Below are positions 1 to 64,000 of a stretch of DNA of 64,000 bases, piece by piece (positions within the stretch are counted from its first letter, which is position 1; each line of letters opens with the position of its first letter). The notes under the pieces are model-generated. The model did no database searches. It was not told the origin of the DNA and worked only from the letters and a program-made list of their open reading frames with translations. This stretch comes from a virus, in the IMG/VR virus record IMGVR_UViG_3300043410_001256, positions 1-64,000 of that record, one strand, 5' to 3'. A program made the position numbers and the translations under genes.

Positions 1-804
1 ATTCCAATTTGGATCAGTCCACCTGCTAGAGTAACACACATGAATGTTATTCAGCGTGTGATTGCCAGTGTGTATGACGAAACTGGACAGCTCGACAAAG
101 ACGTATTTGACAACGGACAACTGTTGATCAAACGTACTGTAACTGTGCTAGGCTACGGCGTTTTGTTAGTTGGCAACAAACTTAAATTGGTAAAACAAAA
201 CCAAGGCGTTAAAAACAATGTGATTGATGCGTCAACTGACATGTATGGTGCAACAGATATTCCATGGCGTAGTCTTGTTAATGAATACGGAACATTGTCC
301 AATGGCACTAGCCAGCTTCGTTTAGAGCTTGCTACTGGTGCAGAACTAATTGGTACAGTAGCATACGATCCCACAGACGACACACAACTGTTGTTTAATG
401 TGCTGGTAGATACTGTTCCTGTAAATACACTGCCTGCGATAAATGCTATCATTGATCCAAACAAGAGCAACGTAATAGATCTGCTGTACAACACCAATGG
501 TACCTACAAGGTTACCAGTGGCACACGCTATCTGATACTTGATGACATAGGTTCTATAACCAACACTGATTTTGCCAAAGCCTGGACTCCAAACGGAATT
601 CCGGTTGTAGCAAAGGCCAATGATATTATACAATACGATGGCAACCGCTGGTTTGTTTCATTTGATAGCAACGGCACAACTGCTAAAAAAGATCAATATG
701 TAACAAACACCAACACTGGTGTGCAGTATCGTTGGGATGGCGATCAATGGGTCAAGAGCTATGAAGGACTTTATCGAGAATCAGCATGGAGAATAATCTT
801 ATAG
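1..804 (+). CDS. 5'-truncated gene, probable tail completion / sheath stabiliser (T4 gp15-like) with C-terminal extension
   Basis: The frame is open from base 1 (IPIWISPPARVTHMNVIQ...), so the real start is upstream of the window. I recall the PIWISPPA motif from gp15-like proteins of large myophages. The C-terminus is W-rich. Confidence 0.5.
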   Translation: MPIWISPPARVTHMNVIQRVIASVYDETGQLDKDVFDNGQLLIKRTVTVLGYGVLLVGNKLKLVKQNQGVKNNVIDASTDMYGATDIPWRSLVNEYGTLSNGTSQLRLELATGAELIGTVAYDPTDDTQLLFNVLVDTVPVNTLPAINAIIDPNKSNVIDLLYNTNGTYKVTSGTRYLILDDIGSITNTDFAKAWTPNGIPVVAKANDIIQYDGNRWFVSFDSNGTTAKKDQYVTNTNTGVQYRWDGDQWVKSYEGLYRESAWRIIL

Positions 805-1220
805 AAAGTTGTGGCGCATTAATCTATGCCAGGACCACTCAACGCTATTTGTTCCTGTTGCGCTCAACCAGCAAGTATCGAAACAGTTGGGGTCTAGTAG
901 GTGGCAAGGTTGAACCCGGCGAAACTGTTATTCAAGGACTACACAGAGAAATCCAAGAAGAACTAGGCGGTCAAATTGACAACGCCAAGATACGCCCAAT
1001 TGAAAAATTTACCAGCGAAAACGGAAACTTTTGTTATCACACGTTTGTTATTGTGATTGATGATGAATTTGTGCCAGACCTAAATCATGAACACGACGGC
1101 TACTGCTGGGTACCGTTGGACAAATATCCCAAACCCTTGCATCCAGGTGTTTGGCGAACATTCAAATTTGAAGCTGTAATTAACAAGATCAAAGTAATTG
1201 AAAAATTAGCAAACGCCTAG
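786..1220 (+). CDS. Nudix hydrolase
   Basis: Nudix box GKVEPGETVIQGLHREIQEELG (GX5EX7REUXEEXG). Confidence 0.92.
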   Translation: MENNLIESCGALIYARTTQRYLFLLRSTSKYRNSWGLVGGKVEPGETVIQGLHREIQEELGGQIDNAKIRPIEKFTSENGNFCYHTFVIVIDDEFVPDLNHEHDGYCWVPLDKYPKPLHPGVWRTFKFEAVINKIKVIEKLANA

Positions 1221-1952
1221 GTCTGCTTCAATTACATATTCATTAAAACTGATTTGTCGGAAGTTTTCTAGTCTGCGCCAGGACGGTGGGCACAGATAGT
1301 TTGGAGTTGATGTGACTCTAACAAACTCAACTTCACTGTACAACGACATTACGTGCTCCATGGCCATTATCCAATAGTCATCGCTGTAGTTGTGATTGGC
1401 AGGTGCGTAGCAGTTTGTGCCTGCATAGATATTGTTGTTGTAGTATTCGCCTGCTGAGTTATCAAACCCTAATAGGTATACTCTTTCATGCCCATCAAAG
1501 CAGGCCAGATATGTTGCAATGGTTCCTGCATTGCTGATAAAGTCTTGAGGTATTAGATAGAACTTGTTTGGATATTGTAGAATTTTATCACTGTTTGCGT
1601 AAACAATGTTTCTATCACAGTATCCACTGTTGGCCACTTCTTGGCACATTTCGTCACCAACTGCAATTAAAAAAGTTGGATTGAAATCTCTATAGATTGC
1701 ATTGCAGCCGTATGTCTGCATACTTTTCGCACCTAACCTTCCGGCTAGATGCGAAAATATAATTTTGGTTGGAAAATTTTCTCTTGAACTACCATTGCCA
1801 ACTACTGTGGCAATTTTACTGATTTGATTGTTTGCGACTGCTGTTGGAACCCACTCAGTCTTGTAAAGCCATTCGCTACCTCTAAGCGCAGCCTCGGTGG
1901 TGATACGCTCACCACCGTAGTTGGTGCGATAGATTTTCTGTAGCTTTTGCAT
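1206..1952 (-). CDS. Maf/DUF115/Cst-like (sialyltransferase-fold) putative glycosyltransferase
   Basis: Motif order VVGNGSS...YGCNAIY...NAG..A.YLA..GH..VYLLGFD matches the GNGPS / CN / SG / YLxGxD pattern of Maf and GT42-like proteins. Confidence 0.6.
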   Translation of the reverse strand: MQKLQKIYRTNYGGERITTEAALRGSEWLYKTEWVPTAVANNQISKIATVVGNGSSRENFPTKIIFSHLAGRLGAKSMQTYGCNAIYRDFNPTFLIAVGDEMCQEVANSGYCDRNIVYANSDKILQYPNKFYLIPQDFISNAGTIATYLACFDGHERVYLLGFDNSAGEYYNNNIYAGTNCYAPANHNYSDDYWIMAMEHVMSLYSEVEFVRVTSTPNYLCPPSWRRLENFRQISFNEYVIEADLGVC

Positions 1953-1955
1953 CCA

Positions 1956-2294
1956 TTATACGCCAAATATCAACGCGGCTGAGTCGACGTAACTCTTTGG
2001 TACAATAGAGTTCGCTGTAAAGTTTGATGCTGGTGCAACAGTGTAGGTTAGTGTACCACTGATGTTCAAATCTTGAACAGTCATGCTACCAGTGAAAGTA
2101 GGACTAGTCAAAGTTTTGTTAGTCAGAGTCTGTGTAGCTGTTCTTGTCACAATCTCAGCAACGCCACCGGCAGTAGAGCCGTCGTGGACAATTAGAGTTT
2201 GTTTTGTTGTGTCAAGGGTTACCTCGCCAACCGCACCAGTGAATGTGCTGTGTTGTACTGTAGTACCTCTACGAAATTGTACTTGTGCGGCCAT
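1956..2294 (-). CDS. Small fibre protein with major tropism determinant N-terminal (Mtd_N) domain
   Basis: QVQFRRGTT...FTGAVGEVTLDTT...VHDGSTAGG is the Mtd_N signature. Paralogue of 20805-21176. Confidence 0.8.
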   Translation of the reverse strand: MAAQVQFRRGTTVQHSTFTGAVGEVTLDTTKQTLIVHDGSTAGGVAEIVTRTATQTLTNKTLTSPTFTGSMTVQDLNISGTLTYTVAPASNFTANSIVPKSYVDSAALIFGV

Positions 2295-2295
2295 T

Positions 2296-2853
2296 TTATG
2301 CTATGCTCCCGTAATCTTGTTGGTAAGTAAGTGGCTGTGTGATTAATCCGTAATCAGCCGAGAAATTATTTGTGGTAACCGGTGCGCCATTAATGGTAAC
2401 AGCACCCTTGAAATCCCAGTTGTCTGGGCTTACCCATTGACCATCATAGATACTGATGTTACCGTATGTACCATTGGTACCAATGAAAATACCGCCGCCT
2501 CGTGCCTGTGTGGAACTTGCCGCGTTATTTGCAAGTGTGATGTTCTTGTCATTGGTTACGATTTCGTTTGTGCCAACCGCAGTAGTGTTACCAGCAACGT
2601 AAATGTTGCCGATAACATAAACATCGCTTAGAGCACTGACCAAGCCTCCAACGTTCAAACGTCCTACAACACCTGCTCCGCCTGTAACAACAAGAGCACC
2701 AGTTGTTGGGCTCAAGCTGCTCGCGCCAGCGATTGTAACGTTAGAAATTTGGGTAGCTTGACGTGTCCAAGTACCATAGGTGGAATTGTAGGTATACAGA
2801 ATATTATTAACTGTTGCCTGTTGTCCATTAACTGGTGATGATGGAAATGCCAT
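2296..2853 (-). CDS. Small virion fibre/adaptor protein
   Basis: MAFPSSPVNGQ..YTYN..W N-terminus and a TTGALVVTGGAGV shaft repeat shared with the 4550-aa protein. Late promoter upstream. Confidence 0.65.
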   Translation of the reverse strand: MAFPSSPVNGQQATVNNILYTYNSTYGTWTRQATQISNVTIAGASSLSPTTGALVVTGGAGVVGRLNVGGLVSALSDVYVIGNIYVAGNTTAVGTNEIVTNDKNITLANNAASSTQARGGGIFIGTNGTYGNISIYDGQWVSPDNWDFKGAVTINGAPVTTNNFSADYGLITQPLTYQQDYGSIA

Positions 2854-2880
2854 TTTTACCGTACCTTTTTCTTGTCAAAG

Positions 2881-2888
2881 TATTTATG
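2881..2888 (-). promoter_or_regulatory. Late promoter (CATAAATA)
   Basis: T4 late-like TAAATA in the intergenic gap before 2853. Confidence 0.7.
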
Positions 2889-2900
2889 CCAAACTCAAAA

Positions 2901-5900
2901 TTACCATCCATACAACGGTGCGCGAGCCCACAGATTGTTTGCATAGCAGATGTATACAAACTCGTTATCGTAGGCAATTTCGCCTTTTAGCCCGGTGCTT
3001 GTTGCGGTCCCTGGGACAGTTGGGTTAGTAATACGGAAACGCTCCACTTTTAGGGTACCTGTAGTTTTGTCAAACGCAAAGTTAATATTTGCCCCAAAAG
3101 TGCCGTTATCGTTCCACTGTACTTCCCCGTTATCCCCGCCAATATCGCGGCTTGGTAATATTGCTCTTAGCGGTGTGCTAAACAAATCTAGCCAGTATTC
3201 GCTTGTACCATCATTTACATAACGGTACAGAATATCTGTGCCAGTTTGATACCACATGTCTCCGTTTACAGGACTATCCGGTGGAGTAGCACTGGTTATA
3301 GTACGTAGTCCGCCGCCAGCATAATTGATATACCCTGGCACTGTTAGATTGCCTGCAACAGTAAAGTCTTGGAATGTGATATTAGGAGTTAACCCAATAC
3401 TGATTGTGTTGCCCAAAACAGTTGTTTGAATCTGGTTTGGAACACCAACCACAAACAAGGTTGATCCACCGTTAACACTGCCTGTGCCAACATTGCCACT
3501 TAACCCAACTGTTGTGCTGACAGAGTTTGTGGTTACATTGGTAATACGCCCTTTGTCGTCAACACTAATAGTTGGAATGCTTGTTGCACTACCATATGTG
3601 CCTGCACCAACGCCTGTGGTTGTTAGGCTTACACCTAAGTTAAATCCATTGGTTGTGTTAGCAATAATGTCAGCAGTATTAGCAATGGTTGTAGTTACAA
3701 ACGGAACGCCATTTGCATAATAGTAGTTGTCGCTGATGAAACCATTTGCAATTACATTGTTGCCGTAGATGTTACCAACGGTCTGGAAGTCGCCTAGGCC
3801 ATCAAAGTCCTGAGTAACGTTTGCAATAGTTGCACCACTTACGTCAACCCAGTGTGTGCTTGTACCATCATTGATGTATTGATACAAGACGTCAGTGTCT
3901 TGCTTATACCACTGATCACCAATGGTTGGATTTGCAGGTGCTGTGATGCTAGTTGTCTTGCGAATGCTTCCGCCTGATATATCACCAGACACTATTACAT
4001 TACCAAATGTAGCTTCGCCAATTACACCAATGCTTAGTAATGTTGGCAATGCACCATTGTTGATTGTTAGTCCGGCAATGGTTGCAGTTGTACCAGTAGC
4101 ATTAATGTTTCCGTTTAGTACTGTTAGTCCAGCCGCAGTAAAGTAATTTCCACCAATAGTAGCATTGCCTGTAACAGACAAGTTACCGCCTACAACAGCA
4201 TCGCTGGATAGTGATAGTGTTGCGCCAGCAATGCTGGTGTTAGAAATGATTATTTGTGCAGTTAGGGTGTCAGCAAATGTTCCACTTCCGGTAGCATTAA
4301 CATTACCTGTGATGCCAACGCCGCCAATGACTTGTACTGCGCCAGTCACTGGGCTGGTGCTTAGTGTACCACTTACAAACTGTATGTCGTAACCAAGTTG
4401 AGCATTTGCCAATGTTAAATCTGCAACAGTTGCACTGGTGTAGTCAACCCAGATGTTCTTTGTGCCATCTGTGATGTATTGGTAATAGATATCTGTGTCA
4501 GTTTTGTACCAAACATCACCAACCACCGGATTTGCTGGTGCAGTTGATTGAGCGTACTTGCGTAGGCCTCCACCTGTGATGTTGCCAGTTACTGCTAGAT
4601 CTGCGCCAATTGTTACTGCACCAACAACATCCAAACTTGCAAGACTACCAAAACCGCCATTAATGATTTCTAGCCCACCAATCTTGGCATAGGTACCTGT
4701 TGCAATAACATTGCCATTGCTTGTGGTTAATCCGTATGCAGAAATATTGCCTGCTGTTACACTTAATCCACCTGCGGAGAAATAAGAACCAGATGCTGTT
4801 AGGTTTCCGCCAGCAGTAGTAATGCCCTGGCTGGCAATGTAACCAGCCACATTAGAGTTGCTGTAGAATCCTTGATAGTAACCATCTAAGATACTTGTAT
4901 TGTTTGCGTAAGTAAATGCTGTGGCTGTTATAACACCAGTGGAGTTTACTCCTGTGGCATTAACTGTACCAGTGGAGTTTACTCCTGTGGCATTAACTGT
5001 ACCAGTGGATAGATTACCTAAACTTGCATTACCTGCTACATTTAGATCGCCTGTAATACCTGCACCACCAGCAATGGTCAATGCACCTGTTGTAGAATTA
5101 ACACTTGGTGTGCCGCTGGTAATAGAAATGTCACTTACGGTTTGAGCAGACTGTGTTACGTTGGCAACTGTTGGGCTAACCATGTCAACCCAATATGTAC
5201 CAGTTCCATCATTGATGTATTCGTAGTAAACGTCCGTATCTTGCTTGTACCAAATGTCACCAACAGTTGGATTAGCGGGGGCACTAACACTTGTGGTCTT
5301 GCGAATACCGCCGCCTGTGATATTTCCAGTTACTGCCAGATCACCACCAATTGTTGCCGAGCCTAACACACCAATGCTTGGCAATGCTGGTAGTGCGCCG
5401 TTATTAATTACCAATCCACCAATTGTGGCTGTGGTACCTGTGGCAACAATGTTTCCGTTGTTTACAGTAACACCGGCAGCTGAGAAGTATGTGCCACTGG
5501 CTGTGATATTACCTGTTACAGCTACATTACCAGTAACACTCAAATCTCCAGTTGAGGCAGCACTTGAAATGCTTAGACTTGCACCAGTTATACTTGTATT
5601 TGATACTAGTCCTTGTGCAGTTAATATGTCAGCAAATGTACCTTGCCCTGTTGCATTGATGTTTCCAGTTATACCAACGCCGCCAATGACTTGTACCGCA
5701 CCAGACTGAGGATCTGTGCTTAGTGTGCCACTAACAAACTGTACATCATATCCGTACTGTGCATTAGCCGCAGTAATATTAGCAACTGCGGCACTGGTAA
5801 AGTCTACCCAATATGTACTGCTACCATCTGTGATATATTGATAGTAGATATCTGTGTCTGTTTTATACCAAACGTCACCAACAACAGGAGTAGCAGGAGC

Positions 5901-8900
5901 ATTTGGTTGTGCGTATTTGCGTAGGCCTCCACCAGTGATGTTTCCTGTTACTGCTAAGTCCCCGCCAACTGTGGCTGATCCAATAACGCCAAGACTTGCA
6001 AGATTACCAAAACCACCATTGACAATTTCAAGTCCACCAATTTGTGCATAGCTGCCTGTGGCAATCACGTTGCCGTTTGCTACTGTAAATCCATAGCCAT
6101 TGATATTACCAATGGTAACATTTCCTGCTAGTGCGCTGATACCACCTGCAGAGAAATAAGAACCAGTTGCAGTTAGGTTGCCACCGTCTGTGCCAATGCC
6201 TTGTGCAGTTAGGTAGTCTGCTACGTTTGCATTTGAATATGTGCCTTCGTTTCCAGTTAGGATGCTTACACCATTTGGATATGTAAACGATGTTCCAGTG
6301 ACCACAGATTGAGAATGTACAGAACTAGCATTGATTGTACCAGTGTCTAAATTACCTAATGTTGCGTTGCCTGCAACTGCAATGGATTCTCCAATGTTTA
6401 CATTGCCTGTGATACCTGCACCGCCTGCAATACGCAAGGCGCCAGTGCTGGTATCAGTGCTGTTTGTACCACTAGTGATGTAAATGTCTGTAACTGTTTG
6501 TGCGCTTTGTGTTACATTAGCAACCGTTGCGCTGGTGTAGTCAACCCAGAAACTGCTGGTTCCATCGCTTATGTACTGATAATAGACGTCAGTGTCAGTC
6601 TTGTACCAAATGTCTCCTTGTACTGGATTTGCTGGTGCGTTTATCTGTGCGTACTTGCGTAAGCCGCCTCCAGTAATATTTCCAGTAACTGCTAGGTCCC
6701 CGCCAATTGTGGCTGATCCTGTAACACCTAAACTTGCAATGGCAGCAAATCCACCGTTTTCAATTACCAATCCACCAATCTCAGCACGAGTGCCTGTGGC
6801 AATCAAATTACCATTTAGAGCTGTTAATCCTGCCGCACTAAAATATGCACCAGTTGCAACCAAGTTTCCGTTATTGGTTGTGAATCCGTAACCTGCAATG
6901 TTACCAACTGCAACATTACCAACGGATAATGTACCACCAATGGTTGCATTGTTAGTTACTGCCAGCGTACTTGCTTGAATATTATTATTAGCAGTTAGAT
7001 TGTTTACAAGAACGTTACCACCAATATCGACGTTGCCTGCTGTATAGATATCACCGGTGATACCAGCCCCGCCGCTAATTGTCAGGGCACCAGTGGTTGG
7101 ACTTGTACTTTGTGTTCCGCTGACAACTTGCAAGTCTGTAAGTTGTTGTTGCGCTTGTACGCTGGCATTACTTACAGTTGGACCAGTGTAGTCGATCCAA
7201 TAATTATTTGTACCATCATTGACGTATGTGTAATATACATCAGTGTCAGTCTTGTACCAAATATCGCCAAGAACAGGATTTGCTGGCGCACTGGATTGAG
7301 CGTATTTACGCAGTCCGCCACCTGTGATATTGCCAGTTACTGATAGGTCACCACCAATTGTGGCTGTACCTACAACTCCTAAGGTTGGTAAACTTGGCAA
7401 TGATCCGTTTGTGATTACCAAGCCGCCAATTGTAGCTGATGTACCTGAAGCAGTGATATTGCCATTCAGAACTGTTAGTCCAGCAGCAGAAAGATATGTA
7501 CCAGATGCAGAAACGTTTCCACCAACGGATAAATCGTGACTAGATAGGTATGCAATTACATTAGCATCTGAATATGTGCCTTGGTAGTATCCATCTAGGA
7601 TACTTGCGCCATTTGCGTATGTGAACAGTCCTGCACTAACGGTACCGGCAGCAATATTACCTGCATTGATGTTGCCACTTACACCTGCACCACCTTGTAC
7701 TACCAATGCACCGGTTGAAGTACCGGTACTTGCGGTGCCAGAAACAATTTGTAGGTCCTGTAAACTCTGAGGGCTTGTAGGACTTGCATTGCTTACAGTT
7801 GCACTTGAGTAGTCAATCCAGTAGCTGTTTGTGCCATCGTTAATGTACTGATAGTATACGTCTGTATCTGTCTTGTACCAAACATCACCTACAATTGGAT
7901 TTGCAGGGGCGGAAATTTGAGCATACTTACGTAGTCCACCGCCTGTGATGTTTCCTGTTACCTCTAGGTCGCCGCCGATGGTTGCAGATCCAACCACGCC
8001 CAGTGTTGGTAAACTTGGCAACGATCCATTGTTAATTGTTAGCCCTGCAATGGTTGCAGTTGTACCAGTTGTGGTTAAGTTACCAGCATTAACTGTTAGC
8101 CCGCCTGCGGAGAAATATGTACCGCTGGATATCAAATTACCAGCTGGTGTAGTAATACCTTGTGCAGACAAGTATCCAATAACGTTAGCGTTTGAGTATG
8201 TGCCTTCGTTGCCTGCTAGAATACTTACACCATTTGCATAGGTAAACAAACTGGCGCTGATATTGGTTGCAGATACATTACCTGCATTGATGTTGCCACT
8301 TACGCCAACACCGCCTGCTACAACGATTGCGCCTGTGCTGGTATTAGTACTAGCAGTTCCACCAACCACTGCTAGGTCTTGTATGCTTTGCAAACTGGTT
8401 GGACTTGCGTTGCTTACAGTTGCGCCTACATAGTCAATCCAGTATTTGTTTGTGCCGTCATTGATGTATGTGTAGTATACGTCAGTGTCTGTTTTGTACC
8501 AAACGTCACCAACGATTGGATTTGCTGGTGCATTGATTTGAGCATACTTACGTACACCACCTGCATCAATATTACCAGTGATTGTAACGTCACCACCAAC
8601 TGTGAGTGCGCCAGCAATGTCTGCACGTGCAATGGTTGCAATACCAGTTGATATGTTACCAGCAACAAGATTTGCTGTGACTGCAAGAGTTGTTGTTTGG
8701 ACATTCAAGTTAGCAGTCAAATTGTTGACTGTAACATTAGAACCAAAGTTGGCCAGTCCTGATGTGAATATGTCGCCAGTAATACCAAGTCCACCAGCAA
8801 TGGTTACTGCACCAGTGGTTGGGTCGGTGCTTGGAGTACCAGATGTAAATTGATAATCTGTTGCTGTGCCAGAAGTTACGGCTGCGTTTGATACAGTTGG

Positions 8901-11900
8901 GCCAACATAGTCCACCCAAACATTATTTGCACCATCATTGATGTATTGATACAATACATCTGTGTCTGTTTTATACCACAGGTCGCCCACAACTGGATTA
9001 ACAGGTGCAGTTAAACTTGTGGTCTTGCGTACACCGCCACCAACAATATTTCCTGTAGAAGTAATATCACCTGTTGTGATTGATCCAGCAAGGTAAGCCG
9101 CAACGTTGACATTGCTGTATGTTCCAGTAATACCAGATGCAAGACTTACACCATTTGCAAAATAGAAATGATCAGACTGAATATTGGTTGAAACAAATGT
9201 TGTTGCATTGATATTGTTAGCGTTGATATTTCCGCTAACACCTAGTCCGCCAACCACAGTCAACGCACCAGTTAAATTGTTTGTACTTTCTGTGCCGCTG
9301 GCAATCTGGAAGTCTTGGTTCGTGCCAGCAGTGGTTGCGGCGTTAGAAACTGTCGCACCCACATAGTCAATCCAATATTGGCTAGTGCCATCGTTGACGT
9401 ATGTATAGTATACATCTGTATCTGTTTTATACCAAACATCACCTGCTGTTGGATTTGCAGGAGCACTTACTTGTGCATATTTGCGAATGCCAGGAGCATC
9501 AATGCTTGTGGTTACATTTAGAGTTGGTACGGTTAATGTACCACTCAAATTCAGTGTTGTAAAGTTTGCTGTGGTTGCAACAACTTTGGTAAAGTTTGCA
9601 TTGCTACCTGTGACGTTGCCGGTAACATTTACATGTTGACCAATGCTTAGAGTTTTGGCAATACTGGTGTTACCTGCTGTATCAACTTTTAGAGCATCTG
9701 CTTGTACTGTGGTTCCAACTGAATTCTTGATGCCAATGCTGAATGTGTTGGCATTGATGCCCAATGGTGTTGCACCAATTAACTCGCTGTTCAGCGCATC
9801 AATTGTAAATCCGCCGCCTGGTGCGCTGGTCTTGATTCCTAATACATTGTCTGCGGCATCGCTGGAACGGACTTGTACTGTGTAGTTTGCTGTGCCTGGA
9901 CCATGGATGATTACATTGCCATAGCTGTCAATACCATCTGCTACGTTTAGATAACCTGCGGTTACTGCGGTACATGCTGTGAAGGTGCCATCAATGGTGA
10001 AGTCACCAGTGGTGTTGATGTCGCCTGTGATACCTACGCCACCAACAACAACCAATGCACCTGTGTTTGGATCTGTGCTCAGTGTACCGCTGGCAATGGT
10101 AAAGTCTTGATTTACGCTGTTGTCAACTGCGGCATTAGAAACAGTCGCACCTACATAGTCAATCCAGTAGCTGTTTGTGCCATCGTTTACATAGGTATAG
10201 TATACGTCTGTGTCTGTCTTGTACCAAACATCGCCTGGTACAGCGTTTGTAGGTTTGCTAATTTGAGCATACTTACGTAGGCCGCCGCCCGTGACGTTGC
10301 CGGTTACATTTAGGTTACCAGTTACGTCTACATTGGCACCAAATGTTGCAGCCCCAATCACTCCCAGTGTTGGCAGACTTGGCAAGCCACCGTTGTTGAT
10401 AACCAGTCCACCAATTGTGGCTGTGGTGCCTGTAGCAACCAGGTTACCGTTTGTTACGCTGATGCCAGCGGCAGAGAAGTAGTTGCCAGCACTGGTAATG
10501 TTGCCACTTGCAGTTAATTTGTTTACATTGGTATCACTTAATACTTGTAGAGTATTGGTTTGTAAATTATTGTTTGCTGTAATGTTGCCAGCACGTAGGT
10601 TGCCACCAAAGTCAGCAATACCTGTTGTGTAGATATTGCCAATTAAGCCAATACCACCCTGTACTCGAATAGCGCCTGTGGTTGCGCTTGTGCTTTGTGT
10701 GTCTGTGGTAACAACTATGTCGTAGGCAATTTGGTCGCCGGTGGTGCGAGCATTAGAAACAGTAGCGCCAGCTACGTCGATCCAATAATTGCTTGCACCA
10801 TCATTGATGTACTGATACAGAGTATCAGTGTCTTGCTTGTACCATTGATCACCCACAACAGGATTTGCTGGAGCACTAATGCTAGTGGTCTTACGGATAC
10901 CACCACCTGTGACATTGCCTGTTACAGTTAGATCGCCTCCAACTGTGGCTGCGCCTAGTACACCCAATGTTGGTAGACTTGGCAAGGATCCGTTTGTAAT
11001 AACCAAGCCACTAATGGTAGCTGTTGTACCAGTTGTGGTGATATTACCATTATTAACAGTTAAACCTGCGGCTGAGAAATATGATCCACTGGCTGTGATA
11101 TTGCCAGTTGTGGTAATTCCTGTAGAAGTGACTGTGATGCCATTTGCTGCCAGATATGACAGCACATTGGCATTGGAGTATGTCCCTTCATTGCCTGCTA
11201 GAATGCTTACACCATTTGCGTATGTAAACAATCCAGCACTGATATTGGTTGCAGATATGTTGCCTGCGTTTATGTTTCCACTTACACCTGCGCCACCTGT
11301 AACAATCAACGCACCAGTTGTTGTACTGGTACTTGGAGTACCGCTGACAATAGTCAAGTCTTGTAAGCTCTGAGGCTGTGTTGGACTTGCATTGCTTACA
11401 GTTGCACTAGTATAGTCAACCCAGATGTTCTTGGTGCCATCAGTAATGTATTGGTAGAATACGTCTGTATCAGTTTTGTACCAAACGTCACCAACGATTG
11501 GATTAGCGGGTGCTGACACTTGAGCATACTTACGCAAGCCGCCACCTGTTACATTGCCAGTGATGTTGACGTTACCAGTTACATCAATGTTTGCACCAAA
11601 AGTAGCCAATCCCGTTACACCCAGAGTTGGCAATGTTGGTAGCGCACCATTTGTGATCTGTAGTCCTGCAATGGTGGCTGAAGTTCCTGTGGTAACAAGG
11701 TTACCATCAGTCATGCTCAAACCGGCGGCAGAGAAGTATGTACCAGTGCTGGTAATGTTACCAATTGCAGTTAATTTGTTTACATTGGTATCACCAATTA
11801 CTTGCAGTGTATTGGTTTGTAAATTATTGTTTGCTGTGATATTACCAGCACGTAGATTGCCGCCAAAGTCAGCTATACCTGTGGTATAGATATTACCAAT

Positions 11901-14900
11901 TAAGCCAATACCGCCTTGTACACGGACTGCGCCAGTTGTTGTGCTGGTACTTTGTGTGTCTGTTGTTACAACAATGTCATAGGCAATTTGACTGCTTGTT
12001 GTGGTTGCATTGCTTACTGTGGCACCAACGTAGTCAACCCAATATTTGTTTGTGCCGTCGTTGATATAGGTATAGTATACGTCTGTGTCTGTCTTGTACC
12101 AAACATCGCCCACCACCGGGTTGGTTGGTGCGCTGACCTGAGCATACTTACGCAAACCACCGCCAGTGATGTTGCCTGTTACAGCAAAGTCGCCACCAAT
12201 GGTTCCAGCACCAGTTACTGATAGGCTTGCAAGAGTACCAATGCCACCGTTTTCAATTGTTACACCACCAACAACTGCTTTGGTACCACTGCTGATAATA
12301 TTACCAACTGTTAGTACGCCAGATGAAGCTGTGATGCCACCAGCACTTAAATATGAACCGCTGGCTGTGATATTTCCTGTTGCTACAAGATTGCCGGTTG
12401 TACTAATACCTGCTGTTGTAGCAGTAATGCCATTGGCTGCTAGATATCCAACAACGTTGGCATTTGAATAAGTTCCTTCGTTGCCTGCTAGTATGCTTAC
12501 ACCGTTTGCGTATGTGAACAAGCTGGCGCTGATGTTTGTTGCAGATATGTTACCTGCATTTATATTACCGCTTACTCCGGCTCCACCTGTTACGACTAAA
12601 GCACCTGTAGTTGTGCTGGTACTTGGTGTTCCACTAACAATGGTTAAATCTTGTAGACTTTGTGGGCTTGTTGGGTTTGCGTTGCTGACGGTGGCACTGG
12701 TGTAGTCAACCCAGATGTTCTTAGTACCATCAGTGATGTATTGGTAGAATACATCTGTATCAGTTTTGTACCAAACATCGCCAACCACTGGATTTGTAGG
12801 AGCACTTATCTGTGCATACTTACGCAAGCCACCACCAGTTACATTACCAGTGATGTTGACATTACCAGTTACATCAATGTTTGCACCAAAAGTGGCTAGA
12901 CCAGTTACACCAATACTTGGCAAACTTGGCAAGGATCCATTTGTAATTTGCAGTCCACCAATTGTGGCTGTGGTGCCTGTGGCAACAATATTACCATTTG
13001 TAACACTTAGCCCTGCCGCACTAAAGTACTGTCCGGAGCTGATAATATTGCCAGACGCTGTAATTCTGTTAACTGCAATGTTTCCAGTTACGTTGGCATC
13101 ACTTAATACTTGTAGAGTATTGGTTTGTAGATTGTTATTTGCAGTTACATTATCTGCACGTAGGTTGCCACCAAAGTCAGCAATGCCTGTGGTATAGATA
13201 TTACCAATTAAGCCAATACCACCTTGTACTCGAATGGCTCCTGTGGTTGCACTTGTGCTTTGTGTGTCAGTTGTAACAACTATGTCGTAGGCAATCTGAC
13301 TACTTGTGATACTTGCGTTGCTAACTGTTGCGCCAGCAAAGTCAATCCAATATTTGTTTGTGCCATCATTGATATATTGATACAAGGTGTCTGTATCGGT
13401 TTTGTACCACTGGTCGCCAACTATTGGATTTGTAGGAGCATTGATTTGACTGTACTTGCGGATGCCGCCACCGGTAATGTTACCAGTGATAGCTAAGTCG
13501 CCTCCAATGGTGCCAGAACCAATGACATTCAGACTCGCAAGGCTACTAATACCGCCATTTTCAATGGTTAAACCGCCAACAACTGCCTTGGTACCACTGC
13601 TGATAATATTACCAGTGGTCAATACACCAGACAGCGCGGTAATGCCGCCAGCACTTAAATATGAGCCAGATGCTGTTAAGTTACCAGTTGTGGTAATTCC
13701 CGCAGAAGTGGCTGTAATGCCATTGGCTTCTAGATAACCAACAACATTGGCATTTGAATAGGTTCCCTGGTAATATCCAGAAAATATACTTACACCATTG
13801 GCGTAAGTAAAAATGCCTGCACTAACATTGTTTGCAGACACATTGCCTGCGTTTATGTTTCCGCTTACACCTGCGCCACCTTGTACTACCAAGGCACCAG
13901 TGGATGTGTTGGTACTTGGAGTACCGCTGACAATGGTTAGGTCTTGTAGACTTTGTGGTTGTGTGGGGCTTGCATTGCTTACTGTTGCACTGGTGTAGTC
14001 AACCCAGATGTTCTTAGTACCATCAGTGATATACTGGTAATAAACATCTGTGTCTGTTTTATACCAGACATCGCCAACAATTGGATTTGCAGGAGCAGAA
14101 ATTTGAGCATACTTACGCAGTCCACCACCTGTTACATTTCCAGTAACTGTCAGGTCTCCACCAATTGTGGCTGCACCTAATACACCCAGTGTTGGCAGAC
14201 TTGGCAAAGATCCATTGGTGATTACCAGTCCACCAATTGTGGCTGTGGTACCTGTAGCAACTATATTACCATTGGTTACACTCAAACCACCTGCGGAGAA
14301 ATATGAACCGGCCGCAGTTAGATTTCCGCCAATGGTTACATTGCTTGCACCCAAATAGCCAATAACGTTAGCATTGGAATATGTTCCTTGGTTGCCTTCT
14401 AAGATGCTTACACCGTTAGCGTATGTAAACAACCCAGCACTGATGTTGGTTGCAGATATATTGCCTGCATACACATTACCAGTTATACCAGCGCCACCTA
14501 GTACTTGTAGTGCGCCACTTGTGGTATTGGTAGCAGGATTACCAGAAACAACTCTTAGATCGCTAACAGTAGAATAGTCAGTGTTGACATTACCAACCGC
14601 GGCACTTACATAGTCTACCCAATATCTATTGGTGCCATCAAACACATAGGTGTAATAAACATCTGTGTCTGTTTTGTACCAAACGTCGCCCACCACTGGA
14701 GTGGTAGGAGCACTTACTTGTGCGTACTTGCGTAAGCCTCCTCCTGTGATGTTTCCAGTGACATCAAGATTTCCACTGACTGTTAAGTTTGCGCCAATGC
14801 TTGCTGTTGTTCCAACAGCTAAACTTCCGGTTGTGCTTAGACTTGCAATACCGCTGATAGCACCATTGGTAATAGTTAGTCCACCAATGGTAGCATTTGT

Positions 14901-16553
14901 GCCGCTGGCAACCACGTTGCCATTTGTTACGCTCAAACCACCAGCTGAGAAATATGTGCCAGCCGCAGTAAGATTAGCGGCAATAGTAACGTTTTGTAGG
15001 AAACTTGCGCTTTGGGCAGAAATGTTTCCGCCGATGGCCAAATTGCCGCCAGCATTGATATTACCACCAACACCTAGTCCGCCTTGTCCTACAATTACAA
15101 TAGCGCCTGTGGTTGTGTTTGTACTTGTAACGTTTTGGTTGGCTACAATGTTGCCACCAGAAATATTAACGTTACCAATTAAATTCAAATTACCTGTAAC
15201 ACCAACACCACCTGCTACAGTTAGAGCACCAGTTGTTGCACTAGTACTTGGAGTACCGCTGACAATGCCAATGTCATTTAGGCTTTGTTGGTTATATGCT
15301 GTGATGTTGGCAACAGTTGCACCTGCAATGTCAACCCAGTAATTGCCAGTGCCATCGCTTACATATTGATACAGAATATCTGTGCCAAGTTGATACCACT
15401 GATCACCAACAGTTGGATTTGTTGGTGCATTAGAACTGATTGTTTGTCTTACACCGCCGCCAGTAATGGTTCCACCAACATTTAAGTTGCCGCCAATACC
15501 TACGCCGCCAATGCCCGGAACAACGATTGCTCCAGTGGTAATGCTTGTACTTGGAATACGACTATTGGCAACGATTGCTCCACCAGCCCAGATATTTCCA
15601 CCAACTCCTAAACCACCAGGGCTTGCAATTTTAATTGCACCAGTTGTTTCGCTAGTAGAAGGAGTAACAGAACTGATAACTAGATCACTACCAAGTTGGC
15701 CTCCACCAAAACTTACAGAGCCACCTACATTCAAATTGCCAGTGATGCCAACCCCACCTACAACTTGTAGAGCACCTGTTGTAGTGCTGGTACTTTCCTG
15801 ACCACCGTTAACAGTTAGTTGTCCAACACTTTCTCCTGTAATAGGATTGATGTTAGCAATAGTGGCTCCACTGACGTCAATCCAGTATGCAGTTGCACCA
15901 TCTTGCAACCATTCATATAAAATATCTGTACCAATTTGATACCATTGGTCGCCTACTGCTGGATTATTTGGTGGAGTAGCACTGGTGAATACCTGAGGTA
16001 CACGCTTGCCTGCTTGATACAGTAATGTGGTGTTTACATTACCTGTGAGTACCAAATTGCCTGTTACATAATCATAACTGGTAGTAGTTGCACCACCAAT
16101 TACGTTGTTAACGTTGGCAAATTGTAGCTGTCCTGTTGAACCAGCTGGTTCAGCTGCTTGTACACCAAATGATAGATTTGTTGTACCTAGGTCAATATTA
16201 CCTGTTGTGGTTAGTTTGAAGGTTCTGTTTTTGTTAACATCACCTTCTTCAACCATTGTAACAATGGAAGGAGTAACTGCACCTAGTGCGCCACCTGAAC
16301 TAGCGTCTTTGGTTCTTTCCCAAATACCATTGCTGCCTGTACCTACTGCCTTGACATAATAGATACCGTTTTGTGCGGCATTGGCTTGTGCTTTAACTAG
16401 AATACGATCATAGAAATTCAATGTGACGCCGTCAACGGTGTTGGGCATCGCTGCCAACATTACGTTGCCTACGTCGGAGGTGGTTGCTACTCGGACACTT
16501 TGTTTCCAGTCCGTGTCAGGTATCTGACTATATCGTGGTCTTGTTAATGCCAT
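2901..16553 (-). CDS. Giant (4550 aa) repetitive fibre protein
   Basis: The N-terminal DWKQSVRVATT...DRILVK.Q...QNGIY domain is typical of phage fibres. 21 copies of P..P..GD.WY...D..Y.Y..DG....W.D are separated by G/T/N/S-rich shaft repeats. Late promoter upstream. Confidence 0.85.
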   Translation of the reverse strand: MALTRPRYSQIPDTDWKQSVRVATTSDVGNVMLAAMPNTVDGVTLNFYDRILVKAQANAAQNGIYYVKAVGTGSNGIWERTKDASSGGALGAVTPSIVTMVEEGDVNKNRTFKLTTTGNIDLGTTNLSFGVQAAEPAGSTGQLQFANVNNVIGGATTTSYDYVTGNLVLTGNVNTTLLYQAGKRVPQVFTSATPPNNPAVGDQWYQIGTDILYEWLQDGATAYWIDVSGATIANINPITGESVGQLTVNGGQESTSTTTGALQVVGGVGITGNLNVGGSVSFGGGQLGSDLVISSVTPSTSETTGAIKIASPGGLGVGGNIWAGGAIVANSRIPSTSITTGAIVVPGIGGVGIGGNLNVGGTITGGGVRQTISSNAPTNPTVGDQWYQLGTDILYQYVSDGTGNYWVDIAGATVANITAYNQQSLNDIGIVSGTPSTSATTGALTVAGGVGVTGNLNLIGNVNISGGNIVANQNVTSTNTTTGAIVIVGQGGLGVGGNINAGGNLAIGGNISAQSASFLQNVTIAANLTAAGTYFSAGGLSVTNGNVVASGTNATIGGLTITNGAISGIASLSTTGSLAVGTTASIGANLTVSGNLDVTGNITGGGLRKYAQVSAPTTPVVGDVWYKTDTDVYYTYVFDGTNRYWVDYVSAAVGNVNTDYSTVSDLRVVSGNPATNTTSGALQVLGGAGITGNVYAGNISATNISAGLFTYANGVSILEGNQGTYSNANVIGYLGASNVTIGGNLTAAGSYFSAGGLSVTNGNIVATGTTATIGGLVITNGSLPSLPTLGVLGAATIGGDLTVTGNVTGGGLRKYAQISAPANPIVGDVWYKTDTDVYYQYITDGTKNIWVDYTSATVSNASPTQPQSLQDLTIVSGTPSTNTSTGALVVQGGAGVSGNINAGNVSANNVSAGIFTYANGVSIFSGYYQGTYSNANVVGYLEANGITATSAGITTTGNLTASGSYLSAGGITALSGVLTTGNIISSGTKAVVGGLTIENGGISSLASLNVIGSGTIGGDLAITGNITGGGIRKYSQINAPTNPIVGDQWYKTDTDTLYQYINDGTNKYWIDFAGATVSNASITSSQIAYDIVVTTDTQSTSATTGAIRVQGGIGLIGNIYTTGIADFGGNLRADNVTANNNLQTNTLQVLSDANVTGNIAVNRITASGNIISSGQYFSAAGLSVTNGNIVATGTTATIGGLQITNGSLPSLPSIGVTGLATFGANIDVTGNVNITGNVTGGGLRKYAQISAPTNPVVGDVWYKTDTDVFYQYITDGTKNIWVDYTSATVSNANPTSPQSLQDLTIVSGTPSTSTTTGALVVTGGAGVSGNINAGNISATNISASLFTYANGVSILAGNEGTYSNANVVGYLAANGITATTAGISTTGNLVATGNITASGSYLSAGGITASSGVLTVGNIISSGTKAVVGGVTIENGGIGTLASLSVTGAGTIGGDFAVTGNITGGGLRKYAQVSAPTNPVVGDVWYKTDTDVYYTYINDGTNKYWVDYVGATVSNATTTSSQIAYDIVVTTDTQSTSTTTGAVRVQGGIGLIGNIYTTGIADFGGNLRAGNITANNNLQTNTLQVIGDTNVNKLTAIGNITSTGTYFSAAGLSMTDGNLVTTGTSATIAGLQITNGALPTLPTLGVTGLATFGANIDVTGNVNITGNVTGGGLRKYAQVSAPANPIVGDVWYKTDTDVFYQYITDGTKNIWVDYTSATVSNASPTQPQSLQDLTIVSGTPSTSTTTGALIVTGGAGVSGNINAGNISATNISAGLFTYANGVSILAGNEGTYSNANVLSYLAANGITVTSTGITTTGNITASGSYFSAAGLTVNNGNITTTGTTATISGLVITNGSLPSLPTLGVLGAATVGGDLTVTGNVTGGGIRKTTSISAPANPVVGDQWYKQDTDTLYQYINDGASNYWIDVAGATVSNARTTGDQIAYDIVVTTDTQSTSATTGAIRVQGGIGLIGNIYTTGIADFGGNLRAGNITANNNLQTNTLQVLSDTNVNKLTASGNITSAGNYFSAAGISVTNGNLVATGTTATIGGLVINNGGLPSLPTLGVIGAATFGANVDVTGNLNVTGNVTGGGLRKYAQISKPTNAVPGDVWYKTDTDVYYTYVNDGTNSYWIDYVGATVSNAAVDNSVNQDFTIASGTLSTDPNTGALVVVGGVGITGDINTTGDFTIDGTFTACTAVTAGYLNVADGIDSYGNVIIHGPGTANYTVQVRSSDAADNVLGIKTSAPGGGFTIDALNSELIGATPLGINANTFSIGIKNSVGTTVQADALKVDTAGNTSIAKTLSIGQHVNVTGNVTGSNANFTKVVATTANFTTLNLSGTLTVPTLNVTTSIDAPGIRKYAQVSAPANPTAGDVWYKTDTDVYYTYVNDGTSQYWIDYVGATVSNAATTAGTNQDFQIASGTESTNNLTGALTVVGGLGVSGNINANNINATTFVSTNIQSDHFYFANGVSLASGITGTYSNVNVAAYLAGSITTGDITSTGNIVGGGVRKTTSLTAPVNPVVGDLWYKTDTDVLYQYINDGANNVWVDYVGPTVSNAAVTSGTATDYQFTSGTPSTDPTTGAVTIAGGLGITGDIFTSGLANFGSNVTVNNLTANLNVQTTTLAVTANLVAGNISTGIATIARADIAGALTVGGDVTITGNIDAGGVRKYAQINAPANPIVGDVWYKTDTDVYYTYINDGTNKYWIDYVGATVSNASPTSLQSIQDLAVVGGTASTNTSTGAIVVAGGVGVSGNINAGNVSATNISASLFTYANGVSILAGNEGTYSNANVIGYLSAQGITTPAGNLISSGTYFSAGGLTVNAGNLTTTGTTATIAGLTINNGSLPSLPTLGVVGSATIGGDLEVTGNITGGGLRKYAQISAPANPIVGDVWYKTDTDVYYQYINDGTNSYWIDYSSATVSNASPTSPQSLQDLQIVSGTASTGTSTGALVVQGGAGVSGNINAGNIAAGTVSAGLFTYANGASILDGYYQGTYSDANVIAYLSSHDLSVGGNVSASGTYLSAAGLTVLNGNITASGTSATIGGLVITNGSLPSLPTLGVVGTATIGGDLSVTGNITGGGLRKYAQSSAPANPVLGDIWYKTDTDVYYTYVNDGTNNYWIDYTGPTVSNASVQAQQQLTDLQVVSGTQSTSPTTGALTISGGAGITGDIYTAGNVDIGGNVLVNNLTANNNIQASTLAVTNNATIGGTLSVGNVAVGNIAGYGFTTNNGNLVATGAYFSAAGLTALNGNLIATGTRAEIGGLVIENGGFAAIASLGVTGSATIGGDLAVTGNITGGGLRKYAQINAPANPVQGDIWYKTDTDVYYQYISDGTSSFWVDYTSATVANVTQSAQTVTDIYITSGTNSTDTSTGALRIAGGAGITGNVNIGESIAVAGNATLGNLDTGTINASSVHSQSVVTGTSFTYPNGVSILTGNEGTYSNANVADYLTAQGIGTDGGNLTATGSYFSAGGISALAGNVTIGNINGYGFTVANGNVIATGSYAQIGGLEIVNGGFGNLASLGVIGSATVGGDLAVTGNITGGGLRKYAQPNAPATPVVGDVWYKTDTDIYYQYITDGSSTYWVDFTSAAVANITAANAQYGYDVQFVSGTLSTDPQSGAVQVIGGVGITGNINATGQGTFADILTAQGLVSNTSITGASLSISSAASTGDLSVTGNVAVTGNITASGTYFSAAGVTVNNGNIVATGTTATIGGLVINNGALPALPSIGVLGSATIGGDLAVTGNITGGGIRKTTSVSAPANPTVGDIWYKQDTDVYYEYINDGTGTYWVDMVSPTVANVTQSAQTVSDISITSGTPSVNSTTGALTIAGGAGITGDLNVAGNASLGNLSTGTVNATGVNSTGTVNATGVNSTGVITATAFTYANNTSILDGYYQGFYSNSNVAGYIASQGITTAGGNLTASGSYFSAGGLSVTAGNISAYGLTTSNGNVIATGTYAKIGGLEIINGGFGSLASLDVVGAVTIGADLAVTGNITGGGLRKYAQSTAPANPVVGDVWYKTDTDIYYQYITDGTKNIWVDYTSATVADLTLANAQLGYDIQFVSGTLSTSPVTGAVQVIGGVGITGNVNATGSGTFADTLTAQIIISNTSIAGATLSLSSDAVVGGNLSVTGNATIGGNYFTAAGLTVLNGNINATGTTATIAGLTINNGALPTLLSIGVIGEATFGNVIVSGDISGGSIRKTTSITAPANPTIGDQWYKQDTDVLYQYINDGTSTHWVDVSGATIANVTQDFDGLGDFQTVGNIYGNNVIANGFISDNYYYANGVPFVTTTIANTADIIANTTNGFNLGVSLTTTGVGAGTYGSATSIPTISVDDKGRITNVTTNSVSTTVGLSGNVGTGSVNGGSTLFVVGVPNQIQTTVLGNTISIGLTPNITFQDFTVAGNLTVPGYINYAGGGLRTITSATPPDSPVNGDMWYQTGTDILYRYVNDGTSEYWLDLFSTPLRAILPSRDIGGDNGEVQWNDNGTFGANINFAFDKTTGTLKVERFRITNPTVPGTATSTGLKGEIAYDNEFVYICYANNLWARAPLYGW
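4935..5009. repeat. Exact 33-bp tandem repeat (2.3 copies), in frame within the giant fibre gene
   Basis: accagtggagtttactcctgtggcattaactgt occurs at 4935-4967 and 4968-5000, followed by accagtgga. It encodes (TVNATGVNSTG)x2. Confidence 0.95.
10290..14130 (-). repeat. Higher-order (AB)x3 repeat, period ~1.3 kb, inside the giant fibre gene
   Basis: QSLQDLTIVSGTPST units alternate with QIAYDIVVTTDTQSTS units. The B marker lies near 13290, 11980 and 10720 with near-identical DNA. Confidence 0.85.
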
Positions 16554-16576
16554 GGATTCTCGGTCTCAATTAATAC

Positions 16577-16584
16577 TATTTATG
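16577..16584 (-). promoter_or_regulatory. Late promoter (CATAAATA)
   Basis: Between the terminator and the start of the 4550-aa gene. Confidence 0.75.
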
Positions 16585-16611
16585 GAAAACAGACCAAATG
16601 AAAAACAGCCC

Positions 16612-16637
16612 AAAGAAAAAGCCCCTCCCGGGGCTTT
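16612..16637 (-). terminator. Rho-independent terminator after the 1369-aa gene
   Basis: Minus strand AAAGCCCC-GGGA-GGGGCTTT followed by TTCTTT. Confidence 0.85.
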
Positions 16638-16659
16638 CTCTTCTCTCGTCTCTTGCGGA

Positions 16660-19600
16660 TTACGCTTGAGATTCGATGTATGTGATCTGAACGTCAACGT
16701 TCGCTTGTGCGCCTTGAGCAGGAACAATGTTGAACGCAACGATCTCTGGACCATTTGGATATGTACCAGTACCTGGTAGGATTGATCCGCCAATTTCTTT
16801 GATCTTTGACAAGTCAATGAAACCAGAGTTCTGAGCACTAACTGGAATACTGAACAACTGTTCACCACCTTGTGCATATGGCTGACCGTTGTGTTGACCG
16901 GCTGCACGTGTATCCCACACGATAGTGTTAACACCCCACAATGTAGTTGGCTTATCACCAGCTGGGTAAACGTTAGCAACAAACTGTGTGAAGCTTGGCT
17001 GGTTGAAACCACCTGTTTGGTTAGTACCACCAATTGATCCACCTACGTTGAAACGAACGTTTAGCGGAGCCCAGTTTGCACTGATAACGTTACTTGGGTT
17101 TAGAACCGCTTGTAACAAGAAGCGTGGCTTCAAGCTCGCTGATGTATCAGCAATGTTGATGTACATGTTCTGTAACAACAACTGAGCGCGGTTGATCAAG
17201 TCTTTACTACCCAAGTCACCTGTAATAGCGTTTGTGATACTTGGTGCCAAGCGCATCATAAACAATGTCTGTACTTGTGTACCAAGAACGTTAACGTTTG
17301 CCAAGTTATATGTAAACTGGTATGTACGATCAATGTCGAACAAACCGTCTAGGATAACAGCAGAACCCCAGTGATTCAAGTCTGGTGAAGCTGTGATACT
17401 GAACAAACGAACCGCTGTATTAACAGTGTGTGCGCTACCTGTACCTTGTGGCAAGTCACCCATTGACAATGAGCGAGTTGCACCTAGGTTGTAGTTAGAT
17501 ATAACTGCACTACGTGTCAAACCACAGACGTTACCGTTGGCTGCGAAAGGACCAGCTGTATAAGTGATCAATTCGTCTTTTTCTGTTAAACCTACACCAG
17601 ATACCAAAATGGTTGCTGGGTAAGAAACGTTGGCTGTTGGGAAGCCTGTGATGCTGCCTAGGTTAACGTTACCTGTTTCGCTTGCACTTAAAGCAATACC
17701 TAAACGTGTGTAAACAGTGTTGTTTGCTGCCTTATAACGAGCTGGCAAGTTACCAGAACGCATATAAGCTTCATCGTTTACGTTGTTGTTCTTGCTACGA
17801 TGTGCCCAAATCATCTGACCGTCTGTGGTTCTCATACCCCAGTCAATAAAGCCTGCACCGTACCATGTGTACTGGATAGCAACCATCTGCATCTTGGTGC
17901 GATCAATTACGTATCCTGATGGACCTGTACCGTCTAGCTTGTCCTTGTTGAACTGGCTTTGTGGAACCAAGAACTCATCAACAACACTCATACGTGCGTT
18001 TTCTGCCGCAACAACACCACGATATGCTGGTGTTACGTACATGGTGTTCTGACTTTCAACACGGCTAACGCTGTGTGTCATACCACGGATAACAATTTGA
18101 TCACCTGCCAATAACTGATCTGAGAAACGTGATCTCACGTCACCAGTTACTTTATACTGGTTAGTACCAATGTTCACACGACCTAGTGTGTCGCGAGTTG
18201 CTGTACGACGACCTGCATACAGTTGTTGTCCGTCATAGTGCCAGAACACACCGTTTTGGTCATCAAACATACCAACGCGGACCTTAGCACCGTGCCAGTT
18301 GTTTAGACTGAATTTAGGGAAACTACCATATTGTGGAGTAGTTGCACCTAGTACTTGAGTTGCTAGAACTGTAAATTGGTTCTGTGCTGTTACGCTGGCA
18401 ACACGATAGAATGTGTTGTAACCAGTTGTTGTAACACCAGCGATCTGTACGTTAGCACCAATTTGTAGACCATGGTCTAGTTCTGTAGTGACTGTAACTG
18501 TACTACCAATACTTGTACCTGTAGCAACAATGTTTGTTACTGTAAACTGTGGTGTTAGGCTGATACCAGTTGTAAACATCATGCCCTTACCAGACTGGTA
18601 GCGGAAGTACTTCTTGGTTTGACGAACTGCTTCGTAACCAAATGCTGGTGCGTTAACACCAATGTTAGTACCACCATCCAGCGGACGATGACGTACCAAG
18701 CTGGTTGGGAACATAATAACGTTACCGCTGATCAAGCTAACTGTACCAACGTTACCAAATGTAGTTACTGCGTTACCAACGGCAGCACCTGGCTTAGACA
18801 CAAATGTAAATTGTGTTGAGTATGGTACGCTGTTAATAGCAAAAACACCAGAAGCGTGTGTGTTAGCGTTAGTAGAACCAAACAATGCTGTTTGTACTAA
18901 CTGTCCTGGATACAAGCCATGTGGCTCAGTAGTTGTAACAGTAATAGTACTTGGTGTACCAGCGTTAGAAACAATGCTTGAATAAGCAACGTTAGCACCA
19001 GAGAATACACCACCCTTACGAATTGTTACGTCAGTTAAAGCACTAACTGGGTTCAATTGCCAACCAACCTCACGGTTTGGAGCAATCTTTGGATAGTAAG
19101 CGGCGTAGTGGACGTCGTTAATAGTGTTGAAGAAGATACCTTCAACGTTGGCGTTGTTCAAGCCTAGTGTAGAAATATATGCGTTGGCGTTACTTACGCC
19201 AGGTGCGGCAAACAATGCGGTGCTCCATGCTGTACCGTTGGCAAAGTAGCCACCGTTGAATGTGTTTGCACCAAATTGTGAACTTGGAATACCGTGTGAG
19301 TTAGCGTTAACACCAATAACTGGAACACTAACGTTACCAGCAACGAATACACCGGCTGCTGTAACAACTAGAGAACCTGCATAAATGTTAGTCAATGCAA
19401 CTGTACCAAGTTGACCACGACGGAAACCAGCTGAACCGTTTTGTCCTACAGCAGGAGTTGTGTTCATAATGATTTCAACGTTACCGTTGACACCACTACC
19501 AACTGCACTAGGACCGTTACCTAGGCCTGGGCTGAATTCGCTGAACATGTTAACCTTACCAACAATGGTACCTGGGTTAAACTGTGGAGAAGCGTTGGTG

Positions 19601-20769
19601 TTCATGAAACCACGTGTAACTGTCAGCATGTTCAAGTTTTGATCAACGCTGTCAACACGAACGATTTCAATGTTAGAAGCTAAACCAATGGTTGCACTTT
19701 GTGCCAAACGCTTGATACGTGCGCCCAATGGAATGTTGTCGCCTTGGTAGTTTGTACCAAATAGCTGACGAAGAACTGTTAGAGAAGCTGTACCGCCACC
19801 GCCAGTAACAGCCATCAATTCGTATTGACCGCCGGTATTGGTTTCAACAGCAAGAATATCACCAGTTGCACCACTGGTTGTGTTAGCTGCCAATGTGGTT
19901 GTACCAGTAGAGCTGATTGCTGTTGCTACTGTTAAAATATCTTGATCTGGAATACCAATCAAGGCAGCAATGTCACCAGCGTTCCAATAGTTAACATCAC
20001 GTGTGACTGTGAATGTACGTTGTAGTACACCACCGTTGGATTGTGTAATGTTACGACCACCTGCAATCAATGCAGAGTTAGCTATCCAGGTAGTACCACG
20101 TGGTGATGTAGAGCTTGTGCCATAGCCTTGGTTAACAACGATCTTGTAATCGTTGGTGTAGTGTACAGGAGCGGTGTTACCTAAGTAACCAGCTTGTCCA
20201 CCAAGGAAACCTTGGTTCAAGAAACCAATGGTAGTTGTAGTACCAGCGGCAATAGCACCAGTTGTTAGGGTTGCATAACCAAAAACGTTGGCAAGAACAT
20301 CAGAACCAGGAACTTCATATGAAGTTGGAGTATTGAATACGTGTGTCCATGAAGCCCACTTGGTTTGTTGTAGACCATATTCAAAGTCAGCGTCAATCAA
20401 TGACTGAGGCATCGCAACACGCTGACGTTCTACAGCGTCGACACCAAAGTCATGAGTGCGAACACGCATCTCTGTAGTTTCAACAAAGATCTGTAGTTTG
20501 TCATTGGCACTCATTGTGCTGGTGTCAAGCTTCAGAGTCAGTGTTGTTACACCGTTCATTGCTGATGGGAATGTGGTAATGTCATTTGGATCTGTTGTGA
20601 ACGCAAATGCACCACGTGTGCTGTCGCTAAAATTATAGATTACTGTGTTAGTAGTAACGTTAGTAATCATTAGGATGTCTTTTAGTTGATAAACATCCGG
20701 AATCTTCACTGTACCGCTATTTGCAGCGCCTGGAGTGAAAGTGTAGTATTGTATACTTTTTCTTGCCAT
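16660..20769 (-). CDS. Large virion structural protein (1369 aa), beta-rich, possibly with a lectin-like domain
   Basis: Long ORF with its own late promoter and terminator. I recall the blocks DADFEYGLQ.TKW, RQTKKYFRYQSGKG, GMFDDQNG and YTWYGAG from structural proteins of T4-like aquatic phages. Contains HGL..G..V repeats. Confidence 0.7.
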   Translation of the reverse strand: MARKSIQYYTFTPGAANSGTVKIPDVYQLKDILMITNVTTNTVIYNFSDSTRGAFAFTTDPNDITTFPSAMNGVTTLTLKLDTSTMSANDKLQIFVETTEMRVRTHDFGVDAVERQRVAMPQSLIDADFEYGLQQTKWASWTHVFNTPTSYEVPGSDVLANVFGYATLTTGAIAAGTTTTIGFLNQGFLGGQAGYLGNTAPVHYTNDYKIVVNQGYGTSSTSPRGTTWIANSALIAGGRNITQSNGGVLQRTFTVTRDVNYWNAGDIAALIGIPDQDILTVATAISSTGTTTLAANTTSGATGDILAVETNTGGQYELMAVTGGGGTASLTVLRQLFGTNYQGDNIPLGARIKRLAQSATIGLASNIEIVRVDSVDQNLNMLTVTRGFMNTNASPQFNPGTIVGKVNMFSEFSPGLGNGPSAVGSGVNGNVEIIMNTTPAVGQNGSAGFRRGQLGTVALTNIYAGSLVVTAAGVFVAGNVSVPVIGVNANSHGIPSSQFGANTFNGGYFANGTAWSTALFAAPGVSNANAYISTLGLNNANVEGIFFNTINDVHYAAYYPKIAPNREVGWQLNPVSALTDVTIRKGGVFSGANVAYSSIVSNAGTPSTITVTTTEPHGLYPGQLVQTALFGSTNANTHASGVFAINSVPYSTQFTFVSKPGAAVGNAVTTFGNVGTVSLISGNVIMFPTSLVRHRPLDGGTNIGVNAPAFGYEAVRQTKKYFRYQSGKGMMFTTGISLTPQFTVTNIVATGTSIGSTVTVTTELDHGLQIGANVQIAGVTTTGYNTFYRVASVTAQNQFTVLATQVLGATTPQYGSFPKFSLNNWHGAKVRVGMFDDQNGVFWHYDGQQLYAGRRTATRDTLGRVNIGTNQYKVTGDVRSRFSDQLLAGDQIVIRGMTHSVSRVESQNTMYVTPAYRGVVAAENARMSVVDEFLVPQSQFNKDKLDGTGPSGYVIDRTKMQMVAIQYTWYGAGFIDWGMRTTDGQMIWAHRSKNNNVNDEAYMRSGNLPARYKAANNTVYTRLGIALSASETGNVNLGSITGFPTANVSYPATILVSGVGLTEKDELITYTAGPFAANGNVCGLTRSAVISNYNLGATRSLSMGDLPQGTGSAHTVNTAVRLFSITASPDLNHWGSAVILDGLFDIDRTYQFTYNLANVNVLGTQVQTLFMMRLAPSITNAITGDLGSKDLINRAQLLLQNMYINIADTSASLKPRFLLQAVLNPSNVISANWAPLNVRFNVGGSIGGTNQTGGFNQPSFTQFVANVYPAGDKPTTLWGVNTIVWDTRAAGQHNGQPYAQGGEQLFSIPVSAQNSGFIDLSKIKEIGGSILPGTGTYPNGPEIVAFNIVPAQGAQANVDVQITYIESQA

Positions 20770-20801
20770 TTTGGTCTACCTTATGGTTAATATGCTTCTT
20801 T

Positions 20802-20809
20802 TATTTATA
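20802..20809 (-). promoter_or_regulatory. Late promoter (TATAAATA)
   Basis: Exact T4 late consensus before the 1369-aa gene. Confidence 0.75.
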
Positions 20810-21176
20810 CACCGAACACAATTCCAATGGAATCTATGTAACTTTTTGGCATAATTGAATTGGCTGTTACAGAGTAAGTTCCTAGTGTTGGAGTGTTAAA
20901 AGTTGCTCCAGTAAAGGTACCTACACCAGTAAATGTTGCTGATCCAGTGAATGTCGAATTATTCAAATTAGCGCCGTTAATAGTCGGGCTTGTGAGTGTT
21001 TTGTTAGTTAGCGTTTGGGTGGCAGTTTCGCCAACCAAAGCCTGTCCGCCTGCCGATGAGCCGTCATGCACACGCAGTACTTTGAGCGTGGTGTCAACAG
21101 ACAACTCGCCCACGGCACCTGTAAAACTGTTATTTTGGGTCGTTGTCCCTCTTCGGAACTGTACTTGTGTTGGCAT
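20805..21176 (-). CDS. Small fibre protein with Mtd_N domain
   Basis: QVQFRRGTT..NNSFTGAVGELSVDTT...VHDGSSAGG. Its C-terminus ANSIMPKSYIDS...FGV matches that of 1956-2294. Confidence 0.8.
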   Translation of the reverse strand: MPTQVQFRRGTTTQNNSFTGAVGELSVDTTLKVLRVHDGSSAGGQALVGETATQTLTNKTLTSPTINGANLNNSTFTGSATFTGVGTFTGATFNTPTLGTYSVTANSIMPKSYIDSIGIVFGV

Positions 21177-21199
21177 TTTTTAACCGACTCCTGATTTTA

Positions 21200-21217
21200 T
21201 ATTTATGTATATTTATG
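21200..21217 (-). promoter_or_regulatory. Tandem late promoters (CATAAATA x2, 10-bp period)
   Basis: tatttatg at 21200 and 21210, before the Mtd_N gene. Confidence 0.65.
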
Positions 21218-21605
21218 TAAGCTCGCCCAGATCAGTGGTTTCCACACTACCGGACGGCTCCATGCAATCGTAAATGTCTACTGTGTCCCCTGTGCCCAAT
21301 GCACTTTCTGCTGTTTTCACACCAAATGCATCAAAGCTCGGGGTCACCGTAGTTAAATTTGTGTCATCAATTGTTGTTACTACACCGTCAACTGTGCGTT
21401 GGACCACGTTGTAGTCTGCAAATGGGAAATAAAGAGTATTTGAATTAGTAAAGCCGGACTGAGCGCCAGGTGCTGTAATTTGGTTGTCTGGACCAGATCC
21501 AGTATAGACAATATTTCCGCTGGTGCGGATGTCGCCGTTTGCGGCAAAAATTGTCAACGGGCCTACTACAAGCCCTGTGTCAACTACGAATTTACTGTTA
21601 GCCAT
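21213..21605 (-). CDS. Small virion/adaptor protein
   Basis: 130-aa ORF in the fibre cluster with an upstream late promoter. Ends ...DLGELT. Confidence 0.6.
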   Translation of the reverse strand: MANSKFVVDTGLVVGPLTIFAANGDIRTSGNIVYTGSGPDNQITAPGAQSGFTNSNTLYFPFADYNVVQRTVDGVVTTIDDTNLTTVTPSFDAFGVKTAESALGTGDTVDIYDCMEPSGSVETTDLGELT

Positions 21606-21623
21606 TTGTGTTCCTGTCCATCT

Positions 21624-21631
21624 TATTTATT
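21624..21631 (-). promoter_or_regulatory. Late promoter (AATAAATA)
   Basis: Intergenic, before 21605. Confidence 0.6.
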
Positions 21632-21639
21632 CTAAATGA

Positions 21640-24600
21640 TTAATAGGGTTGCCACGGCTGGTCATTGCTGATCATGTCGGCTCTAACTTTAACTCTGTTG
21701 CCTGTTGTGATGCCTTGATAATAGAGATTAACGTTGCCTGATGTGTATGCTGTGGTTATACTTCCCAATGGTGCGGCATTTGGGAAAGTACTGATCATGT
21801 TATATTGAGTTCTATATGCATAGGTGCCATTATGGATCACCATGATGTCACTGACTTCGTATGCGCCAATGTCATCATTTTCAACTTGTACAACATACTT
21901 TGCAGAACGATAACGGCCTGCATCAAATGTGTGAATAAGAACTGGGCTGGTATTTACTACAATCTGCGGTGTGCCGTTCCAACCTACTGTGCCATCGTGT
22001 TTGAACAGCACAGAGTTAGCTGATATTGAGCCGTTTGCACCAGTGATAAACACACCTTCGTCAATGGCCGCTAATGTAACCAGACCCTGTGTTGAGGTTA
22101 AACCTGCAGAAACTGACAGATTAAGTTCTCTGACAGAAATAACGTCACCCGGTGCTGGCGCTTCTGTGAATGTGATCTTGGTTCCAGTGATGCTGTAAGC
22201 AACAACTGGTTGTTGTAGTGTACCGTTAATAGCAATGAATGCGCCAGCAGTTGTACAGTTACCTGACAGGAAGAACTCAGTGGTTAATCCATCGCCAGTG
22301 AATGTTTCGGCAATAATAGTTGTGGTTGCGCCTGCTTGTGGTTGGAACCACTTACCGCCGTCATAGTATTCAAGGTCACCAGCAACAGTGTTGAAACGAA
22401 TCATACCAGCAACAGGTGTGCCGTAGCCGCTGTTACCAGGACGCTGTGCTTCTGTACCCTTAGGTATCAGCATTGCGTCAGTGCTGTTAATTTGTAGTTT
22501 TGCACCAGTTACCAAATTGGCACTAACTGCTGAATTACCAATTAATACCTGATTGTATAAACTTGATGTGCTGGCCCAAACCAATGTAGCATCGTTGCCA
22601 CCGCGAACATAAAAATCTCTATTGTGATTTTGTTCATCGTTGAAACGTGCGCCTTGGCTTACGTTTAGATTACCACCAATGGCTGTACCACCTTGTACAT
22701 AGAATGCACCGCTTGAAGTGGTTGTGCTGATTGTGCTGTTAGCAATGGCTACCTGACCGTAGAAGGTGCCTTTTTGGTTGTTGTCAATTCGCAAAGCCAG
22801 GCTGTGTGCGCTGTTATCGCGCTTGGTCCACAGTTGCATTTCGCCACCAATACCATTGATGGAATTGGTTGCACCGCTGACCACTGTTCTGATACCAGAT
22901 ATCTCTTTGAAGTCACCTGTGCCTGTGTAAGCATAAGCACCAAATGTACCTACTAGGTCGCCATCAACTGAATTGGTTGGACTGTGTGTTGATCCACGGC
23001 TGGTACTTACTGTCCAACCAGGAATCTGTCCCAGTGTGTTTGCTGATATAGCATTCTGTGGTAAGTATGCATCACCTTGGTAGTAGATGTTTAGTGTGTC
23101 TGTACCACCAAAGTCTCCATTGGTTCCAACATGCAAACCAACTGAGCTGAATGTATTTCCGGTTTGTCTCTGGAAGTTAAAATCCAAGTTGTCTTGATCA
23201 ACTGATAAGTTACCGCTTGGGCTAATGAACAATACTGAGTTTGCACTAAAGGCTTTCATTACCAAGTCTTGACCAATGTTGGCCGCAGTAAACGATGCTT
23301 GACGTGGTGTGATGTTACCAATGTAGATATTGTTCATATCACCTGGTAATACCGGTTGCAGTATCAAATTACCAGATGGAGAAATATTGCCGCTACCACT
23401 ACCACTGATGGTTAGTGTGTTGGTAATGATAACGTTTGTAAAGGTTGCCTGAACTGGTGTACTACCGCCAATGGTCATATTGTCGATAGTGCCAGTTGTT
23501 TCTGGATTAATTGTTACATAACCAGAACCAGTTGGAGCGAATGTAATAATTGCGCCACTGCCGCTGGCTGTTAAATTGTTGTCAATGACTGCATTGTTTG
23601 CAGTTAGTCTTCCTTCAATTCCAACACCACCAACCACTTGCAAAGCACCAGATGTCTGGCTTGTGCTTGGATTGGTATTGCTCAGTTTCATTTGTCCAAA
23701 CTGAACACTACCGTATGTGCCTGTAAATACGTTGGCTCCACTTTCAATAGCGTTTTGTAGGTAAACTAAATTGCCTGTAGAATTTTGCCATCCCAAGAAG
23801 TTGCTACGGTCAGCATTTGTATAGTAATGTAAACGAAGACCTCTGTCTTTTCCGTCATTGGTGGTAAGTCCGCCTGCATTGGCTGATAGTCCAAGCTCAA
23901 TGATAGGATCAACAACTGTTAAAAAGTTGCTGTTGATTGTACTGATGTTGCCAATAACGTTTAGGTTACCTGTGACTGTTAGGTTGCCGCCAATGCGTGT
24001 GTTTTTGTAAACACTCAAACCGCCATCAACAATTAATGCACCTGTACCAATTGAATCTGTTTCAACTGTGCTGGTGATTTCTGTTGAGCCTGTATCAGTA
24101 ATGTTAATACGTGAAGTACCAGCACCATCAGCAATAATAATTCTATTGCTCAATGAAGAAATGGTACTACCAGTGTTTGCACCAAGAATAACGTTGTACG
24201 CACCGGTGATTACATCTCGTCCAGCTGTGTATCCAAAAAATTGGTTGTTGTCTGCGGCAGTTACAAAACGACCTGCGTCCTGGCCAACCATTGTGGAGTT
24301 TTGTCCGGTAACTCCGCGGCCAGCCCAATGACCAATCAAGGTTGAATTGTCTGCAGGACGTTCGCGGCCAGCATTGTCGCCAACTATAGTTGATCGTATG
24401 CCTGTTCCGTTATTGCCAGCACGTACACCAATTACAACGCTGTTGCCAGATATGGCTTCTGTATAGGCTGCATATCCTGCGTATACTTTACCGCCTGCGG
24501 TGTCTGCATTACCACCCCAGACCAGTGTGTTGATACTAATACTATTGGCACCAATGTTTACATTGCCACGAATACCAACACCGCCATTGACAGTAAGAGC

Positions 24601-25947
24601 ACCAGTGGTTGGGCTTGTGCTATCGTTAGTAGCAACAATCCAAACATTACCTGTGTTGTCAATGTTGATGCGAGGATTGCCTTCGCCGTCAGCAATGATG
24701 CTGTAGTTGCTTAGAGTAGCAATCGTGTTGCCGTCGTGTGCGCCAATGATTAAATTTTTGCTTCCGGTGGTTACAAGGCTACCTGAGTTGTAACCAAAGA
24801 ACTGATTGTTGGTTCCTGATACAATATTACCAGATCCCTTACCAACCAGTGTTGAGTTTGCACCCGGCGCACCTGCACCTGCACCCATACCAACTACAGT
24901 TGTGTTTTCTCCAATGCTGGTGATACCTTGTGTTGCACCCAATGCAGTTACGTTTGCGGCAATGCCTGTCTTTAACTGATTCTTACCAATAACAACATCG
25001 TTGGTCTTGTTGCTTTGGATGTATACATTTTGGCTTTCAAAGCTGGCGCTGGTACCTGTGTTTAGGTTGCCGCCGATGCCAACACCACCTGAGCCACTGA
25101 CAATAATAGCACCAATATTTGCATTGGTACTGTTGATACCTGCTGTGCCAATTACTGCACCATTGCCCGCTTGTAAAATCAAACTAGGCTGATTGTTTGG
25201 CTGAATGTAGATGTCTTTGTTTGTGCCACCGTAGGTTTGGATACTTGCACCAAACACTCCTGTGGTCAATGTCAGCGCACCATTGTTGTTGGTGTCAGTG
25301 ATCATTAAACCAGGACGAGTGCTGTTCAACTGTGTGATTTGTAGAACAGCAGTATTACCTTGAATTGCCGCTACGCCAGTGTTGGAGCCAAATACTGATC
25401 CTACACCACCAACTTGTATGTTCTGTGTAAAACTTGCACCGCCTTTGACTTGCAATGCACCAGTGGCTGTGTCAACTGCTTCAACCACGCTTGGGTCTGT
25501 GGCAGTTGTTTTAATTGTTGTGTTACCAATGATCAAATTGGCATAGGCACTACGATTGATAGCACCTTGTGTTATTCCGGTTTCAGTTGTTAGTAAACCT
25601 TCAAAGCTGCCATCAGCTTCTCTCCAAACCCAAGCAGTATTCAAACTGCCATAATTGGTTGGGCTAAGTGGTTGTAGGTTTCTGTCAATTAAAATACCAA
25701 CATCGTAGCTGGGTGTGCCAACATATCCATTGTTAAAAATTACCAATGGGTCATTGACTAGTGTGTTTGTGCTGTTAATTGTGTTTGTATTGCCGGTGAC
25801 CGTGAGGTTACCAACAATCGCAATATTAGAATTGATTGTTACATCTGGGTTAAACAGTGAGCCTACGATTGTGCCTGGAGCGATTTTTACATTCGCAAAG
25901 ATCGTAGCATCAGTGATCTGGTTATTCTTAATCCGCGTTACGGCCAT
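21640..25947 (-). CDS. Long fibre protein (1435 aa) with YadA-head-like repeats
   Basis: STTTGAL.V.GG shaft repeats and two blocks of N..xG..AG repeats. The C-terminal P.G..AQRP/G.IRFNT, F.GDG/NG..Q.P and YRSAKY modules are shared with neighbouring genes. Confidence 0.75.
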   Translation of the reverse strand: MAVTRIKNNQITDATIFANVKIAPGTIVGSLFNPDVTINSNIAIVGNLTVTGNTNTINSTNTLVNDPLVIFNNGYVGTPSYDVGILIDRNLQPLSPTNYGSLNTAWVWREADGSFEGLLTTETGITQGAINRSAYANLIIGNTTIKTTATDPSVVEAVDTATGALQVKGGASFTQNIQVGGVGSVFGSNTGVAAIQGNTAVLQITQLNSTRPGLMITDTNNNGALTLTTGVFGASIQTYGGTNKDIYIQPNNQPSLILQAGNGAVIGTAGINSTNANIGAIIVSGSGGVGIGGNLNTGTSASFESQNVYIQSNKTNDVVIGKNQLKTGIAANVTALGATQGITSIGENTTVVGMGAGAGAPGANSTLVGKGSGNIVSGTNNQFFGYNSGSLVTTGSKNLIIGAHDGNTIATLSNYSIIADGEGNPRINIDNTGNVWIVATNDSTSPTTGALTVNGGVGIRGNVNIGANSISINTLVWGGNADTAGGKVYAGYAAYTEAISGNSVVIGVRAGNNGTGIRSTIVGDNAGRERPADNSTLIGHWAGRGVTGQNSTMVGQDAGRFVTAADNNQFFGYTAGRDVITGAYNVILGANTGSTISSLSNRIIIADGAGTSRINITDTGSTEITSTVETDSIGTGALIVDGGLSVYKNTRIGGNLTVTGNLNVIGNISTINSNFLTVVDPIIELGLSANAGGLTTNDGKDRGLRLHYYTNADRSNFLGWQNSTGNLVYLQNAIESGANVFTGTYGSVQFGQMKLSNTNPSTSQTSGALQVVGGVGIEGRLTANNAVIDNNLTASGSGAIITFAPTGSGYVTINPETTGTIDNMTIGGSTPVQATFTNVIITNTLTISGSGSGNISPSGNLILQPVLPGDMNNIYIGNITPRQASFTAANIGQDLVMKAFSANSVLFISPSGNLSVDQDNLDFNFQRQTGNTFSSVGLHVGTNGDFGGTDTLNIYYQGDAYLPQNAISANTLGQIPGWTVSTSRGSTHSPTNSVDGDLVGTFGAYAYTGTGDFKEISGIRTVVSGATNSINGIGGEMQLWTKRDNSAHSLALRIDNNQKGTFYGQVAIANSTISTTTSSGAFYVQGGTAIGGNLNVSQGARFNDEQNHNRDFYVRGGNDATLVWASTSSLYNQVLIGNSAVSANLVTGAKLQINSTDAMLIPKGTEAQRPGNSGYGTPVAGMIRFNTVAGDLEYYDGGKWFQPQAGATTTIIAETFTGDGLTTEFFLSGNCTTAGAFIAINGTLQQPVVAYSITGTKITFTEAPAPGDVISVRELNLSVSAGLTSTQGLVTLAAIDEGVFITGANGSISANSVLFKHDGTVGWNGTPQIVVNTSPVLIHTFDAGRYRSAKYVVQVENDDIGAYEVSDIMVIHNGTYAYRTQYNMISTFPNAAPLGSITTAYTSGNVNLYYQGITTGNRVKVRADMISNDQPWQPY

Positions 25948-25977
25948 TATTTAAGCTCCTAAGGCATTGGTTATAGC

Positions 25978-25985
25978 TATTTAGC
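25978..25985 (-). promoter_or_regulatory. Late promoter (GCTAAATA)
   Basis: Intergenic, before 25947, flanked by the inverted repeat CATTGG/CCAATG. Confidence 0.6.
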
Positions 25986-26023
25986 CAATGTTGGAGCCTT
26001 TTAATTTTGGGGGATTTAAGACG

Positions 26024-27937
26024 TTAAACTGTTGGATCTGTCAGGTAAATTGCGTGAAATTTAACCTGAACGTCGGCGTATGCGCCAAGTGCTTGAATGT
26101 TCAAAACACCATAGACATCTCTGAATGTGGACCAGGTGATCATGCTGGATCCAGTTTTACTAACAAACGTGCTGGAAAAGTACCCATCCAAATCGTCGTG
26201 TACCACGTGCAGATCACCTGTTTCGTAGTTGTTGCCTGTGATTGACTTTGCTACATAGGTATACTTGGCTGATCTGTAAGCATTCGTGTACCACGAATCT
26301 ATGGTAGTTGTGGCTAGTCCAACATTTGCATAGCTTCTATCAGCAACAATTGGGTTGGTTGCTTGTGCCACTGTTCCGTTAAAGAAACGTACTTCAATGA
26401 TATCAGTTGTGAGCGGCACTGTGCTGAAGGTGATTTGATCACCTGCCACGCTGTAGGTTGTACTAGGACGTTGAATAACACCGTTGAAGTTAACCAGTAC
26501 TGCTTCTGTTGTGCTGGGCTGTGTGAGTGTAAAAGTTGCGCTGGTACCGTTTGGTACAATGGTCTGACTGGTAACGGTGGAGTTTGCAGGATTTTCCCAC
26601 TGTGTTCCATCAAACCATTCAATGGTTCCTAGTTCTGTGTTGAAACGGAAATCGCCTTGTATTTCAAAACCTGCAGACGGACGTTGTGCATCGTTACCAA
26701 CTGGCAATCGCATGGCTGATGCTGTGTCAACTACCACACGATTATAATTGTAGGGTGTCAAATACAACGGACCAGCCACGGTGGAAATTGTTGTATCATT
26801 GATGCTTAGGTCTTGGAGTCTGATTAATCCATCTTCAATTCTAGCTTGTTCTGCACCTTGTACAACAAATATAATATTTGCAGTGAACAAGTTGTCGTCT
26901 TGAACTTGTACTTTGGTATCACCTTGGAATATAGAACTGGTTGATGCAGTAGAAACTGTAATCAATCCATCAACGTATGCTTTGGTTGCCGCATCGCTTG
27001 GTGCAGTTGGAGTTGCTACGTTTCGAATATTATTATCAGACGCTGAGATAACACCAGAACCATCTGGGTTCAAAATCAAATCTTCATTGGTGTTAGCAGT
27101 AGAAATCGTGTTGTTAAGAAACGTCAAGTCGCCCAAACGTGTAATACCATTGGCACGTAGGTTAGTACCATCAAAGGTTAGATAGTTTGTGCCTTTAAGG
27201 AATCTGTTGTCTGCCGCATCAAGGAACAGCACCTGATTGGTGTTTGGACCAGTAAGTCTGACATTACCAGTGGACACCATGTTATTGGCTTCACTATAGG
27301 TCAGTGCTGATGTGGTCTTGATCCAGTTATTGGCCGCCATGAATGTAATAGCAGTAGGAGTACTATTACGAATAATAACGTTGGCTGCATCCAGTGTTGT
27401 AAATGTCTGTGCTTGTAAAACAGTTAGGTTATCAACCACCAAACTGTTGTTTGCGTTGTAAAAACGCAGAGTAGGGTTGTCAATTAATATTCCGTTTGCA
27501 GTGGTAAACGGAATTAATGTGTCTCTGAGATTACTAACTGCGGCCGTGGTCAGTGTGGCTAGATTGTTTACAGTTAAGAAAGTAAAAGTAGCAGGACGAG
27601 GATTTATTCCTCCAATCACAGTGCCATCAACACGACCACTGATAACATTGGCGTTGATAACCGTTACGTTGGCAACACCATTTGCATTTAGTGTAAGATT
27701 CTGATTTAATCCTTGTGTGGTAACAAGTGCGCCAGCATCAAGTACAACGTTACCTATTGCGGCATTACCGTTGACGTTAAAGACAAATGGACCACCAGAG
27801 CCGGCACGTAAAGCCATGCGTATGTTAGTAAAATCTAAGTTTACTAACGGTGCCGCTCCACTTACAAAATTTAGATCAATGCCTTGGCGATCTAAGTTTT
27901 GTAACAGCATTGGTCCTTCAATTTGTCCAAAAGCCAT
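26024..27937 (-). CDS. Fibre/virion structural protein (637 aa)
   Basis: PTAPSDAATKAYVD fibre motif. The C-terminal modules are paralogous to those of the 1435-aa protein. Confidence 0.72.
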   Translation of the reverse strand: MAFGQIEGPMLLQNLDRQGIDLNFVSGAAPLVNLDFTNIRMALRAGSGGPFVFNVNGNAAIGNVVLDAGALVTTQGLNQNLTLNANGVANVTVINANVISGRVDGTVIGGINPRPATFTFLTVNNLATLTTAAVSNLRDTLIPFTTANGILIDNPTLRFYNANNSLVVDNLTVLQAQTFTTLDAANVIIRNSTPTAITFMAANNWIKTTSALTYSEANNMVSTGNVRLTGPNTNQVLFLDAADNRFLKGTNYLTFDGTNLRANGITRLGDLTFLNNTISTANTNEDLILNPDGSGVISASDNNIRNVATPTAPSDAATKAYVDGLITVSTASTSSIFQGDTKVQVQDDNLFTANIIFVVQGAEQARIEDGLIRLQDLSINDTTISTVAGPLYLTPYNYNRVVVDTASAMRLPVGNDAQRPSAGFEIQGDFRFNTELGTIEWFDGTQWENPANSTVTSQTIVPNGTSATFTLTQPSTTEAVLVNFNGVIQRPSTTYSVAGDQITFSTVPLTTDIIEVRFFNGTVAQATNPIVADRSYANVGLATTTIDSWYTNAYRSAKYTYVAKSITGNNYETGDLHVVHDDLDGYFSSTFVSKTGSSMITWSTFRDVYGVLNIQALGAYADVQVKFHAIYLTDPTV

Positions 27938-27962
27938 TTATATTTCCTTAGCCTCGGCCGAG

Positions 27963-28391
27963 TTATTGTGCCACTGTACTTGCGTATCCGTGTAGTACAA
28001 TAATTGTTTGCCCAAACGGTGGTGCAGATGTAAATGTTAGTATTGAACCACTTACGCCGTAAGCCACTGTGGGGTTTTGAAAAACGTTACCAACTACAAC
28101 AATCACTTTGTTGTTTTGCAAATTGTTTGCTTCAACAGCATAAGATTTGCTCATGGTAAATTGTGTTTGTAAACTGGTGCCAGTAAAAGTATCCTTGGTA
28201 ATAACCACTGGACCTTCTCTGGTTAAAGTGTTCCATTGATTTGAATAGTAGACTTCTACCAAGTTGTTGTCGGTATTAAATCTAAATTCACCATCAACAG
28301 GTGCATACGGACGCAGACTGGTTGAACCAGTTGGCATCACTGTGCCAAAACCGGCTGTGCGTAGTCTGTCGTTTTTAAGATGACGTCCCAT
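27963..28391 (-). CDS. Small virion structural protein
   Basis: PTGSTSLRP..GEFRFNTD and DTFTG...FQNP...LTFTSAPP modules shared with the two downstream fibre proteins. Confidence 0.7.
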   Translation of the reverse strand: MGRHLKNDRLRTAGFGTVMPTGSTSLRPYAPVDGEFRFNTDNNLVEVYYSNQWNTLTREGPVVITKDTFTGTSLQTQFTMSKSYAVEANNLQNNKVIVVVGNVFQNPTVAYGVSGSILTFTSAPPFGQTIIVLHGYASTVAQ

Positions 28392-28394
28392 GTG

Positions 28395-28724
28395 TTAGAT
28401 ACTCGTATAGCTAATTGTTGCAACAACTTTAAGTGCATAGGCACTTGAATCTGGATAAACATTTCCTCTAATGGTATCACCGTCACTCAGTAGTAATCTT
28501 TCATGCTCAAGAACATAAGTGTCTTGTGCGGCAACGGTTAGGTTACTGTAGATTACATTGTTACCATAGTCCACACCACCATTGGGTGTGATAAAAATAC
28601 TGCAAGTAATAGGCTCTGCAGATTTATTGCAGAGATACATTGTAGTCACAGCAATATTACCTGCTGCCGTATGGAGCACTGGAGGAGTTGATCCATTTCT
28701 GATTGTAGAGCTTATAATTGCCAT
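28395..28724 (-). CDS. Small beta-rich virion protein (109 aa)
   Basis: Tightly packed ORF in the structural cluster with an AGGA RBS. Confidence 0.6.
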   Translation of the reverse strand: MAIISSTIRNGSTPPVLHTAAGNIAVTTMYLCNKSAEPITCSIFITPNGGVDYGNNVIYSNLTVAAQDTYVLEHERLLLSDGDTIRGNVYPDSSAYALKVVATISYTSI

Positions 28725-28734
28725 GCTTTAATTC

Positions 28735-29397
28735 CTAAAATATGATTGAATATACAATCGCTTTCTTTTTACTAATCAATTCATCATTTGGCGAACTATT
28801 ATCACCAGTGGTTACATATACACCAGTGCCACCTGCGGCAACTGGACCACCATGAAGAATGTTATAGTTAACAACTGGAGCTGGAGCGGTTGTGTAAATT
28901 TTTAATGCCAGGTTACTATCTAATCTCAGACTATGACTAGATATACCTTCAGCTATAACAGACACATTGGTGTTACTGCTAATATAATTTGGACCAACAT
29001 TTAGATTTGCGCTGAGTTCTGGCGCAGGGTCTTCATTTAATTTTGTTAACCCAGTGCTGGTAGACAAAATGTTTGCTACTAGTCCTGTTGATGTTTTTAC
29101 CTGCCATTGCAGAGTGGGTTCGTTCCATAATAAGAATACGCTGGATGATGTTCCGCGATCAACTTCAATACCAGCTGGTAGCAATGGACTGCCTGACCAA
29201 CCTTTGTTTAGTGTGATAATATTGTCTGCAACATAGGTTTGTTGGACGTCTGCTTGTACAACATTGCCCAAAAAAGTATTGCCATACACTTGTAACCGTC
29301 CATTGATGATTACCACGTTTGAATCCAAAGTGATAGGATCATCGTGATTGATGGTGTTAATTGTATATGGTCCGCTGACGTTTTTAATAATACTCAT
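28735..29397 (-). CDS. Virion fibre/adaptor protein (220 aa)
   Basis: DNIITLN...AGIEVDRG...WNE motif related to the neighbouring fibres. Late promoter upstream. Confidence 0.65.
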   Translation of the reverse strand: MSIIKNVSGPYTINTINHDDPITLDSNVVIINGRLQVYGNTFLGNVVQADVQQTYVADNIITLNKGWSGSPLLPAGIEVDRGTSSSVFLLWNEPTLQWQVKTSTGLVANILSTSTGLTKLNEDPAPELSANLNVGPNYISSNTNVSVIAEGISSHSLRLDSNLALKIYTTAPAPVVNYNILHGGPVAAGGTGVYVTTGDNSSPNDELISKKKAIVYSIIF

Positions 29398-29419
29398 TAT
29401 ATGAACTCGCCGTTTGCTT

Positions 29420-29427
29420 TATTTATG
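29420..29427 (-). promoter_or_regulatory. Late promoter (CATAAATA)
   Basis: Between the terminator and 29397. Confidence 0.72.
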
Positions 29428-29443
29428 AGACGTATAGCCAAAC

Positions 29444-29471
29444 AAAAAGAGGGCATTTCTGCCCTCTTTTT
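29444..29471. terminator. Bidirectional intrinsic terminator
   Basis: AAAAAGAGGGCA-TTTC-TGCCCTCTTTTT, just downstream of the 240-aa gene. Confidence 0.85.
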
Positions 29472-29489
29472 AGTTACAAACTATCTAGA

Positions 29490-30212
29490 TTAGCTAGATT
29501 GTACTTGTACAGTGATGTCAGTTGCACTGACGTTGCCTGTACCGCTTACGCTGTCAAATGTCCACTTGTAGCTTTCACCTGTTGAGCTGTAAACCTTACG
29601 GTCAGTGATTTTGGAAATGTTAAATTGCGAACCATCTGAGAATGTAGCAATAACAGTCATTGTGCCTGCGCTGTATGGGTTCAAGTTAGGACTTGTAACC
29701 AATTTTACTGTTTCAGAATATGAAGCATTTCTGCAGATCCATGTTCTGCTACCACGTTGTTTCACCATGTCAGCATTCCAATCACCGTAACTTGCGCCAG
29801 TAAAGAATACGTTTGCACGAATAGCAGCCGCAGTTGTTCCAGATGTTAGTGTTGCTGTAGCACTTGCCGCTCCAGAGTTTGCACCAGTGAATGTGATTGC
29901 TGGGTTAGCAGTGGTATAGCCTGCACCAGCGTTGCCCAGTGTAAGTGCTTTAATAGCACCGTTAGCAAACAAATGAACTGTGCTAACTGTAGCAGTTGTT
30001 CCGCCTGCTAATAGAGGTGCGGCAATAGTTGCAACAACGTTTGCGCTGTAATAACCAGTACCACGTGTAATACTGTTTAGTGTAATGTTACCAGAAACAT
30101 CGGCTGCAATTGATTCTCCACCAATACTCGCGGTACCGCTTTGACCACCGTCACCACCTGTGGCACCGTATGTTCGTGGATTATAATATTTTTTCTTAAT
30201 TGGACGTCCCAT
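29490..30212 (-). CDS. Virion structural protein downstream of the capsid gene (possible head decoration/fibre)
   Basis: 240 aa, A/T/G-rich, with G.GY repeats. It has a strong AAGGAG RBS, its own late promoter and a terminator. Confidence 0.6.
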   Translation of the reverse strand: MGRPIKKKYYNPRTYGATGGDGGQSGTASIGGESIAADVSGNITLNSITRGTGYYSANVVATIAAPLLAGGTTATVSTVHLFANGAIKALTLGNAGAGYTTANPAITFTGANSGAASATATLTSGTTAAAIRANVFFTGASYGDWNADMVKQRGSRTWICRNASYSETVKLVTSPNLNPYSAGTMTVIATFSDGSQFNISKITDRKVYSSTGESYKWTFDSVSGTGNVSATDITVQVQSS

Positions 30213-30285
30213 TGTTTTCTCCTTGTGTTATGGCGTTCTAGGCCTACGCAGTGGGTCTGCATAAACTCTCCTTTCAGAGCGAACA
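30213..30285 (-). promoter_or_regulatory. Structured 5' leader (putative three-way junction)
   Basis: UGUUC/GAACG closes two hairpins: CUCU-GAAA-GGAG and UUUAUGCAG-ACCCA-CUGCGUAGG. It lies between the late promoter at 30289 and the RBS. Confidence 0.55.
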
Positions 30286-30288
30286 TTA

Positions 30289-30296
30289 TATTTACC
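30289..30296 (-). promoter_or_regulatory. Late promoter (GGTAAATA)
   Basis: Directly before the structured leader of 30212. Confidence 0.68.
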
Positions 30297-30303
30297 TAAT
30301 AGT

Positions 30304-30332
30304 TTGCTTTATATTGTTGTCTGCTATATAAT
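30304..30332 (+). promoter_or_regulatory. Sigma70-type promoter TTGCTT-N17-TATAAT
   Basis: Consensus -10 and 17-nt spacer. Same -35 as the promoters in front of gp55 and gp47. No plus-strand ORF follows. Confidence 0.8.
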
Positions 30333-30336
30333 AGCT

Positions 30337-30405
30337 ACAGGTGCTAGTCAGACAGCATCCTGTTTAGTTAGGTACCCGGAGTAGAAATGCTCCGGGTATT
30401 TTTTT
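30337..30405 (+). ncRNA. Putative ~69-nt small RNA
   Basis: Bounded by the promoter at 30304-30332 and a plus-strand terminator. 5' hairpin ACAGG-UGCU...AGCA-U-CCUGU, then a 9-nt single-stranded linker UUAGUUAGG. Confidence 0.65.
30373..30405 (+). terminator. Intrinsic terminator of the putative sRNA
   Basis: TACCCGGAGTA-GAAA-TGCTCCGGGTA followed by T7, on the strand opposite to all flanking genes. Confidence 0.85.
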
Positions 30406-30412
30406 ATCCAAC

Positions 30413-30435
30413 AAAAAAGCGCCTTGCGGCGCTTT
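30413..30435 (-). terminator. Intrinsic terminator of the head operon
   Basis: Minus strand AAAGCGCC-GCAA-GGCGCTTTTTT, ~45 nt after the capsid stop codon. Confidence 0.9.
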
Positions 30436-30478
30436 CCTGCTCCTCCCATCCCTGAGTGGATTTTTTTATAATGTGTGA

Positions 30479-31660
30479 TTATTGGAAAGACAAAGTACCA
30501 GAAGTGATACCAACCTTAGCCAAGTAGTCACCAGCGTTACCTAGAGAAGACGCTGTGTTTGTCAACTCAACATATCCGTAACGAGTCATAAAGCCTACGA
30601 CTGGTTCGAATGTGTTTGGATCTAGAACAACACCAGAGCTCATTAGAGGAACATATGGGCAATAGAATGCTGCCGCATCTGCTTCGCTTGAACCCTTGTA
30701 ACCGATTAGAACGGCTGTACCTGTGTTTGCATAGCTGTCTACGTAAACACGCATAGCGCCATTCAATGTACCAACAAACTTGGTGTTTGTAGGTGCTTCG
30801 AATGTACCTTCTGTTGTACGAGCAAAAGCTGAAGTAGTTGCAGATTGCAATACTGTTAGAGCTTCAGCAGATACAACTGCCCAGTTAGCCGCACCACGAC
30901 GTGTACGCTGAGCGATCAAGTTTGCACTACGGTTGATTAGAACTGCCAATGCGGCATGCTCGTCACCAACGAAAGTAGCTGTACCAGAAACTGTGGACTG
31001 GTCATATGTGAATTCAGTTGCTGCCAATGAACGTAGGCTTGCCAAAATTTCTTGGTCAATTTCAACTGTGATTTCTTGTGCCAAAGCTGCCATGATTTCA
31101 GCTTCAACATCTAAACCGTGCATAGCTTGAGCATCTTGAGCTGCCTCAAATGTCCAACGTGCGCTTAGTTTACGTGTCTTAGCTTCGACAACTTGTTTCA
31201 AGATTTGAACGTTGATACGGTTACCAGGTGTACCTTCTAGGGTACTAGTAGCGTATGCCTTGCTTGTTGCTGGGTTACCAGAATAAGCAGTTGCAATCTT
31301 GAATGGGCTTAGTGCTTCGTCACCAGCTAGTGCGCCATCTGTACCTGTAGTTGCGCTAACAGTGTCAGCATAACGTACACGTAGAGTATGGATTTGTGCA
31401 ACTGGGCCAGTCATTGGCTGAACACCAACGATTTCGTTAGCAATAACGGTTGGCATTACACGACGAATCACTGGTAGAATAACGCGATTCAATGTTGCTA
31501 CGTTGCTTGAGCTAGTAGCACCAGCAGTTGCGTTTTCTGCCAAGTACTTGCGAGTGTTCTCTAGGATCACACCCATGCTGGTTCTCTTAGAACCTTGTAG
31601 GCCTTCTAACAGGGCTTCTTTTGTTTCGCCCCAACGGCTCTCTAATAGTGCGGTTGTCAT
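30479..31660 (-). CDS. gp23: Major capsid protein (T4 gp23 family)
   Basis: GVQPMTGP, KTRKLSARWTFEAAQD..A.HGLDVEAE, FYCPYVPL and TRYG motifs. Confidence 0.97.
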   Translation of the reverse strand: MTTALLESRWGETKEALLEGLQGSKRTSMGVILENTRKYLAENATAGATSSSNVATLNRVILPVIRRVMPTVIANEIVGVQPMTGPVAQIHTLRVRYADTVSATTGTDGALAGDEALSPFKIATAYSGNPATSKAYATSTLEGTPGNRINVQILKQVVEAKTRKLSARWTFEAAQDAQAMHGLDVEAEIMAALAQEITVEIDQEILASLRSLAATEFTYDQSTVSGTATFVGDEHAALAVLINRSANLIAQRTRRGAANWAVVSAEALTVLQSATTSAFARTTEGTFEAPTNTKFVGTLNGAMRVYVDSYANTGTAVLIGYKGSSEADAAAFYCPYVPLMSSGVVLDPNTFEPVVGFMTRYGYVELTNTASSLGNAGDYLAKVGITSGTLSFQ

Positions 31661-31685
31661 TTTATTTCCTTCTCCTGTTTAGGGT

Positions 31686-32783
31686 TTACTTTAGCCCTGC
31701 TAAACGCTTGATTTCAATCACGTTAGTGGCATCATCAGAGGCGCTGACCTTAGCAGTCTTATCACCAGTTTGTACTGAACGTCCTTCGCTTAACACAGCC
31801 TTTGGAGCTGCCTTAATTGGAGTGTTATTCAACACAGCTGGAAGATACTTATCAAATGCAGTTTGTAATTTGTCTGTCTGCACTGATTCAAGAAGTTCGC
31901 TCATTACTGCGGCCTTCTCTTTGTTCAAAGGTTTCAACAACACAGAAAGAGTTTCTTTACGTGTTGCAGATTCTTTGATAATCTTAATTTCTTTTTCTTT
32001 CGTTTCTACCAGAGCGGCCTTTTCATCGGCGGCACGAGTAGCCTCGGCTAATTGCTGAGCTTGAGCATCCATCTCTGCACGTAGCTTGGCAATTTCACGG
32101 TTCTCATTGAGGTGAGTAACTGCAAATTCACTAGCAAATGCCTCAAACAAACGACGACCAAACATGTTCTCACGAGCACTTTGGATATCTTCTTTGAGTT
32201 GTACGATTTCTGTTTCAAGGTTTTGAGCAATAGACTCTTTAACCAACTTGGCGCTACGTTCTACAAACTGACTCTTTAGTTGAGTCAAATGTTGTTTAGC
32301 TTCTGCAACTAAACGAACGCGAGCTTCTACCACAGCTTTCTTATCTGTTTCAAATTCTTGAATCTCTTCAGCTAACGCTGTGATAACAAACTTCTCAAGA
32401 CGACTTACGTTTTCTTGATATTGCTTGCGATCAGCACGTAGTTCCTTCAATTCCTCAGCTAGTTTGCTGATCATGAATTGATCAAACTTGCTTGCGTTTT
32501 CAGACATGCGAGTTTGGAACTTCACACGGTCTTCTGCGAGAGCACGTTTTTCTTCTTGGAACTCACGAATTTCTTCAGATAGAGCGTCGGTAACCATGTG
32601 GTCTAGGGCTTCAACCATTACACTCTTGTCATGCTCATAGCGTTGTGCAAATTCTTCGCGCAACTCTGCACGTGCAGTTTCACGTGCCTCATGAAGCTTG
32701 GCTTCCCAAGCTTCAGAGATGGCCTGACGAGTGTCTTCGTTGATAATGCCGGCATCCAACAGTGGTTTGATAGCATCAAACAT
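31686..32783 (-). CDS. gp22: Prohead core scaffolding protein (gp22-like)
   Basis: E/K/A-rich coiled-coil protein between the protease and capsid genes. Confidence 0.85.
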   Translation of the reverse strand: MFDAIKPLLDAGIINEDTRQAISEAWEAKLHEARETARAELREEFAQRYEHDKSVMVEALDHMVTDALSEEIREFQEEKRALAEDRVKFQTRMSENASKFDQFMISKLAEELKELRADRKQYQENVSRLEKFVITALAEEIQEFETDKKAVVEARVRLVAEAKQHLTQLKSQFVERSAKLVKESIAQNLETEIVQLKEDIQSARENMFGRRLFEAFASEFAVTHLNENREIAKLRAEMDAQAQQLAEATRAADEKAALVETKEKEIKIIKESATRKETLSVLLKPLNKEKAAVMSELLESVQTDKLQTAFDKYLPAVLNNTPIKAAPKAVLSEGRSVQTGDKTAKVSASDDATNVIEIKRLAGLK

Positions 32784-32793
32784 TACCTATCTC

Positions 32794-33432
32794 CTATAAT
32801 TTCAAATCATTGATTAGGCGCACAACAGCCTCTTTCAGATACTTCTGAACTTTTTGATCATGTACTGCGTCACCTGCTGTGTCCAAAACACGATGTCCAT
32901 GACGCATGTTCATTAGACCTTCGTAAATTGCTTTTGGATAAGCGTGTGGTGCGCTAGGTTGTGCTACTATGTCCACAGTGATTATTTCAAAGTCACTGAC
33001 TTGACCTGAACTCTCGTTAACGTTGCCGCTGCCACGTGAGCTCACTCCTAACTTGACTCCGCTAGTAAGCATGGCTTTCACCAGCTCACCCATCGGGGTC
33101 GGTAGAATCTTTAGTTTACCTATACCAGCATGTCCGTCCATGTACATTTCTGTAATCATGTGGCTCACACGGTCTAGATTAATTTTTAGGTCATCTGGAT
33201 GGTCTACTTCACCTAGAACGCTGTTACCTTTTCTTAACTGTTCGTTAATTTGGGTAACAGCTTTCTCGATTTCGTGAATTGGGTATATGCGCTTGTTTTC
33301 GTTCTTGATACCGCCTTCAATGCATATACCTTTCAGATAGAGGTTCTTACCTTTGCCGTCGGGAGCGTCTTCGTTGAGCAACTCCAACCTAGCGGCATCA
33401 AATGTAAGATTCTCTTTTAGGTACATAGCCAT
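32794..33432 (-). CDS. gp21: Prohead protease (gp21 family)
   Basis: N.N.RIYP, GEVDHP, VSH, GVSSRG.G and D.VA.PS motifs. Confidence 0.95.
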   Translation of the reverse strand: MAMYLKENLTFDAARLELLNEDAPDGKGKNLYLKGICIEGGIKNENKRIYPIHEIEKAVTQINEQLRKGNSVLGEVDHPDDLKINLDRVSHMITEMYMDGHAGIGKLKILPTPMGELVKAMLTSGVKLGVSSRGSGNVNESSGQVSDFEIITVDIVAQPSAPHAYPKAIYEGLMNMRHGHRVLDTAGDAVHDQKVQKYLKEAVVRLINDLKL

Positions 33433-33445
33433 ATTAACTACCTAA

Positions 33446-34441
33446 TTATTTTGCTTTGAAACCAGATTTGCCACCTGGTTCAATGCTGTGTTTGTTAACA
33501 CTCACGCTACCATCAGTTGTGCTGCCTTCTGCAGACTTAGCACTTGCTTTAGTATTGTAATAGTTTTGAGCGCCTTTGTTGCCACCTGGCTTGTTTACAT
33601 TGCGTTTAGCAACATCAATTTCCTGTGGAGCTTTCAAAAAGCCGCCTGCTTTACCTTTTGGGGACTGACCGTTAGGATCTGGAACGTTGTCTTGACGGTT
33701 CATGTTTTCATTTGTACCGCCCATGTCGTTAGGCATGTCGTCAACGATGCTGGTCTTGTTTACGCTTACGCTACCGCCTTTAGCACCAACTTCTTTGCCT
33801 TCAGCGTCGCCTTTTTTGTCAGCGCCATGACCACCAGATACTTTTTCTACGTATTCACGAATACGCTCTGCTTCAGTTCTAGCACGACGTGATTCAGCAA
33901 CTGAATCTTCTTCGTCATCTGCTTCTTCTTCGTCATCTGCTTCTTCGTCGCCTTCTTCATCACCCTCTTCGTCGCTGCCGCCAAATGGGTTATCGTCGCC
34001 TTCTTCATCACCCATGTCATCGCCGCCGAAGTCGTCACCGCCTTCTTCGTCGCCCATCAAGCGATCAAATTCTGCTTTTAATTCGTCAATTGCAGACTCT
34101 AGGTCCATAATGTCAGACTTGGTAGCTGGAGCTTCGCTGTCGCCAGCACCGCCTAAACCACCCATGTCATCGCCGCCTGGCATGTCATCGCCGCCTGGCT
34201 CGCCGGACATGTCATCACCTGGCATGCCCAATTCATCGTCTTCTTCAGTCATGCCATTTTCGTCCATGGCAACTTCTTGAGCAAGGTTACCCACGCGATC
34301 ATGGCTAACTGCTGGTTCTTCGTCCATTAATGATTCATAGATTTCACGGCTGCGCTCTACCACGATTGAGTGGAAAAGAGCACGAGCTTTGTCTTCGTCA
34401 TCATTAATGATATGTTCTATAAGCTGTTCGTATTTGTTCAT
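33446..34441 (-). CDS. Highly acidic prohead core protein (positionally gp67/gp68-like)
   Basis: D/E/G-rich low-complexity centre and basic C-terminus. Lies between portal and protease. Confidence 0.65.
   Translation of the reverse strand: MNKYEQLIEHIINDDEDKARALFHSIVVERSREIYESLMDEEPAVSHDRVGNLAQEVAMDENGMTEEDDELGMPGDDMSGEPGGDDMPGGDDMGGLGGAGDSEAPATKSDIMDLESAIDELKAEFDRLMGDEEGGDDFGGDDMGDEEGDDNPFGGSDEEGDEEGDEEADDEEEADDEEDSVAESRRARTEAERIREYVEKVSGGHGADKKGDAEGKEVGAKGGSVSVNKTSIVDDMPNDMGGTNENMNRQDNVPDPNGQSPKGKAGGFLKAPQEIDVAKRNVNKPGGNKGAQNYYNTKASAKSAEGSTTDGSVSVNKHSIEPGGKSGFKAK
33906..33941. repeat. 18-bp in-frame tandem repeat (ADDEEE-like)
   Basis: tcttcttcgtcatctgct x2. Confidence 0.9.
34163..34198. 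repeat. 18-bp in-frame tandem repeat (PGGDDM)
   Basis: catgtcatcgccgcctgg x2. Confidence 0.9.
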
Positions 34442-34474
34442 GAGAACTCCTCTAGTAATATGGCTATGTTATTT

Positions 34475-34482
34475 TATTTAAG
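34475..34482 (-). promoter_or_regulatory. Late promoter (CTTAAATA) for the core/protease/scaffold/capsid operon
   Basis: Intergenic, before 34441. Confidence 0.68.
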
Positions 34483-34536
34483 ATAACGGCTAAGATTTCG
34501 CCAGTTATGTGGATGTTTTTGAGCGATTTGCAAAAT

Positions 34537-34782
34537 TTATAGGCTTGCAGGTGCTCCAACACCGGCTGCACCCTCTTCCGGAGCTGTTTTATATTGCTTG
34601 CTTACCCTCTTGAGCTGTTGCTCATGTTCTACTTTTTTAACGTCATTCATCATACGCAAACGGTTAATCTGCGCTAATGTGAGTCTAGTTTTGCGTCGAT
34701 CATCCAGCTTGATGGTGGTATGATCTTCTTGGGGTTCGTAACGTCCGGGCAATACTGGATTAAAAAATTCGTATAAATTCAT
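34537..34782 (-). CDS. Small head-module protein (81 aa)
   Basis: ORF between the portal and core genes (RKTRLTLAQINRLR). A TAAATA sits 6 nt before the ATG. Confidence 0.65.
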   Translation of the reverse strand: MNLYEFFNPVLPGRYEPQEDHTTIKLDDRRKTRLTLAQINRLRMMNDVKKVEHEQQLKRVSKQYKTAPEEGAAGVGAPASL

Positions 34783-34788
34783 AACTTG

Positions 34789-34796
34789 TATTTACC
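34789..34796 (-). promoter_or_regulatory. Late promoter (GGTAAATA)
   Basis: 6 nt before ATG 34782. Confidence 0.62.
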
Positions 34797-34805
34797 CAAA
34801 ACGGT

Positions 34806-36551
34806 TTATATTGCCGGCGGTATGCCGCTTGCAGGCGTGGATGCTGTGCCTCCTGGGACTGGACTGCCCATGCCTGGACCAGCTGGCATTTCACCTGGCA
34901 TGCCCATTCCTGGCTCTCCTTCAGCAGGGACGTCTGCGGCTTCTAGGTCGCTTTGGATGCCACCTGGGGTTACGCCCACTGAACGTAGCTCGGCAGCATC
35001 AGCAGGTGCAGTTTCAACATCACCTTGTTCTTCTGCCCACATGCTTTCGTTTTCTGTCATTTCTTGTTCAGTTAAGCCCAAGAAACGTTGCATTAGGAAA
35101 CGTTTGGAGAAGTAAGGAAACTGCTCCAACTGTGTAAATGTGTTGATACGTGCCATATCAACGTCAGCTTGACGGTACTGTGCAAAGTTCTGTGGGGGAT
35201 TAAACTTAAGATCAAACAGTTGTCCGTCGATACTAATACCGCGCCACTTCATGTACAGCTTGAACTCTTTGTCTAGATATTCAGCAACAATCTTTTGTAA
35301 ACGCAAACAGTATTGGTTAAAGCGCCATTCCTGAATCAGTGCTGTGCCTACTTTACCATCAGTAAAACTGCCCTGTGCGCCGTCGTCTAGTCCTGTAGGC
35401 AAATAGCTACTTGGAATGCGTAAACCACGGAATAATTTGTTGGTAAAGAAGTGTAAATCAGTGATTTCACCTAGGTTCTGACCGCCTGCTAGTGTCTCTA
35501 CGCTAGACCCACGGCCGTCTGCTGTAACAGGGAAGAAATAGTCTTCATTTTGGCTCAATGGGTTGTAAGTAGCATCCATCATGTTTGTTCCGCCACCTGT
35601 TTGTGTGGGGATTCTACGCTGATGCACTTCGTTTTTAATACGCTCAACAAAGGCCATAGCCATGTGACTTGGCATGTTTCCTACGTCAATTTTGAAGATT
35701 CTACGCTCTGGAGCACGTTGTACACGGTAGATAATAATAGCATCTTCCAGCAGTTCTTTCTGCTTAAACACCTTGAAAATGTTCTCTAAAACAGAGTTGC
35801 CGAACGGCCAATATACGTCCAGGCCCTCTGTTAAACTCATGTGTAAAACGTGTTCTGCGTTGATTGCTACTTCGTTTTTAGCCTGGCTAAAACGGCTACC
35901 ACCTGCTGTATAATTGCTGGGTTGTACATAGCTACCAGTGGGTCCACCCACTTGCGGATGGTTAATATATGTGTCTGTTGCGGCTACTGCGGTTACACTT
36001 AGGTTTTGCAGGTTAGGATTAATGTCTTTGATAATGTACTGCTCAGGCTGTTTGCCCTCTGCTTCGTTTACAATAATCTTAACCACTTTTGACATTTCAA
36101 CCCAGAACAGTTTGAATGTTTCTGGATCACGCACAAACACTTGATCTCCGTATTTGATAACGCTACGGAAAATACGAAAGATACGTTTGTTCAGTTCATT
36201 GAGACTTACCCACTGATGCAGTTGTTCTTTGATAATTTTAATTTCGTTTTCAGTTGGTTGCTCTTTGAAATCTAGTGTAAAAGCATTACCATACTCTTCG
36301 TTGTCTTGTGTGCTGAATTCTGCTAGAATGTCTAGGGCCGCATTGACTTCGCTGTCCATGTCCATTTGTTCATACTGGTTGTATCGCTCAACACGATTTG
36401 GATGTCCAATATAAATTTCTGGCAGACTGCTTTGCCAGTTGCGATAACCAGGGTTAGTAGGGGTAGAGCTTCCATTGAATGTGAATGGACTAACAGCACC
36501 TCCCATATTCTGGGGTATGTTAGAGCTCTTAAAATATTTTTTCCAAGACAT
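34806..36551 (-). CDS. gp20: Portal vertex protein (T4 gp20 family)
   Basis: EDAIIIYRVQRAPERRIFKIDVGNMP, EDYFFP...GRGS.VETL.GG and L.IPSS motifs. Confidence 0.96.
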   Translation of the reverse strand: MSWKKYFKSSNIPQNMGGAVSPFTFNGSSTPTNPGYRNWQSSLPEIYIGHPNRVERYNQYEQMDMDSEVNAALDILAEFSTQDNEEYGNAFTLDFKEQPTENEIKIIKEQLHQWVSLNELNKRIFRIFRSVIKYGDQVFVRDPETFKLFWVEMSKVVKIIVNEAEGKQPEQYIIKDINPNLQNLSVTAVAATDTYINHPQVGGPTGSYVQPSNYTAGGSRFSQAKNEVAINAEHVLHMSLTEGLDVYWPFGNSVLENIFKVFKQKELLEDAIIIYRVQRAPERRIFKIDVGNMPSHMAMAFVERIKNEVHQRRIPTQTGGGTNMMDATYNPLSQNEDYFFPVTADGRGSSVETLAGGQNLGEITDLHFFTNKLFRGLRIPSSYLPTGLDDGAQGSFTDGKVGTALIQEWRFNQYCLRLQKIVAEYLDKEFKLYMKWRGISIDGQLFDLKFNPPQNFAQYRQADVDMARINTFTQLEQFPYFSKRFLMQRFLGLTEQEMTENESMWAEEQGDVETAPADAAELRSVGVTPGGIQSDLEAADVPAEGEPGMGMPGEMPAGPGMGSPVPGGTASTPASGIPPAI

Positions 36552-36573
36552 GTATAATTGGTTCCGTGTCGTA

Positions 36574-36581
36574 TATTTAAG
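36574..36581 (-). promoter_or_regulatory. Late promoter (CTTAAATA) for portal
   Basis: Intergenic, before 36551. Confidence 0.68.
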
Positions 36582-36584
36582 TGA

Positions 36585-39500
36585 TTAGAAGTTGTTGCCA
36601 ATCTTCTTGAGGTAGCGTACACTATCGCTATTAGCAGAAACCACTGCCCCCATTTTTGTTGCTAGACTACGCATAACTTCAACACCCTCGGCTGTTTCTT
36701 TGGTTAGCTTACCTAATGCAAAAATAATAGGATCACCTTTACCATATTCAATCAAATCGTTTTCAGTGAACGCTTTGCCTTTTTTAGCCTTAGGATCATA
36801 AAAATCGCCCGGTCTAACAGATGTAGTGCCAAGTGGACCTGCTCCGCCCTGGGCACTTTTTAATGCATCAACAAATGCACTAGTTAAGATTCCTTTTGCA
36901 TTTGCTGTAAACGTAATAGCATTACCAGCCGACGATAGGCTTACAGCAAGAGCGCCATCAAATGCTTTAAGTCCTTCTGGCAGTTTGCCTGTAACTGTTA
37001 CAGTTGCACCAGCTGGTGCTGATGGTGCAGAACGTGGCTTACCATTGGTAGTAGTAGGTTTATCGTCACCAAACCAACTCATTGGATTTAAGTTGCTAAA
37101 TTTCTGTTTAACTGTTTTCCAACTATCTTCTACCCAGTCGCTTATGGTTGTAAATGTACTACCTAGAGTTTTACCAATTGAATCCCAAACTCCTTTGAAC
37201 GTCCAACTCTGCCACCACTTGGAAAAACTTTGTCCAATTTTATTAACCCATTTAGAAGCATCAGTCATATAATACAGCACACCTGCACCAATACTACCTA
37301 GTAATCCGCCAATGATAGCGCCGGGTCCTGCACCAACACCTCCAAACCATACACCAATTGCGGCACCAACTGCGGCACCTATCTTTCCGCCAGCCCAGGC
37401 AGCGGCAACACCACCTGCAGTCTCTGCTGTTTTACCAGTGTACTCTTCATTTGCTTGTTCTGCTGTTATTTCGCCGCGGTTTTTCTTTTCACGAATTTGA
37501 TTCATTTCGTAACCGTACATAAGAGTCTGAACGCCTATGTTGGCACGATTAACATTTTTTAACAGAGGTGCGGCTTTTTCTAAGGCTGTTGCAATCTTGG
37601 CTTGTCTTATTTCCGCGGCAGCGGCTTTGGAGCGCAATTCCATTTCTGCGACGTCTTTTGCACTACCAGTTAGTTCTTTGCCTTTGAATGGATTCTTTTC
37701 TTTGAACCATTCTTTGAATCGTTCTGTGCGAGTCTTGCCTTCTTCTACTTTAGCACCACCCTCTGTTGCAGTTGTTGTTGTTCCTCCACCAAAACGTCCA
37801 GATGTTGCCCAGCGTATGAGTTTCAATGCATCAACTGCTAGTAGTGCGGCAATGGCAATTGGTAACCACTTGTTGATTTCTCCCATGCCAGGTATATCGC
37901 CGCCGCCAAACTTGCGTTGGAATCCGCCGAGACCTTCTTCTATTAATCTGTTTGCTTCTTCTAATGAAGCTTTGATCTTAGTTCCAATCTCAGGAAGTCT
38001 ATCAATAATGTGTTGTTGGAACTTGGCTGTTAGATCTCTGCCTGCCGCTTCAATGTCAGTCAACATCTGTGTCATGTTCTTGGGCTTGCCAGTCTTACCT
38101 GCTTCTTCAGCATCTTCCATGGTCTGACGTTGATTTTCTTTTATGTTTTTAACCGCGTCTGCTGTAAACCTAGAGCCTTCAACCATCATGCTGGACAGAG
38201 AATTAATAGCAGGTGCCAGTTTACTATTACTTGCCGCAATAGTACCAAAGGTCTGATCCTTCATGATTGTTTGGTACACACTTGACAGTCGTGTACGAAT
38301 CTTGATTGCTTCGTCTGGTGTCATGGTACCGTTACGCATTGACTTGGCTGCGTCTCGGAAAATTACCTGTAGCTCTGGGAATCTGGCAGCTAACAATTTC
38401 ATGCTGTCACCAGTGGCTACACCAAACTTAGCAGTCTGAACAATTGATCGACGTATCTCGTCATCAAAGGTGTCCATGGCTTTTGTAACTGTGGCTCTCA
38501 CACTATCTGGAAGATTAGCCATCTCTTGTTGGTATGCAAAGTCTGCCTGGTTGGCTTTGGCTTTTTCTTTAAGGTCTCTAATGCTCTTACCAGTCAGTTG
38601 ATTAATAATACTCAACGACTGTGCATACTCCACAGAGCGTTGTAAAATTTCTGAATCTTTCAAGGACCGACCAAACTGTCCTTGTTTCATGTATGCCATT
38701 TCAGATGCGGCAATGCCCATAAAGTCTTCAACTGACACCCCCATGGCCTGCAACTGTCTGTCTAGTTTTTGTCCTCTGAGCTGTGCTGCCACGCGACCCA
38801 TCTGCAAACTGGCTTGACCAATGCCCATACCAGTTCTAACCAATGCGTCTGCGTTTTCTTGCACACCTTGCTTGAACTGATCAAAGGTCATCATCATGAC
38901 GCCATTGAATTGCAATGCCTTGGCTATGTCATCGGCACCACCTGCAACAACAACACCTGCCTTGGTTAAATCTTTGTAGGCTCTTAACAGTTGATCACCA
39001 CCAGTCATCAGCACCTGGTTGTAGAGTCTTGCGGCAGCAGTTTTAAGTTCTGATTGTACTTTGTTTGACTCGGCATTCAATACCATGCCCAAGCCAAGCA
39101 GTTTACTTGCAAATCCTGGAATAGCCGCAACTGCTGTGCCAGCCATTTGTGTGGCAGTGGCCAATTGCTGTGCATGAACATTAGCAATGTTCAGTTCCAT
39201 TTCCATCTGAGCATTGGCTATGGCAAATCCAGAACCACCGCTCTGGATAGTGCTCATTACCTGTCCAACGCCCTGTATGGTTGCCATTTGCACAGCACCA
39301 TAGTAGCCTATTAGAAACTTGCCCCACTTTTCAACACCGCCGGTGAACTTCTGGAATACTTCGCCGCGATCCTGCATAGACGAAATTTCTTTGCGTCTAG
39401 CTTCAACTTCTTTTAACTGTAACGGTGTTAGTAGTGCGGTGCCAGCACGATGTTTGCGTAGTGCTTCTTCTAGATCATAGAGTTCATTGTTAGCTTGACG

Positions 39501-39731
39501 CAGTGCTTCTTTGTGTTCGTATTGTGCTCTGTTGGTTAAACGCAAACTTGCACTTAGACGTTTGTAGCTGTCTGTGGCATCTTTACTGCTTTTCAAAAGA
39601 TTATCTATACGTTCTTTGTATGTTGCTCCATCAGAATCACCGCTGGAGCTTGATCGGCCCGCAGACGGGTTGCGGTCTCCCATAACCTCTTGCATTGCCC
39701 GTTTGAATGCTTCAATTTGCTCGCGATCCAT
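36585..39731 (-). CDS. Probable tape measure protein (1048 aa)
   Basis: Helical A/Q/K-rich protein with Gly-rich hydrophobic segments (GAAVGAAIGVWFGGVGAGPGAIIGG) and a W-spaced region. Adjacent to hub chaperone genes. Confidence 0.7.
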   Translation of the reverse strand: MDREQIEAFKRAMQEVMGDRNPSAGRSSSSGDSDGATYKERIDNLLKSSKDATDSYKRLSASLRLTNRAQYEHKEALRQANNELYDLEEALRKHRAGTALLTPLQLKEVEARRKEISSMQDRGEVFQKFTGGVEKWGKFLIGYYGAVQMATIQGVGQVMSTIQSGGSGFAIANAQMEMELNIANVHAQQLATATQMAGTAVAAIPGFASKLLGLGMVLNAESNKVQSELKTAAARLYNQVLMTGGDQLLRAYKDLTKAGVVVAGGADDIAKALQFNGVMMMTFDQFKQGVQENADALVRTGMGIGQASLQMGRVAAQLRGQKLDRQLQAMGVSVEDFMGIAASEMAYMKQGQFGRSLKDSEILQRSVEYAQSLSIINQLTGKSIRDLKEKAKANQADFAYQQEMANLPDSVRATVTKAMDTFDDEIRRSIVQTAKFGVATGDSMKLLAARFPELQVIFRDAAKSMRNGTMTPDEAIKIRTRLSSVYQTIMKDQTFGTIAASNSKLAPAINSLSSMMVEGSRFTADAVKNIKENQRQTMEDAEEAGKTGKPKNMTQMLTDIEAAGRDLTAKFQQHIIDRLPEIGTKIKASLEEANRLIEEGLGGFQRKFGGGDIPGMGEINKWLPIAIAALLAVDALKLIRWATSGRFGGGTTTTATEGGAKVEEGKTRTERFKEWFKEKNPFKGKELTGSAKDVAEMELRSKAAAAEIRQAKIATALEKAAPLLKNVNRANIGVQTLMYGYEMNQIREKKNRGEITAEQANEEYTGKTAETAGGVAAAWAGGKIGAAVGAAIGVWFGGVGAGPGAIIGGLLGSIGAGVLYYMTDASKWVNKIGQSFSKWWQSWTFKGVWDSIGKTLGSTFTTISDWVEDSWKTVKQKFSNLNPMSWFGDDKPTTTNGKPRSAPSAPAGATVTVTGKLPEGLKAFDGALAVSLSSAGNAITFTANAKGILTSAFVDALKSAQGGAGPLGTTSVRPGDFYDPKAKKGKAFTENDLIEYGKGDPIIFALGKLTKETAEGVEVMRSLATKMGAVVSANSDSVRYLKKIGNNF

Positions 39732-39740
39732 TTTGCTACC

Positions 39741-39770
39741 TATAAATAAACGTATATTTCAATATTTATG
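39741..39770. promoter_or_regulatory. Face-to-face late promoters (TATAAATA + at 39741; CATAAATA - at 39763-39770)
   Basis: Both lie in the 50-bp gap between the tape measure and gp26-like genes. Confidence 0.72.
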
Positions 39771-39781
39771 AGGATCAAAAT

Positions 39782-40657
39782 ATGAGCACAGAACAGACAG
39801 CAGTGCCACCAGCAAATAACCCACTGAGCAAGTTTTTCCGCACCCCGGCAATTTATATTGGTTTGCCCAGTGGAGGACGCTGGTGGAAAGACGGAGCACT
39901 GGAATTACCCGAAAACGGGGAATTACCTGTGTATCCTATGACCAATCGTGATGAAATCATGATCAGAACTCCAGATGCGCTGATCAACGGACAAGGCGTA
40001 ACCGATGTAATACAAAGCTGTATGCCCAACATCAAAGACGCTTGGAAAATGCCCAGTGTAGACGTAGACACTTGTCTGATAGCCATGCGTATTGCCAGCT
40101 ACGGGCACAAAATGGATTTTACAAACAAATGTCCGCATTGCAAAGCAGAACACGACTATGCAGTGGATCTACGTGTGATGTTGGATTCTATCAAATGCCC
40201 CGACTACGATAAAGATCTAGACATCGGCGTTATTAAAATCAAGTTCCGCCCACAGATGTACTGGGAAACCAACTTCACAAACAAAACCAGTTTTGAAGTG
40301 CGTAAACTGCAAATGGCTCTGGAAGCATTGCCCGGTGACGAGGAAGATGAAGAAAAGACCAAAGCACTAACAGATCAGCTGATGCGTGTTAACGAAATCA
40401 ATCACTCTGTTATGGCCAGCAGTATTGAATACATTGAAATTGTTGAAAGTGGTGAAAGAGTTGGAGATCAAAACTTTATTAAAGATTTCTTAAACGAAGT
40501 TGATCGTAAAATATTTGATCAGATACAAAATGAAATCACCAAGCTACAAGAACAAGGTGCAGTTAAGCCAGTTAAAGTAAACTGTAACTCTTGCAATGAA
40601 CCGCTGGACATTGCTATCCTATTTGATTATTCAAATTTTTTCGTAGTCGGCTCTTGA
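39782..40657 (+). CDS. gp26: Baseplate hub assembly chaperone (gp26-like)
   Basis: LPSGG, MT..DE, D.D..LIAMRIAS.G, two CxxC motifs (CPHC, CNSC) and a terminal NFF. Confidence 0.8.
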   Translation: MSTEQTAVPPANNPLSKFFRTPAIYIGLPSGGRWWKDGALELPENGELPVYPMTNRDEIMIRTPDALINGQGVTDVIQSCMPNIKDAWKMPSVDVDTCLIAMRIASYGHKMDFTNKCPHCKAEHDYAVDLRVMLDSIKCPDYDKDLDIGVIKIKFRPQMYWETNFTNKTSFEVRKLQMALEALPGDEEDEEKTKALTDQLMRVNEINHSVMASSIEYIEIVESGERVGDQNFIKDFLNEVDRKIFDQIQNEITKLQEQGAVKPVKVNCNSCNEPLDIAILFDYSNFFVVGS

Positions 40658-40872
40658 CTTTAACCGACGACGAAATTGGATTGTTGCTAGAAGAATACGA
40701 CAAACAGTCAAGAGCCATACGCGAGGAAGTGATTAGATTTACCTGGTGGATGCGCGGAGGAATAGATTATGATTCCGCTATGTCCTTGGCTCACACTGAC
40801 AACGAAATCATCAGGGAAATTATTAAAGAAAATATGGAAACTACTAAGAACAGTGGTTTACCATTCTTCTAA
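40654..40872 (+). CDS. Small gp51-like chaperone, probably expressed as a -1 frameshift extension of the gp26-like gene
   Basis: WWMRGG..Y..A..L motif. TTG start without an RBS. The -1 frame is open from the slippery T TTT TTC at 40636-40642. Confidence 0.65.
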   Translation: MTLTDDEIGLLLEEYDKQSRAIREEVIRFTWWMRGGIDYDSAMSLAHTDNEIIREIIKENMETTKNSGLPFF

Positions 40873-40892
40873 TACTTTTTCTAACACTTTCA

Positions 40893-40956
40893 AGAACTGC
40901 TTCGCAGTTCTATTGATTTCGCTATCGCTCATCAATATCTTTCTTCGCTTTAGCGA
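40893..40956. other. Cluster of three adjacent inverted repeats (possible origin/priming signal or terminators)
   Basis: AGAACTGC-TTC-GCAGTTCT (40893-40911), TATTGAT...ATCAATA (40911-40937) and TCGC-TTTA-GCGA (40945-40956). Confidence 0.55.
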
Positions 40957-40959
40957 TTT

Positions 40960-41297
40960 TAAGTATCATCTAGATTAATCGGTCAGAATTCGCCCGTTGC
41001 CGGGCAAAAAACGTGCATCATCTGAGTAGCACAGTCATCTATTCTAAATGGGATTGTCGTAAGACACGGAGGCGGTTGACCTGTACCCCCTACCCAAGCT
41101 TCGCATGTCAACGGAACCCTAGTGATCCGGAATAGACCCAAATCCTATAAGCTGTGGTTGCATCTTTTTCGCAGAGCCACGACCATTTGAACCTTAAGTT
41201 AGTTCTTTTCTTGCAACGCACCAGTATCTAGCGGCACAGCACTACCTGTACAACCTCAAGGTGAGTCTAGCAGCCTAGACCAAACAATGTTGCTATG
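40960..41297 (-). ncRNA. Putative large structured ncRNA of unknown class
   Basis: Region with no credible ORF and many stems that pair best on the minus strand (G-U pairs, GCAA tetraloop). Two loop-to-distal pairings are possible. Boundaries approximate. Confidence 0.6.
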
Positions 41298-41813
41298 TTA
41301 TGAACACAGAGTACGAACTACTTTAACGTGTTCGTTGTGTTCCCAAAATTTATCGTAATCGTAAATGAGCCAGGAGCCGTGTTTGTCTGATTGGTAGAGA
41401 AGATGTGGTATCGATAGATCCCAATGTGTGCCATGTTGTACCGCTACAAACATGCCTTTGCGGTTGAACTTCATGAACAGAATATTGAAATCACCTTGGT
41501 CGGCTACATCCAATGTTTGCTCAATCCAGTCATCCAGCTGTTTGCAGGAGCCTTGAAAGAGTTGATGAAATGGAAAGTCTTTGTAACTTTTGCACTCAGC
41601 ATTGAACTTTGGGAAACTCTGTCCAGGAATAATATCCCCTTTGAAGCTTCTTATTTGTCCCTCGTGCAGTATCTCTTTGCGATTTGCATTTGACCCGCCA
41701 ATATAAGCGCCAGAATGCGGAACGCGGATAAAGCGTTCTCCATAGGTAACAGTAAGGTGATCTGCCACCTTGCGTTCCCATGCATTTCCTTTTGCTTTTT
41801 GTGGACTGGTCAT
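41298..41813 (-). CDS. Hjc-type PD-(D/E)xK Holliday junction resolvase
   Basis: KGNAWER...R.P.SGA...GDII...F.AECK motif order. Confidence 0.85.
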   Translation of the reverse strand: MTSPQKAKGNAWERKVADHLTVTYGERFIRVPHSGAYIGGSNANRKEILHEGQIRSFKGDIIPGQSFPKFNAECKSYKDFPFHQLFQGSCKQLDDWIEQTLDVADQGDFNILFMKFNRKGMFVAVQHGTHWDLSIPHLLYQSDKHGSWLIYDYDKFWEHNEHVKVVRTLCS

Positions 41814-41865
41814 AGCTTAGTTAATTATCTTGTATTTTGGGTGAGTTAAAAAATCTGTTTTCTGT

Positions 41866-42798
41866 CTATTTTAGAACGGTTTCTTCTGTAAATTGCCTTG
41901 AAAAGTGTGTTTGATTGTTGTGTGTAGAACAGTGCCTTTTGCAAACTTCATGCGGATTTGTGGTCCAGCTGTCTGCGAGTCCATGATAATTTGGTGCTTG
42001 TATCCATTGTTTTAGTTGATCGTCTAGTGTAAAAATTCTGTTGCCTATGAAACAGCAGGGCAGTACTTGCCCCGTTGCTGACACGTATAAACTTTTTTCG
42101 TTTACAGCATGACAGGAAATTGGGCCATCGGGCACGATTGGAACATAGCCTTTGGGCGGAGATAAAAACTCCACAGGACGATCTTCAAATCTATTGCTAA
42201 CCTTGGCACGAAAATGTGTAAAGCCCATCTTTCTAGCATGTTCACGGCAATGGTCAACATGATGCTGATTATGCTCAAACACCAGCATGTCCCAGTGTGC
42301 TCTCCCGCCTGACATGATAAATGTTTCTGCATTCAGCATCACACGATGCCACATAACACCTCGGCGATAGATGTCATTGGTACTAGCCATGCCGTCGATG
42401 CTGAACACACAATAATCTAGATTGCAATTAAACAGTTCGCCTAGTTCAATCCAAAAACGTGTGTCACGTAATCCACCATTGGTATTCATGCCCAGGGTGA
42501 TGTTGGGATTAACTTCTCTAAACCAACGCAGTATAGGTATACATTCTTTAGCTGCCGCCGGATCGCCAAAGTCTCCACAGGCAAACACCTTATCCAGCTG
42601 GCGTACAAAATCTTCTGAAAACAATTCTTTGCAACGTGCCAGTGTTAAGTCATGATCATCACTGTAGCCTAGACTAGGATCCATTCTACTGCATTGAGGA
42701 CATGATGCTTGACACCTGGTGGTTAACTCAAGATGCAGTACACGTATGCCAGCAGGATCAAACGGTGTCAACATCTGTTCCATAGCTGGTAAATCCAT
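41866..42798 (-). CDS. Radical SAM protein with C-terminal Twitch/SPASM-like Cys cluster
   Basis: ELTTRCQASCPQC (CxxxCxxC), CGDFGDP, TNG, SIDG, and C-terminal C...G.VLPCC...C...C. The start may be one of the downstream Met codons. Confidence 0.9.
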   Translation of the reverse strand: MDLPAMEQMLTPFDPAGIRVLHLELTTRCQASCPQCSRMDPSLGYSDDHDLTLARCKELFSEDFVRQLDKVFACGDFGDPAAAKECIPILRWFREVNPNITLGMNTNGGLRDTRFWIELGELFNCNLDYCVFSIDGMASTNDIYRRGVMWHRVMLNAETFIMSGGRAHWDMLVFEHNQHHVDHCREHARKMGFTHFRAKVSNRFEDRPVEFLSPPKGYVPIVPDGPISCHAVNEKSLYVSATGQVLPCCFIGNRIFTLDDQLKQWIQAPNYHGLADSWTTNPHEVCKRHCSTHNNQTHFSRQFTEETVLK

Positions 42799-44527
42799 TT
42801 TCTTTTGTAACAGTCAACACATTGCTAACACGACTAGTTAACTCATCCTTGTGACTTACCAACCAAACACTCTTGTTTCTATCACGTGACATCTTCTTGA
42901 GAATAGCCAAGGCTGCTTCAACACCTGAACTGTCCATGCCTGAGTCTACAACTTCGTCAATGAACAGCAGGTTAATAGGTTGATACAGACTTTCCCACAC
43001 ATCACGGAAGCTCCAGCTCAGTGACAGGATAAGTCTATTACGTTCTCCACGTGACAAGTTATCAAAGTCTAGTTCACGTCCTAGCTCAGTGATGTTAACA
43101 GTTAAGTCGTTTTGGAATACCACTGTGTGTGGCAAGCCAATCTTGTCAAGGTAGTAACTTAGTCGTTGATTTAGATAAGTTAAGTTTTGATCAATGATGC
43201 GTTTGCGAACAAAGCTGTCTTTGCTGGTAAGCAGTTTGTGTAAAAAGTCTTGATGATCCAGCAGGTTGGTTAACCTGTTCATTTCATCATAATCAATTTC
43301 TTCCAGCGCCTGCTTTTCCATTTCTACAATTTGATCAGAGTATGGATCTGCTTCTTCCTGTTTAGCAGTAATCTGTCCAAGTATGGCACCCAGACTGGCA
43401 CGATGCTCAAATGCATCTGCTTCACGCTCATAGAATGTTTTAGGAACTTCGCCCAGCTCACCTAGTTCTGCTAGTGCAGTGGTGTTCTCCATGTACTGTG
43501 TGTTTGCACTCAGCGCATTCAGTGCGGCTTCCTGCATTTCTGTTTTTTTAGTAGCAAGCAACTGCTCATGATTGTTGTCGTGTAGTTCTTGTCCACAAGC
43601 ATGACACTTGTGATCTTCCAAGCTGGCAATTTCTGCTTTGAGCTTTTCCACCACACGATTTTCACGAGCTTCATCGCGCTCGTTCTGTACAATATATTTT
43701 TTAAGTTGATCAATGGCTTGCTTTTTAACAAAGTATTCTGCAAGCTGTTGATGTGCAACCAGTTCTGCTTCAATGTCAATTTTGTCCAGCTCTGCGTAGC
43801 CTACAGCAAGTTTTTCTAGATCTTCCTGCTTCTTGGTCTGCCACAGAGTTTGTCTGCGACGTAGATTAGCAATCTGATCTTCCATGCGCTTGTTGGCATC
43901 CTGCACAGCCTTGATGCGATATTCCTCTTTGGTAATTGCATCTTTGGTAGCCTTCATTTGCTCTTTGAGAGCTTCGGCTTTTTCTGATAGCTGTGTAACG
44001 CCCAACAACTGTTCAATCATCACACGTTGTTCTGCGGCTTTCAAGCTCAAGAACGGCTCTGTGTAGGTGTTCAATGCAACCACGTGCTTGAACATTTCGT
44101 GACTCATGCCCAATAGCTGTTCAATGGCATGTTGTGTTTCTCTTGAGTCGCCTTGTGCTTCGTCTTTTTGTTCTTGCTCTACATCACCCACAAAGAATTT
44201 CAGTGTGTTGGGTTTACGCCCACGCTCAATCTTGTAGCTGACTCCGTCTTTGTCAAACTCAATGGTAACCATCATAGCTTTACCATTGGTTTTGTTAATT
44301 AGGTTTTCCTTGCGAATGCGTGTGAGTGCTTCGCCGTACAGCGCATAACTCAGTGCATTGATGATTGTGGTCTTGCCTGTGCCATTACGTGCGCCTGTGT
44401 CGTCCCCGCCTAGGTCTAGGTTTTGCCCCAACACCAGTGTAAGATCACTGCGATCAAATCGAATGGCCTGCGTGGCATTACCCACGCTCATAAAGTTTTT
44501 TACAGTAAGATTTTTAATTATCATCAT
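42758..44527 (-). CDS. gp46: Recombination endonuclease ATPase subunit (gp46 / SbcC / Rad50)
   Basis: Walker A GARNGTGKTT, zinc hook CHAC, signature LSRGE, Walker B LLFIDE, coiled coils. Confidence 0.95.
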   Translation of the reverse strand: MMIIKNLTVKNFMSVGNATQAIRFDRSDLTLVLGQNLDLGGDDTGARNGTGKTTIINALSYALYGEALTRIRKENLINKTNGKAMMVTIEFDKDGVSYKIERGRKPNTLKFFVGDVEQEQKDEAQGDSRETQHAIEQLLGMSHEMFKHVVALNTYTEPFLSLKAAEQRVMIEQLLGVTQLSEKAEALKEQMKATKDAITKEEYRIKAVQDANKRMEDQIANLRRRQTLWQTKKQEDLEKLAVGYAELDKIDIEAELVAHQQLAEYFVKKQAIDQLKKYIVQNERDEARENRVVEKLKAEIASLEDHKCHACGQELHDNNHEQLLATKKTEMQEAALNALSANTQYMENTTALAELGELGEVPKTFYEREADAFEHRASLGAILGQITAKQEEADPYSDQIVEMEKQALEEIDYDEMNRLTNLLDHQDFLHKLLTSKDSFVRKRIIDQNLTYLNQRLSYYLDKIGLPHTVVFQNDLTVNITELGRELDFDNLSRGERNRLILSLSWSFRDVWESLYQPINLLFIDEVVDSGMDSSGVEAALAILKKMSRDRNKSVWLVSHKDELTSRVSNVLTVTKENGFTSYGTDVDTV

Positions 44528-45401
44528 GGTTGTCTATACTAGCACATGTACCACAGGAATGTAAACATTTCTGGTGAGGATGCTGTTCTAATTCAAGTTT
44601 AATATCTGGCAACTGATCAAAGCTGTGGTACTCACGCCTGTGATTGAAAAAACAGCACGGCGACAACTGACCATTGGCACTTAGATACACACTGGGATCT
44701 GTTAGATGCCTACAGTCTTTTGTGGTTACTGTTCTGTCAGGTTGTTTGTACTTGTTGGTCTTTTGATCTTTGCTCCAAGGCTTTATTTCAATTGTTTGTC
44801 CTGTTTGATAGTGTTTTGCCACATCGGGATATCTAACATTTCTAACTATTTCAAAACGTTTGAATCCCAACTGCTGACTCAGTGCTATGCATCGAGTTAT
44901 TTCTGTTTGGTTGTGCTCAAACGGTATAAACTGCCATACCGCTTGTCCGCCTTGATCAATAAACGCAGTGGCATTGTCGATAACCTTTTGCCATGCTGTG
45001 CCTTGGCGATATATTTCATGTGTTCCTGCTAGTCCGTCTAGTGTAAACCAGACTTCGTGCCTAATAGGAGCGAGCAGTTCAGCAAGATCACGCCACCAGT
45101 CTTGATTGCGTAAACTGCCATTGGTATGAATGTTCACGTGCCCAACACGAGACACAGCGATTTCGATATGTTCAAGAGAATCCGGCGAAGCCAGTGCATC
45201 ACCGTATGTGCCACAAAATTGTATAGTAGACAAGTTAGGAAACATGTCCAGCACTTCTTTGAATCGATTGATATCTAAATCCTGTTCTACAAAGTTATCT
45301 CTTAATCCATAGCCACCGTTGTTCCTGCCACAAGAGGGACACCAGGCATTGCACCGAGTAGTATTTTCTACTTGTAACCAGGTGATATCACTGGCCTGCA
45401 T
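44514..45401 (-). CDS. Radical SAM protein with C-terminal Twitch/SPASM-like Cys cluster
   Basis: ENTTRCNAWCPSC, CGTYGD, TNG, TLDG, and G.LSPCC...C...C. Paralogue of 41866-42798. Confidence 0.9.
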   Translation of the reverse strand: MQASDITWLQVENTTRCNAWCPSCGRNNGGYGLRDNFVEQDLDINRFKEVLDMFPNLSTIQFCGTYGDALASPDSLEHIEIAVSRVGHVNIHTNGSLRNQDWWRDLAELLAPIRHEVWFTLDGLAGTHEIYRQGTAWQKVIDNATAFIDQGGQAVWQFIPFEHNQTEITRCIALSQQLGFKRFEIVRNVRYPDVAKHYQTGQTIEIKPWSKDQKTNKYKQPDRTVTTKDCRHLTDPSVYLSANGQLSPCCFFNHRREYHSFDQLPDIKLELEQHPHQKCLHSCGTCASIDNHDDN

Positions 45402-46414
45402 TAACAGTTCCTGTAGATGTCTAACAGTAGTTTTGGATCGTAGTGTTCGCTGGAAATAGCATTGATTTGATTTTGTACTATGGTATCAATGCTTTCAAAT
45501 TTGATTTCGCCTGTGGCATCTGCTGTGACTTCAACATCCTTCTTGGGGATTAAACTAAGCTCACGCAGTTTGTAAGTATCAATGAATGTTTCTTTAATGA
45601 AGTTTGCTTCTTCGTAGCTGAGATCAATGTCAATGTTGATCCTGGCATGCATCTTGGGCTTGAAGATTTTGTCTGCATTGTTCACCACACTACTCAAACT
45701 CAGCACACGATATGTAGGTTGGTCGGGCCAGGCGTGGTAAACAGGGTCTTGACCCCATTCAATAATAGTCAGTCCACGTTCTTCGTCGCCATCATCGGCG
45801 TAGTTGTGTGGAAACGCATTACCAATATAGGTAATGTTGTTGGCGCTTTGACGCTTGTGAAAATGACCAGTAAACACCTGCTCAAAGCCCAAGAAGTCCT
45901 CACGCCTGGCCTCACCCACATCCGGCATTTGAACCATGGCATTCATATAATAGCCAGGCAGTTCAAAGTGCCCAAAACAATACTTGCCTTTTTTCTTTAA
46001 TAGCTTTTTGTGGTCGTCGCCCACAAGCCATGGAGCGATAACAACATCGCCGTCGCTAAACCAATCATTGCAAATATGCACGTTTGGTAAGTGACGTGCC
46101 CATTCCACGCTTTGTACATCGCGCTTGTCTCTATAGTATAGATCGTGATTACCAGGAATGAAGTAAACAGCTTCAAAGTTGTCATTCATATGCTCCAGTG
46201 CTTTGAGACTGTAGTTTAGAGTGAGAATGTTTAGTGCGGCTCGATTGTTGTGCCAGTCACCAAGGAACAGGCACGTTTCGCACCCTTCCTCTTTGGCTTT
46301 GGCAACTGCCCATTTAACAAACGATAAACAGTCCTCGTTGTGAGTGATACTGTTGCTTTTTAAGCCAAAATGAATATCGGTGAAGACCGCAGCCTTCTTG
46401 AATAGGTTAGACAT
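45401..46414 (-). CDS. gp47: Recombination endonuclease nuclease subunit (gp47 / SbcD / Mre11)
   Basis: Metallophosphoesterase motifs DIHFG, GD, GNHD, GHFE and GHFH. Confidence 0.95.
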   Translation of the reverse strand: MSNLFKKAAVFTDIHFGLKSNSITHNEDCLSFVKWAVAKAKEEGCETCLFLGDWHNNRAALNILTLNYSLKALEHMNDNFEAVYFIPGNHDLYYRDKRDVQSVEWARHLPNVHICNDWFSDGDVVIAPWLVGDDHKKLLKKKGKYCFGHFELPGYYMNAMVQMPDVGEARREDFLGFEQVFTGHFHKRQSANNITYIGNAFPHNYADDGDEERGLTIIEWGQDPVYHAWPDQPTYRVLSLSSVVNNADKIFKPKMHARINIDIDLSYEEANFIKETFIDTYKLRELSLIPKKDVEVTADATGEIKFESIDTIVQNQINAISSEHYDPKLLLDIYRNC

Positions 46415-46422
46415 AGCATCCT

Positions 46423-46451
46423 AGTATAGACAGTTGTAATGACAAAAGCAA
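46423..46451 (-). promoter_or_regulatory. Sigma70-type promoter TTGCTT-N17-TATACT for gp47
   Basis: 17-nt spacer. The -10 ends 8 nt before the ATG. Confidence 0.75.
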
Positions 46452-46464
46452 GAGATTTGATAAT

Positions 46465-47343
46465 CTACTCTTCGTGCATACCAGAACCACTGTTGGCCAT
46501 TTGTCTGGTGTAACTTGGGTTCAGGTTGTTCATTTGTAAAATGTCGTCTCTTAGGTTTTGGTTGCGTTTTTCAATATTAAGCACACGAGTAAAGCTATTG
46601 GTAATAGCCGCAGTGTAATACGCAAAAGGATTCTGTGACTTGCTTTCATCGAACTGTAATCCAATCTGACTTAACTGTAGCAGAGCCTGTGAGCGCATTT
46701 CGTCATTGTAGGTGTAACCACGCCAGTTACTACGGGTAGCATAACGTTCACACAGCTTCATAAACATGTGTGCCAGCTTGTTGGTCATTGCTCCATGCTC
46801 ACGACTGTAGTGCCCAGTCTCTGGATCGCCCTTCCAATGACTGATACCCACTGTGGTTGGCTCTAACTCGCCTTCTTCGTTTTTAACAAACTTCACGTGT
46901 TTGAAAGGAGGAAAATTAACTTTGACAAATTTAGTTGGCTTGACAACTTCTTCATCGTATTCGGTGTCAACAGACTCGTCTTCGTCTACAGGTTCGGATT
47001 TACTACGCTTTTTTGCAACTTTAACTTCTTCTTGCAGTGGCACATGTTCCCAGGTCATCACACGAAAAACAACATCTTCCTCGGGAATTTTAGTATGCTT
47101 GGGGGTAACTTCTTCTAATTTTACTTTCACACCATTGGCAATGGACTCTTCGTAGGCCAGTTTGCCCAGTCGCTCAGCACGATTTTTTCTAGCCTGCAGG
47201 ATGTCTTTTTTGGTTATTTTCTTGTTGTCAGAAATAATCATGTCGTAATCGGCATCACCAGGCGTCATAAACCAGCAGTAGGTGTTCTTGCTCTTGTGTA
47301 TTTCTTTTAATATGTCTTTGTTATTCAGATAGTTGTGTTTCAT
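46465..47343 (-). CDS. gp55: Late-transcription sigma factor (gp55 family)
   Basis: YLNNKD, NWRGYTYNDEM and FD..KSQNPFAYYT motifs. I moved the start from TTG 47403, which is the -35 box, to ATG 47343 behind AAGGA. Confidence 0.88.
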   Translation of the reverse strand: MKHNYLNNKDILKEIHKSKNTYCWFMTPGDADYDMIISDNKKITKKDILQARKNRAERLGKLAYEESIANGVKVKLEEVTPKHTKIPEEDVVFRVMTWEHVPLQEEVKVAKKRSKSEPVDEDESVDTEYDEEVVKPTKFVKVNFPPFKHVKFVKNEEGELEPTTVGISHWKGDPETGHYSREHGAMTNKLAHMFMKLCERYATRSNWRGYTYNDEMRSQALLQLSQIGLQFDESKSQNPFAYYTAAITNSFTRVLNIEKRNQNLRDDILQMNNLNPSYTRQMANSGSGMHEE

Positions 47344-47374
47344 TTGTAATAAAATCCTTATAAAACTACCTGTT

Positions 47375-47403
47375 ATTTTAACAGGTAAATAGTAGAAAAG
47401 CAA
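47375..47403 (-). promoter_or_regulatory. Sigma70-type promoter TTGCTT-N17-TAAAAT for gp55
   Basis: 17-nt spacer. Overlaps a palindrome and the divergent late promoter. Confidence 0.75.
47384..47391 (+). promoter_or_regulatory. Late promoter (GGTAAATA) for the baseplate operon
   Basis: Before ATG 47418. Confidence 0.7.
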
Positions 47404-47417
47404 GAGGCTAACACATT

Positions 47418-48206
47418 ATGTCAACAAGCAGATTAAATGGGGCTTTACCCGGAGGGTTGCCAGCACGTTCAGACCTGTCAAACACTCGTCTTAACATGTT
47501 TAGATTTGGAGCCTTGGAAAATCTAGACGATGGAAGAAATACAAAACTGGACGCTACCAAAGATTGGCGAGTGCGTATCAGCTTGCCCCCAAGCTCTAAT
47601 TTTGCTTTTAGGAGCGGTGTTTTTCCTAGCATCGTCTATCCTTTGATAAGTCAAAGCGGTAAAAGTACAGGCACAGATGGAGTTGTATTTCCACACACGC
47701 CTACTGTTACTATGCAACATAACGCAAGGTATCAAGAGCAAGCTCTGACACACAGCAACTATAAGAATTATTTCTATGAAGGCAGCGATGTAGCACCAAT
47801 TACCATTACAGGACTATTTACCTGTCAAAATGGTGCCGAGGCACTTTATCTAATGGCCAGTTTGCAATTCCTTCGTGCTTGTACAAAAATGTATTTTGGT
47901 AAAGGTGATCCAAAAGCAGGCACACCGCCAACTCTGGTTAGACTAAGCGGATACGGAGACCATTATTTGCCATCTATCACAGGCGTGGTAACACAGGTGT
48001 CACACACCATGCCCGATGATTGTGATTACATCAAGTACAGTTATAAAGACAATGAGGAGTATGGCTGGATGCCAACTTCTAGTACATTAACTGTAACCAT
48101 ACAGCCAGTACTAAGCAGACAGCGTCAAGCTGAAGAAATGAAGTTGGATGATTATGTACGTGGACTACTGGTCAAAGACAGTAGCAACCGAGGAGGTATC
48201 ATTTAA
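47418..48206 (+). CDS. Baseplate tail-tube initiator/cap (gp48/gp54-like)
   Basis: GVVFPHTP...THSNY...PPTLVRLSGYG. First gene of the baseplate operon, ahead of the LysM-like gene. Confidence 0.65.
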   Translation: MSTSRLNGALPGGLPARSDLSNTRLNMFRFGALENLDDGRNTKLDATKDWRVRISLPPSSNFAFRSGVFPSIVYPLISQSGKSTGTDGVVFPHTPTVTMQHNARYQEQALTHSNYKNYFYEGSDVAPITITGLFTCQNGAEALYLMASLQFLRACTKMYFGKGDPKAGTPPTLVRLSGYGDHYLPSITGVVTQVSHTMPDDCDYIKYSYKDNEEYGWMPTSSTLTVTIQPVLSRQRQAEEMKLDDYVRGLLVKDSSNRGGII

Positions 48207-48505
48207 TGGCAACTTATGCTAAAACAAGTCCATACTATGGTACACCAGTCTATGGTACATTTTTAGACGTACAAAAAAAGCGTACTATACCTTTTAGAAA
48301 AGACGACACGGTGTATGTAATAGAACGAGCTTATCAATATAGGCCTGACCTACTAGCATACGACTTATATGGTGATGCAGGACTATGGTGGGTGTTTGCC
48401 GCACGTAATCCTAATGTAATACAAGACCCTATTGGGGACTTCCTGTCAGGCGTTACCATACGCTTGCCTAAGCAACGGGATTTGGTTGCCGCATTGGGAC
48501 TGTAA
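48206..48505 (+). CDS. gp53: Baseplate wedge LysM-like protein (gp53-like)
   Basis: RPDLLAYDLYGD..LWWVFA..N...G..IRLP. Confidence 0.85.
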   Translation: MATYAKTSPYYGTPVYGTFLDVQKKRTIPFRKDDTVYVIERAYQYRPDLLAYDLYGDAGLWWVFAARNPNVIQDPIGDFLSGVTIRLPKQRDLVAALGL

Positions 48506-48508
48506 TCA

Positions 48509-51500
48509 ATGCCTAACACTACCCTCAACGGCCAGTCAGTACAAGTTGGCAAAGATCTTCAATCAACAAAAGACGCGGCCATACTACAAGCCAAGGTTAG
48601 AGCACTTCAAACGATCTACGGTAATACATTCACTGATGTGCAGGCCGGTTTGCTTCTTGTAAATGAATTCACTGAACCAGAACTAACCATAACACAAAGC
48701 CCAGACGGAACCTGGACTGTAGGTGTGTCTCTTAGTGTTGAAGATGTTGAAGTACCAGCCGACTGGGCGCCTGGGGCAATAATAGATTATAAAACAGGCA
48801 AACTAGCAAACTTGTCTGACGTCAAGGTTTCTGACGTTACCTTGTCTGAAATCAAAGATTCTCAGGCTGTGACACCAGAGAAGGCTGTGACTACTTTAGT
48901 TGCAGACGGATTCTCAATTGAATCTTACCGACAGCAAATTGCCAGTGAACAAGAAGCACAACGACTAAAAGTTGAAGCTGACAGAACACTAGCAGGGATG
49001 GAAGACGCCAAGCGATCAGCTGTGTTGTCAATCTATCTTAAAAATAATTATTTCACTGACGAACATGTTCCTAATATTGTCAAGGTTGAAGAAAAAGACG
49101 GCAAGGTTATAGTATACGAAGGTAACGGAGCATCACGTGAACTAAGACAAGATGATCTTGATTTATACGGAACTCTCAGGAATAGCAATCTTGCTCTGTT
49201 TGAACAGCAGGACAATGAACTAAAAGCATTCAAGAACTGGGCCGCGGAAAATAGCAGACTGACCACAGGTCAAATCGACACGCTCACCACATACGATAGT
49301 ATTTTGCGTACTGATCAATATGCTGATTTTCAATCGTATGTTGATTCGTATAAAAATGCCAACAATGGTCTTTTACCTTATTCTAAGCCATATGATCAAC
49401 TTGTTGCAATGCAGGCAGCAAAAGCAAATGCCGAAGCCGAAGCTGCCGCAAGAAAAGTTCGAGATGGCGGAGCCGCTGATGCAGTGGATTCATCTGCACA
49501 AGCCGATGCGTCTACTGTACAAAATTTATCAGCCGAAGAGCGTATTAGAATAAACAACAACGGCAAAAGTCTTGACGACTTGAAAAGAGAAGCAATTGGC
49601 GGAGGAACAGAATACCAAGCTAAACAGGCAGCAGCCGCTGCCGAAATAGCCAGTCGATTAGCGGCACGAGAAGCTGAATCATCAGATGAATCATTCACAC
49701 CAGTCGATGCTATTAAATCAAGTGCAAGCGATCCTAGTGTAGTAACAGATGCTCAAGCAGGAGAAGGGTTTACCAGCTATGTTGTGGACAACCCGCTGGA
49801 TCAATTTTCCAACTATACATATGGCATAGCCTTGCATGTTCTGACAGAAGAAGAACACAAACAACTGTCACAGAACGCGGCAGATTGGAAACCTTCGCAC
49901 ACGCTGATTGCAAGTGCAGGCAGATGGGATGAAAACGTATTCAGCACCAGCCCGCTGGATCAAACAGTTGATGGTGATCCAACTCTGTCAAAAACATTTT
50001 TACGCAGAGAGCCTGGTTGGGAACACAATTTCTTTTTTGACGGACTAAAAGTATCACAAGTTGTTGGGCCTAGTTCTACTAATAGAACAACCAACACCAT
50101 TGACATTGAATTCACTATCATTGAGCCATATGGACTCAGCCTGTTGGACAGACTGTTAAAAACATCAAAGAAACTAAAACAGCCTACATATATGCAGTTG
50201 TGCTATATGTTGCAGATTGATTTCTATGACAGTCAATTTGGCTTATTAATTGAACATAGAAAATACATTCCAATTTCAATCTTTGATATGAAAGTCAAAG
50301 TGTCGGGCAAAGGCAGCGAATATGTGTGTACAGCCGCACCATTCCATCATAGAAGTTTGTTGCAGTCCATGTCAACCACTCCTGCAAACTTTGATGTGTC
50401 GTCGATGACATTGCGAGAGTTTTTTGCAGATACTAATGCCAGTGATACAAATTTAATTAACAACTCTATTGACAATCAACGCAATGAAATTGCAAACTTG
50501 GCCAAGCAACAAAACATTGGCGAAGCAGATGCAGCCGCTAGGATATTAGAACAGAACGGAAGTCTTAAAGACAAGACTTATGAAATCAACAGCTACATTG
50601 CTGGTGTAAACAGTTGGTACGCTAAACTAAAACAACTGAATGTGGTTGATCAAAACAGTATACCTAATTCTATCAAAGTGCGATTCCACGATGAAATTAT
50701 TGCTGGAGAAAAAATGGCACGGCCCAGCGAAGTTGATTCGTCTGCAGGTAGAAGTGCTATGGCCAAGCCAGACATGCCTCGTGACCGTCCAGTGGCAGAT
50801 GAAAAGAAACGTGACAGATGGTCTATCCCAGCTGGTATGGCAATTCCTGAAGTAATCAACATGGTGATGTTATCATCAGATTATATCCGTGGGCAAGTGT
50901 TGGTAGCAAACAAAAATGAAGCTACAACAACATCTAAGAAAGGCATTGTCAAGTGGTGGAAGATTTTGCCTTCGATTTCAATTACAGGATTTGATGCCGT
51001 AATCAATAGATGGACCTACGATGTCACATACTTTGTACTACCTTATTTGGTTTACAATACAAAACATCCTAATCTGCCAAAGCAATCTCCTAAAAAAGCA
51101 GACGTAGTCAAATACTACAAATACTTGTATTCTGGCGAGAACACGTCGATCATTGATTTCCAAATTGACTTTGACATGCTGTACATTACTACTATTTCAG
51201 CATTGAAAGAAGTAAACACAGATGATGATACTCGAGATGCACAGGGCAATGATGCTACCGCAGAACAATCTGGAAAAGACTCTAACGATAGATCTAAAAA
51301 AACTTCAAATACAATTACACCTGTGTCCTTGCTGGTTGTAAGTCAAGACCTTAGCGCAATCACTGGCAAAAAAGTTGATAAAGATCCTGTGTCTGTTGCA
51401 ATTAGTTCCATGAACGACAGCATCTACAGCAGGTCCACAGGAGACATGTTAACACTAACATTAAAAATTATCGGCGATCCTACGCTGATCAAACAAGACG

Positions 51501-52093
51501 ATATATTTTTTAATGTTAACAAGTGGTATGATCCCAACGGACGTACTGCTACATCAGATGGTATAAAAGTAGATCAAGCCTATAGGTCCAATGGCGATAT
51601 TACACTAAACAACAATGCATTGATCATGGATGCTGGCGAAGTTCTAGCATGGATTGATGTTGTACTGCCAACAGACATGGACGATCTTAAAGGTGGCACA
51701 GCTTCGGTAAGCACAGACACAACCACATTCAGTGGTGTATACAGAGTACAAGAAGTAGTAAACGAATTCAAAACTGGTAAGTTTGAACAAACGTTAACAC
51801 TGATTAGATATCAAGAACAAGATATTGATTTTGAAGTCAAGGATGAAGAAAGAGCCGCATTGACTGATGAACAGCTTGCAGAAGAAGAAAGAATACTTGG
51901 CATACTAAACAACACCGGCGGTACTGACTCTAGCGGAGCAGTTACTACCAGCGGATCAACCAGTTCTGGTCAAGCAGTGTCTGCCGACGAAAGTGCTGGA
52001 CCAAAACCTGCAAGTGAAGCACCTGAGATTGTGCCTCTACTTAATTTAGATAGACTACCTCAAAGCGAAGGTAGAATTGATGACTTTGCATAA
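48509..52093 (+). CDS. Baseplate hub protein (gp27-like) with long N-terminal extension
   Basis: NPLD.F..YTY, F.IIEPYG.S, LKIIGDP and FSGVYRV..V...F..G.F.Q.L motifs. Located between gp53 and gp5. Confidence 0.65.
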   Translation: MPNTTLNGQSVQVGKDLQSTKDAAILQAKVRALQTIYGNTFTDVQAGLLLVNEFTEPELTITQSPDGTWTVGVSLSVEDVEVPADWAPGAIIDYKTGKLANLSDVKVSDVTLSEIKDSQAVTPEKAVTTLVADGFSIESYRQQIASEQEAQRLKVEADRTLAGMEDAKRSAVLSIYLKNNYFTDEHVPNIVKVEEKDGKVIVYEGNGASRELRQDDLDLYGTLRNSNLALFEQQDNELKAFKNWAAENSRLTTGQIDTLTTYDSILRTDQYADFQSYVDSYKNANNGLLPYSKPYDQLVAMQAAKANAEAEAAARKVRDGGAADAVDSSAQADASTVQNLSAEERIRINNNGKSLDDLKREAIGGGTEYQAKQAAAAAEIASRLAAREAESSDESFTPVDAIKSSASDPSVVTDAQAGEGFTSYVVDNPLDQFSNYTYGIALHVLTEEEHKQLSQNAADWKPSHTLIASAGRWDENVFSTSPLDQTVDGDPTLSKTFLRREPGWEHNFFFDGLKVSQVVGPSSTNRTTNTIDIEFTIIEPYGLSLLDRLLKTSKKLKQPTYMQLCYMLQIDFYDSQFGLLIEHRKYIPISIFDMKVKVSGKGSEYVCTAAPFHHRSLLQSMSTTPANFDVSSMTLREFFADTNASDTNLINNSIDNQRNEIANLAKQQNIGEADAAARILEQNGSLKDKTYEINSYIAGVNSWYAKLKQLNVVDQNSIPNSIKVRFHDEIIAGEKMARPSEVDSSAGRSAMAKPDMPRDRPVADEKKRDRWSIPAGMAIPEVINMVMLSSDYIRGQVLVANKNEATTTSKKGIVKWWKILPSISITGFDAVINRWTYDVTYFVLPYLVYNTKHPNLPKQSPKKADVVKYYKYLYSGENTSIIDFQIDFDMLYITTISALKEVNTDDDTRDAQGNDATAEQSGKDSNDRSKKTSNTITPVSLLVVSQDLSAITGKKVDKDPVSVAISSMNDSIYSRSTGDMLTLTLKIIGDPTLIKQDDIFFNVNKWYDPNGRTATSDGIKVDQAYRSNGDITLNNNALIMDAGEVLAWIDVVLPTDMDDLKGGTASVSTDTTTFSGVYRVQEVVNEFKTGKFEQTLTLIRYQEQDIDFEVKDEERAALTDEQLAEEERILGILNNTGGTDSSGAVTTSGSTSSGQAVSADESAGPKPASEAPEIVPLLNLDRLPQSEGRIDDFA

Positions 52094-52111
52094 TCAACTA
52101 GGGACATATCA

Positions 52112-54301
52112 ATGAGTGATAAAATAACCGGTAAAAAAATACCAAAACAATATGATGAAACAGCTTCGCATGGTACCAAGCTCAGTTACGGCACTTACAT
52201 TGGTGTTGTAAAAAACGTTAATGATCCTGGACGCAACGGAAAGTTAGCTGTATGGATACCGTTACTAGGCGGAGCAGAAGACGATTCCAGGAATTGGATC
52301 ACTGTTAGATATGCAAGTCCTTTCCTTGGCAGCACAAATACGCCTGGTGTACAAGGGCAAAAAAGTCTAGCAAAAACTTTTTCCGCATCTTCACAAACCT
52401 ACGGATTCTGGGCAGTACCGCCGGACGTTGGCAACCAGGTGCTAATAACTTTTATCAACGGAGATAGAAACAAAGGCTTTTGGTTTGCTTGTATATTTGA
52501 TAGAGATGGACACTACATGGTTCCTGGTAACCCAGGCGGTGCACCAGGAACAGACTTTGATGTAAACACAGTCGAAAGTGCAACACTCAAAGGAACTATT
52601 AATCAACTTGACACAGCAAATATTCCACTGTCAGAATTTAACCGTTACGGCAAATATTCCGATCCAGTAGCCACACGTAAAAAAGCAGTACACGAATTTC
52701 TAGCACCTAGCTATATTGAACAAGGACTAGCCGGGGATATTGTAAGAGGTCCAACTCGTAGCAGTAGTCAGCGTGATATTCCCAGCGGCGTGTTTGGATG
52801 GAGCACACCTGGCAGACCCAAAAATGATCCAGGTTACAACGCCAATCAAAACAAAAACGCTGACCCTACTAAACCAATATACGAGCGTGTAGGTGGACAC
52901 AGTTTTGTCATGGATGACGGCGACTACTACGGCCAAGGTCAGCAGATACGACTACGCAGTGCCGGAGGACATCAACTGTTAATGGACGATACTACTGGTG
53001 CGTTTTATGTAATTAATGCTGCCGGCAGTTGCTGGATTGAATTAAGTCCCACTGGACAAATGAGCGTTTACTCTGGCTCCAGTATAAACATGAGAACACG
53101 TGGCGACTTGAACTTGCACAGTGATCAAAAGGTCAGCATCTACGGACAGTCTGGCATTGAAATGTTCACAGACGGTGAAATGATTCTTGAAGGGGCTAAA
53201 CAAGTTGGCATCACTGGTGGCGACTCACTGTTTTTACACGGATTCAAGCGATGCGTAATGGCCAGTCAGAATGGCCCAATACAAATTGATGCCAATGGAC
53301 AGATTTCACTCAAGACCAAGGGTCTTGGCATCATTGATGCCGCAGGCAAACTACAGTTGCAATCGGGCAAAGCACCAGATCTTCCAACACTACCAAAAGG
53401 TATTACCACATATGATCACGACGATACCATGGTGGCTGGTAACAACTGGGTAACTAGAAAACGTGCTACAAAGAGTACAGTTGCAGTTTTGCCAACGCAT
53501 GAGCCGTGGAACAGAGAAGGATACGATGCTGTTTCTAATCAAAGAATTGGTATTGCAGATGGTCCTGCACCAAAGCAAACATTTGTTGGCGGGGACAGAG
53601 CTGCATCCGGACGTATAATTCAATCCACAGTTCCTGAAGTAGGCTCTGCATTGCCGGACAATTACCTGGACAGATTTCCTGGTGTTAAACAAGGCTTAAC
53701 AACCACGTTGGGTAGTAATTTACTACCAAAAACAAACTCATACACCAGTCGTAGCGCACCCAAAGCCACCGCACCCTGCGGTACACTGAGTCAAGACAAG
53801 CTGAGTTCTCTGCAGGCAGGTATTGCTTACTTAGAGACTCGTGGCGATCCTGAAAAAGATGGGTCTGACTATGAACAAGTGAACAGACTGCGCTATGCAG
53901 GTCGCTATCAACACGGCGCACAATCATTGGAAACGCTGGGCTATTTGAAGCCAGGGTCGTATCAGCAGTACGGAAATGCCGCCTTTGACCGCCCAGAATG
54001 TTGGTCAGGTAAAAACGGGATAAGTAATGGTAGAGACTATTTAGGCAGTCCAGGCGAGCAAGAAAAAGCACAGCAAGAACTGACTATTAGAAACTATCGA
54101 CAGCTGAGTGCCGCAGGAGTAATCACAGCAGACAGTCCACCCGAACACGTTGGCGGAATGTTGGCAGTAGCTCACTTGCTGGGCGCAGGCGGTGCAACAA
54201 GATGGGCAAGAACAGGGGATGGGCGTGATGCTAACGGCACAACAGGTGCAACGTACTATGCAGCCGGCAGCTACGCAATACAGAACAAGATAAGTTACTA
54301 A
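52112..54301 (+). CDS. gp5: Central spike (gp5/VgrG-like) with C-terminal lysozyme-like domain
   Basis: OB-fold motifs DP.R.G.L.V / PPDVG..V...F..GD, GH...MDD and beta-helix repeats, then ET.G...Y...N..GRYQ...AH..G.GGA. Confidence 0.8.
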   Translation: MSDKITGKKIPKQYDETASHGTKLSYGTYIGVVKNVNDPGRNGKLAVWIPLLGGAEDDSRNWITVRYASPFLGSTNTPGVQGQKSLAKTFSASSQTYGFWAVPPDVGNQVLITFINGDRNKGFWFACIFDRDGHYMVPGNPGGAPGTDFDVNTVESATLKGTINQLDTANIPLSEFNRYGKYSDPVATRKKAVHEFLAPSYIEQGLAGDIVRGPTRSSSQRDIPSGVFGWSTPGRPKNDPGYNANQNKNADPTKPIYERVGGHSFVMDDGDYYGQGQQIRLRSAGGHQLLMDDTTGAFYVINAAGSCWIELSPTGQMSVYSGSSINMRTRGDLNLHSDQKVSIYGQSGIEMFTDGEMILEGAKQVGITGGDSLFLHGFKRCVMASQNGPIQIDANGQISLKTKGLGIIDAAGKLQLQSGKAPDLPTLPKGITTYDHDDTMVAGNNWVTRKRATKSTVAVLPTHEPWNREGYDAVSNQRIGIADGPAPKQTFVGGDRAASGRIIQSTVPEVGSALPDNYLDRFPGVKQGLTTTLGSNLLPKTNSYTSRSAPKATAPCGTLSQDKLSSLQAGIAYLETRGDPEKDGSDYEQVNRLRYAGRYQHGAQSLETLGYLKPGSYQQYGNAAFDRPECWSGKNGISNGRDYLGSPGEQEKAQQELTIRNYRQLSAAGVITADSPPEHVGGMLAVAHLLGAGGATRWARTGDGRDANGTTGATYYAAGSYAIQNKISY

Positions 54302-54309
54302 GGGTTAAC

Positions 54310-54684
54310 ATGGCATTATTCAAAGGTTTCAGCACCTACAACCGCAAAAAACAGTTCAGGCTAACTGACTTTGAATTAGTCAAACAGGACCTGTTTAACC
54401 ATTTTAACATTCGCAAAGGCGAAAAACTCATGCGCCCAAACTTTGGAACCAGCGTGTGGGACTACTTGTTTGAGCCGTTTAGCAGTGAAATAACCGAAGT
54501 TATACGTGAAGAAATTGGTATAGTTGTAGGCACCGATCCGCGCTTAAAAGTTGAAAAAATATCAATTAATTCCTATGATCAGGGACTTGAAGTTTCAATC
54601 AAATTGATCTTTGTGCCGCTGAATCTAGCCGACGTCCTGTATCTAAAATTTGACCGGGACAATCAAAAACTTGTAGCGTCCTGA
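54310..54684 (+). CDS. gp25: Baseplate wedge subunit (gp25 family)
   Basis: GEKLMRPNFGT....LFEP and DPR motifs. Confidence 0.92.
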   Translation: MALFKGFSTYNRKKQFRLTDFELVKQDLFNHFNIRKGEKLMRPNFGTSVWDYLFEPFSSEITEVIREEIGIVVGTDPRLKVEKISINSYDQGLEVSIKLIFVPLNLADVLYLKFDRDNQKLVAS

Positions 54685-54707
54685 TTAAAGTACCAGATTT
54701 TAGATCT

Positions 54708-54715
54708 GGTAAATA
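54708..54715 (+). promoter_or_regulatory. Late promoter (GGTAAATA) for gp6/gp7
   Basis: Intergenic, before 54736. Confidence 0.7.
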
Positions 54716-54735
54716 CGTGATACAGGAACAATATA

Positions 54736-57700
54736 ATGGCTGCTACAACCAGACAAACTAATTTGTTAGTACAACAGGATTGGAAGAAGATTTACCAAAC
54801 CTTCCAAAATGCTGACTTCCAAAGCTACGATTTCGAAACATTGCGTAAGACAATGATCGACTACTTACGCACTTACTATCCTGAAGACTTCAACGATTTT
54901 ATTGAAAGCAGTGAGTATGTAGCCCTGATTGACTTGATTGCTTTCCTGGGACAGAGTCTAGCGTTTCGTAATGATCTTAACGCAAGAGAAAACTTCATTG
55001 ACACAGCAGAGCGCAGAGACAGCGTTCTAAACCTGGCTCGTTTGGTTAGTTATGTTCCTAAAAGAAACGTAGCCGCTACTGGATTGATGCGTGTTGAAGC
55101 AATCAGCACCACTGAAGCATTAATGGACAGCAACAGCATTGAATTGTCCAATGTGCCTGTTAATTGGAACGACCCTGGCAACGACAACTGGCTAGAGCAA
55201 TTCAGCTTGGTGTTGAATGCAGCCTTGATTGACAGTCAGGTTGTGGGCAAGCCTGGCAACAGCCAAGCCATTGGCGGTATTCAAACAGATGAATACAGCC
55301 TTAATATTCTTAACAACGTACTGCCAACTTTCAGCTATGAGAGCAATGTCAATGGAACATTGATGCGCTTTGAAATGGTTAGCCCTACCAGCTTGAATCA
55401 AGAATATGTATACGAGCGTGAGCCACGTCCACGCAGTATTTTCAACTTGTTGTATCGTAATGATAACCTAGGCAACGACAGCACCAACAGTGGTTGGTTT
55501 ATGTATTTCAAGCAAGGAGAACTACGCAACCTTGATTTTACTTTAGATCAAAAGTTACCTAACCGTACAGTGTCAGTTAACGTTGACAACATCAACAACG
55601 ATGACGTATGGTTGTATCAACTAGATGACAATGGCAACTATGTTGAGCTGTGGGAAAAAACTGAAAGCGTAACCGGCGTTAACATCATTTACAACACTTC
55701 AGTTAATCGTAACCTGTACCAGATCAATACTCGCGCAGGCGACCAGGTCGATCTAGTGTTTGGCGACGGTGCGTTTGCAAACATTCCAAGTGGTAAGTTC
55801 CGTTTGTTCTATCGTGTGAGCAACGGCTTGAATTATAAAATTGCGCCAGCAGAAATGCAAAACGTGTTAGTTCCAATTACCTATGTAAGCCGCAACGGAC
55901 GAGCAGAAACCTTAACACTCAGAGCGAGCTTGTATTACACTGTCAACAATGCCAATGCTCGTGAAACACTAACAGAAATTAAAAACAAAGCGCCACAGCA
56001 GTACTACACACAGAATCGTATGATCACCGGCGAGGATTACAACATCCTGCCATTTACAAAATTCAACAGTATTCTTAAAATCAAGAGTACTAACCGTTCC
56101 AGCTCTGGTATTAGCCGTTACCTTGACACACTAGATGTTACAGGCAAATATTCCAGCACAAACATTTTTGCTGAAGACGGAATTTTATATCGCAACGAAA
56201 GCATTGACAGTCTTGACTTTGTTCCACAAACGTCTGGAGACATCATCGGACAGTTTAATGAAATTTTGAATAATCAACTGTTGGTTAACAATTACATTGC
56301 CTTCAGTCAGTTTATCTATTCAAAGTTTCGTAGATTCAAAACAACAGACCTGGATGTAAACGGAAGTATCTTCCAATGTGCTTGGCAACAGATGACTGTT
56401 AGCACAAATCAAAGTACAGGATTTTTGTGTACAGCACAAAGTTACAATGCTACACTGAATGCAACCACTGGCAAACAAACCACAGGAACCTTGGCACTGC
56501 CAGCATTGAAAACTGGTGCCGCAAGTTCTAACAGTCTGAAATATGTTAAGCCAGGCAGCATTATCAAGTTCCGTGCTACATCAGACAATGGATTGTTACC
56601 TAAATATTTTAATTCAGCAAACGAGATTGTTGACGGTTCACCAAACGCCACAGGCGATCATTTGTACATATATGCCACAGTTGTAAACGTACTAGGCGAT
56701 GGTACAGGCGATGGTGTTTTAACCACAGCAGATGCTGGACCAATTACATTGAGTACATTTGTTCCTACTGGTGCGTACATTGATGAAATCATTCCTAAGA
56801 TTTACAATATTATTCCGCCAGACGTGTTGCGCTCTGCTGTTACTTTGATCAACAGCAAGAAAAACTTTGGTTTAAGATTTGATCAAATCCAAGCAACCTG
56901 GAATATTATTCAGCCGCAGGATTTGAAATTAAAACAAAGCAACAGCGTGTTGATCAACACTGATGGATACAACGCTGAATACAGCGGAACTTATGCAGGC
57001 GACGAAACCAGTTCGTCATTGGACAGTTCTTGGATCATGGCATTTGTATCTGGTACATTTGGTTATAAAATTTACTATCGTCAGATAAACTATATCTTTG
57101 AAAGCGAACAGGAAACCAAATTCTATTTTGATCCACGTGTGCGTGTGTATGACAGTAAAAGTGCTACAACACTCAGCGACCAAGTTAAAGTTTTACGTTC
57201 AAACAGTTTGCCTGATGGTAACACAGCTTTGTACGAAGATAAAACTTGGTTTATCTACAAAATGATTGTTGACCCAGACGGTCGCGAAAACACAAACAAG
57301 ATTCTAGTTAAATTTTCTGACAACAACCGCGACGGTGTGCCAGACAATCCTGACATCTTTGAAGAGTTAGTAAATCCTGCGGTTAACTCAAGTAGCAAGT
57401 ATGTGTACTTCAAACGTACATATAATAACAACAGCTTTGAACAGTTTACGCCTATTGCCAGCACGTTGGTATCTACGCTTTATGCTTCTCAAGGCGATAT
57501 TGTACAGGCTTACAATTTGTACGAAGATGGACAAATTTTTTACGCAACAGAAGAAAACAAATTCTATGACTTGAGCGTTACAGCAAGCAGAGGGGTTGAA
57601 ACTCGTACACTAACACAAAGTGCCAACGGTGAAAAATATCTATGGTTGTATGGACGTCGTGGTTTGTATTTCCAGTATCGTCATGCCAGCCCTTCTAATA

Positions 57701-58269
57701 GAAGAATTGATCCAAGTCCAAACAACATTGTTGACTTGTATATTCTAACCAAGAGTTATGCGTCAGACTATCAGTCCTGGATCAAAGATACCAGTGGTAA
57801 AGTGTCTGAGCCAATCAAAGTTGATGTTGAACAACTGCGATTGGCCTACGGTGAACTTGAGAATTACAAAACCATCAGTGATACCATTATCTACAACCCT
57901 GCTAGATTCAAGCCAATTTTTGGTGCAAAGGCCAATGAAGCACTTCGTGCTACATTCAAGGTAGTTAAAAATCCTGAGATTGTTATCAGCGACAATGATG
58001 TCAAGGTTGCGGTGATTGCAGCCGTGAACAAATATTTTGATGTTACCAATTGGGATTTTGGTGAAAGTTTTTATTTCAGTGAGTTGAGTGCGTATTTGCA
58101 CTCAGAGCTATCAACAAAGATTAGTAGCGTGATTATTGTTCCTAAGAGTACACAGCAAAACTTTGGTAATTTGTATCAAATCAACGCTGAACCTGATGAA
58201 ATAATTATTAGTTGTGCTACGCCAGATGATGTTGAAATTATAACTGCTATTACCGCAGTTCAATTGTAA
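54736..58269 (+). CDS. gp6: Baseplate wedge protein (gp6-like)
   Basis: DFETLR...FND..ESS...LID, E.F.DTA..R.SV..LA...Y.P, FGDG, and QNRMIT.EDY motifs. Confidence 0.9.
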   Translation: MAATTRQTNLLVQQDWKKIYQTFQNADFQSYDFETLRKTMIDYLRTYYPEDFNDFIESSEYVALIDLIAFLGQSLAFRNDLNARENFIDTAERRDSVLNLARLVSYVPKRNVAATGLMRVEAISTTEALMDSNSIELSNVPVNWNDPGNDNWLEQFSLVLNAALIDSQVVGKPGNSQAIGGIQTDEYSLNILNNVLPTFSYESNVNGTLMRFEMVSPTSLNQEYVYEREPRPRSIFNLLYRNDNLGNDSTNSGWFMYFKQGELRNLDFTLDQKLPNRTVSVNVDNINNDDVWLYQLDDNGNYVELWEKTESVTGVNIIYNTSVNRNLYQINTRAGDQVDLVFGDGAFANIPSGKFRLFYRVSNGLNYKIAPAEMQNVLVPITYVSRNGRAETLTLRASLYYTVNNANARETLTEIKNKAPQQYYTQNRMITGEDYNILPFTKFNSILKIKSTNRSSSGISRYLDTLDVTGKYSSTNIFAEDGILYRNESIDSLDFVPQTSGDIIGQFNEILNNQLLVNNYIAFSQFIYSKFRRFKTTDLDVNGSIFQCAWQQMTVSTNQSTGFLCTAQSYNATLNATTGKQTTGTLALPALKTGAASSNSLKYVKPGSIIKFRATSDNGLLPKYFNSANEIVDGSPNATGDHLYIYATVVNVLGDGTGDGVLTTADAGPITLSTFVPTGAYIDEIIPKIYNIIPPDVLRSAVTLINSKKNFGLRFDQIQATWNIIQPQDLKLKQSNSVLINTDGYNAEYSGTYAGDETSSSLDSSWIMAFVSGTFGYKIYYRQINYIFESEQETKFYFDPRVRVYDSKSATTLSDQVKVLRSNSLPDGNTALYEDKTWFIYKMIVDPDGRENTNKILVKFSDNNRDGVPDNPDIFEELVNPAVNSSSKYVYFKRTYNNNSFEQFTPIASTLVSTLYASQGDIVQAYNLYEDGQIFYATEENKFYDLSVTASRGVETRTLTQSANGEKYLWLYGRRGLYFQYRHASPSNRRIDPSPNNIVDLYILTKSYASDYQSWIKDTSGKVSEPIKVDVEQLRLAYGELENYKTISDTIIYNPARFKPIFGAKANEALRATFKVVKNPEIVISDNDVKVAVIAAVNKYFDVTNWDFGESFYFSELSAYLHSELSTKISSVIIVPKSTQQNFGNLYQINAEPDEIIISCATPDDVEIITAITAVQL

Positions 58270-58281
58270 TGAAGTGATAGA

Positions 58282-61200
58282 ATGTCTATTAAAAGTATAA
58301 ATCTTTTACCTGAAGTATTCCGCAGTGAAACTAACAAAAAGTTTCTTGCAGCCACCGTTGATCAATTGATCAGCGAAGCAGACACCACTGTACGAGTTGA
58401 TTCTTATATTGGTCGTCAAGATGCACCAGCATGGAGCACTGGCGACACTTATATCAAAGAACCAAACACAGATAGGAAAAACTATCAACTTGAATCTTCG
58501 GTACTAGTAGATGCTGGTCAAGGCCAGACTGACTTTTACAATGGCTATCTAGATCTATTACAACAAATTTCATACTATGGTGGTTTAACAAATGACCATA
58601 GCAGATTGTTCAGCAGTGACAGTTACACATTTGATGGTTGTTTTGACATTGACAAGTTTGTTAACTTTACACAATACCTATGGCTACCAAATGGCCCGCC
58701 AGAAGTTACTGTAACCGCGAGCAATCTAGATGTTTCGTCTCTGTACAATGTCAGCAGATCACTTGCTGTACAAGGTTATCAGTTTACTGAATTTGGTAAC
58801 GATAAAAACCCTATCATCACATTGATCAAAGGACAAACATATCGTATCAAGGTTAACCAGCCAGGTCATCCATTTTGGATCCAAACAAATCTAGGTGCCA
58901 CTGGAACCTACAGCGAAAGTGCAACCGAACTAAGTCGCCGTGTGCTCGGCGTAAACAACAATGGTATTGATGTTGGCGAAATTGAATTCAGCGTACCAGC
59001 TGGCAATGCACAGGATACTTTCTTAACAGCAAAAACAGCAGCCACAGTTGATTTTGCCACAACTAAAAAATACAGCCAAATTCAAGGCGCAATGACTAAC
59101 CAGCTTGCTCTCATTGGAGGCATTGATGGAGTTAGTCAAGGTTTGAATGGCAAGACTCTAATCTTTTTAACTGATGACAACAACAATGATGCCTGGACAG
59201 ATCCTGGTAACTTTGACGTAGGTACAGAAAACGGTCAGCCGGGTACATTTGATTACGACGGCGAAGGATTTGAAGCAGGTGATACCGTTGCAGGTGTAAA
59301 CCGCAAGGGAATTTTTAGAATTCGTTTGGTTTCTGTTGCAGGCGGTCGTCAAATTGTTAAACTGGATCCTATCCAACAAGTTGCATTGGGAGAAAAAGTC
59401 TACGTCAAAGCAGGTACAAAAAATTCCAACGTTGAATATCTATTGAATCAATCAAATCAATATGAAGCAGTTCCTCCTCTTACTGCTTCGTTGGATACCT
59501 TGTACTATCAAGACGGGTCAGACAACAAGTTTGCTGGTATTATTAGACTGGTGAATCCAGGCACAGAAACAATTAACATCGACGAAGATATCGTTGGTAA
59601 AGTAAACTATACAAGTCCTAACCAGGTGGTGTTTACCAACGGTCTGCATGTTAGATTTGATGATACTGCAATTCCAAGTTCTTATGCTAACAACAATTAC
59701 ATTGTTGAAGGTGTAGGCGATGCAATTAAATTGATCAGCATTGGTAATTTCAGTTCTCCTGAAAACTATGCACAACTCAGCAATCTTGCAACTCCTGACT
59801 ATATTACGATTAATCGCGCCAGCCGCGATCTAAATGCTTGGTCCAGAAGCAACCGTTGGTTCCATATTGAAACAATTGAATCAGCAGCCAAGTACAGAGA
59901 AGAGCCAGCATTGCTGGACATATCGGGTATACAAAGAGCCAAGCGTCCAATCATTGAATTTGATCCAGACATTTATTTGTTTGACTATGGTCGCACAGCC
60001 AAAAGCCCAGTTGATATAATTGACTTTACTATCACTGATGCTTTCAAAGAAGTTGAAGGACAAACGAACTATGTAATTCGTATGCCCAACGGCGTTACAC
60101 GTGCTCTTACTGCTGGTACACGAATTATTTTTGCTGCCGACGAAGATCCAGAAGTAAACAACAAGATCTACAGAGTTGATTTTATTACAACCAGCACTGG
60201 AACACAGATTCACTTGGTGAGTCAAAACACCAGCACGTTGCCAACATACACAGTAAATTCTGCTGTAATAACATCAAATCTAAGCTACAACTTTATACCA
60301 AGTGTAACATTCTCTTCTCCACTGCCAGGCATTGGCACAGAAGTTGCTACAGGTAATGTAGTTCTAAAAACATCCGGTGTTGATTCAATTGGCGTAAACA
60401 ATTCAGGCATCAGCTATGTTGCTGATCCTTATATTTCTATCAGCAGTGATTACACCACCGCAGTTGAAACCAATATTGTATACCAGCCTTACAAGCACGT
60501 TGACTACATTAGACTTGTTGCACGTGGTACTGGCTACACAGCAACCAATCCAAATGTACACATCAGTAATCCTAATACCTACTATGCAGTAATTTCAAAT
60601 GCCACAGTAGGACAGTTTGGTTTAACTTTTGAAGCCAATGGCATTACAACCAGTCAATGGCTAGGCATACAACCAGGCGCTCAGGTAATTGGTAACGGTA
60701 TCATTGGCGGAACAATTATTACAGCAGTAGATCAAACTGCAAACTTGATCACAATCAATGCACCTGCTATTTCAGCTAACGTTGATTCAGTGCCACCTAT
60801 TTCAGGTATTACCACAGTGGCCATTGGTGACCAGTGGGTGTTCAAGACCAATGTAACTGCTGGCACTTATGCAGTTGTACAATCTACTGTACAAAATGCC
60901 AAGACTGTTACAGTTGATGATACCAGCATGATTGATGTTGGTATGATTGTCAGCGGCGGCGAACGACCAATATCTATATCCAGTATAAGAATTGATGTTG
61001 TGCCAACTCGTGTAATTACTTCATCACTGCACAATCTCAATGACGGAGACTTGATCTTTATTCGCGATATTGTTGGTACAGTTGAATTAAACTTTTCACG
61101 TTACTATGTAAAACGAATCAGCGAAACTGCAATTGATTTGTACACAGACTCTAGTTTTTCTACTGCCGCACAACAAGACTCACGTAACTTTACAGACTAT

Positions 61201-64000
61201 GTAAGCGGTGGTTTGATCACTGCCTACACCATTGACTATGCTCAAACAAAAGTAGCAAAGGTGTTAAGTTCTACACAGTTTGTAACAGACAAGAATGTAA
61301 CAATTCGTGCTGGCGCAAAACTGGTGTTTGCAGGTGTTCCTGCTACTGCTATTGCACGTAGCGATGGTAACTCCATTTATAATATTTCCGTTACCAATGC
61401 CGGCTCCGGATATGCATCTGCACCAACTGTTACCATTGAAGACACACAAGGTAACCAGGCCACTGCAACTGCTGTGGTAAATGATAATCTTATTAGCTAT
61501 GTTGAAATTGTAAACCCAGGCGCTGGTTACAAAGTTGGTGAAAATGTACAAGCTGAAATTGTAAGTTATGTAGAACTGAAAACATCGGCTACATCAACTT
61601 ACGGAACTGATACTTTGTATTTTGCAGAAGGCACAGACCTTAGTGCAATTAAACCAGGTTGGTTGGTATTCTTGGTTTCTACTATTAACGGCAATGAGTT
61701 GTATACAGATTTTGGATTGACTCCGTATGCGGAAACAGATTACACTGGACCAAATCCGGATGACTACATTTCGTTTATGGATATTGCACTAACACGTGCA
61801 GATATTCGTACAGTTGTTACTGTGGACACCGATCGTTTGGTATTAGATGGGCCTATTAGAAGCTTAGACTCAGATGGCGAAGTAATTGACTTGCCATTGG
61901 ATTCCAAGATTTTTGTAACTTGCCAAAGCAGATTCTTCACAGAAGACGGTTATGGTTCTAGTGCTAGAGTTCCAGGAAATACAAAATCTGGATTCCTTAG
62001 TGTTGCAGAAATCGTAACTGGCAATGAAATGGTTCTAGACACCGTTGCAGGTGTACAACCTGGCATGGTAGTTAAAGATGTATCTGGATACATTTCCTAT
62101 ACCGTTACTGTATTAAACGTTGATGCTTATACTAGAAGAATTAAACTTTCCGGTGACGTTACTGTTCCAGCACTAACACCAGTTTATTTCAACAACAATG
62201 CAGACATAACAGCAACCATTGCATCATCTGAAATTGACTACATTGACATTACAAATTCAGGTCGTGGATATGTACATGCTCCACAAATAACTATTGAATC
62301 ATTGTATCCTGTTGTTACCAAGGTGGCAGCATGTACTGGCAGCACAAATTTAATCACATACCTTGATCCAACAACTCTAGCACCAATTCAGTACCAGTCT
62401 GGTAAAGTACTAAAAGTTGACACCTACACTGGTGTAGTTGTTGGTGCAAAAGTAACAAGTACCTATGATAACTTTGGTGTTGGTTTAACCACTGGTGCAA
62501 ATACACCTAAAGTTGTAGCATTGGTTCTAGAACAAACAGCGTCTGCGGTGTTTGAAAAGAGAATTGTATTAGATATACTACAACCTGAGTTCAGTGACAT
62601 CGAAGTAACATTTACCTATGCCGCCGAAGCAGTGGCATTAATTGATCAGCAGAACTCTGCAATAGATGTCGAAGACACCACACCAGAAACATATGATGTT
62701 GGCGATACTGTGGTTGTTAATATTCCTACTAACGCTAGACAAACTTCGACTAATATTGTTACATACAATCAATATTATTTTACAGGCACAGAATGGTTGC
62801 CTGCACAACAAAAATCAGACACCAATCAAGAACCACTGTTTGATGCGTTTGATAAAAATGGATACAGTGCCGGCGATGGTACTACATACCCTGGTACTAA
62901 ATTCACAGGTACCAAGATCTTTGGATATCGCATAGGCTCGGGTAAAGCAGACACTGTGCTGAATTTCTCACTGACCTATAAGAATTTCCAAAACGTTGGT
63001 GATATTGAATTCTCTAACTACTTCCAGACCGATACGTTTAGTTACTTGTTAGGGTTTGGCGAAGTTTCAATTCCAATTAAGAACTTTGTTCTTAAACAAA
63101 GCACCAGCGACAGTTATCGTTTAAGAAACATCTGGACTCCAGTTACTGAAAAATCAAAACAGTATCAGGTTATCACACATCAATATGATGGTACAACCAA
63201 CTATTTTGAAGTTGACATTGAACCAGAAACCAGCAACACAATACCTTACTTAAAAGTATTTGTTGGAACTACCCTGCTGGATTCAACACAGTATGTGCTT
63301 ACACAGTTTGGCGGTCGCAAGGCTATTGTTATTAACACATCTAACCTTGACACCAACAAACAGGTTATTATTAAAATATACAGCAAGTCACAGTCTACAA
63401 TTGGACATTATGAAACACCAGTTAACTTTGATTTGAATCCATTGAATAATAACTTTGAGTATTTGACACTGGGACAAATTAGAAATCACCTGGTTACCAA
63501 AACACAAAATCACTATGGTTTAGTTGGCCCAACACTGGGAAATAATAACCTACGCAACATTTCTAATAAGAGCTGGCAAGGCTCAATTCTACAACACGCA
63601 AGTCCTGTGGCCATGGCAGCTTTGTTTATGACAGACAAAGATTTGAATGTTGTTCAGGCAATCGAATTTGCACAAAAAGAATATTCTAAGTTCAAGAATC
63701 GTTTCTTGGACATGGCAGCTAAGTCACAGATTGACCCATACGATATTCCTGCATCGGTTGATCGTGTATTAGAAAGCATCATGGTAGGTAAGAGCTCAAT
63801 GAGCCCGTGGTACGACAGCGACATGGTTCCATACGGATCAAAGTTCCGTAAAACCACTCGCATACCAGTGTTGAATGTAAGACAAAAAACATATCTGATT
63901 CCAGATACTTTTGATCCTACTGTGCTATCTCGTCGTGCGGTATTGGTATACTTACAAGACACAACCACTAGAACTGTTCAACAGTTAATAAGAGGAATTG
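58282..64000 (+). CDS. Giant baseplate protein (gp7-like), 3'-truncated, >1900 aa; absent from the ORF track
   Basis: ATG at 58282 (MSIKSINLLPEVFRSETNKKFL...). No stop codon was seen where the frame was read, and it is open at the window end. Contains N.G.GY...P.V.I repeats and an H.L.DGD.I.I...G..ELN..YYV module. Confidence 0.8.
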   Translation, partial: MSIKSINLLPEVFRSETNKKFLAATVDQLISEADTTVRVDSYIGRQDAPAWSTGDTYIKEPNTDRKNYQLESSVLVDAGQGQTDFYNGYLDLLQQISYYGGLTNDHSRLFSSDSYTFDGCFDIDKFVNFTQYLWLPNGPPEVTVTASNLDVSSLYNVSRSLAVQGYQFTEFGNDKNPIITLIKGQTYRIKVNQPGHPFWIQTNLGATGTYSESATELSRRVLGVNNNGIDVGEIEFSVPAGNAQDTFLTAKTAATVDFATTKKYSQIQGAMTNQLALIGGIDGVSQGLNGKTLIFLTDDNNNDAWTDPGNFDVGTENGQPGTFDYDGEGFEAGDTVAGVNRKGIFRIRLVSVAGGRQIVKLDPIQQVALGEKVYVKAGTKNSNVEYLLNQSNQYEAVPPLTASLDTLYYQDGSDNKFAGIIRLVNPGTETINIDEDIVGKVNYTSPNQVVFTNGLHVRFDDTAIPSSYANNNYIVEGVGDAIKLISIGNFSSPENYAQLSNLATPDYITINRASRDLNAWSRSNRWFHIETIESAAKYREEPALLDISGIQRAKRPIIEFDPDIYLFDYGRTAKSPVDIIDFTITDAFKEVEGQTNYVIRMPNGVTRALTAGTRIIFAADEDPEVNNKIYRVDFITTSTGTQIHLVSQNTSTLPTYTVNSAVITSNLSYNFIPSVTFSSPLPGIGTEVATGNVVLKTSGVDSIGVNNSGISYVADPYISISSDYTTAVETNIVYQPYKHVDYIRLVARGTGYTATNPNVHISNPNTYYAVISNATVGQFGLTFEANGITTSQWLGIQPGAQVIGNGIIGGTIITAVDQTANLITINAPAISANVDSVPPISGITTVAIGDQWVFKTNVTAGTYAVVQSTVQNAKTVTVDDTSMIDVGMIVSGGERPISISSIRIDVVPTRVITSSLHNLNDGDLIFIRDIVGTVELNFSRYYVKRISETAIDLYTDSSFSTAAQQDSRNFTDYVSGGLITAYTIDYAQTKVAKVLSSTQFVTDKNVTIRAGAKLVFAGVPATAIARSDGNSIYNISVTNAGSGYASAPTVTIEDTQGNQATATAVVNDNLISYVEIVNPGAGYKVGENVQAEIVSYVELKTSATSTYGTDTLYFAEGTDLSAIKPGWLVFLVSTINGNELYTDFGLTPYAETDYTGPNPDDYISFMDIALTRADIRTVVTVDTDRLVLDGPIRSLDSDGEVIDLPLDSKIFVTCQSRFFTEDGYGSSARVPGNTKSGFLSVAEIVTGNEMVLDTVAGVQPGMVVKDVSGYISYTVTVLNVDAYTRRIKLSGDVTVPALTPVYFNNNADITATIASSEIDYIDITNSGRGYVHAPQITIESLYPVVTKVAACTGSTNLITYLDPTTLAPIQYQSGKVLKVDTYTGVVVGAKVTSTYDNFGVGLTTGANTPKVVALVLEQTASAVFEKRIVLDILQPEFSDIEVTFTYAAEAVALIDQQNSAIDVEDTTPETYDVGDTVVVNIPTNARQTSTNIVTYNQYYFTGTEWLPAQQKSDTNQEPLFDAFDKNGYSAGDGTTYPGTKFTGTKIFGYRIGSGKADTVLNFSLTYKNFQNVGDIEFSNYFQTDTFSYLLGFGEVSIPIKNFVLKQSTSDSYRLRNIWTPVTEKSKQYQVITHQYDGTTNYFEVDIEPETSNTIPYLKVFVGTTLLDSTQYVLTQFGGRKAIVINTSNLDTNKQVIIKIYSKSQSTIGHYETPVNFDLNPLNNNFEYLTLGQIRNHLVTKTQNHYGLVGPTLGNNNLRNISNKSWQGSILQHASPVAMAALFMTDKDLNVVQAIEFAQKEYSKFKNRFLDMAAKSQIDPYDIPASVDRVLESIMVGKSSMSPWYDSDMVPYGSKFRKTTRIPVLNVRQKTYLIPDTFDPTVLSRRAVLVYLQDTTTRTVQQLIRGI

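Follow-up and report, generated by a model that had tools for sequence, protein, structure and literature searches.

We identified a compact, strongly constrained RNA gene amid the late structural module of a widespread clade of freshwater jumbo phages. The gene is conserved and previously undescribed, and its sequence points to a plus-strand RNA of about 66 nt, running from G30340 to around position 30405, which we predict to be a phage-encoded, trans-acting small RNA (sRNA). That it is a real, functional RNA gene is highly probable, and its action as a base-pairing regulator is probable. The best explanation of the data, to which we assign a probability of roughly 0.45, is an independent gene for a trans-acting sRNA of ~66 nt that would pair with the leader of the capsid gene, most likely via the complementarity between the linker sequence UCCUGUUUAG and CUAAACAGGA in that leader. 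The original prediction made for this DNA had proposed a self-contained small RNA gene of the trans type, equipped with a sigma70-type promoter and a terminator of its own, a description that we retain, and among the options that it offered a seed-pairing sRNA is the best reading. Two observations go beyond it, namely that the invariant linker is complementary to the capsid leader, and that the terminator is directly followed by a methyltransferase ORF in four sister genomes.

The window, i.e. the whole stretch of DNA analysed here, comprises the first 64 kb of a 94.9-kb IMG/VR fragment (estimated to be 27% complete) of an uncultured freshwater phage. It belongs to the T4-like jumbo phages. 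The 393-aa gene at 30479–31660 on the minus strand encodes a major capsid protein (MCP) of the Gp23 family (PF07068, E = 1e-99) and is weakly similar to 121Q/GAP32-type phages at the nucleotide level. In a crude ORF map, all ORFs from 1206 to 39731 lie on the minus strand, a 38.5-kb block that agrees with the ~38-kb all-minus stretch described initially. The sRNA element is found in a 266-bp gap (30213–30478), the longest within this block and the second-longest among the called ORFs of the 94.9-kb genome. Read along the minus strand, this gap contains, after the MCP stop codon, a GGGAUGGGA hairpin, the MCP terminator, the sRNA element in reverse, a late promoter box (30287–30296) and a structured leader resembling the freshwater-2 RNA, followed by the next gene. 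The MCP terminator (AAAGCGCC-GCAA-GGCGCUUUUUU, 30413–30435, minus strand) is convergent with that of the sRNA and is kept, with its TTTTTTGTTGG tail, in MCP relatives. The late promoter of the next gene, GTAAATAT, belongs to the T4-type TATAAATA class and stands back-to-back with the sRNA −35 hexamer, with 7 bp between them; a (C/T)ATAAATA-type box precedes most late genes of the genome and occupies the same place in relatives. Neither a tRNA nor a tmRNA was found in the window by ARAGORN.

Two other elements of this gap deserve mention. The leader of the 240-aa gene that follows the MCP gene (30210–30281, minus strand) matches the Rfam family freshwater-2 (RF02980) with 47.2 bits and E = 2e-5, just below the cut-off of 49.9 bits. 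It starts right at the predicted start site of the late promoter, precedes a highly variable Gly-rich gene (MGRP...) and is conserved in many relatives. The GGGAUGGGA box (30441–30458, minus strand), located in the MCP 3′ UTR just before the terminator, forms a short hairpin with a GGGA loop and is kept across relatives of 77–97% capsid identity, being also present in L004, L007, L009, L014, L016, L021, L022, L027 and L031. Metatranscriptome contigs (X10, X11, X21 and X22) cover the coding part of the MCP gene and not 30279–30402, contigs being unable to reveal a 66-nt RNA; the freshwater-2 leader is partly covered by contigs of one metatranscriptome run.

All parts of the sRNA gene lie on the plus strand, as originally described. 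The promoter combines the −35 hexamer TTGCTT (30304–30309) with the −10 hexamer TATAAT (30327–30332), and the predicted RNA of ~66 nt would extend from the putative start G30340 to the end of the U-tract (30340–30405). It opens with a 5′ hairpin, GGUGCU-AGUCAGAC-AGCAUC, made of 6 bp and an 8-nt loop (30340–30359), continues with a U-rich unpaired linker of 10 nt, CUGUUUAGUU (30360–30369), and closes with an intrinsic terminator whose 11-bp stem and GAAA loop (30373–30398) precede seven T residues (30399–30405). The candidate seed UCCUGUUUAG, corresponding to RNA nt 19–28 (30358–30367), falls mostly in the linker, and the region of nt 21–30 shows unpaired probabilities of 0.5–0.9. The 69-nt stretch folds with −32 kcal/mol (z = −6.5), and none of 200 shuffles folds as well. 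Two boundaries drawn initially had to be moved: within the 27-nt hairpin proposed at 30337–30363, the inner part 30340–30359 stands while the three outer pairs (ACA/UGU) are not conserved, and the unpaired linker is indeed present with the extent of CUGUUUAGUU instead of 9 nt.

Throughout the 94.9-kb genome, the motif TTGCNN-N16–18-TANAAT has a single intergenic match, which is the sRNA promoter. This promoter is absent from the list returned by a simple promoter scanner because TTGCTT fits just three of the six positions of TTGACA, and the terminator is the best hit of the scanner in the region. Two other TTGCTT-N17 promoters occur, on the minus strand at 46451 and 47403, in line with the −35 likeness noted in the original prediction. 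Sites of the form TGCTT-N-TAnnnT before genes are too few in G000 or in the sister genome G001 to define a TTGCTT “middle-promoter” class, and the sRNA −10 box, placed 15 nt downstream of TTTGCTTTA, departs from the geometry of T4 MotA boxes. More generally, sigma70-type TTGNNN-N17-TATAAT sites are enriched in the intergenic DNA of G001, with 14 of 49 matches in 5.4% of the genome, and from these sequences the phage group appears to use sigma70-type promoters. G001 also possesses a family of strong early-type promoters, GGTTGACCAAAAA-N-TATAAT with a 17-nt spacing, before small genes (e.g. at 41405, 59577, 59878, 314918, 331259 and 331454, plus strand), a class distinct from the TTGCTT promoter of the sRNA. 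A covariance model of the sRNA (R1) retrieves one copy in the window (92.3 bits, E = 5e-22), and the sRNA is likewise single-copy in G001, a complete sister genome of 354,959 bp with terminal repeats.

Copies of the sRNA were searched in IMG/VR and in JGI metagenomes by exact-pattern scans with pieces of the transcribed region. This led to 11 distinct copies including that of the window (the others being L082–L085, L087, L091–L093, L099 and L101), all at the same syntenic place; L094, L086/L098 and L104 differ from counted copies in the promoter region only. The original prediction had suggested examining the promoter–terminator pair in relatives, and the 10 further distinct copies keep both. 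In the sRNA-bearing relatives, the capsid protein is 93–97% identical and the nucleotide sequences are 78–89% identical. Across the copies, the two promoter hexamers never change and are always separated by 17 nt, while the sequence of this spacer varies freely, as do the 7 nt that separate the −10 box from G30340. It is precisely with this G, the eighth nucleotide past the −10 box, that conservation sets in, for which reason we set the length of the RNA at ~66 nt rather than the 69 nt first proposed. From this nucleotide onward, a single position out of 30 varies among copies: G2 is replaced by A in L091, L092 and L104, which converts a G·U pair of the hairpin into an A-U pair. The 5′ hairpin folds identically in 11/11 copies, and the seed UCCUGUUUAG is invariant in all of them. 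Five overlapping search patterns were used, such that any single substitution of the core in IMG/VR would be caught by at least one; the invariance of the core is therefore not an effect of ascertainment.

The terminator, in turn, varies in sequence and is preserved in structure. Its stems range from 10 to 15 bp among copies, with GAAA, GCAA, GCGA, GUAG or CAAGUU loops, and pairing is found in 100% of the cells of the alignment, with five of nine pairs changed on both sides; the covariation score was reached by none of 500 shuffles. U7 is invariant in all copies. By comparison, the neighbouring MCP gene varies in these genomes at 135 of 170 four-fold degenerate sites (79%). Invariant hexamers, core and U7, together with a free spacer and a covarying terminator, fit a plus-strand unit made of a promoter, an RNA and a terminator.

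A peptide encoded in the core was considered and rejected. The corresponding mini-ORF (30340–30367, plus strand), (G/A)UG CUA GUC AGA CAG CAU CCU GUU UAG, starts with GUG, or with AUG in the G2A variants, and displays no synonymous change in 11 copies. Because these eight codons remain without a synonymous change while 79% of the four-fold sites vary in the MCP gene, it is the RNA, not a peptide, that is under selection. The element thus has the features of a stand-alone sRNA gene, with its own conserved promoter and terminator and no selected internal ORF.

The distribution of the sRNA is narrow. No homologue was found in 80 MCP relatives with 77–86% identity (L001–L080), from which we conclude that the family is confined to a sub-clade. 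In these 80 loci, blastn aligns just the flanking freshwater-2 leader and the MCP terminator, and model R1 gives no credible antisense match, the best one (L077, 24 bits) being on the MCP strand. A blastn search of the intergenic region against 50,697 GenBank phages returned chance matches only, and no near-identical stretch of the core, searched as a 20-nt piece, was found in 185,579 genomes of prokaryote species. In metagenome contigs, the core pattern retrieved the phage copies and two unrelated chance matches. A gapped pattern combining promoter and linker recovered no copy with another hairpin and one chance match (L166), and the exact 22-nt terminator pattern had no match, as expected since the terminator varies.

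Regarding the target, the seed UCCUGUUUAG (RNA nt 19–28) is perfectly complementary over 10 bp to CUAAACAGGA (31673–31682, minus strand), located at −22 to −13 from the AUG of the MCP gene. This candidate site lies in the 25-nt intercistronic leader between the scaffold and MCP genes and overlaps an upstream SD-like AGGAG. The start regions of all ORFs of the window’s genome (53) and of G001 (420) were scanned, and the MCP leader was the top duplex match in G000 and in G001, CUAAACAGGA being the only linker match of at least 10 nt among the start regions of either genome; the duplex between UCCUGUUUAG and CUAAACAGGA is worth −12.7 kcal/mol. Every sRNA-bearing locus possesses CUAAACAGGA, compared with one of ~80 sRNA-less relatives (L018), the leaders of the others reading CUAAAUAGGA, CUAAUUAGGA or CUAAAAGGA.

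Several points temper this assignment. Seed and leader site are both invariant within the clade, leaving nothing that varies to be scored as covariation, and their co-occurrence follows phylogeny and is confounded by descent. A rough estimate of the nominal chance of a match of at least 10 nt in a pre-specified gene start region with AGGA is ~0.002–0.003. In G001, ~20 complements of 10 nt exist on both strands, three of them in start regions where 0.24 would be expected from shuffles that do not preserve UCCU; since the seed holds an anti-SD-like UCCU, the chance of start-region matches is raised. RNAduplex energies over start regions were no better than those of shuffles, these energies being inflated because of long interior loops, and we thus relied on contiguous complements. 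Comparable anti-leader elements were sought in other clades, where only noise arose, from shared Shine-Dalgarno words. Finally, the site at −22 to −13 is upstream of a better-spaced SD (AAGGA, −11 to −7), so that repression is not assured. Given this evidence, we hold the capsid leader to be a credible true target, at a confidence that falls somewhat short of even.

A working model can be sketched as follows. Host RNA polymerase would start at the sigma70-type TTGCTT-N17-TATAAT promoter and proceed against the late structural genes. The transcript would comprise the 6-bp 5′ hairpin and the 10-nt unpaired U-rich linker and would stop at the intrinsic terminator with U7. It would be made before, or independently of, late transcription. 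The seed UCCUGUUUAG could then pair with CUAAACAGGA and cover the upstream SD-like AGGAG, so that translation of the capsid would be lowered or delayed until the late message out-titrates the RNA; such a threshold device could let scaffold, protease and portal get ahead of the capsid. Here we infer the synthesis of the RNA, its 5′ end and its timing, as well as the pairing and its sign. The complete scenario, in which an sRNA of a lytic jumbo phage sets a threshold or a delay on MCP translation and may also act on a distant phage gene, is accordingly offered as a tentative proposal that we judge rather doubtful as a whole. If true, it would represent sRNA-based post-transcriptional control of virion stoichiometry, which to our knowledge has not been described for T4-like phages. 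As far as we know, regulatory small RNAs of phages come almost only from temperate phages and prophages, and lytic and jumbo phages have hardly been explored for them. The 10-bp pairing with the capsid leader offers a concrete and falsifiable hypothesis.

The foremost alternative, which we regard as unlikely, also invokes a base-pairing sRNA and places its main target elsewhere, in another phage gene or in a host mRNA, the capsid match being secondary or coincidental. It draws on the fact that the whole 30-nt core is invariant and not the linker alone, which suggests more than one interaction surface. In G001, nt 13–26 of the sRNA pair at 13 of 14 positions with AAAAAGGAUGCUGU, at −16 to −3 of a 101-aa ORF located 176 kb away. 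However, the partner of this site in the sRNA is the 3′ arm of the 5′ hairpin, itself mostly base-paired. G003 gave no match to the start region of the 101-aa ORF, and 39 other relatives of the protein in IMG/VR lack this upstream sequence. The species genomes screened above hold no near-identical stretch of the core. The start region of the 101-aa ORF (MNERIKELEKQ...) reads AAAAAGGAUGCUGUAAAUG, at ~62,896–62,914 of G001 (L111:2880–2915). Its N-terminal motif MNERIKEL is common to many paralogous small ORFs in related phages, the upstream regions of which differ.

In four loci (L082, L084, L087 and L094), the sRNA is followed by an ORF for a SAM-dependent methyltransferase of 230–252 aa (PF08241, E = 3e-12), which is absent in seven of the 11 copies. 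The ORF, antisense to the structural block (L084:9816–10508; L087:6239–6967), starts 18–20 nt past the U-tract on the same strand as the sRNA. It lacks a Shine-Dalgarno sequence, has no space for a promoter of its own and must therefore be read through from the sRNA promoter. Compared with sister genomes, it represents a clean ~720-nt indel that lies between U-tract and MCP terminator. At least three gains or losses are needed on the MCP tree to explain its presence, and the well-supported sister pairs L083/L084 and L093/L094 differ in this respect.

This arrangement opens the improbable reading that the element is a 5′ leader or attenuator of a methyltransferase cassette, the window retaining only what remained once the ORF had been deleted. 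The four genomes just described, with their methyltransferase read through from the sRNA promoter, are what speaks for it. Against it, the seven copies without the ORF keep the hexamers, the core, the paired terminator and U7; with at least three changes on the tree, their integrity argues that the RNA is maintained in its own right and not as the relic of a leader. The deep G001/L099 branch in particular lacks the ORF and is intact despite 79% of four-fold sites changed, whereas a relic would decay. A riboswitch or attenuator would always stand upstream of a same-strand gene, and in seven of 11 copies what follows directly is the convergent MCP terminator. We found no competing antiterminator fold in which the invariant core would pair with the variable arm of the terminator, since the arms change and the core never does, and by inspection nothing in the core is complementary to UACC(C/U)GG, the conserved base of the stem. 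Moreover, a 40%-identical methyltransferase in L090 belongs to an ordinary operon without this sRNA leader. The methyltransferase ORF looks like a passenger depending on read-through, and offers an example of such an ORF riding behind an sRNA terminator at an insertion hotspot.

Other explanations dispense with base pairing. The original prediction had envisaged a decoy, in which the RNA would titrate a translational regulator or another RNA-binding protein via an RBS-like sequence, namely the UAGGUA at the junction between linker and terminator. UAGGUA does precede the gp21- and gp22-like start codons, and the 5′ hairpin with its 8-nt loop is invariant with no pairing partner found. Nevertheless, the junction varies among copies (UUAGGUACC, UUGAAGUACC, UUGGUACC, UUCAAUACC, UUCGUACC or UUUUUAAGAUACC), so UAGGUA is not under selection, and no candidate protein emerged, which makes a protein sponge very improbable. 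Marginally less credible still is an element acting on DNA or transcription, either an operator-like repeat or an antisense promoter–terminator pair that insulates or occludes the late promoter. A 6-8-6 inverted repeat (GATGCT-N8-AGCATC) does span +1 to +20, and two polymerases could exclude each other because the sRNA −35 hexamer is just 7 bp from the divergent late-promoter box; such a function would, however, explain neither why the non-palindromic linker CUGUUUAGUU is invariant nor why selection keeps the terminator stem paired and U7 intact on the plus strand. Solitary CRISPR repeat units share with the element a length of ~30 nt, a hairpin followed by a 3′ handle-like tail and a promoter of their own, and the idea that the 30-nt core imitates a host repeat, as an RNA anti-CRISPR or a solitary CRISPR-repeat mimic, is given hardly any credence, the 185,579 species genomes holding no array or core match (exact patterns miss diverged repeats) and the metagenome contigs yielding just the phage copies and the two chance matches mentioned above.

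Returning to the pairing sRNA, we compared it with known systems. No family of Rfam 15 matches the element at its gathering threshold, the best scores being those of NsiR1 (22.7 bits, cut-off 39), STnc240 (20.7 bits, cut-off 55) and STnc390 (16.9 bits, cut-off 50); the NsiR1 and STnc240 matches reflect a common architecture only. By function, the closest described case would be the c4 antisense RNA of phages P1 and P7 (RF01695; Citron and Schuster 1990), which acts in trans on a phage message by blocking its ribosome site (PMC12197685). Both are phage-encoded small RNAs with a short complementarity, predicted in our case, at or near the RBS of a message of their own phage. They have no similarity in sequence or structure, and RF01695 is not among the Rfam matches of the sRNA. 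The c4 RNA occurs in temperate phages, where it is released from a longer transcript and governs immunity (ant). The sRNA, by contrast, has a gene to itself, from promoter to terminator, in a jumbo phage of lytic type, with the capsid gene as candidate target.

Hfq-type trans-acting sRNAs, such as DicF or those with a RybB-like architecture, are found in Gram-negative bacteria and prophages. Like them, the sRNA has ~60–70 nt, a sigma70 promoter of its own and a 5′ part that is conserved. A single-stranded, U/A-rich segment leads straight into a Rho-independent terminator ending in a long U tail, and a candidate seed of ~8–10 nt is directed at a translation initiation region; both U7 and the U/A-rich UGUUUAGUU are invariant. 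Unlike them, it has no homology to any Rfam sRNA family. In structure it resembles Gram-negative Hfq-type sRNAs, and by sequence it belongs neither to these nor to the c4 family. The OOP RNA of phage lambda and the sar RNA of P22 resemble the sRNA in being short, in possessing a promoter and a terminator of their own and in running opposite to neighbouring genes. They are, however, cis-encoded antisense RNAs that overlap their target genes, whereas neither a coding region nor a known mRNA is overlapped by the sRNA, whose candidate target lies 1.3 kb away, beyond the capsid gene. OOP and sar are both listed in PMC12197685.

With respect to its surroundings, the sRNA gene is a small promoter-plus-hairpin module that occupies a plastic, intergenic insertion site in a T4-like phage. 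The same holds for the PeSL cassettes of T4, promoter-early stem-loop mobile modules that are repeated, variable and flank genes. The sRNA differs from them by being single-copy in G001 and in the window and by its invariant transcribed core of 30 nt. The usual layout in the 80 relatives consists of the MCP terminator, 10–40 nt, and then the late promoter with the freshwater-2 leader, or else an inserted gene is found between the MCP terminator and the late promoter. This place, where the window has the sRNA, is an insertion hotspot: L007, L008, L009, L014, L016, L018, L021, L024 and L027 carry, ~50–100 nt after the MCP stop codon, SGNH/GDSL-like genes, HNH or GIY-YIG-like endonuclease genes, or antisense ORFs.

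What the first reader, a model, noticed from the sequence alone, without database searches (positions are those of the whole stretch)
40960..41297. Putative large ncRNA with two possible pseudoknots, starting right after the Holliday-junction resolvase stop codon
Seen in sequence: this is the largest non-coding gap in the window, and the minus strand can be paired by hand into many elements (plus coordinates given). These are a G-U-rich closing stem AUUGUUUGG/UCAAAUGGU; hairpin GUCUAG-GCUG-CUAGAC (41265-41280); stem CCUUGAG/CUUAAGG (41255-41261 with 41192-41198); and GUGG...CCAC. Hairpin GAUUUGG-[GUCUAUU]-CCGGAUC (41124-41144) has a loop complementary to a distal AAUAGAU (41037-41043). Hairpin GGGGGU...GCCUCC (41068-41090) has a loop GUCAAC complementary to GUUGAC (41107-41112). 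There are also UGUC-UUAC-GACA and a GNRA hairpin UUUGCCCG-GCAA-CGGGCGAA (40989-41008). AGAUGA recurs three times (40966, 41018, 41035). Several stems need G-U pairs that exist only on the minus strand, which favours an RNA over DNA palindromes. I do not recognise tRNA, tmRNA, RNase P or group I/II intron cores. Inference: this may be an undescribed phage RNA class co-transcribed with gp47-gp46-resolvase. Options are (a) a ColE1 RNA II-like or T4-origin-like R-loop pre-primer, given the G-run GGGUAGGGGG and the hairpin cluster just downstream; (b) an RNA partner or guide for the adjacent PD-(D/E)xK nuclease; (c) a ribozyme.
Basis: partly seen in the sequence, partly recalled or inferred. Interest (0 to 1): 0.9.

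Follow-up and report, generated by a model that had tools for sequence, protein, structure and literature searches.

The report
Knotted twin-box RNA of lake phages
The gene-free stretch behind the nuclease gene of this uncultured T4-like freshwater phage encodes a real, about 335-base, triply knotted non-coding RNA. It belongs to a widespread and largely uncatalogued family that carries the same short word twice, and its job is still unknown.

Summary
Confirmed as a real structured RNA on the minus strand, about 41293 to 40960. It is conserved in 169 related loci. A 91-pair model is 78% paired against 65% in shuffles, with 687 double-change cells against 257 (0/500 shuffles reach it).

The CCUUGAG/CUUAAGG stem shows no covariation. 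Two other helices, P1 and P3, are supported instead.

There is no Rfam hit in the window. In sister loci the front domain is Rfam's orphan Polynucleobacter-1 (RF01718), followed by the same 150-nt rear domain. The window is therefore a branch with a different, uncatalogued front domain.

The rear domain carries two 24-nt modules, RUGAC-N7-AYYY-RGAUGAW. Their variable letters change together and stay identical: 132 of 134 at R, in about 26 independent changes.

I found no complementary partner, no conserved ORF and no link to nuclease residues. My best guess is a scaffold that shows two equal sites to a symmetric partner, as in TIGR and box C/D RNAs.

New here: distant copies occur in Rhodobacteraceae genomes, in three loci upstream of a small tyrosine recombinase gene.

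This scan had already met the family on other DNA (at least 75 genomes), also without finding a function.

The parts
40960..41295 (-). Whole non-coding RNA, about 335 nt. It starts 3-5 nt after the nuclease stop codon. Its last conserved letters are those of box 2.
   Evidence: nhmmer profile hits span this range in 66 full-length relatives. Conservation stops at both ends in alignments A1 and A2.
41213..41293 (-). P1, GCAAC (41293-41289) with GUUGC (41217-41213).
   Evidence: The inner three pairs show GC35/AU17, AU46/GC10 and CG48/UA6. They are also among the top mutual-information pairs.
41264..41281 (-). P2 hairpin, GGUCUAG-GCUG-CUAGACU.
   Evidence: Compensatory changes, for example CG23/GC13/GU5.
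41219..41263 (-). P3, CACC (41263-41260) with GGUG (41222-41219). It encloses the invariant UUGAG and hairpin P4 (41230-41255).
   Evidence: P3 is 100% paired and all 4 pairs change on both sides. The outer part of P4 is 98.6% paired.
41154..41180 (-). P5 hairpin, GUGG/CCAC, with inner stem UGCG/UGCA and the conserved A-rich loop AAAAAGA (41169-41163).
   Evidence: 99.6% and 98.6% paired, with GC26/UA14/AU7/CG7 at one pair.
41116..41152 (-). P6, a long hairpin whose 7-nt loop GUCUAUU (41137-41131) forms PK1.
   Evidence: 87.6% paired; 11 of 14 pairs change on both sides.
41037..41043 (-). 3' strand of PK1, AAUAGAU. It pairs with the P6 loop (41137-41131) and ties the front domain to the rear domain.
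   Evidence: 6 of 7 pairs change on both sides. Examples are L015 GCUUGUA/UACAAGU and the other branch UUAGCG/CGCUAA.
41075..41112 (-). P7, GUUGAC (41112-41107) with GUCAAC (41080-41075). Its loop holds the 5' strands of PK3 (UGGG, 41096-41093) and PK2 (GGGGG, 41090-41086).
   Evidence: 98.5% paired, with AU37/UA12/CG4 and UG24/CG14/GC14.
41068..41072 (-). 3' strand of PK2, CCUCC, pairing with GGGGG (41090-41086).
   Evidence: 99.3% paired, with GC48/AU8 and GU46/AU7/GC3.
41049..41052 (-). 3' strand of PK3, CCCA, pairing with UGGG (41096-41093).
   Evidence: In the correct register the pairs are 89-100% paired, with AU26/GC12/UA12 and GC42/AU7/GU5. The window's UGGG/CCCA is itself a compensated form of the consensus AGAG/CUCU.
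41055..41066 (-). P8, a small variable hairpin, UGUC-UUAC-GACA.
   Evidence: Pairs show UA27/CG11/AU6/GC5 and UA20/GC12/AU9/CG9.
41017..41038 (-). Module 1: AUGAC (41038-41034), a 12-nt gap, then box 1 ACUC-A-GAUGA-U (41027-41017). It is loosely closed by UGUGC/GCACG (41033-41029 with 41016-41012).
   Evidence: Box letters are invariant or co-vary with box 2. The spacing is 12-13 nt in 90 of about 141 sequences. The closing stem is weak and its position varies.
40989..41008 (-). P10 hairpin, UUUGCCCG-GCAA-CGGGCGAA, lying between the two modules.
   Evidence: 6 of 8 pairs change on both sides, for example CG19/GC18. The loop sequence is not conserved.
40965..40986 (-). Module 2: CUGAC (40986-40982), a 12-nt gap, then box 2 AUCU-A-GAUGA-U (40975-40965). 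It is probably single-stranded at the 3' end.
   Evidence: The spacing is 12 nt in 112 of about 141 sequences. There is no closing stem above chance. It varies in step with box 1.
40893..40911 (+). Terminator-like hairpin with a T-rich tail, serving the convergent plus-strand genes. It marks the far limit for the RNA's 3' end.
   Evidence: Consensus scan.
41298..41813 (-). Upstream gene, a 171-aa PD-(D/E)xK nuclease (Pfam PDDEXK_15). It is probably co-transcribed with the RNA.
   Evidence: Pfam E-value 2e-25 and PHROG 244. No promoter-like site lies between the gene and the RNA.
39782..40872 (+). Convergent neighbours: a T4 gp26/gp51-like baseplate hub gene (39782-40657) and a 72-aa ORF (40654-40872).
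   Evidence: Pfam T4_baseplate and PHROG 150. The same pair lies beyond the RNA in most related loci.

Best explanation
**What it is (shown).** The interval is the gene of a structured non-coding RNA of about 335 nt on the minus strand. It has three parts:
- A lineage-specific front domain, helices P1-P6.
- A conserved rear domain of about 150 nt. In it, the loop of hairpin P7 forms two pseudoknots (PK2, PK3) with downstream strands.
- A third pseudoknot (PK1) that ties the front domain to the rear domain.

The rear domain ends in two copies of a 24-nt module, RUGAC, 12 nt, then AYYY-RGAUGAW, separated by hairpin P10.

**How it is made (inferred).** It is transcribed as the tail of the gp47-gp46-nuclease operon and then acts as a free RNA.

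**How it works (inferred, my best guess).** The knotted core is a rigid scaffold. It presents the two identical single-stranded words to the two halves of a symmetric partner, most likely a dimeric protein. That is why a change in one word is only tolerated together with the same change in the other. The neighbouring nuclease is a neighbour, not the partner.

**My odds.** Real structured RNA of this family: about 0.95. Symmetric-partner mechanism: about 0.35.
For: **Real RNA.**
- Profile hits in 169 loci, 66 of them full length.
- A 91-pair model is 78.4% paired against 64.9% in shuffles. It has 687 double-change cells against 257 and a covariation score of 0.380, against 0.167 in shuffles and 0.08-0.11 when the partners are slid. 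None of 500 shuffles reaches it.
- PK3 pairs are 89-100% paired with three pair types.
- G-U-rich pairs fix the strand.
- No conserved ORF covers it.

**Family.**
- Sister loci have RF01718 at 82-120 bits, followed by the same rear domain. The window and its own branch have no RF01718 hit.

**Twin words.**
- Joint counts at R are AA 72, GG 60, mixed 2. At W they are UU 72, AA 54, GG 6, mixed 2.
- Each variable position shares information only with its twin: 0.9-1.1 bits, against 0.3 bits or less for any other column.
- R changes 26-28 times and W 22-23 times on the tree. In independent pairs the twin follows 10.6 of 11 times for R and 9.5 of 10 for W, and never goes the other way (p about 0.001-0.002). 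R and W vary independently of each other.
- GAUGA becomes GAUAA in both boxes of L038 and L040. G becomes C in both boxes of L057 and L066.
- The UGA-to-box spacing is fixed at 12 nt.

Against: - No partner has been identified.
- A protein partner would have to change each time the words change, about 26 times in this sample. That is demanding.
- No Nop-domain protein was found in five phage records that carry the RNA, one of them a complete 354-kb genome.
- No protein is shared between the phage loci and the Rhodobacteraceae loci that hold the RNA.
- In one branch (8 loci) the last letter differs between the two boxes, ACAUGAA against ACAUGAU, so identity is not absolute.
- Transcription, strand and RNA ends are not shown. 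The only RNA library available gave unstranded contigs of relatives.
- The window's own sequence folds no better than shuffles.
Confidence: 0.45

Rival explanations
1. **Guide or bridge-like RNA for DNA-cutting or DNA-joining enzymes.** The two equal words would pair with a shared core sequence in two DNA partners, as the two loops of an IS110 bridge RNA both read the common core. The adjacent nuclease, or in bacteria the recombinase, would do the chemistry.
For: - The RNA sits next to genes of unrelated DNA enzymes. Here it is a PD-(D/E)xK nuclease. In Rhodobacteraceae a 188-250-aa Xer-like tyrosine recombinase lies 0.4-2 kb downstream on the same strand in 3 loci. Earlier notes of this scan report a GIY-YIG nuclease in other branches; I did not test that.
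- A shared core would require identical words, and that is what is seen.
Against: - No other copy or complement of the 11-nt box exists in a complete 354-kb genome that carries the RNA, in this 95-kb record, or in the Rhodobacteraceae loci.
- The own word's complement is not enriched in the flanks of 146 loci.
- No nuclease residue tracks the word. Nucleases that are 92-94% identical sit beside different words.
- In several loci a 261-346-aa gene lies between the nuclease and the RNA.
- 2 of the 5 Rhodobacteraceae loci that have downstream sequence show no recombinase.
Confidence: 0.15
2. **Purely structural twin boxes.** The two words contact each other inside the fold, for example through like-with-like pairs (A-A, G-G, U-U). 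The identity rule would then be an internal folding constraint, and the RNA's real function lies elsewhere.
For: - Only two changes are needed per switch, which fits the high switching rate of about 26 changes.
- No third co-varying column is found in or near the RNA.
- Like-with-like exchanges are known from ribosomal RNA comparative work (my own knowledge, not checked here).
Against: - It would need a run of at least four like-with-like pairs in parallel orientation, which is rare in known RNA structures (my own knowledge).
- The invariant prefixes differ between the boxes (ACUC against AUCU).
- The distance between the boxes varies from about 49 to 85 nt.
Confidence: 0.12
3. **Cis-acting tail of the early operon.** The element would be a 3' structure that stops exonucleases, ends transcription before the convergent late genes, or primes replication through an R-loop.
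For: - It starts directly after the stop codon with no promoter-like site before it, and it lies between convergent operons.
- It keeps this position in most related loci.
Against: - About 335 nt with three pseudoknots, invariant single-stranded words and like-with-like covariation is far more than a terminator or stabiliser needs.
- The same rear domain occurs in Rhodobacteraceae genomes in a quite different gene context.
- The G-run is base-paired within the pseudoknots.
Confidence: 0.1
4. **Processing or ribozyme model.** The two equal words would be two equivalent cleavage (and perhaps joining) sites, cut by the RNA itself or by an RNase. Cutting would release the piece of about 52 nt between them, which holds hairpin P10.
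For: - Two identical sites flank a conserved hairpin.
- Complex pseudoknotted cores are typical of ribozymes (my own knowledge).
Against: - No known ribozyme family matches, even at E-values up to 10.
- Nothing explains why the cleavage sites should vary so fast.
- No read data were available to show ends.
Confidence: 0.06

Closest known systems
Polynucleobacter-1 RNA motif (Rfam RF01718; Weinberg et al. 2010, PMC2864571)
   Same: In sister phage loci this 141-nt motif starts right after the same nuclease gene, and it is followed by the same twin-box rear domain as in the window. The habitat matches (fresh water) and its function is likewise unknown.
   Different: The window's front domain does not match the model, even at E-values up to 10, and it has a different helix plan. 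The Rfam family covers only the front third of the sister RNAs. It does not include the conserved rear domain or the twin boxes.
TIGR guide RNAs and box C/D RNAs (Faure et al. 2025, PMC12045711)
   Same: Both have two short motif pairs within one RNA that vary together and stay alike. In those RNAs this is explained by binding to a symmetric protein dimer. The letters also look similar: RUGA and GAUGA recall box D (CUGA) and box C (RUGAUGA).
   Different: No Nop-domain protein was found in five records. There are no spacer-like variable guides and no array. The boxes are [Y]RGAUGA, not RUGAUGA. The RNA is ten times longer and knotted.
IS110 bridge RNA (Durrant et al. 2024, PMC11208160)
   Same: A single structured RNA with two separate sites that must agree in a short shared word, encoded next to a DNA-rearranging enzyme.
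   Different: There is no IS110-type recombinase and no complementary DNA site was found. The phage is lytic and T4-like, and the RNA sits in a fixed, conserved genome position.
Large ornate phage-associated RNAs (GOLLD, ROOL)
   Same: Large, heavily structured, phage-borne RNAs known only from comparative analysis, with no known function.
   Different: No sequence or model match. This RNA is smaller, about 335 nt. There are no neighbouring tRNA genes.

Membership tests
Polynucleobacter-1 (RF01718) | Match to the Rfam covariance model at or above 37 bits | tested here: not met
   No hit in the window at the gathering threshold or at E-values up to 10. L022, L015 and L073, of the same branch, have none either. 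Eight sister loci score 82-120 bits.
Polynucleobacter-1 (RF01718) | Belongs to the same longer RNA, that is, shares the domain that follows the motif in its carriers | tested here: met
   The rear domain after RF01718 in L002, L004 and L129 aligns with window 41114-40963. Model R1, built from both branches, has 153 positions.
Twin-box phage RNA (informal family of this scan) | Rear domain with P7, PK2, PK3 and two modules carrying the same word | tested here: met
Box C/D or TIGR-type guide RNA | Box C RUGAUGA and box D CUGA motifs forming kink-turns | tested here: inconclusive
   The letters are similar: RUGAC, 12 nt, then [Y]RGAUGA, twice. The U of box C is replaced by R, and box D is mostly RUGA. 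The kink-turn geometry cannot be tested with these tools.
Box C/D or TIGR-type guide RNA | A Nop-domain protein encoded in the same genome | tested here: not met
   PF01798 was not found in five phage records with the RNA, one of them 100% complete. The controls were positive. A very divergent Nop domain could have been missed.
IS110 bridge RNA | Loops complementary to target and donor DNA beside an IS110 recombinase | tested here: not met
   The neighbours are a PD-(D/E)xK nuclease and baseplate genes. No complementary sites were found.
tRNA, tmRNA, RNase P RNA, group I/II introns, known ribozymes and riboswitches | Match to the family model | tested here: not met
   ARAGORN found none. Rfam gave none at the gathering threshold, and only a chance Ysr49 match (13.6 bits, E 8.2) at E-values up to 10.
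ColE1 RNA II-like or T4 origin transcript | Own promoter, persistent RNA-DNA hybrid and an unwinding element | tested here: inconclusive
   No sigma-70-like site lies upstream on the minus strand, but phage promoter types are not covered by that scan. R-loop formation is not testable here.

The most novel reading that the evidence does not exclude
The twin-box RNA is the RNA subunit of an undescribed RNA-directed DNA-handling system. Unrelated enzymes would use it: PD-(D/E)xK and GIY-YIG nucleases in T4-like phages, and minimal tyrosine recombinases in Rhodobacteraceae mobile elements. The two equal words would read a shared core in two DNA partners.
Probability: 0.1. Interest if true: 0.9.

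Novelty: new variant of a known kind. Interest (0 to 1): 0.66.

Why it matters
- Large, multiply knotted RNAs with conserved single-stranded words are rare. So far each has turned out to be a ribozyme, a riboswitch, a guide or a scaffold of a machine.
As shown here, it also occurs sporadically in bacterial genomes of Rhodobacteraceae.
- The catalogued Polynucleobacter-1 motif turns out to be only an exchangeable front domain. The conserved core lies behind it and is not catalogued.
- The rule that two words must stay identical while changing fast points to a specific partner that can be looked for. Finding it would explain an orphan RNA known since 2010.

Tried and rejected
1. **Cultured phages.** A blastn search of 1.3 kb against 50,697 phage records gave no match.
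2. **Expression.** Only one metatranscriptome held related sequence, and only as unstranded contigs of relatives. These cover parts of the element (for example 41150-41298) and of the nuclease gene. That shows neither transcription, strand nor ends.
3. **Protein coding.**
   - ORFs over the element differ in strand and frame between loci.
   - A mini-ORF from the AUG of AUGAC to the UGA of box 1 is in frame in the window but not in L015 (my own reading of the sequences).
4. **Complementary partner.**
   - None in the window or the 95-kb record.
   - No enrichment in the flanks of 146 loci.
   - None in a complete 354-kb genome or in the Rhodobacteraceae loci.
5. **Nuclease co-variation.** The best alignment column explains 0.5 of 0.88 bits and lies in the variable C-terminus.
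6. **A stem closing box 2.** Not above chance.
7. **boxA-like CUCUUUA.** Rejected, because the window has CCCAUUU together with a compensating change in its pairing partner.
8. **Hammerhead core.** The letters are CAGAUGA, not CUGAUGA, and no model matches.
9. **The genome contigs pattern scan.**
   - About 130 chance hits are expected for this pattern in 596 Gb (my own estimate), and most of the 120 hits were indeed unrelated genes.
   - Only those confirmed by the profile or by model R1 were kept.
10. **Nop-domain search.** Negative.
11. **Shared neighbour proteins.** None between the bacterial loci and the phage loci.
12. **Rhodobacteraceae sample.** 150 further genomes gave no match, under the stricter filters.

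Full report
**Setting.** The window is part of a 94.9-kb IMG/VR record of an uncultured T4-like phage, estimated 27% complete. The interval lies between convergent genes:
- On the minus strand, a 171-aa PD-(D/E)xK nuclease (41298-41813; Pfam PDDEXK_15, E 2e-25) ends an operon that includes an SbcC/gp46-like gene.
- On the plus strand, a gp26/gp51-like baseplate hub gene (39782-40657) and a 72-aa ORF (40654-40872) come from the other side.
- The true gene-free stretch is 40873-41297. The 69-aa ORF at 40769-40978 has no support.
- It is not the longest stretch without long ORFs in the window. The region 58.3-63.7 kb has longer ones.

**Is there an RNA?**
- The window's own sequence gives little. 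The minus strand folds at -98.3 kcal/mol, no better than shuffles (z -0.26). The plus strand folds worse than shuffles.
- Rfam gives nothing at the gathering threshold or at E-values up to 10, and ARAGORN finds no tRNA or tmRNA.
- Comparison with relatives settles it. The nuclease protein retrieved 80 related IMG/VR loci. An iterated nhmmer profile of the gap hit 52 of them, always on the nuclease strand.
In all there were 169 profile hits, 66 of them full length.
- No ORF is conserved over the element.
- On 56 distinct full-length sequences (55-83% identical to the window), my 91-pair model does as follows:
  - 78.4% paired, against 64.9% in shuffles
  - 687 double-change cells, against 257
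  - covariation score 0.380, against 0.167 in shuffles and 0.08-0.11 with slid partners
  - 0 of 500 shuffles reach the observed values
- Many pairs are mostly G-U, which fixes the strand.

**Anatomy (window coordinates, RNA read from high to low).**

Front domain:
- P1, 41293-89 with 41217-13
- P2, hairpin 41281-64
- P3, 41263-60 with 41222-19 (100% paired, all four pairs compensated)
- P4, hairpin 41255-30
- P5, hairpin 41180-54, with the conserved loop AAAAAGA
- P6, hairpin 41152-16

Rear domain:
- P7, GUUGAC/GUCAAC (41112-07 with 41080-75)
- PK2, GGGGG/CCUCC (41090-86 with 41072-68; 99.3% paired)
- PK3, UGGG/CCCA (41096-93 with 41052-49). In the right register it is 89-100% paired with three pair types. 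The window's version is itself a compensated form of the consensus AGAG/CUCU.
- P8, hairpin 41066-55
- PK1, the P6 loop 41137-31 with 41043-37, which ties the two domains together
- Two modules separated by hairpin P10 (41008-40989)

- CCUUGAG/CUUAAGG shows no covariation. Only its invariant UUGAG/CUUAA core remains possible.

**The twin boxes.**
- Each module reads RUGAC, 12 nt, AYYY-R-GAUGA-W. Box 1 is 41027-41017 and box 2 is 40975-40965. The spacing is 12 nt in 112 of about 141 sequences for module 2, and 12-13 nt in 90 for module 1.
- The variable letters are the same in both boxes. R is AA 72, GG 60, mixed 2. W is UU 72, AA 54, GG 6, mixed 2.
- They share information only with each other.
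- On a tree built without the box columns, R changes 26-28 times and W 22-23 times. In phylogenetically independent pairs the twin follows 10.6 of 11 times (R) and 9.5 of 10 (W), and never goes the other way. R and W are independent of each other.
- Rarer changes are also shared. GAUGA becomes GAUAA in L038 and L040. G becomes C, giving ACAUGAU, in L057 and L066.
- One branch of 8 loci breaks the rule at W.
- This is like-with-like covariation, not base-pair covariation.

**Relation to what is known.**
Eight sister loci, including the nuclease's closest relatives L002 and L004, have RF01718 at 82-120 bits directly after the nuclease stop. The rear domain shared with the window follows it.
- The window, L022, L015 and L073 have no such hit.
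- So the front domain is exchangeable, the rear domain is the family's core, and the window represents a branch with an uncatalogued front domain.
- In the searchable literature only Weinberg 2010 lists the motif. It gives 'Burkholderiales, fresh water/estuary' and no known function.

**Search for a partner.**
- No complement of the boxes exists in the window or the 95-kb record.
- The complement is not enriched in the flanks of 146 loci.
- A complete 354-kb genome that carries the RNA has no further copy or complement of the 11-nt box.
- Nuclease residues do not track the word. Nucleases that are 92-94% identical sit beside different words.
- In several loci another gene separates the nuclease from the RNA.
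- This argues against a guide for the neighbouring nuclease.
- A published precedent for like-with-like covariation is the TIGR guide RNA. There, box motifs of two repeats co-vary because they bind a symmetric protein dimer (PMC12045711).
- The letters RUGA and GAUGA also recall boxes D and C. However, no Nop-domain protein was found in five carrier records.
- I therefore favour a scaffold that shows two equal sites to a symmetric partner, at modest odds. I keep four rivals open: a guide or bridge-like role, an internal box-to-box contact, a cis-acting operon tail, and processing sites.

**New observation: relatives in bacterial genomes.**
- The pattern scan of 596 Gb of bacterial genomes gave mostly chance hits, about the number expected. 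The profile and a covariance model of the rear domain (R1: 70 sequences, 153 positions) picked out the true members.
- Some lie in MAGs of Haliscomenobacter, Polynucleobacter and Methylococcales. These are likely binned phage contigs.
- Others lie in seven Rhodobacteraceae assemblies: Nereida ignava (3 copies), a Roseicyclus MAG (2 copies), Rhodovulum bhavnagarense, and others. They score 37-47 bits over the full model. Unrelated sequences with the same pattern stay below the reporting threshold.
- About 330 nt are conserved among these bacterial copies, and no Rfam family covers them.
- In three loci a 188-250-aa Xer-like tyrosine recombinase lies 0.4-2 kb downstream on the same strand.
- None of 150 further Rhodobacteraceae genomes had a match. 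No neighbouring protein is shared with the phage loci.
- The pattern is sporadic and multi-copy, as for a mobile element. The homology is distant and partly rests on the motifs used for the search, so it needs confirmation.

**Expression.**
- No sigma-70-like promoter lies upstream on the RNA strand. A terminator-like hairpin for the plus-strand genes lies at 40893-40911.
- The one metatranscriptome available holds only unstranded contigs of relatives.
- Transcription, ends and abundance therefore remain to be shown.

**Verdict.**
The reading as a large pseudoknotted phage RNA is right. The proposed functions are unsupported.
- The RNA is a new branch of a partly catalogued, functionally orphan family that this scan had already met in at least 75 other genomes.

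Noticed in passing
L211:4155-4560 (-), L215:3659-4060 (-), L219:1-287 (+), L209, L217, L220, L248: Rhodobacteraceae genomes carry a conserved element of about 330 nt with the same twin-box rear domain. The assemblies include Nereida ignava, Roseicyclus, Rhodovulum bhavnagarense, Octadecabacter and Ascidiaceihabitans. No Rfam family covers the element. Some genomes hold 2-3 copies, and none of 150 other genomes of the family had a match.
   Followed up: partly
L219:714-1466 (+), L215:1971-2537 (-), L211:1548-2114 (-): A small Xer-like tyrosine recombinase lies 0.4-2 kb downstream of the Rhodobacteraceae element on the same strand. Two of the three are 188 aa, essentially the catalytic domain alone. 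DUF3768 and unknown genes lie upstream. The arrangement looks like a mobile element.
   Followed up: partly
L268, L287, L293, L315 (one Coleofasciculaceae MAG): A different multi-copy element in one cyanobacterial MAG has ACUCAGAUGAGGAC and AUCUGGAUGAGGAC flanking a GC-rich hairpin. It does not match the rear-domain model or any Rfam family.
   Followed up: no
window 58270-63653: Over 5 kb hold no ORF of 100 aa or more, and there are several stretches of 0.7-1.1 kb without ORFs of 70 aa or more. These probably hold small early genes. The whole-window Rfam scan found nothing there.
   Followed up: no
L022:4504-5289, L015:4513-5547, L028, L019, L012, L034, L031: In several relatives an extra gene of 261-346 aa lies between the nuclease and the RNA, so the RNA keeps its place beside the baseplate genes. 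I did not identify the inserted genes.
   Followed up: no
window 41866-42798 (-): A 310-aa ORF between the gp46-like gene and the nuclease gives only a sub-threshold radical SAM match (Pfam 19.8 bits against a cut-off of 29.5; PHROG 21308, E 9e-13).
   Followed up: no
L091, L199, L133 against the window (pre-box regions): The strand just before box 1 pairs with the strand just after box 1 in the window and L109. In L091 and L199 it pairs instead with the strand just before box 2 (ACUGCGGU/ACCACAGU). The helix that frames box 1 has therefore moved between sub-branches.
   Followed up: partly
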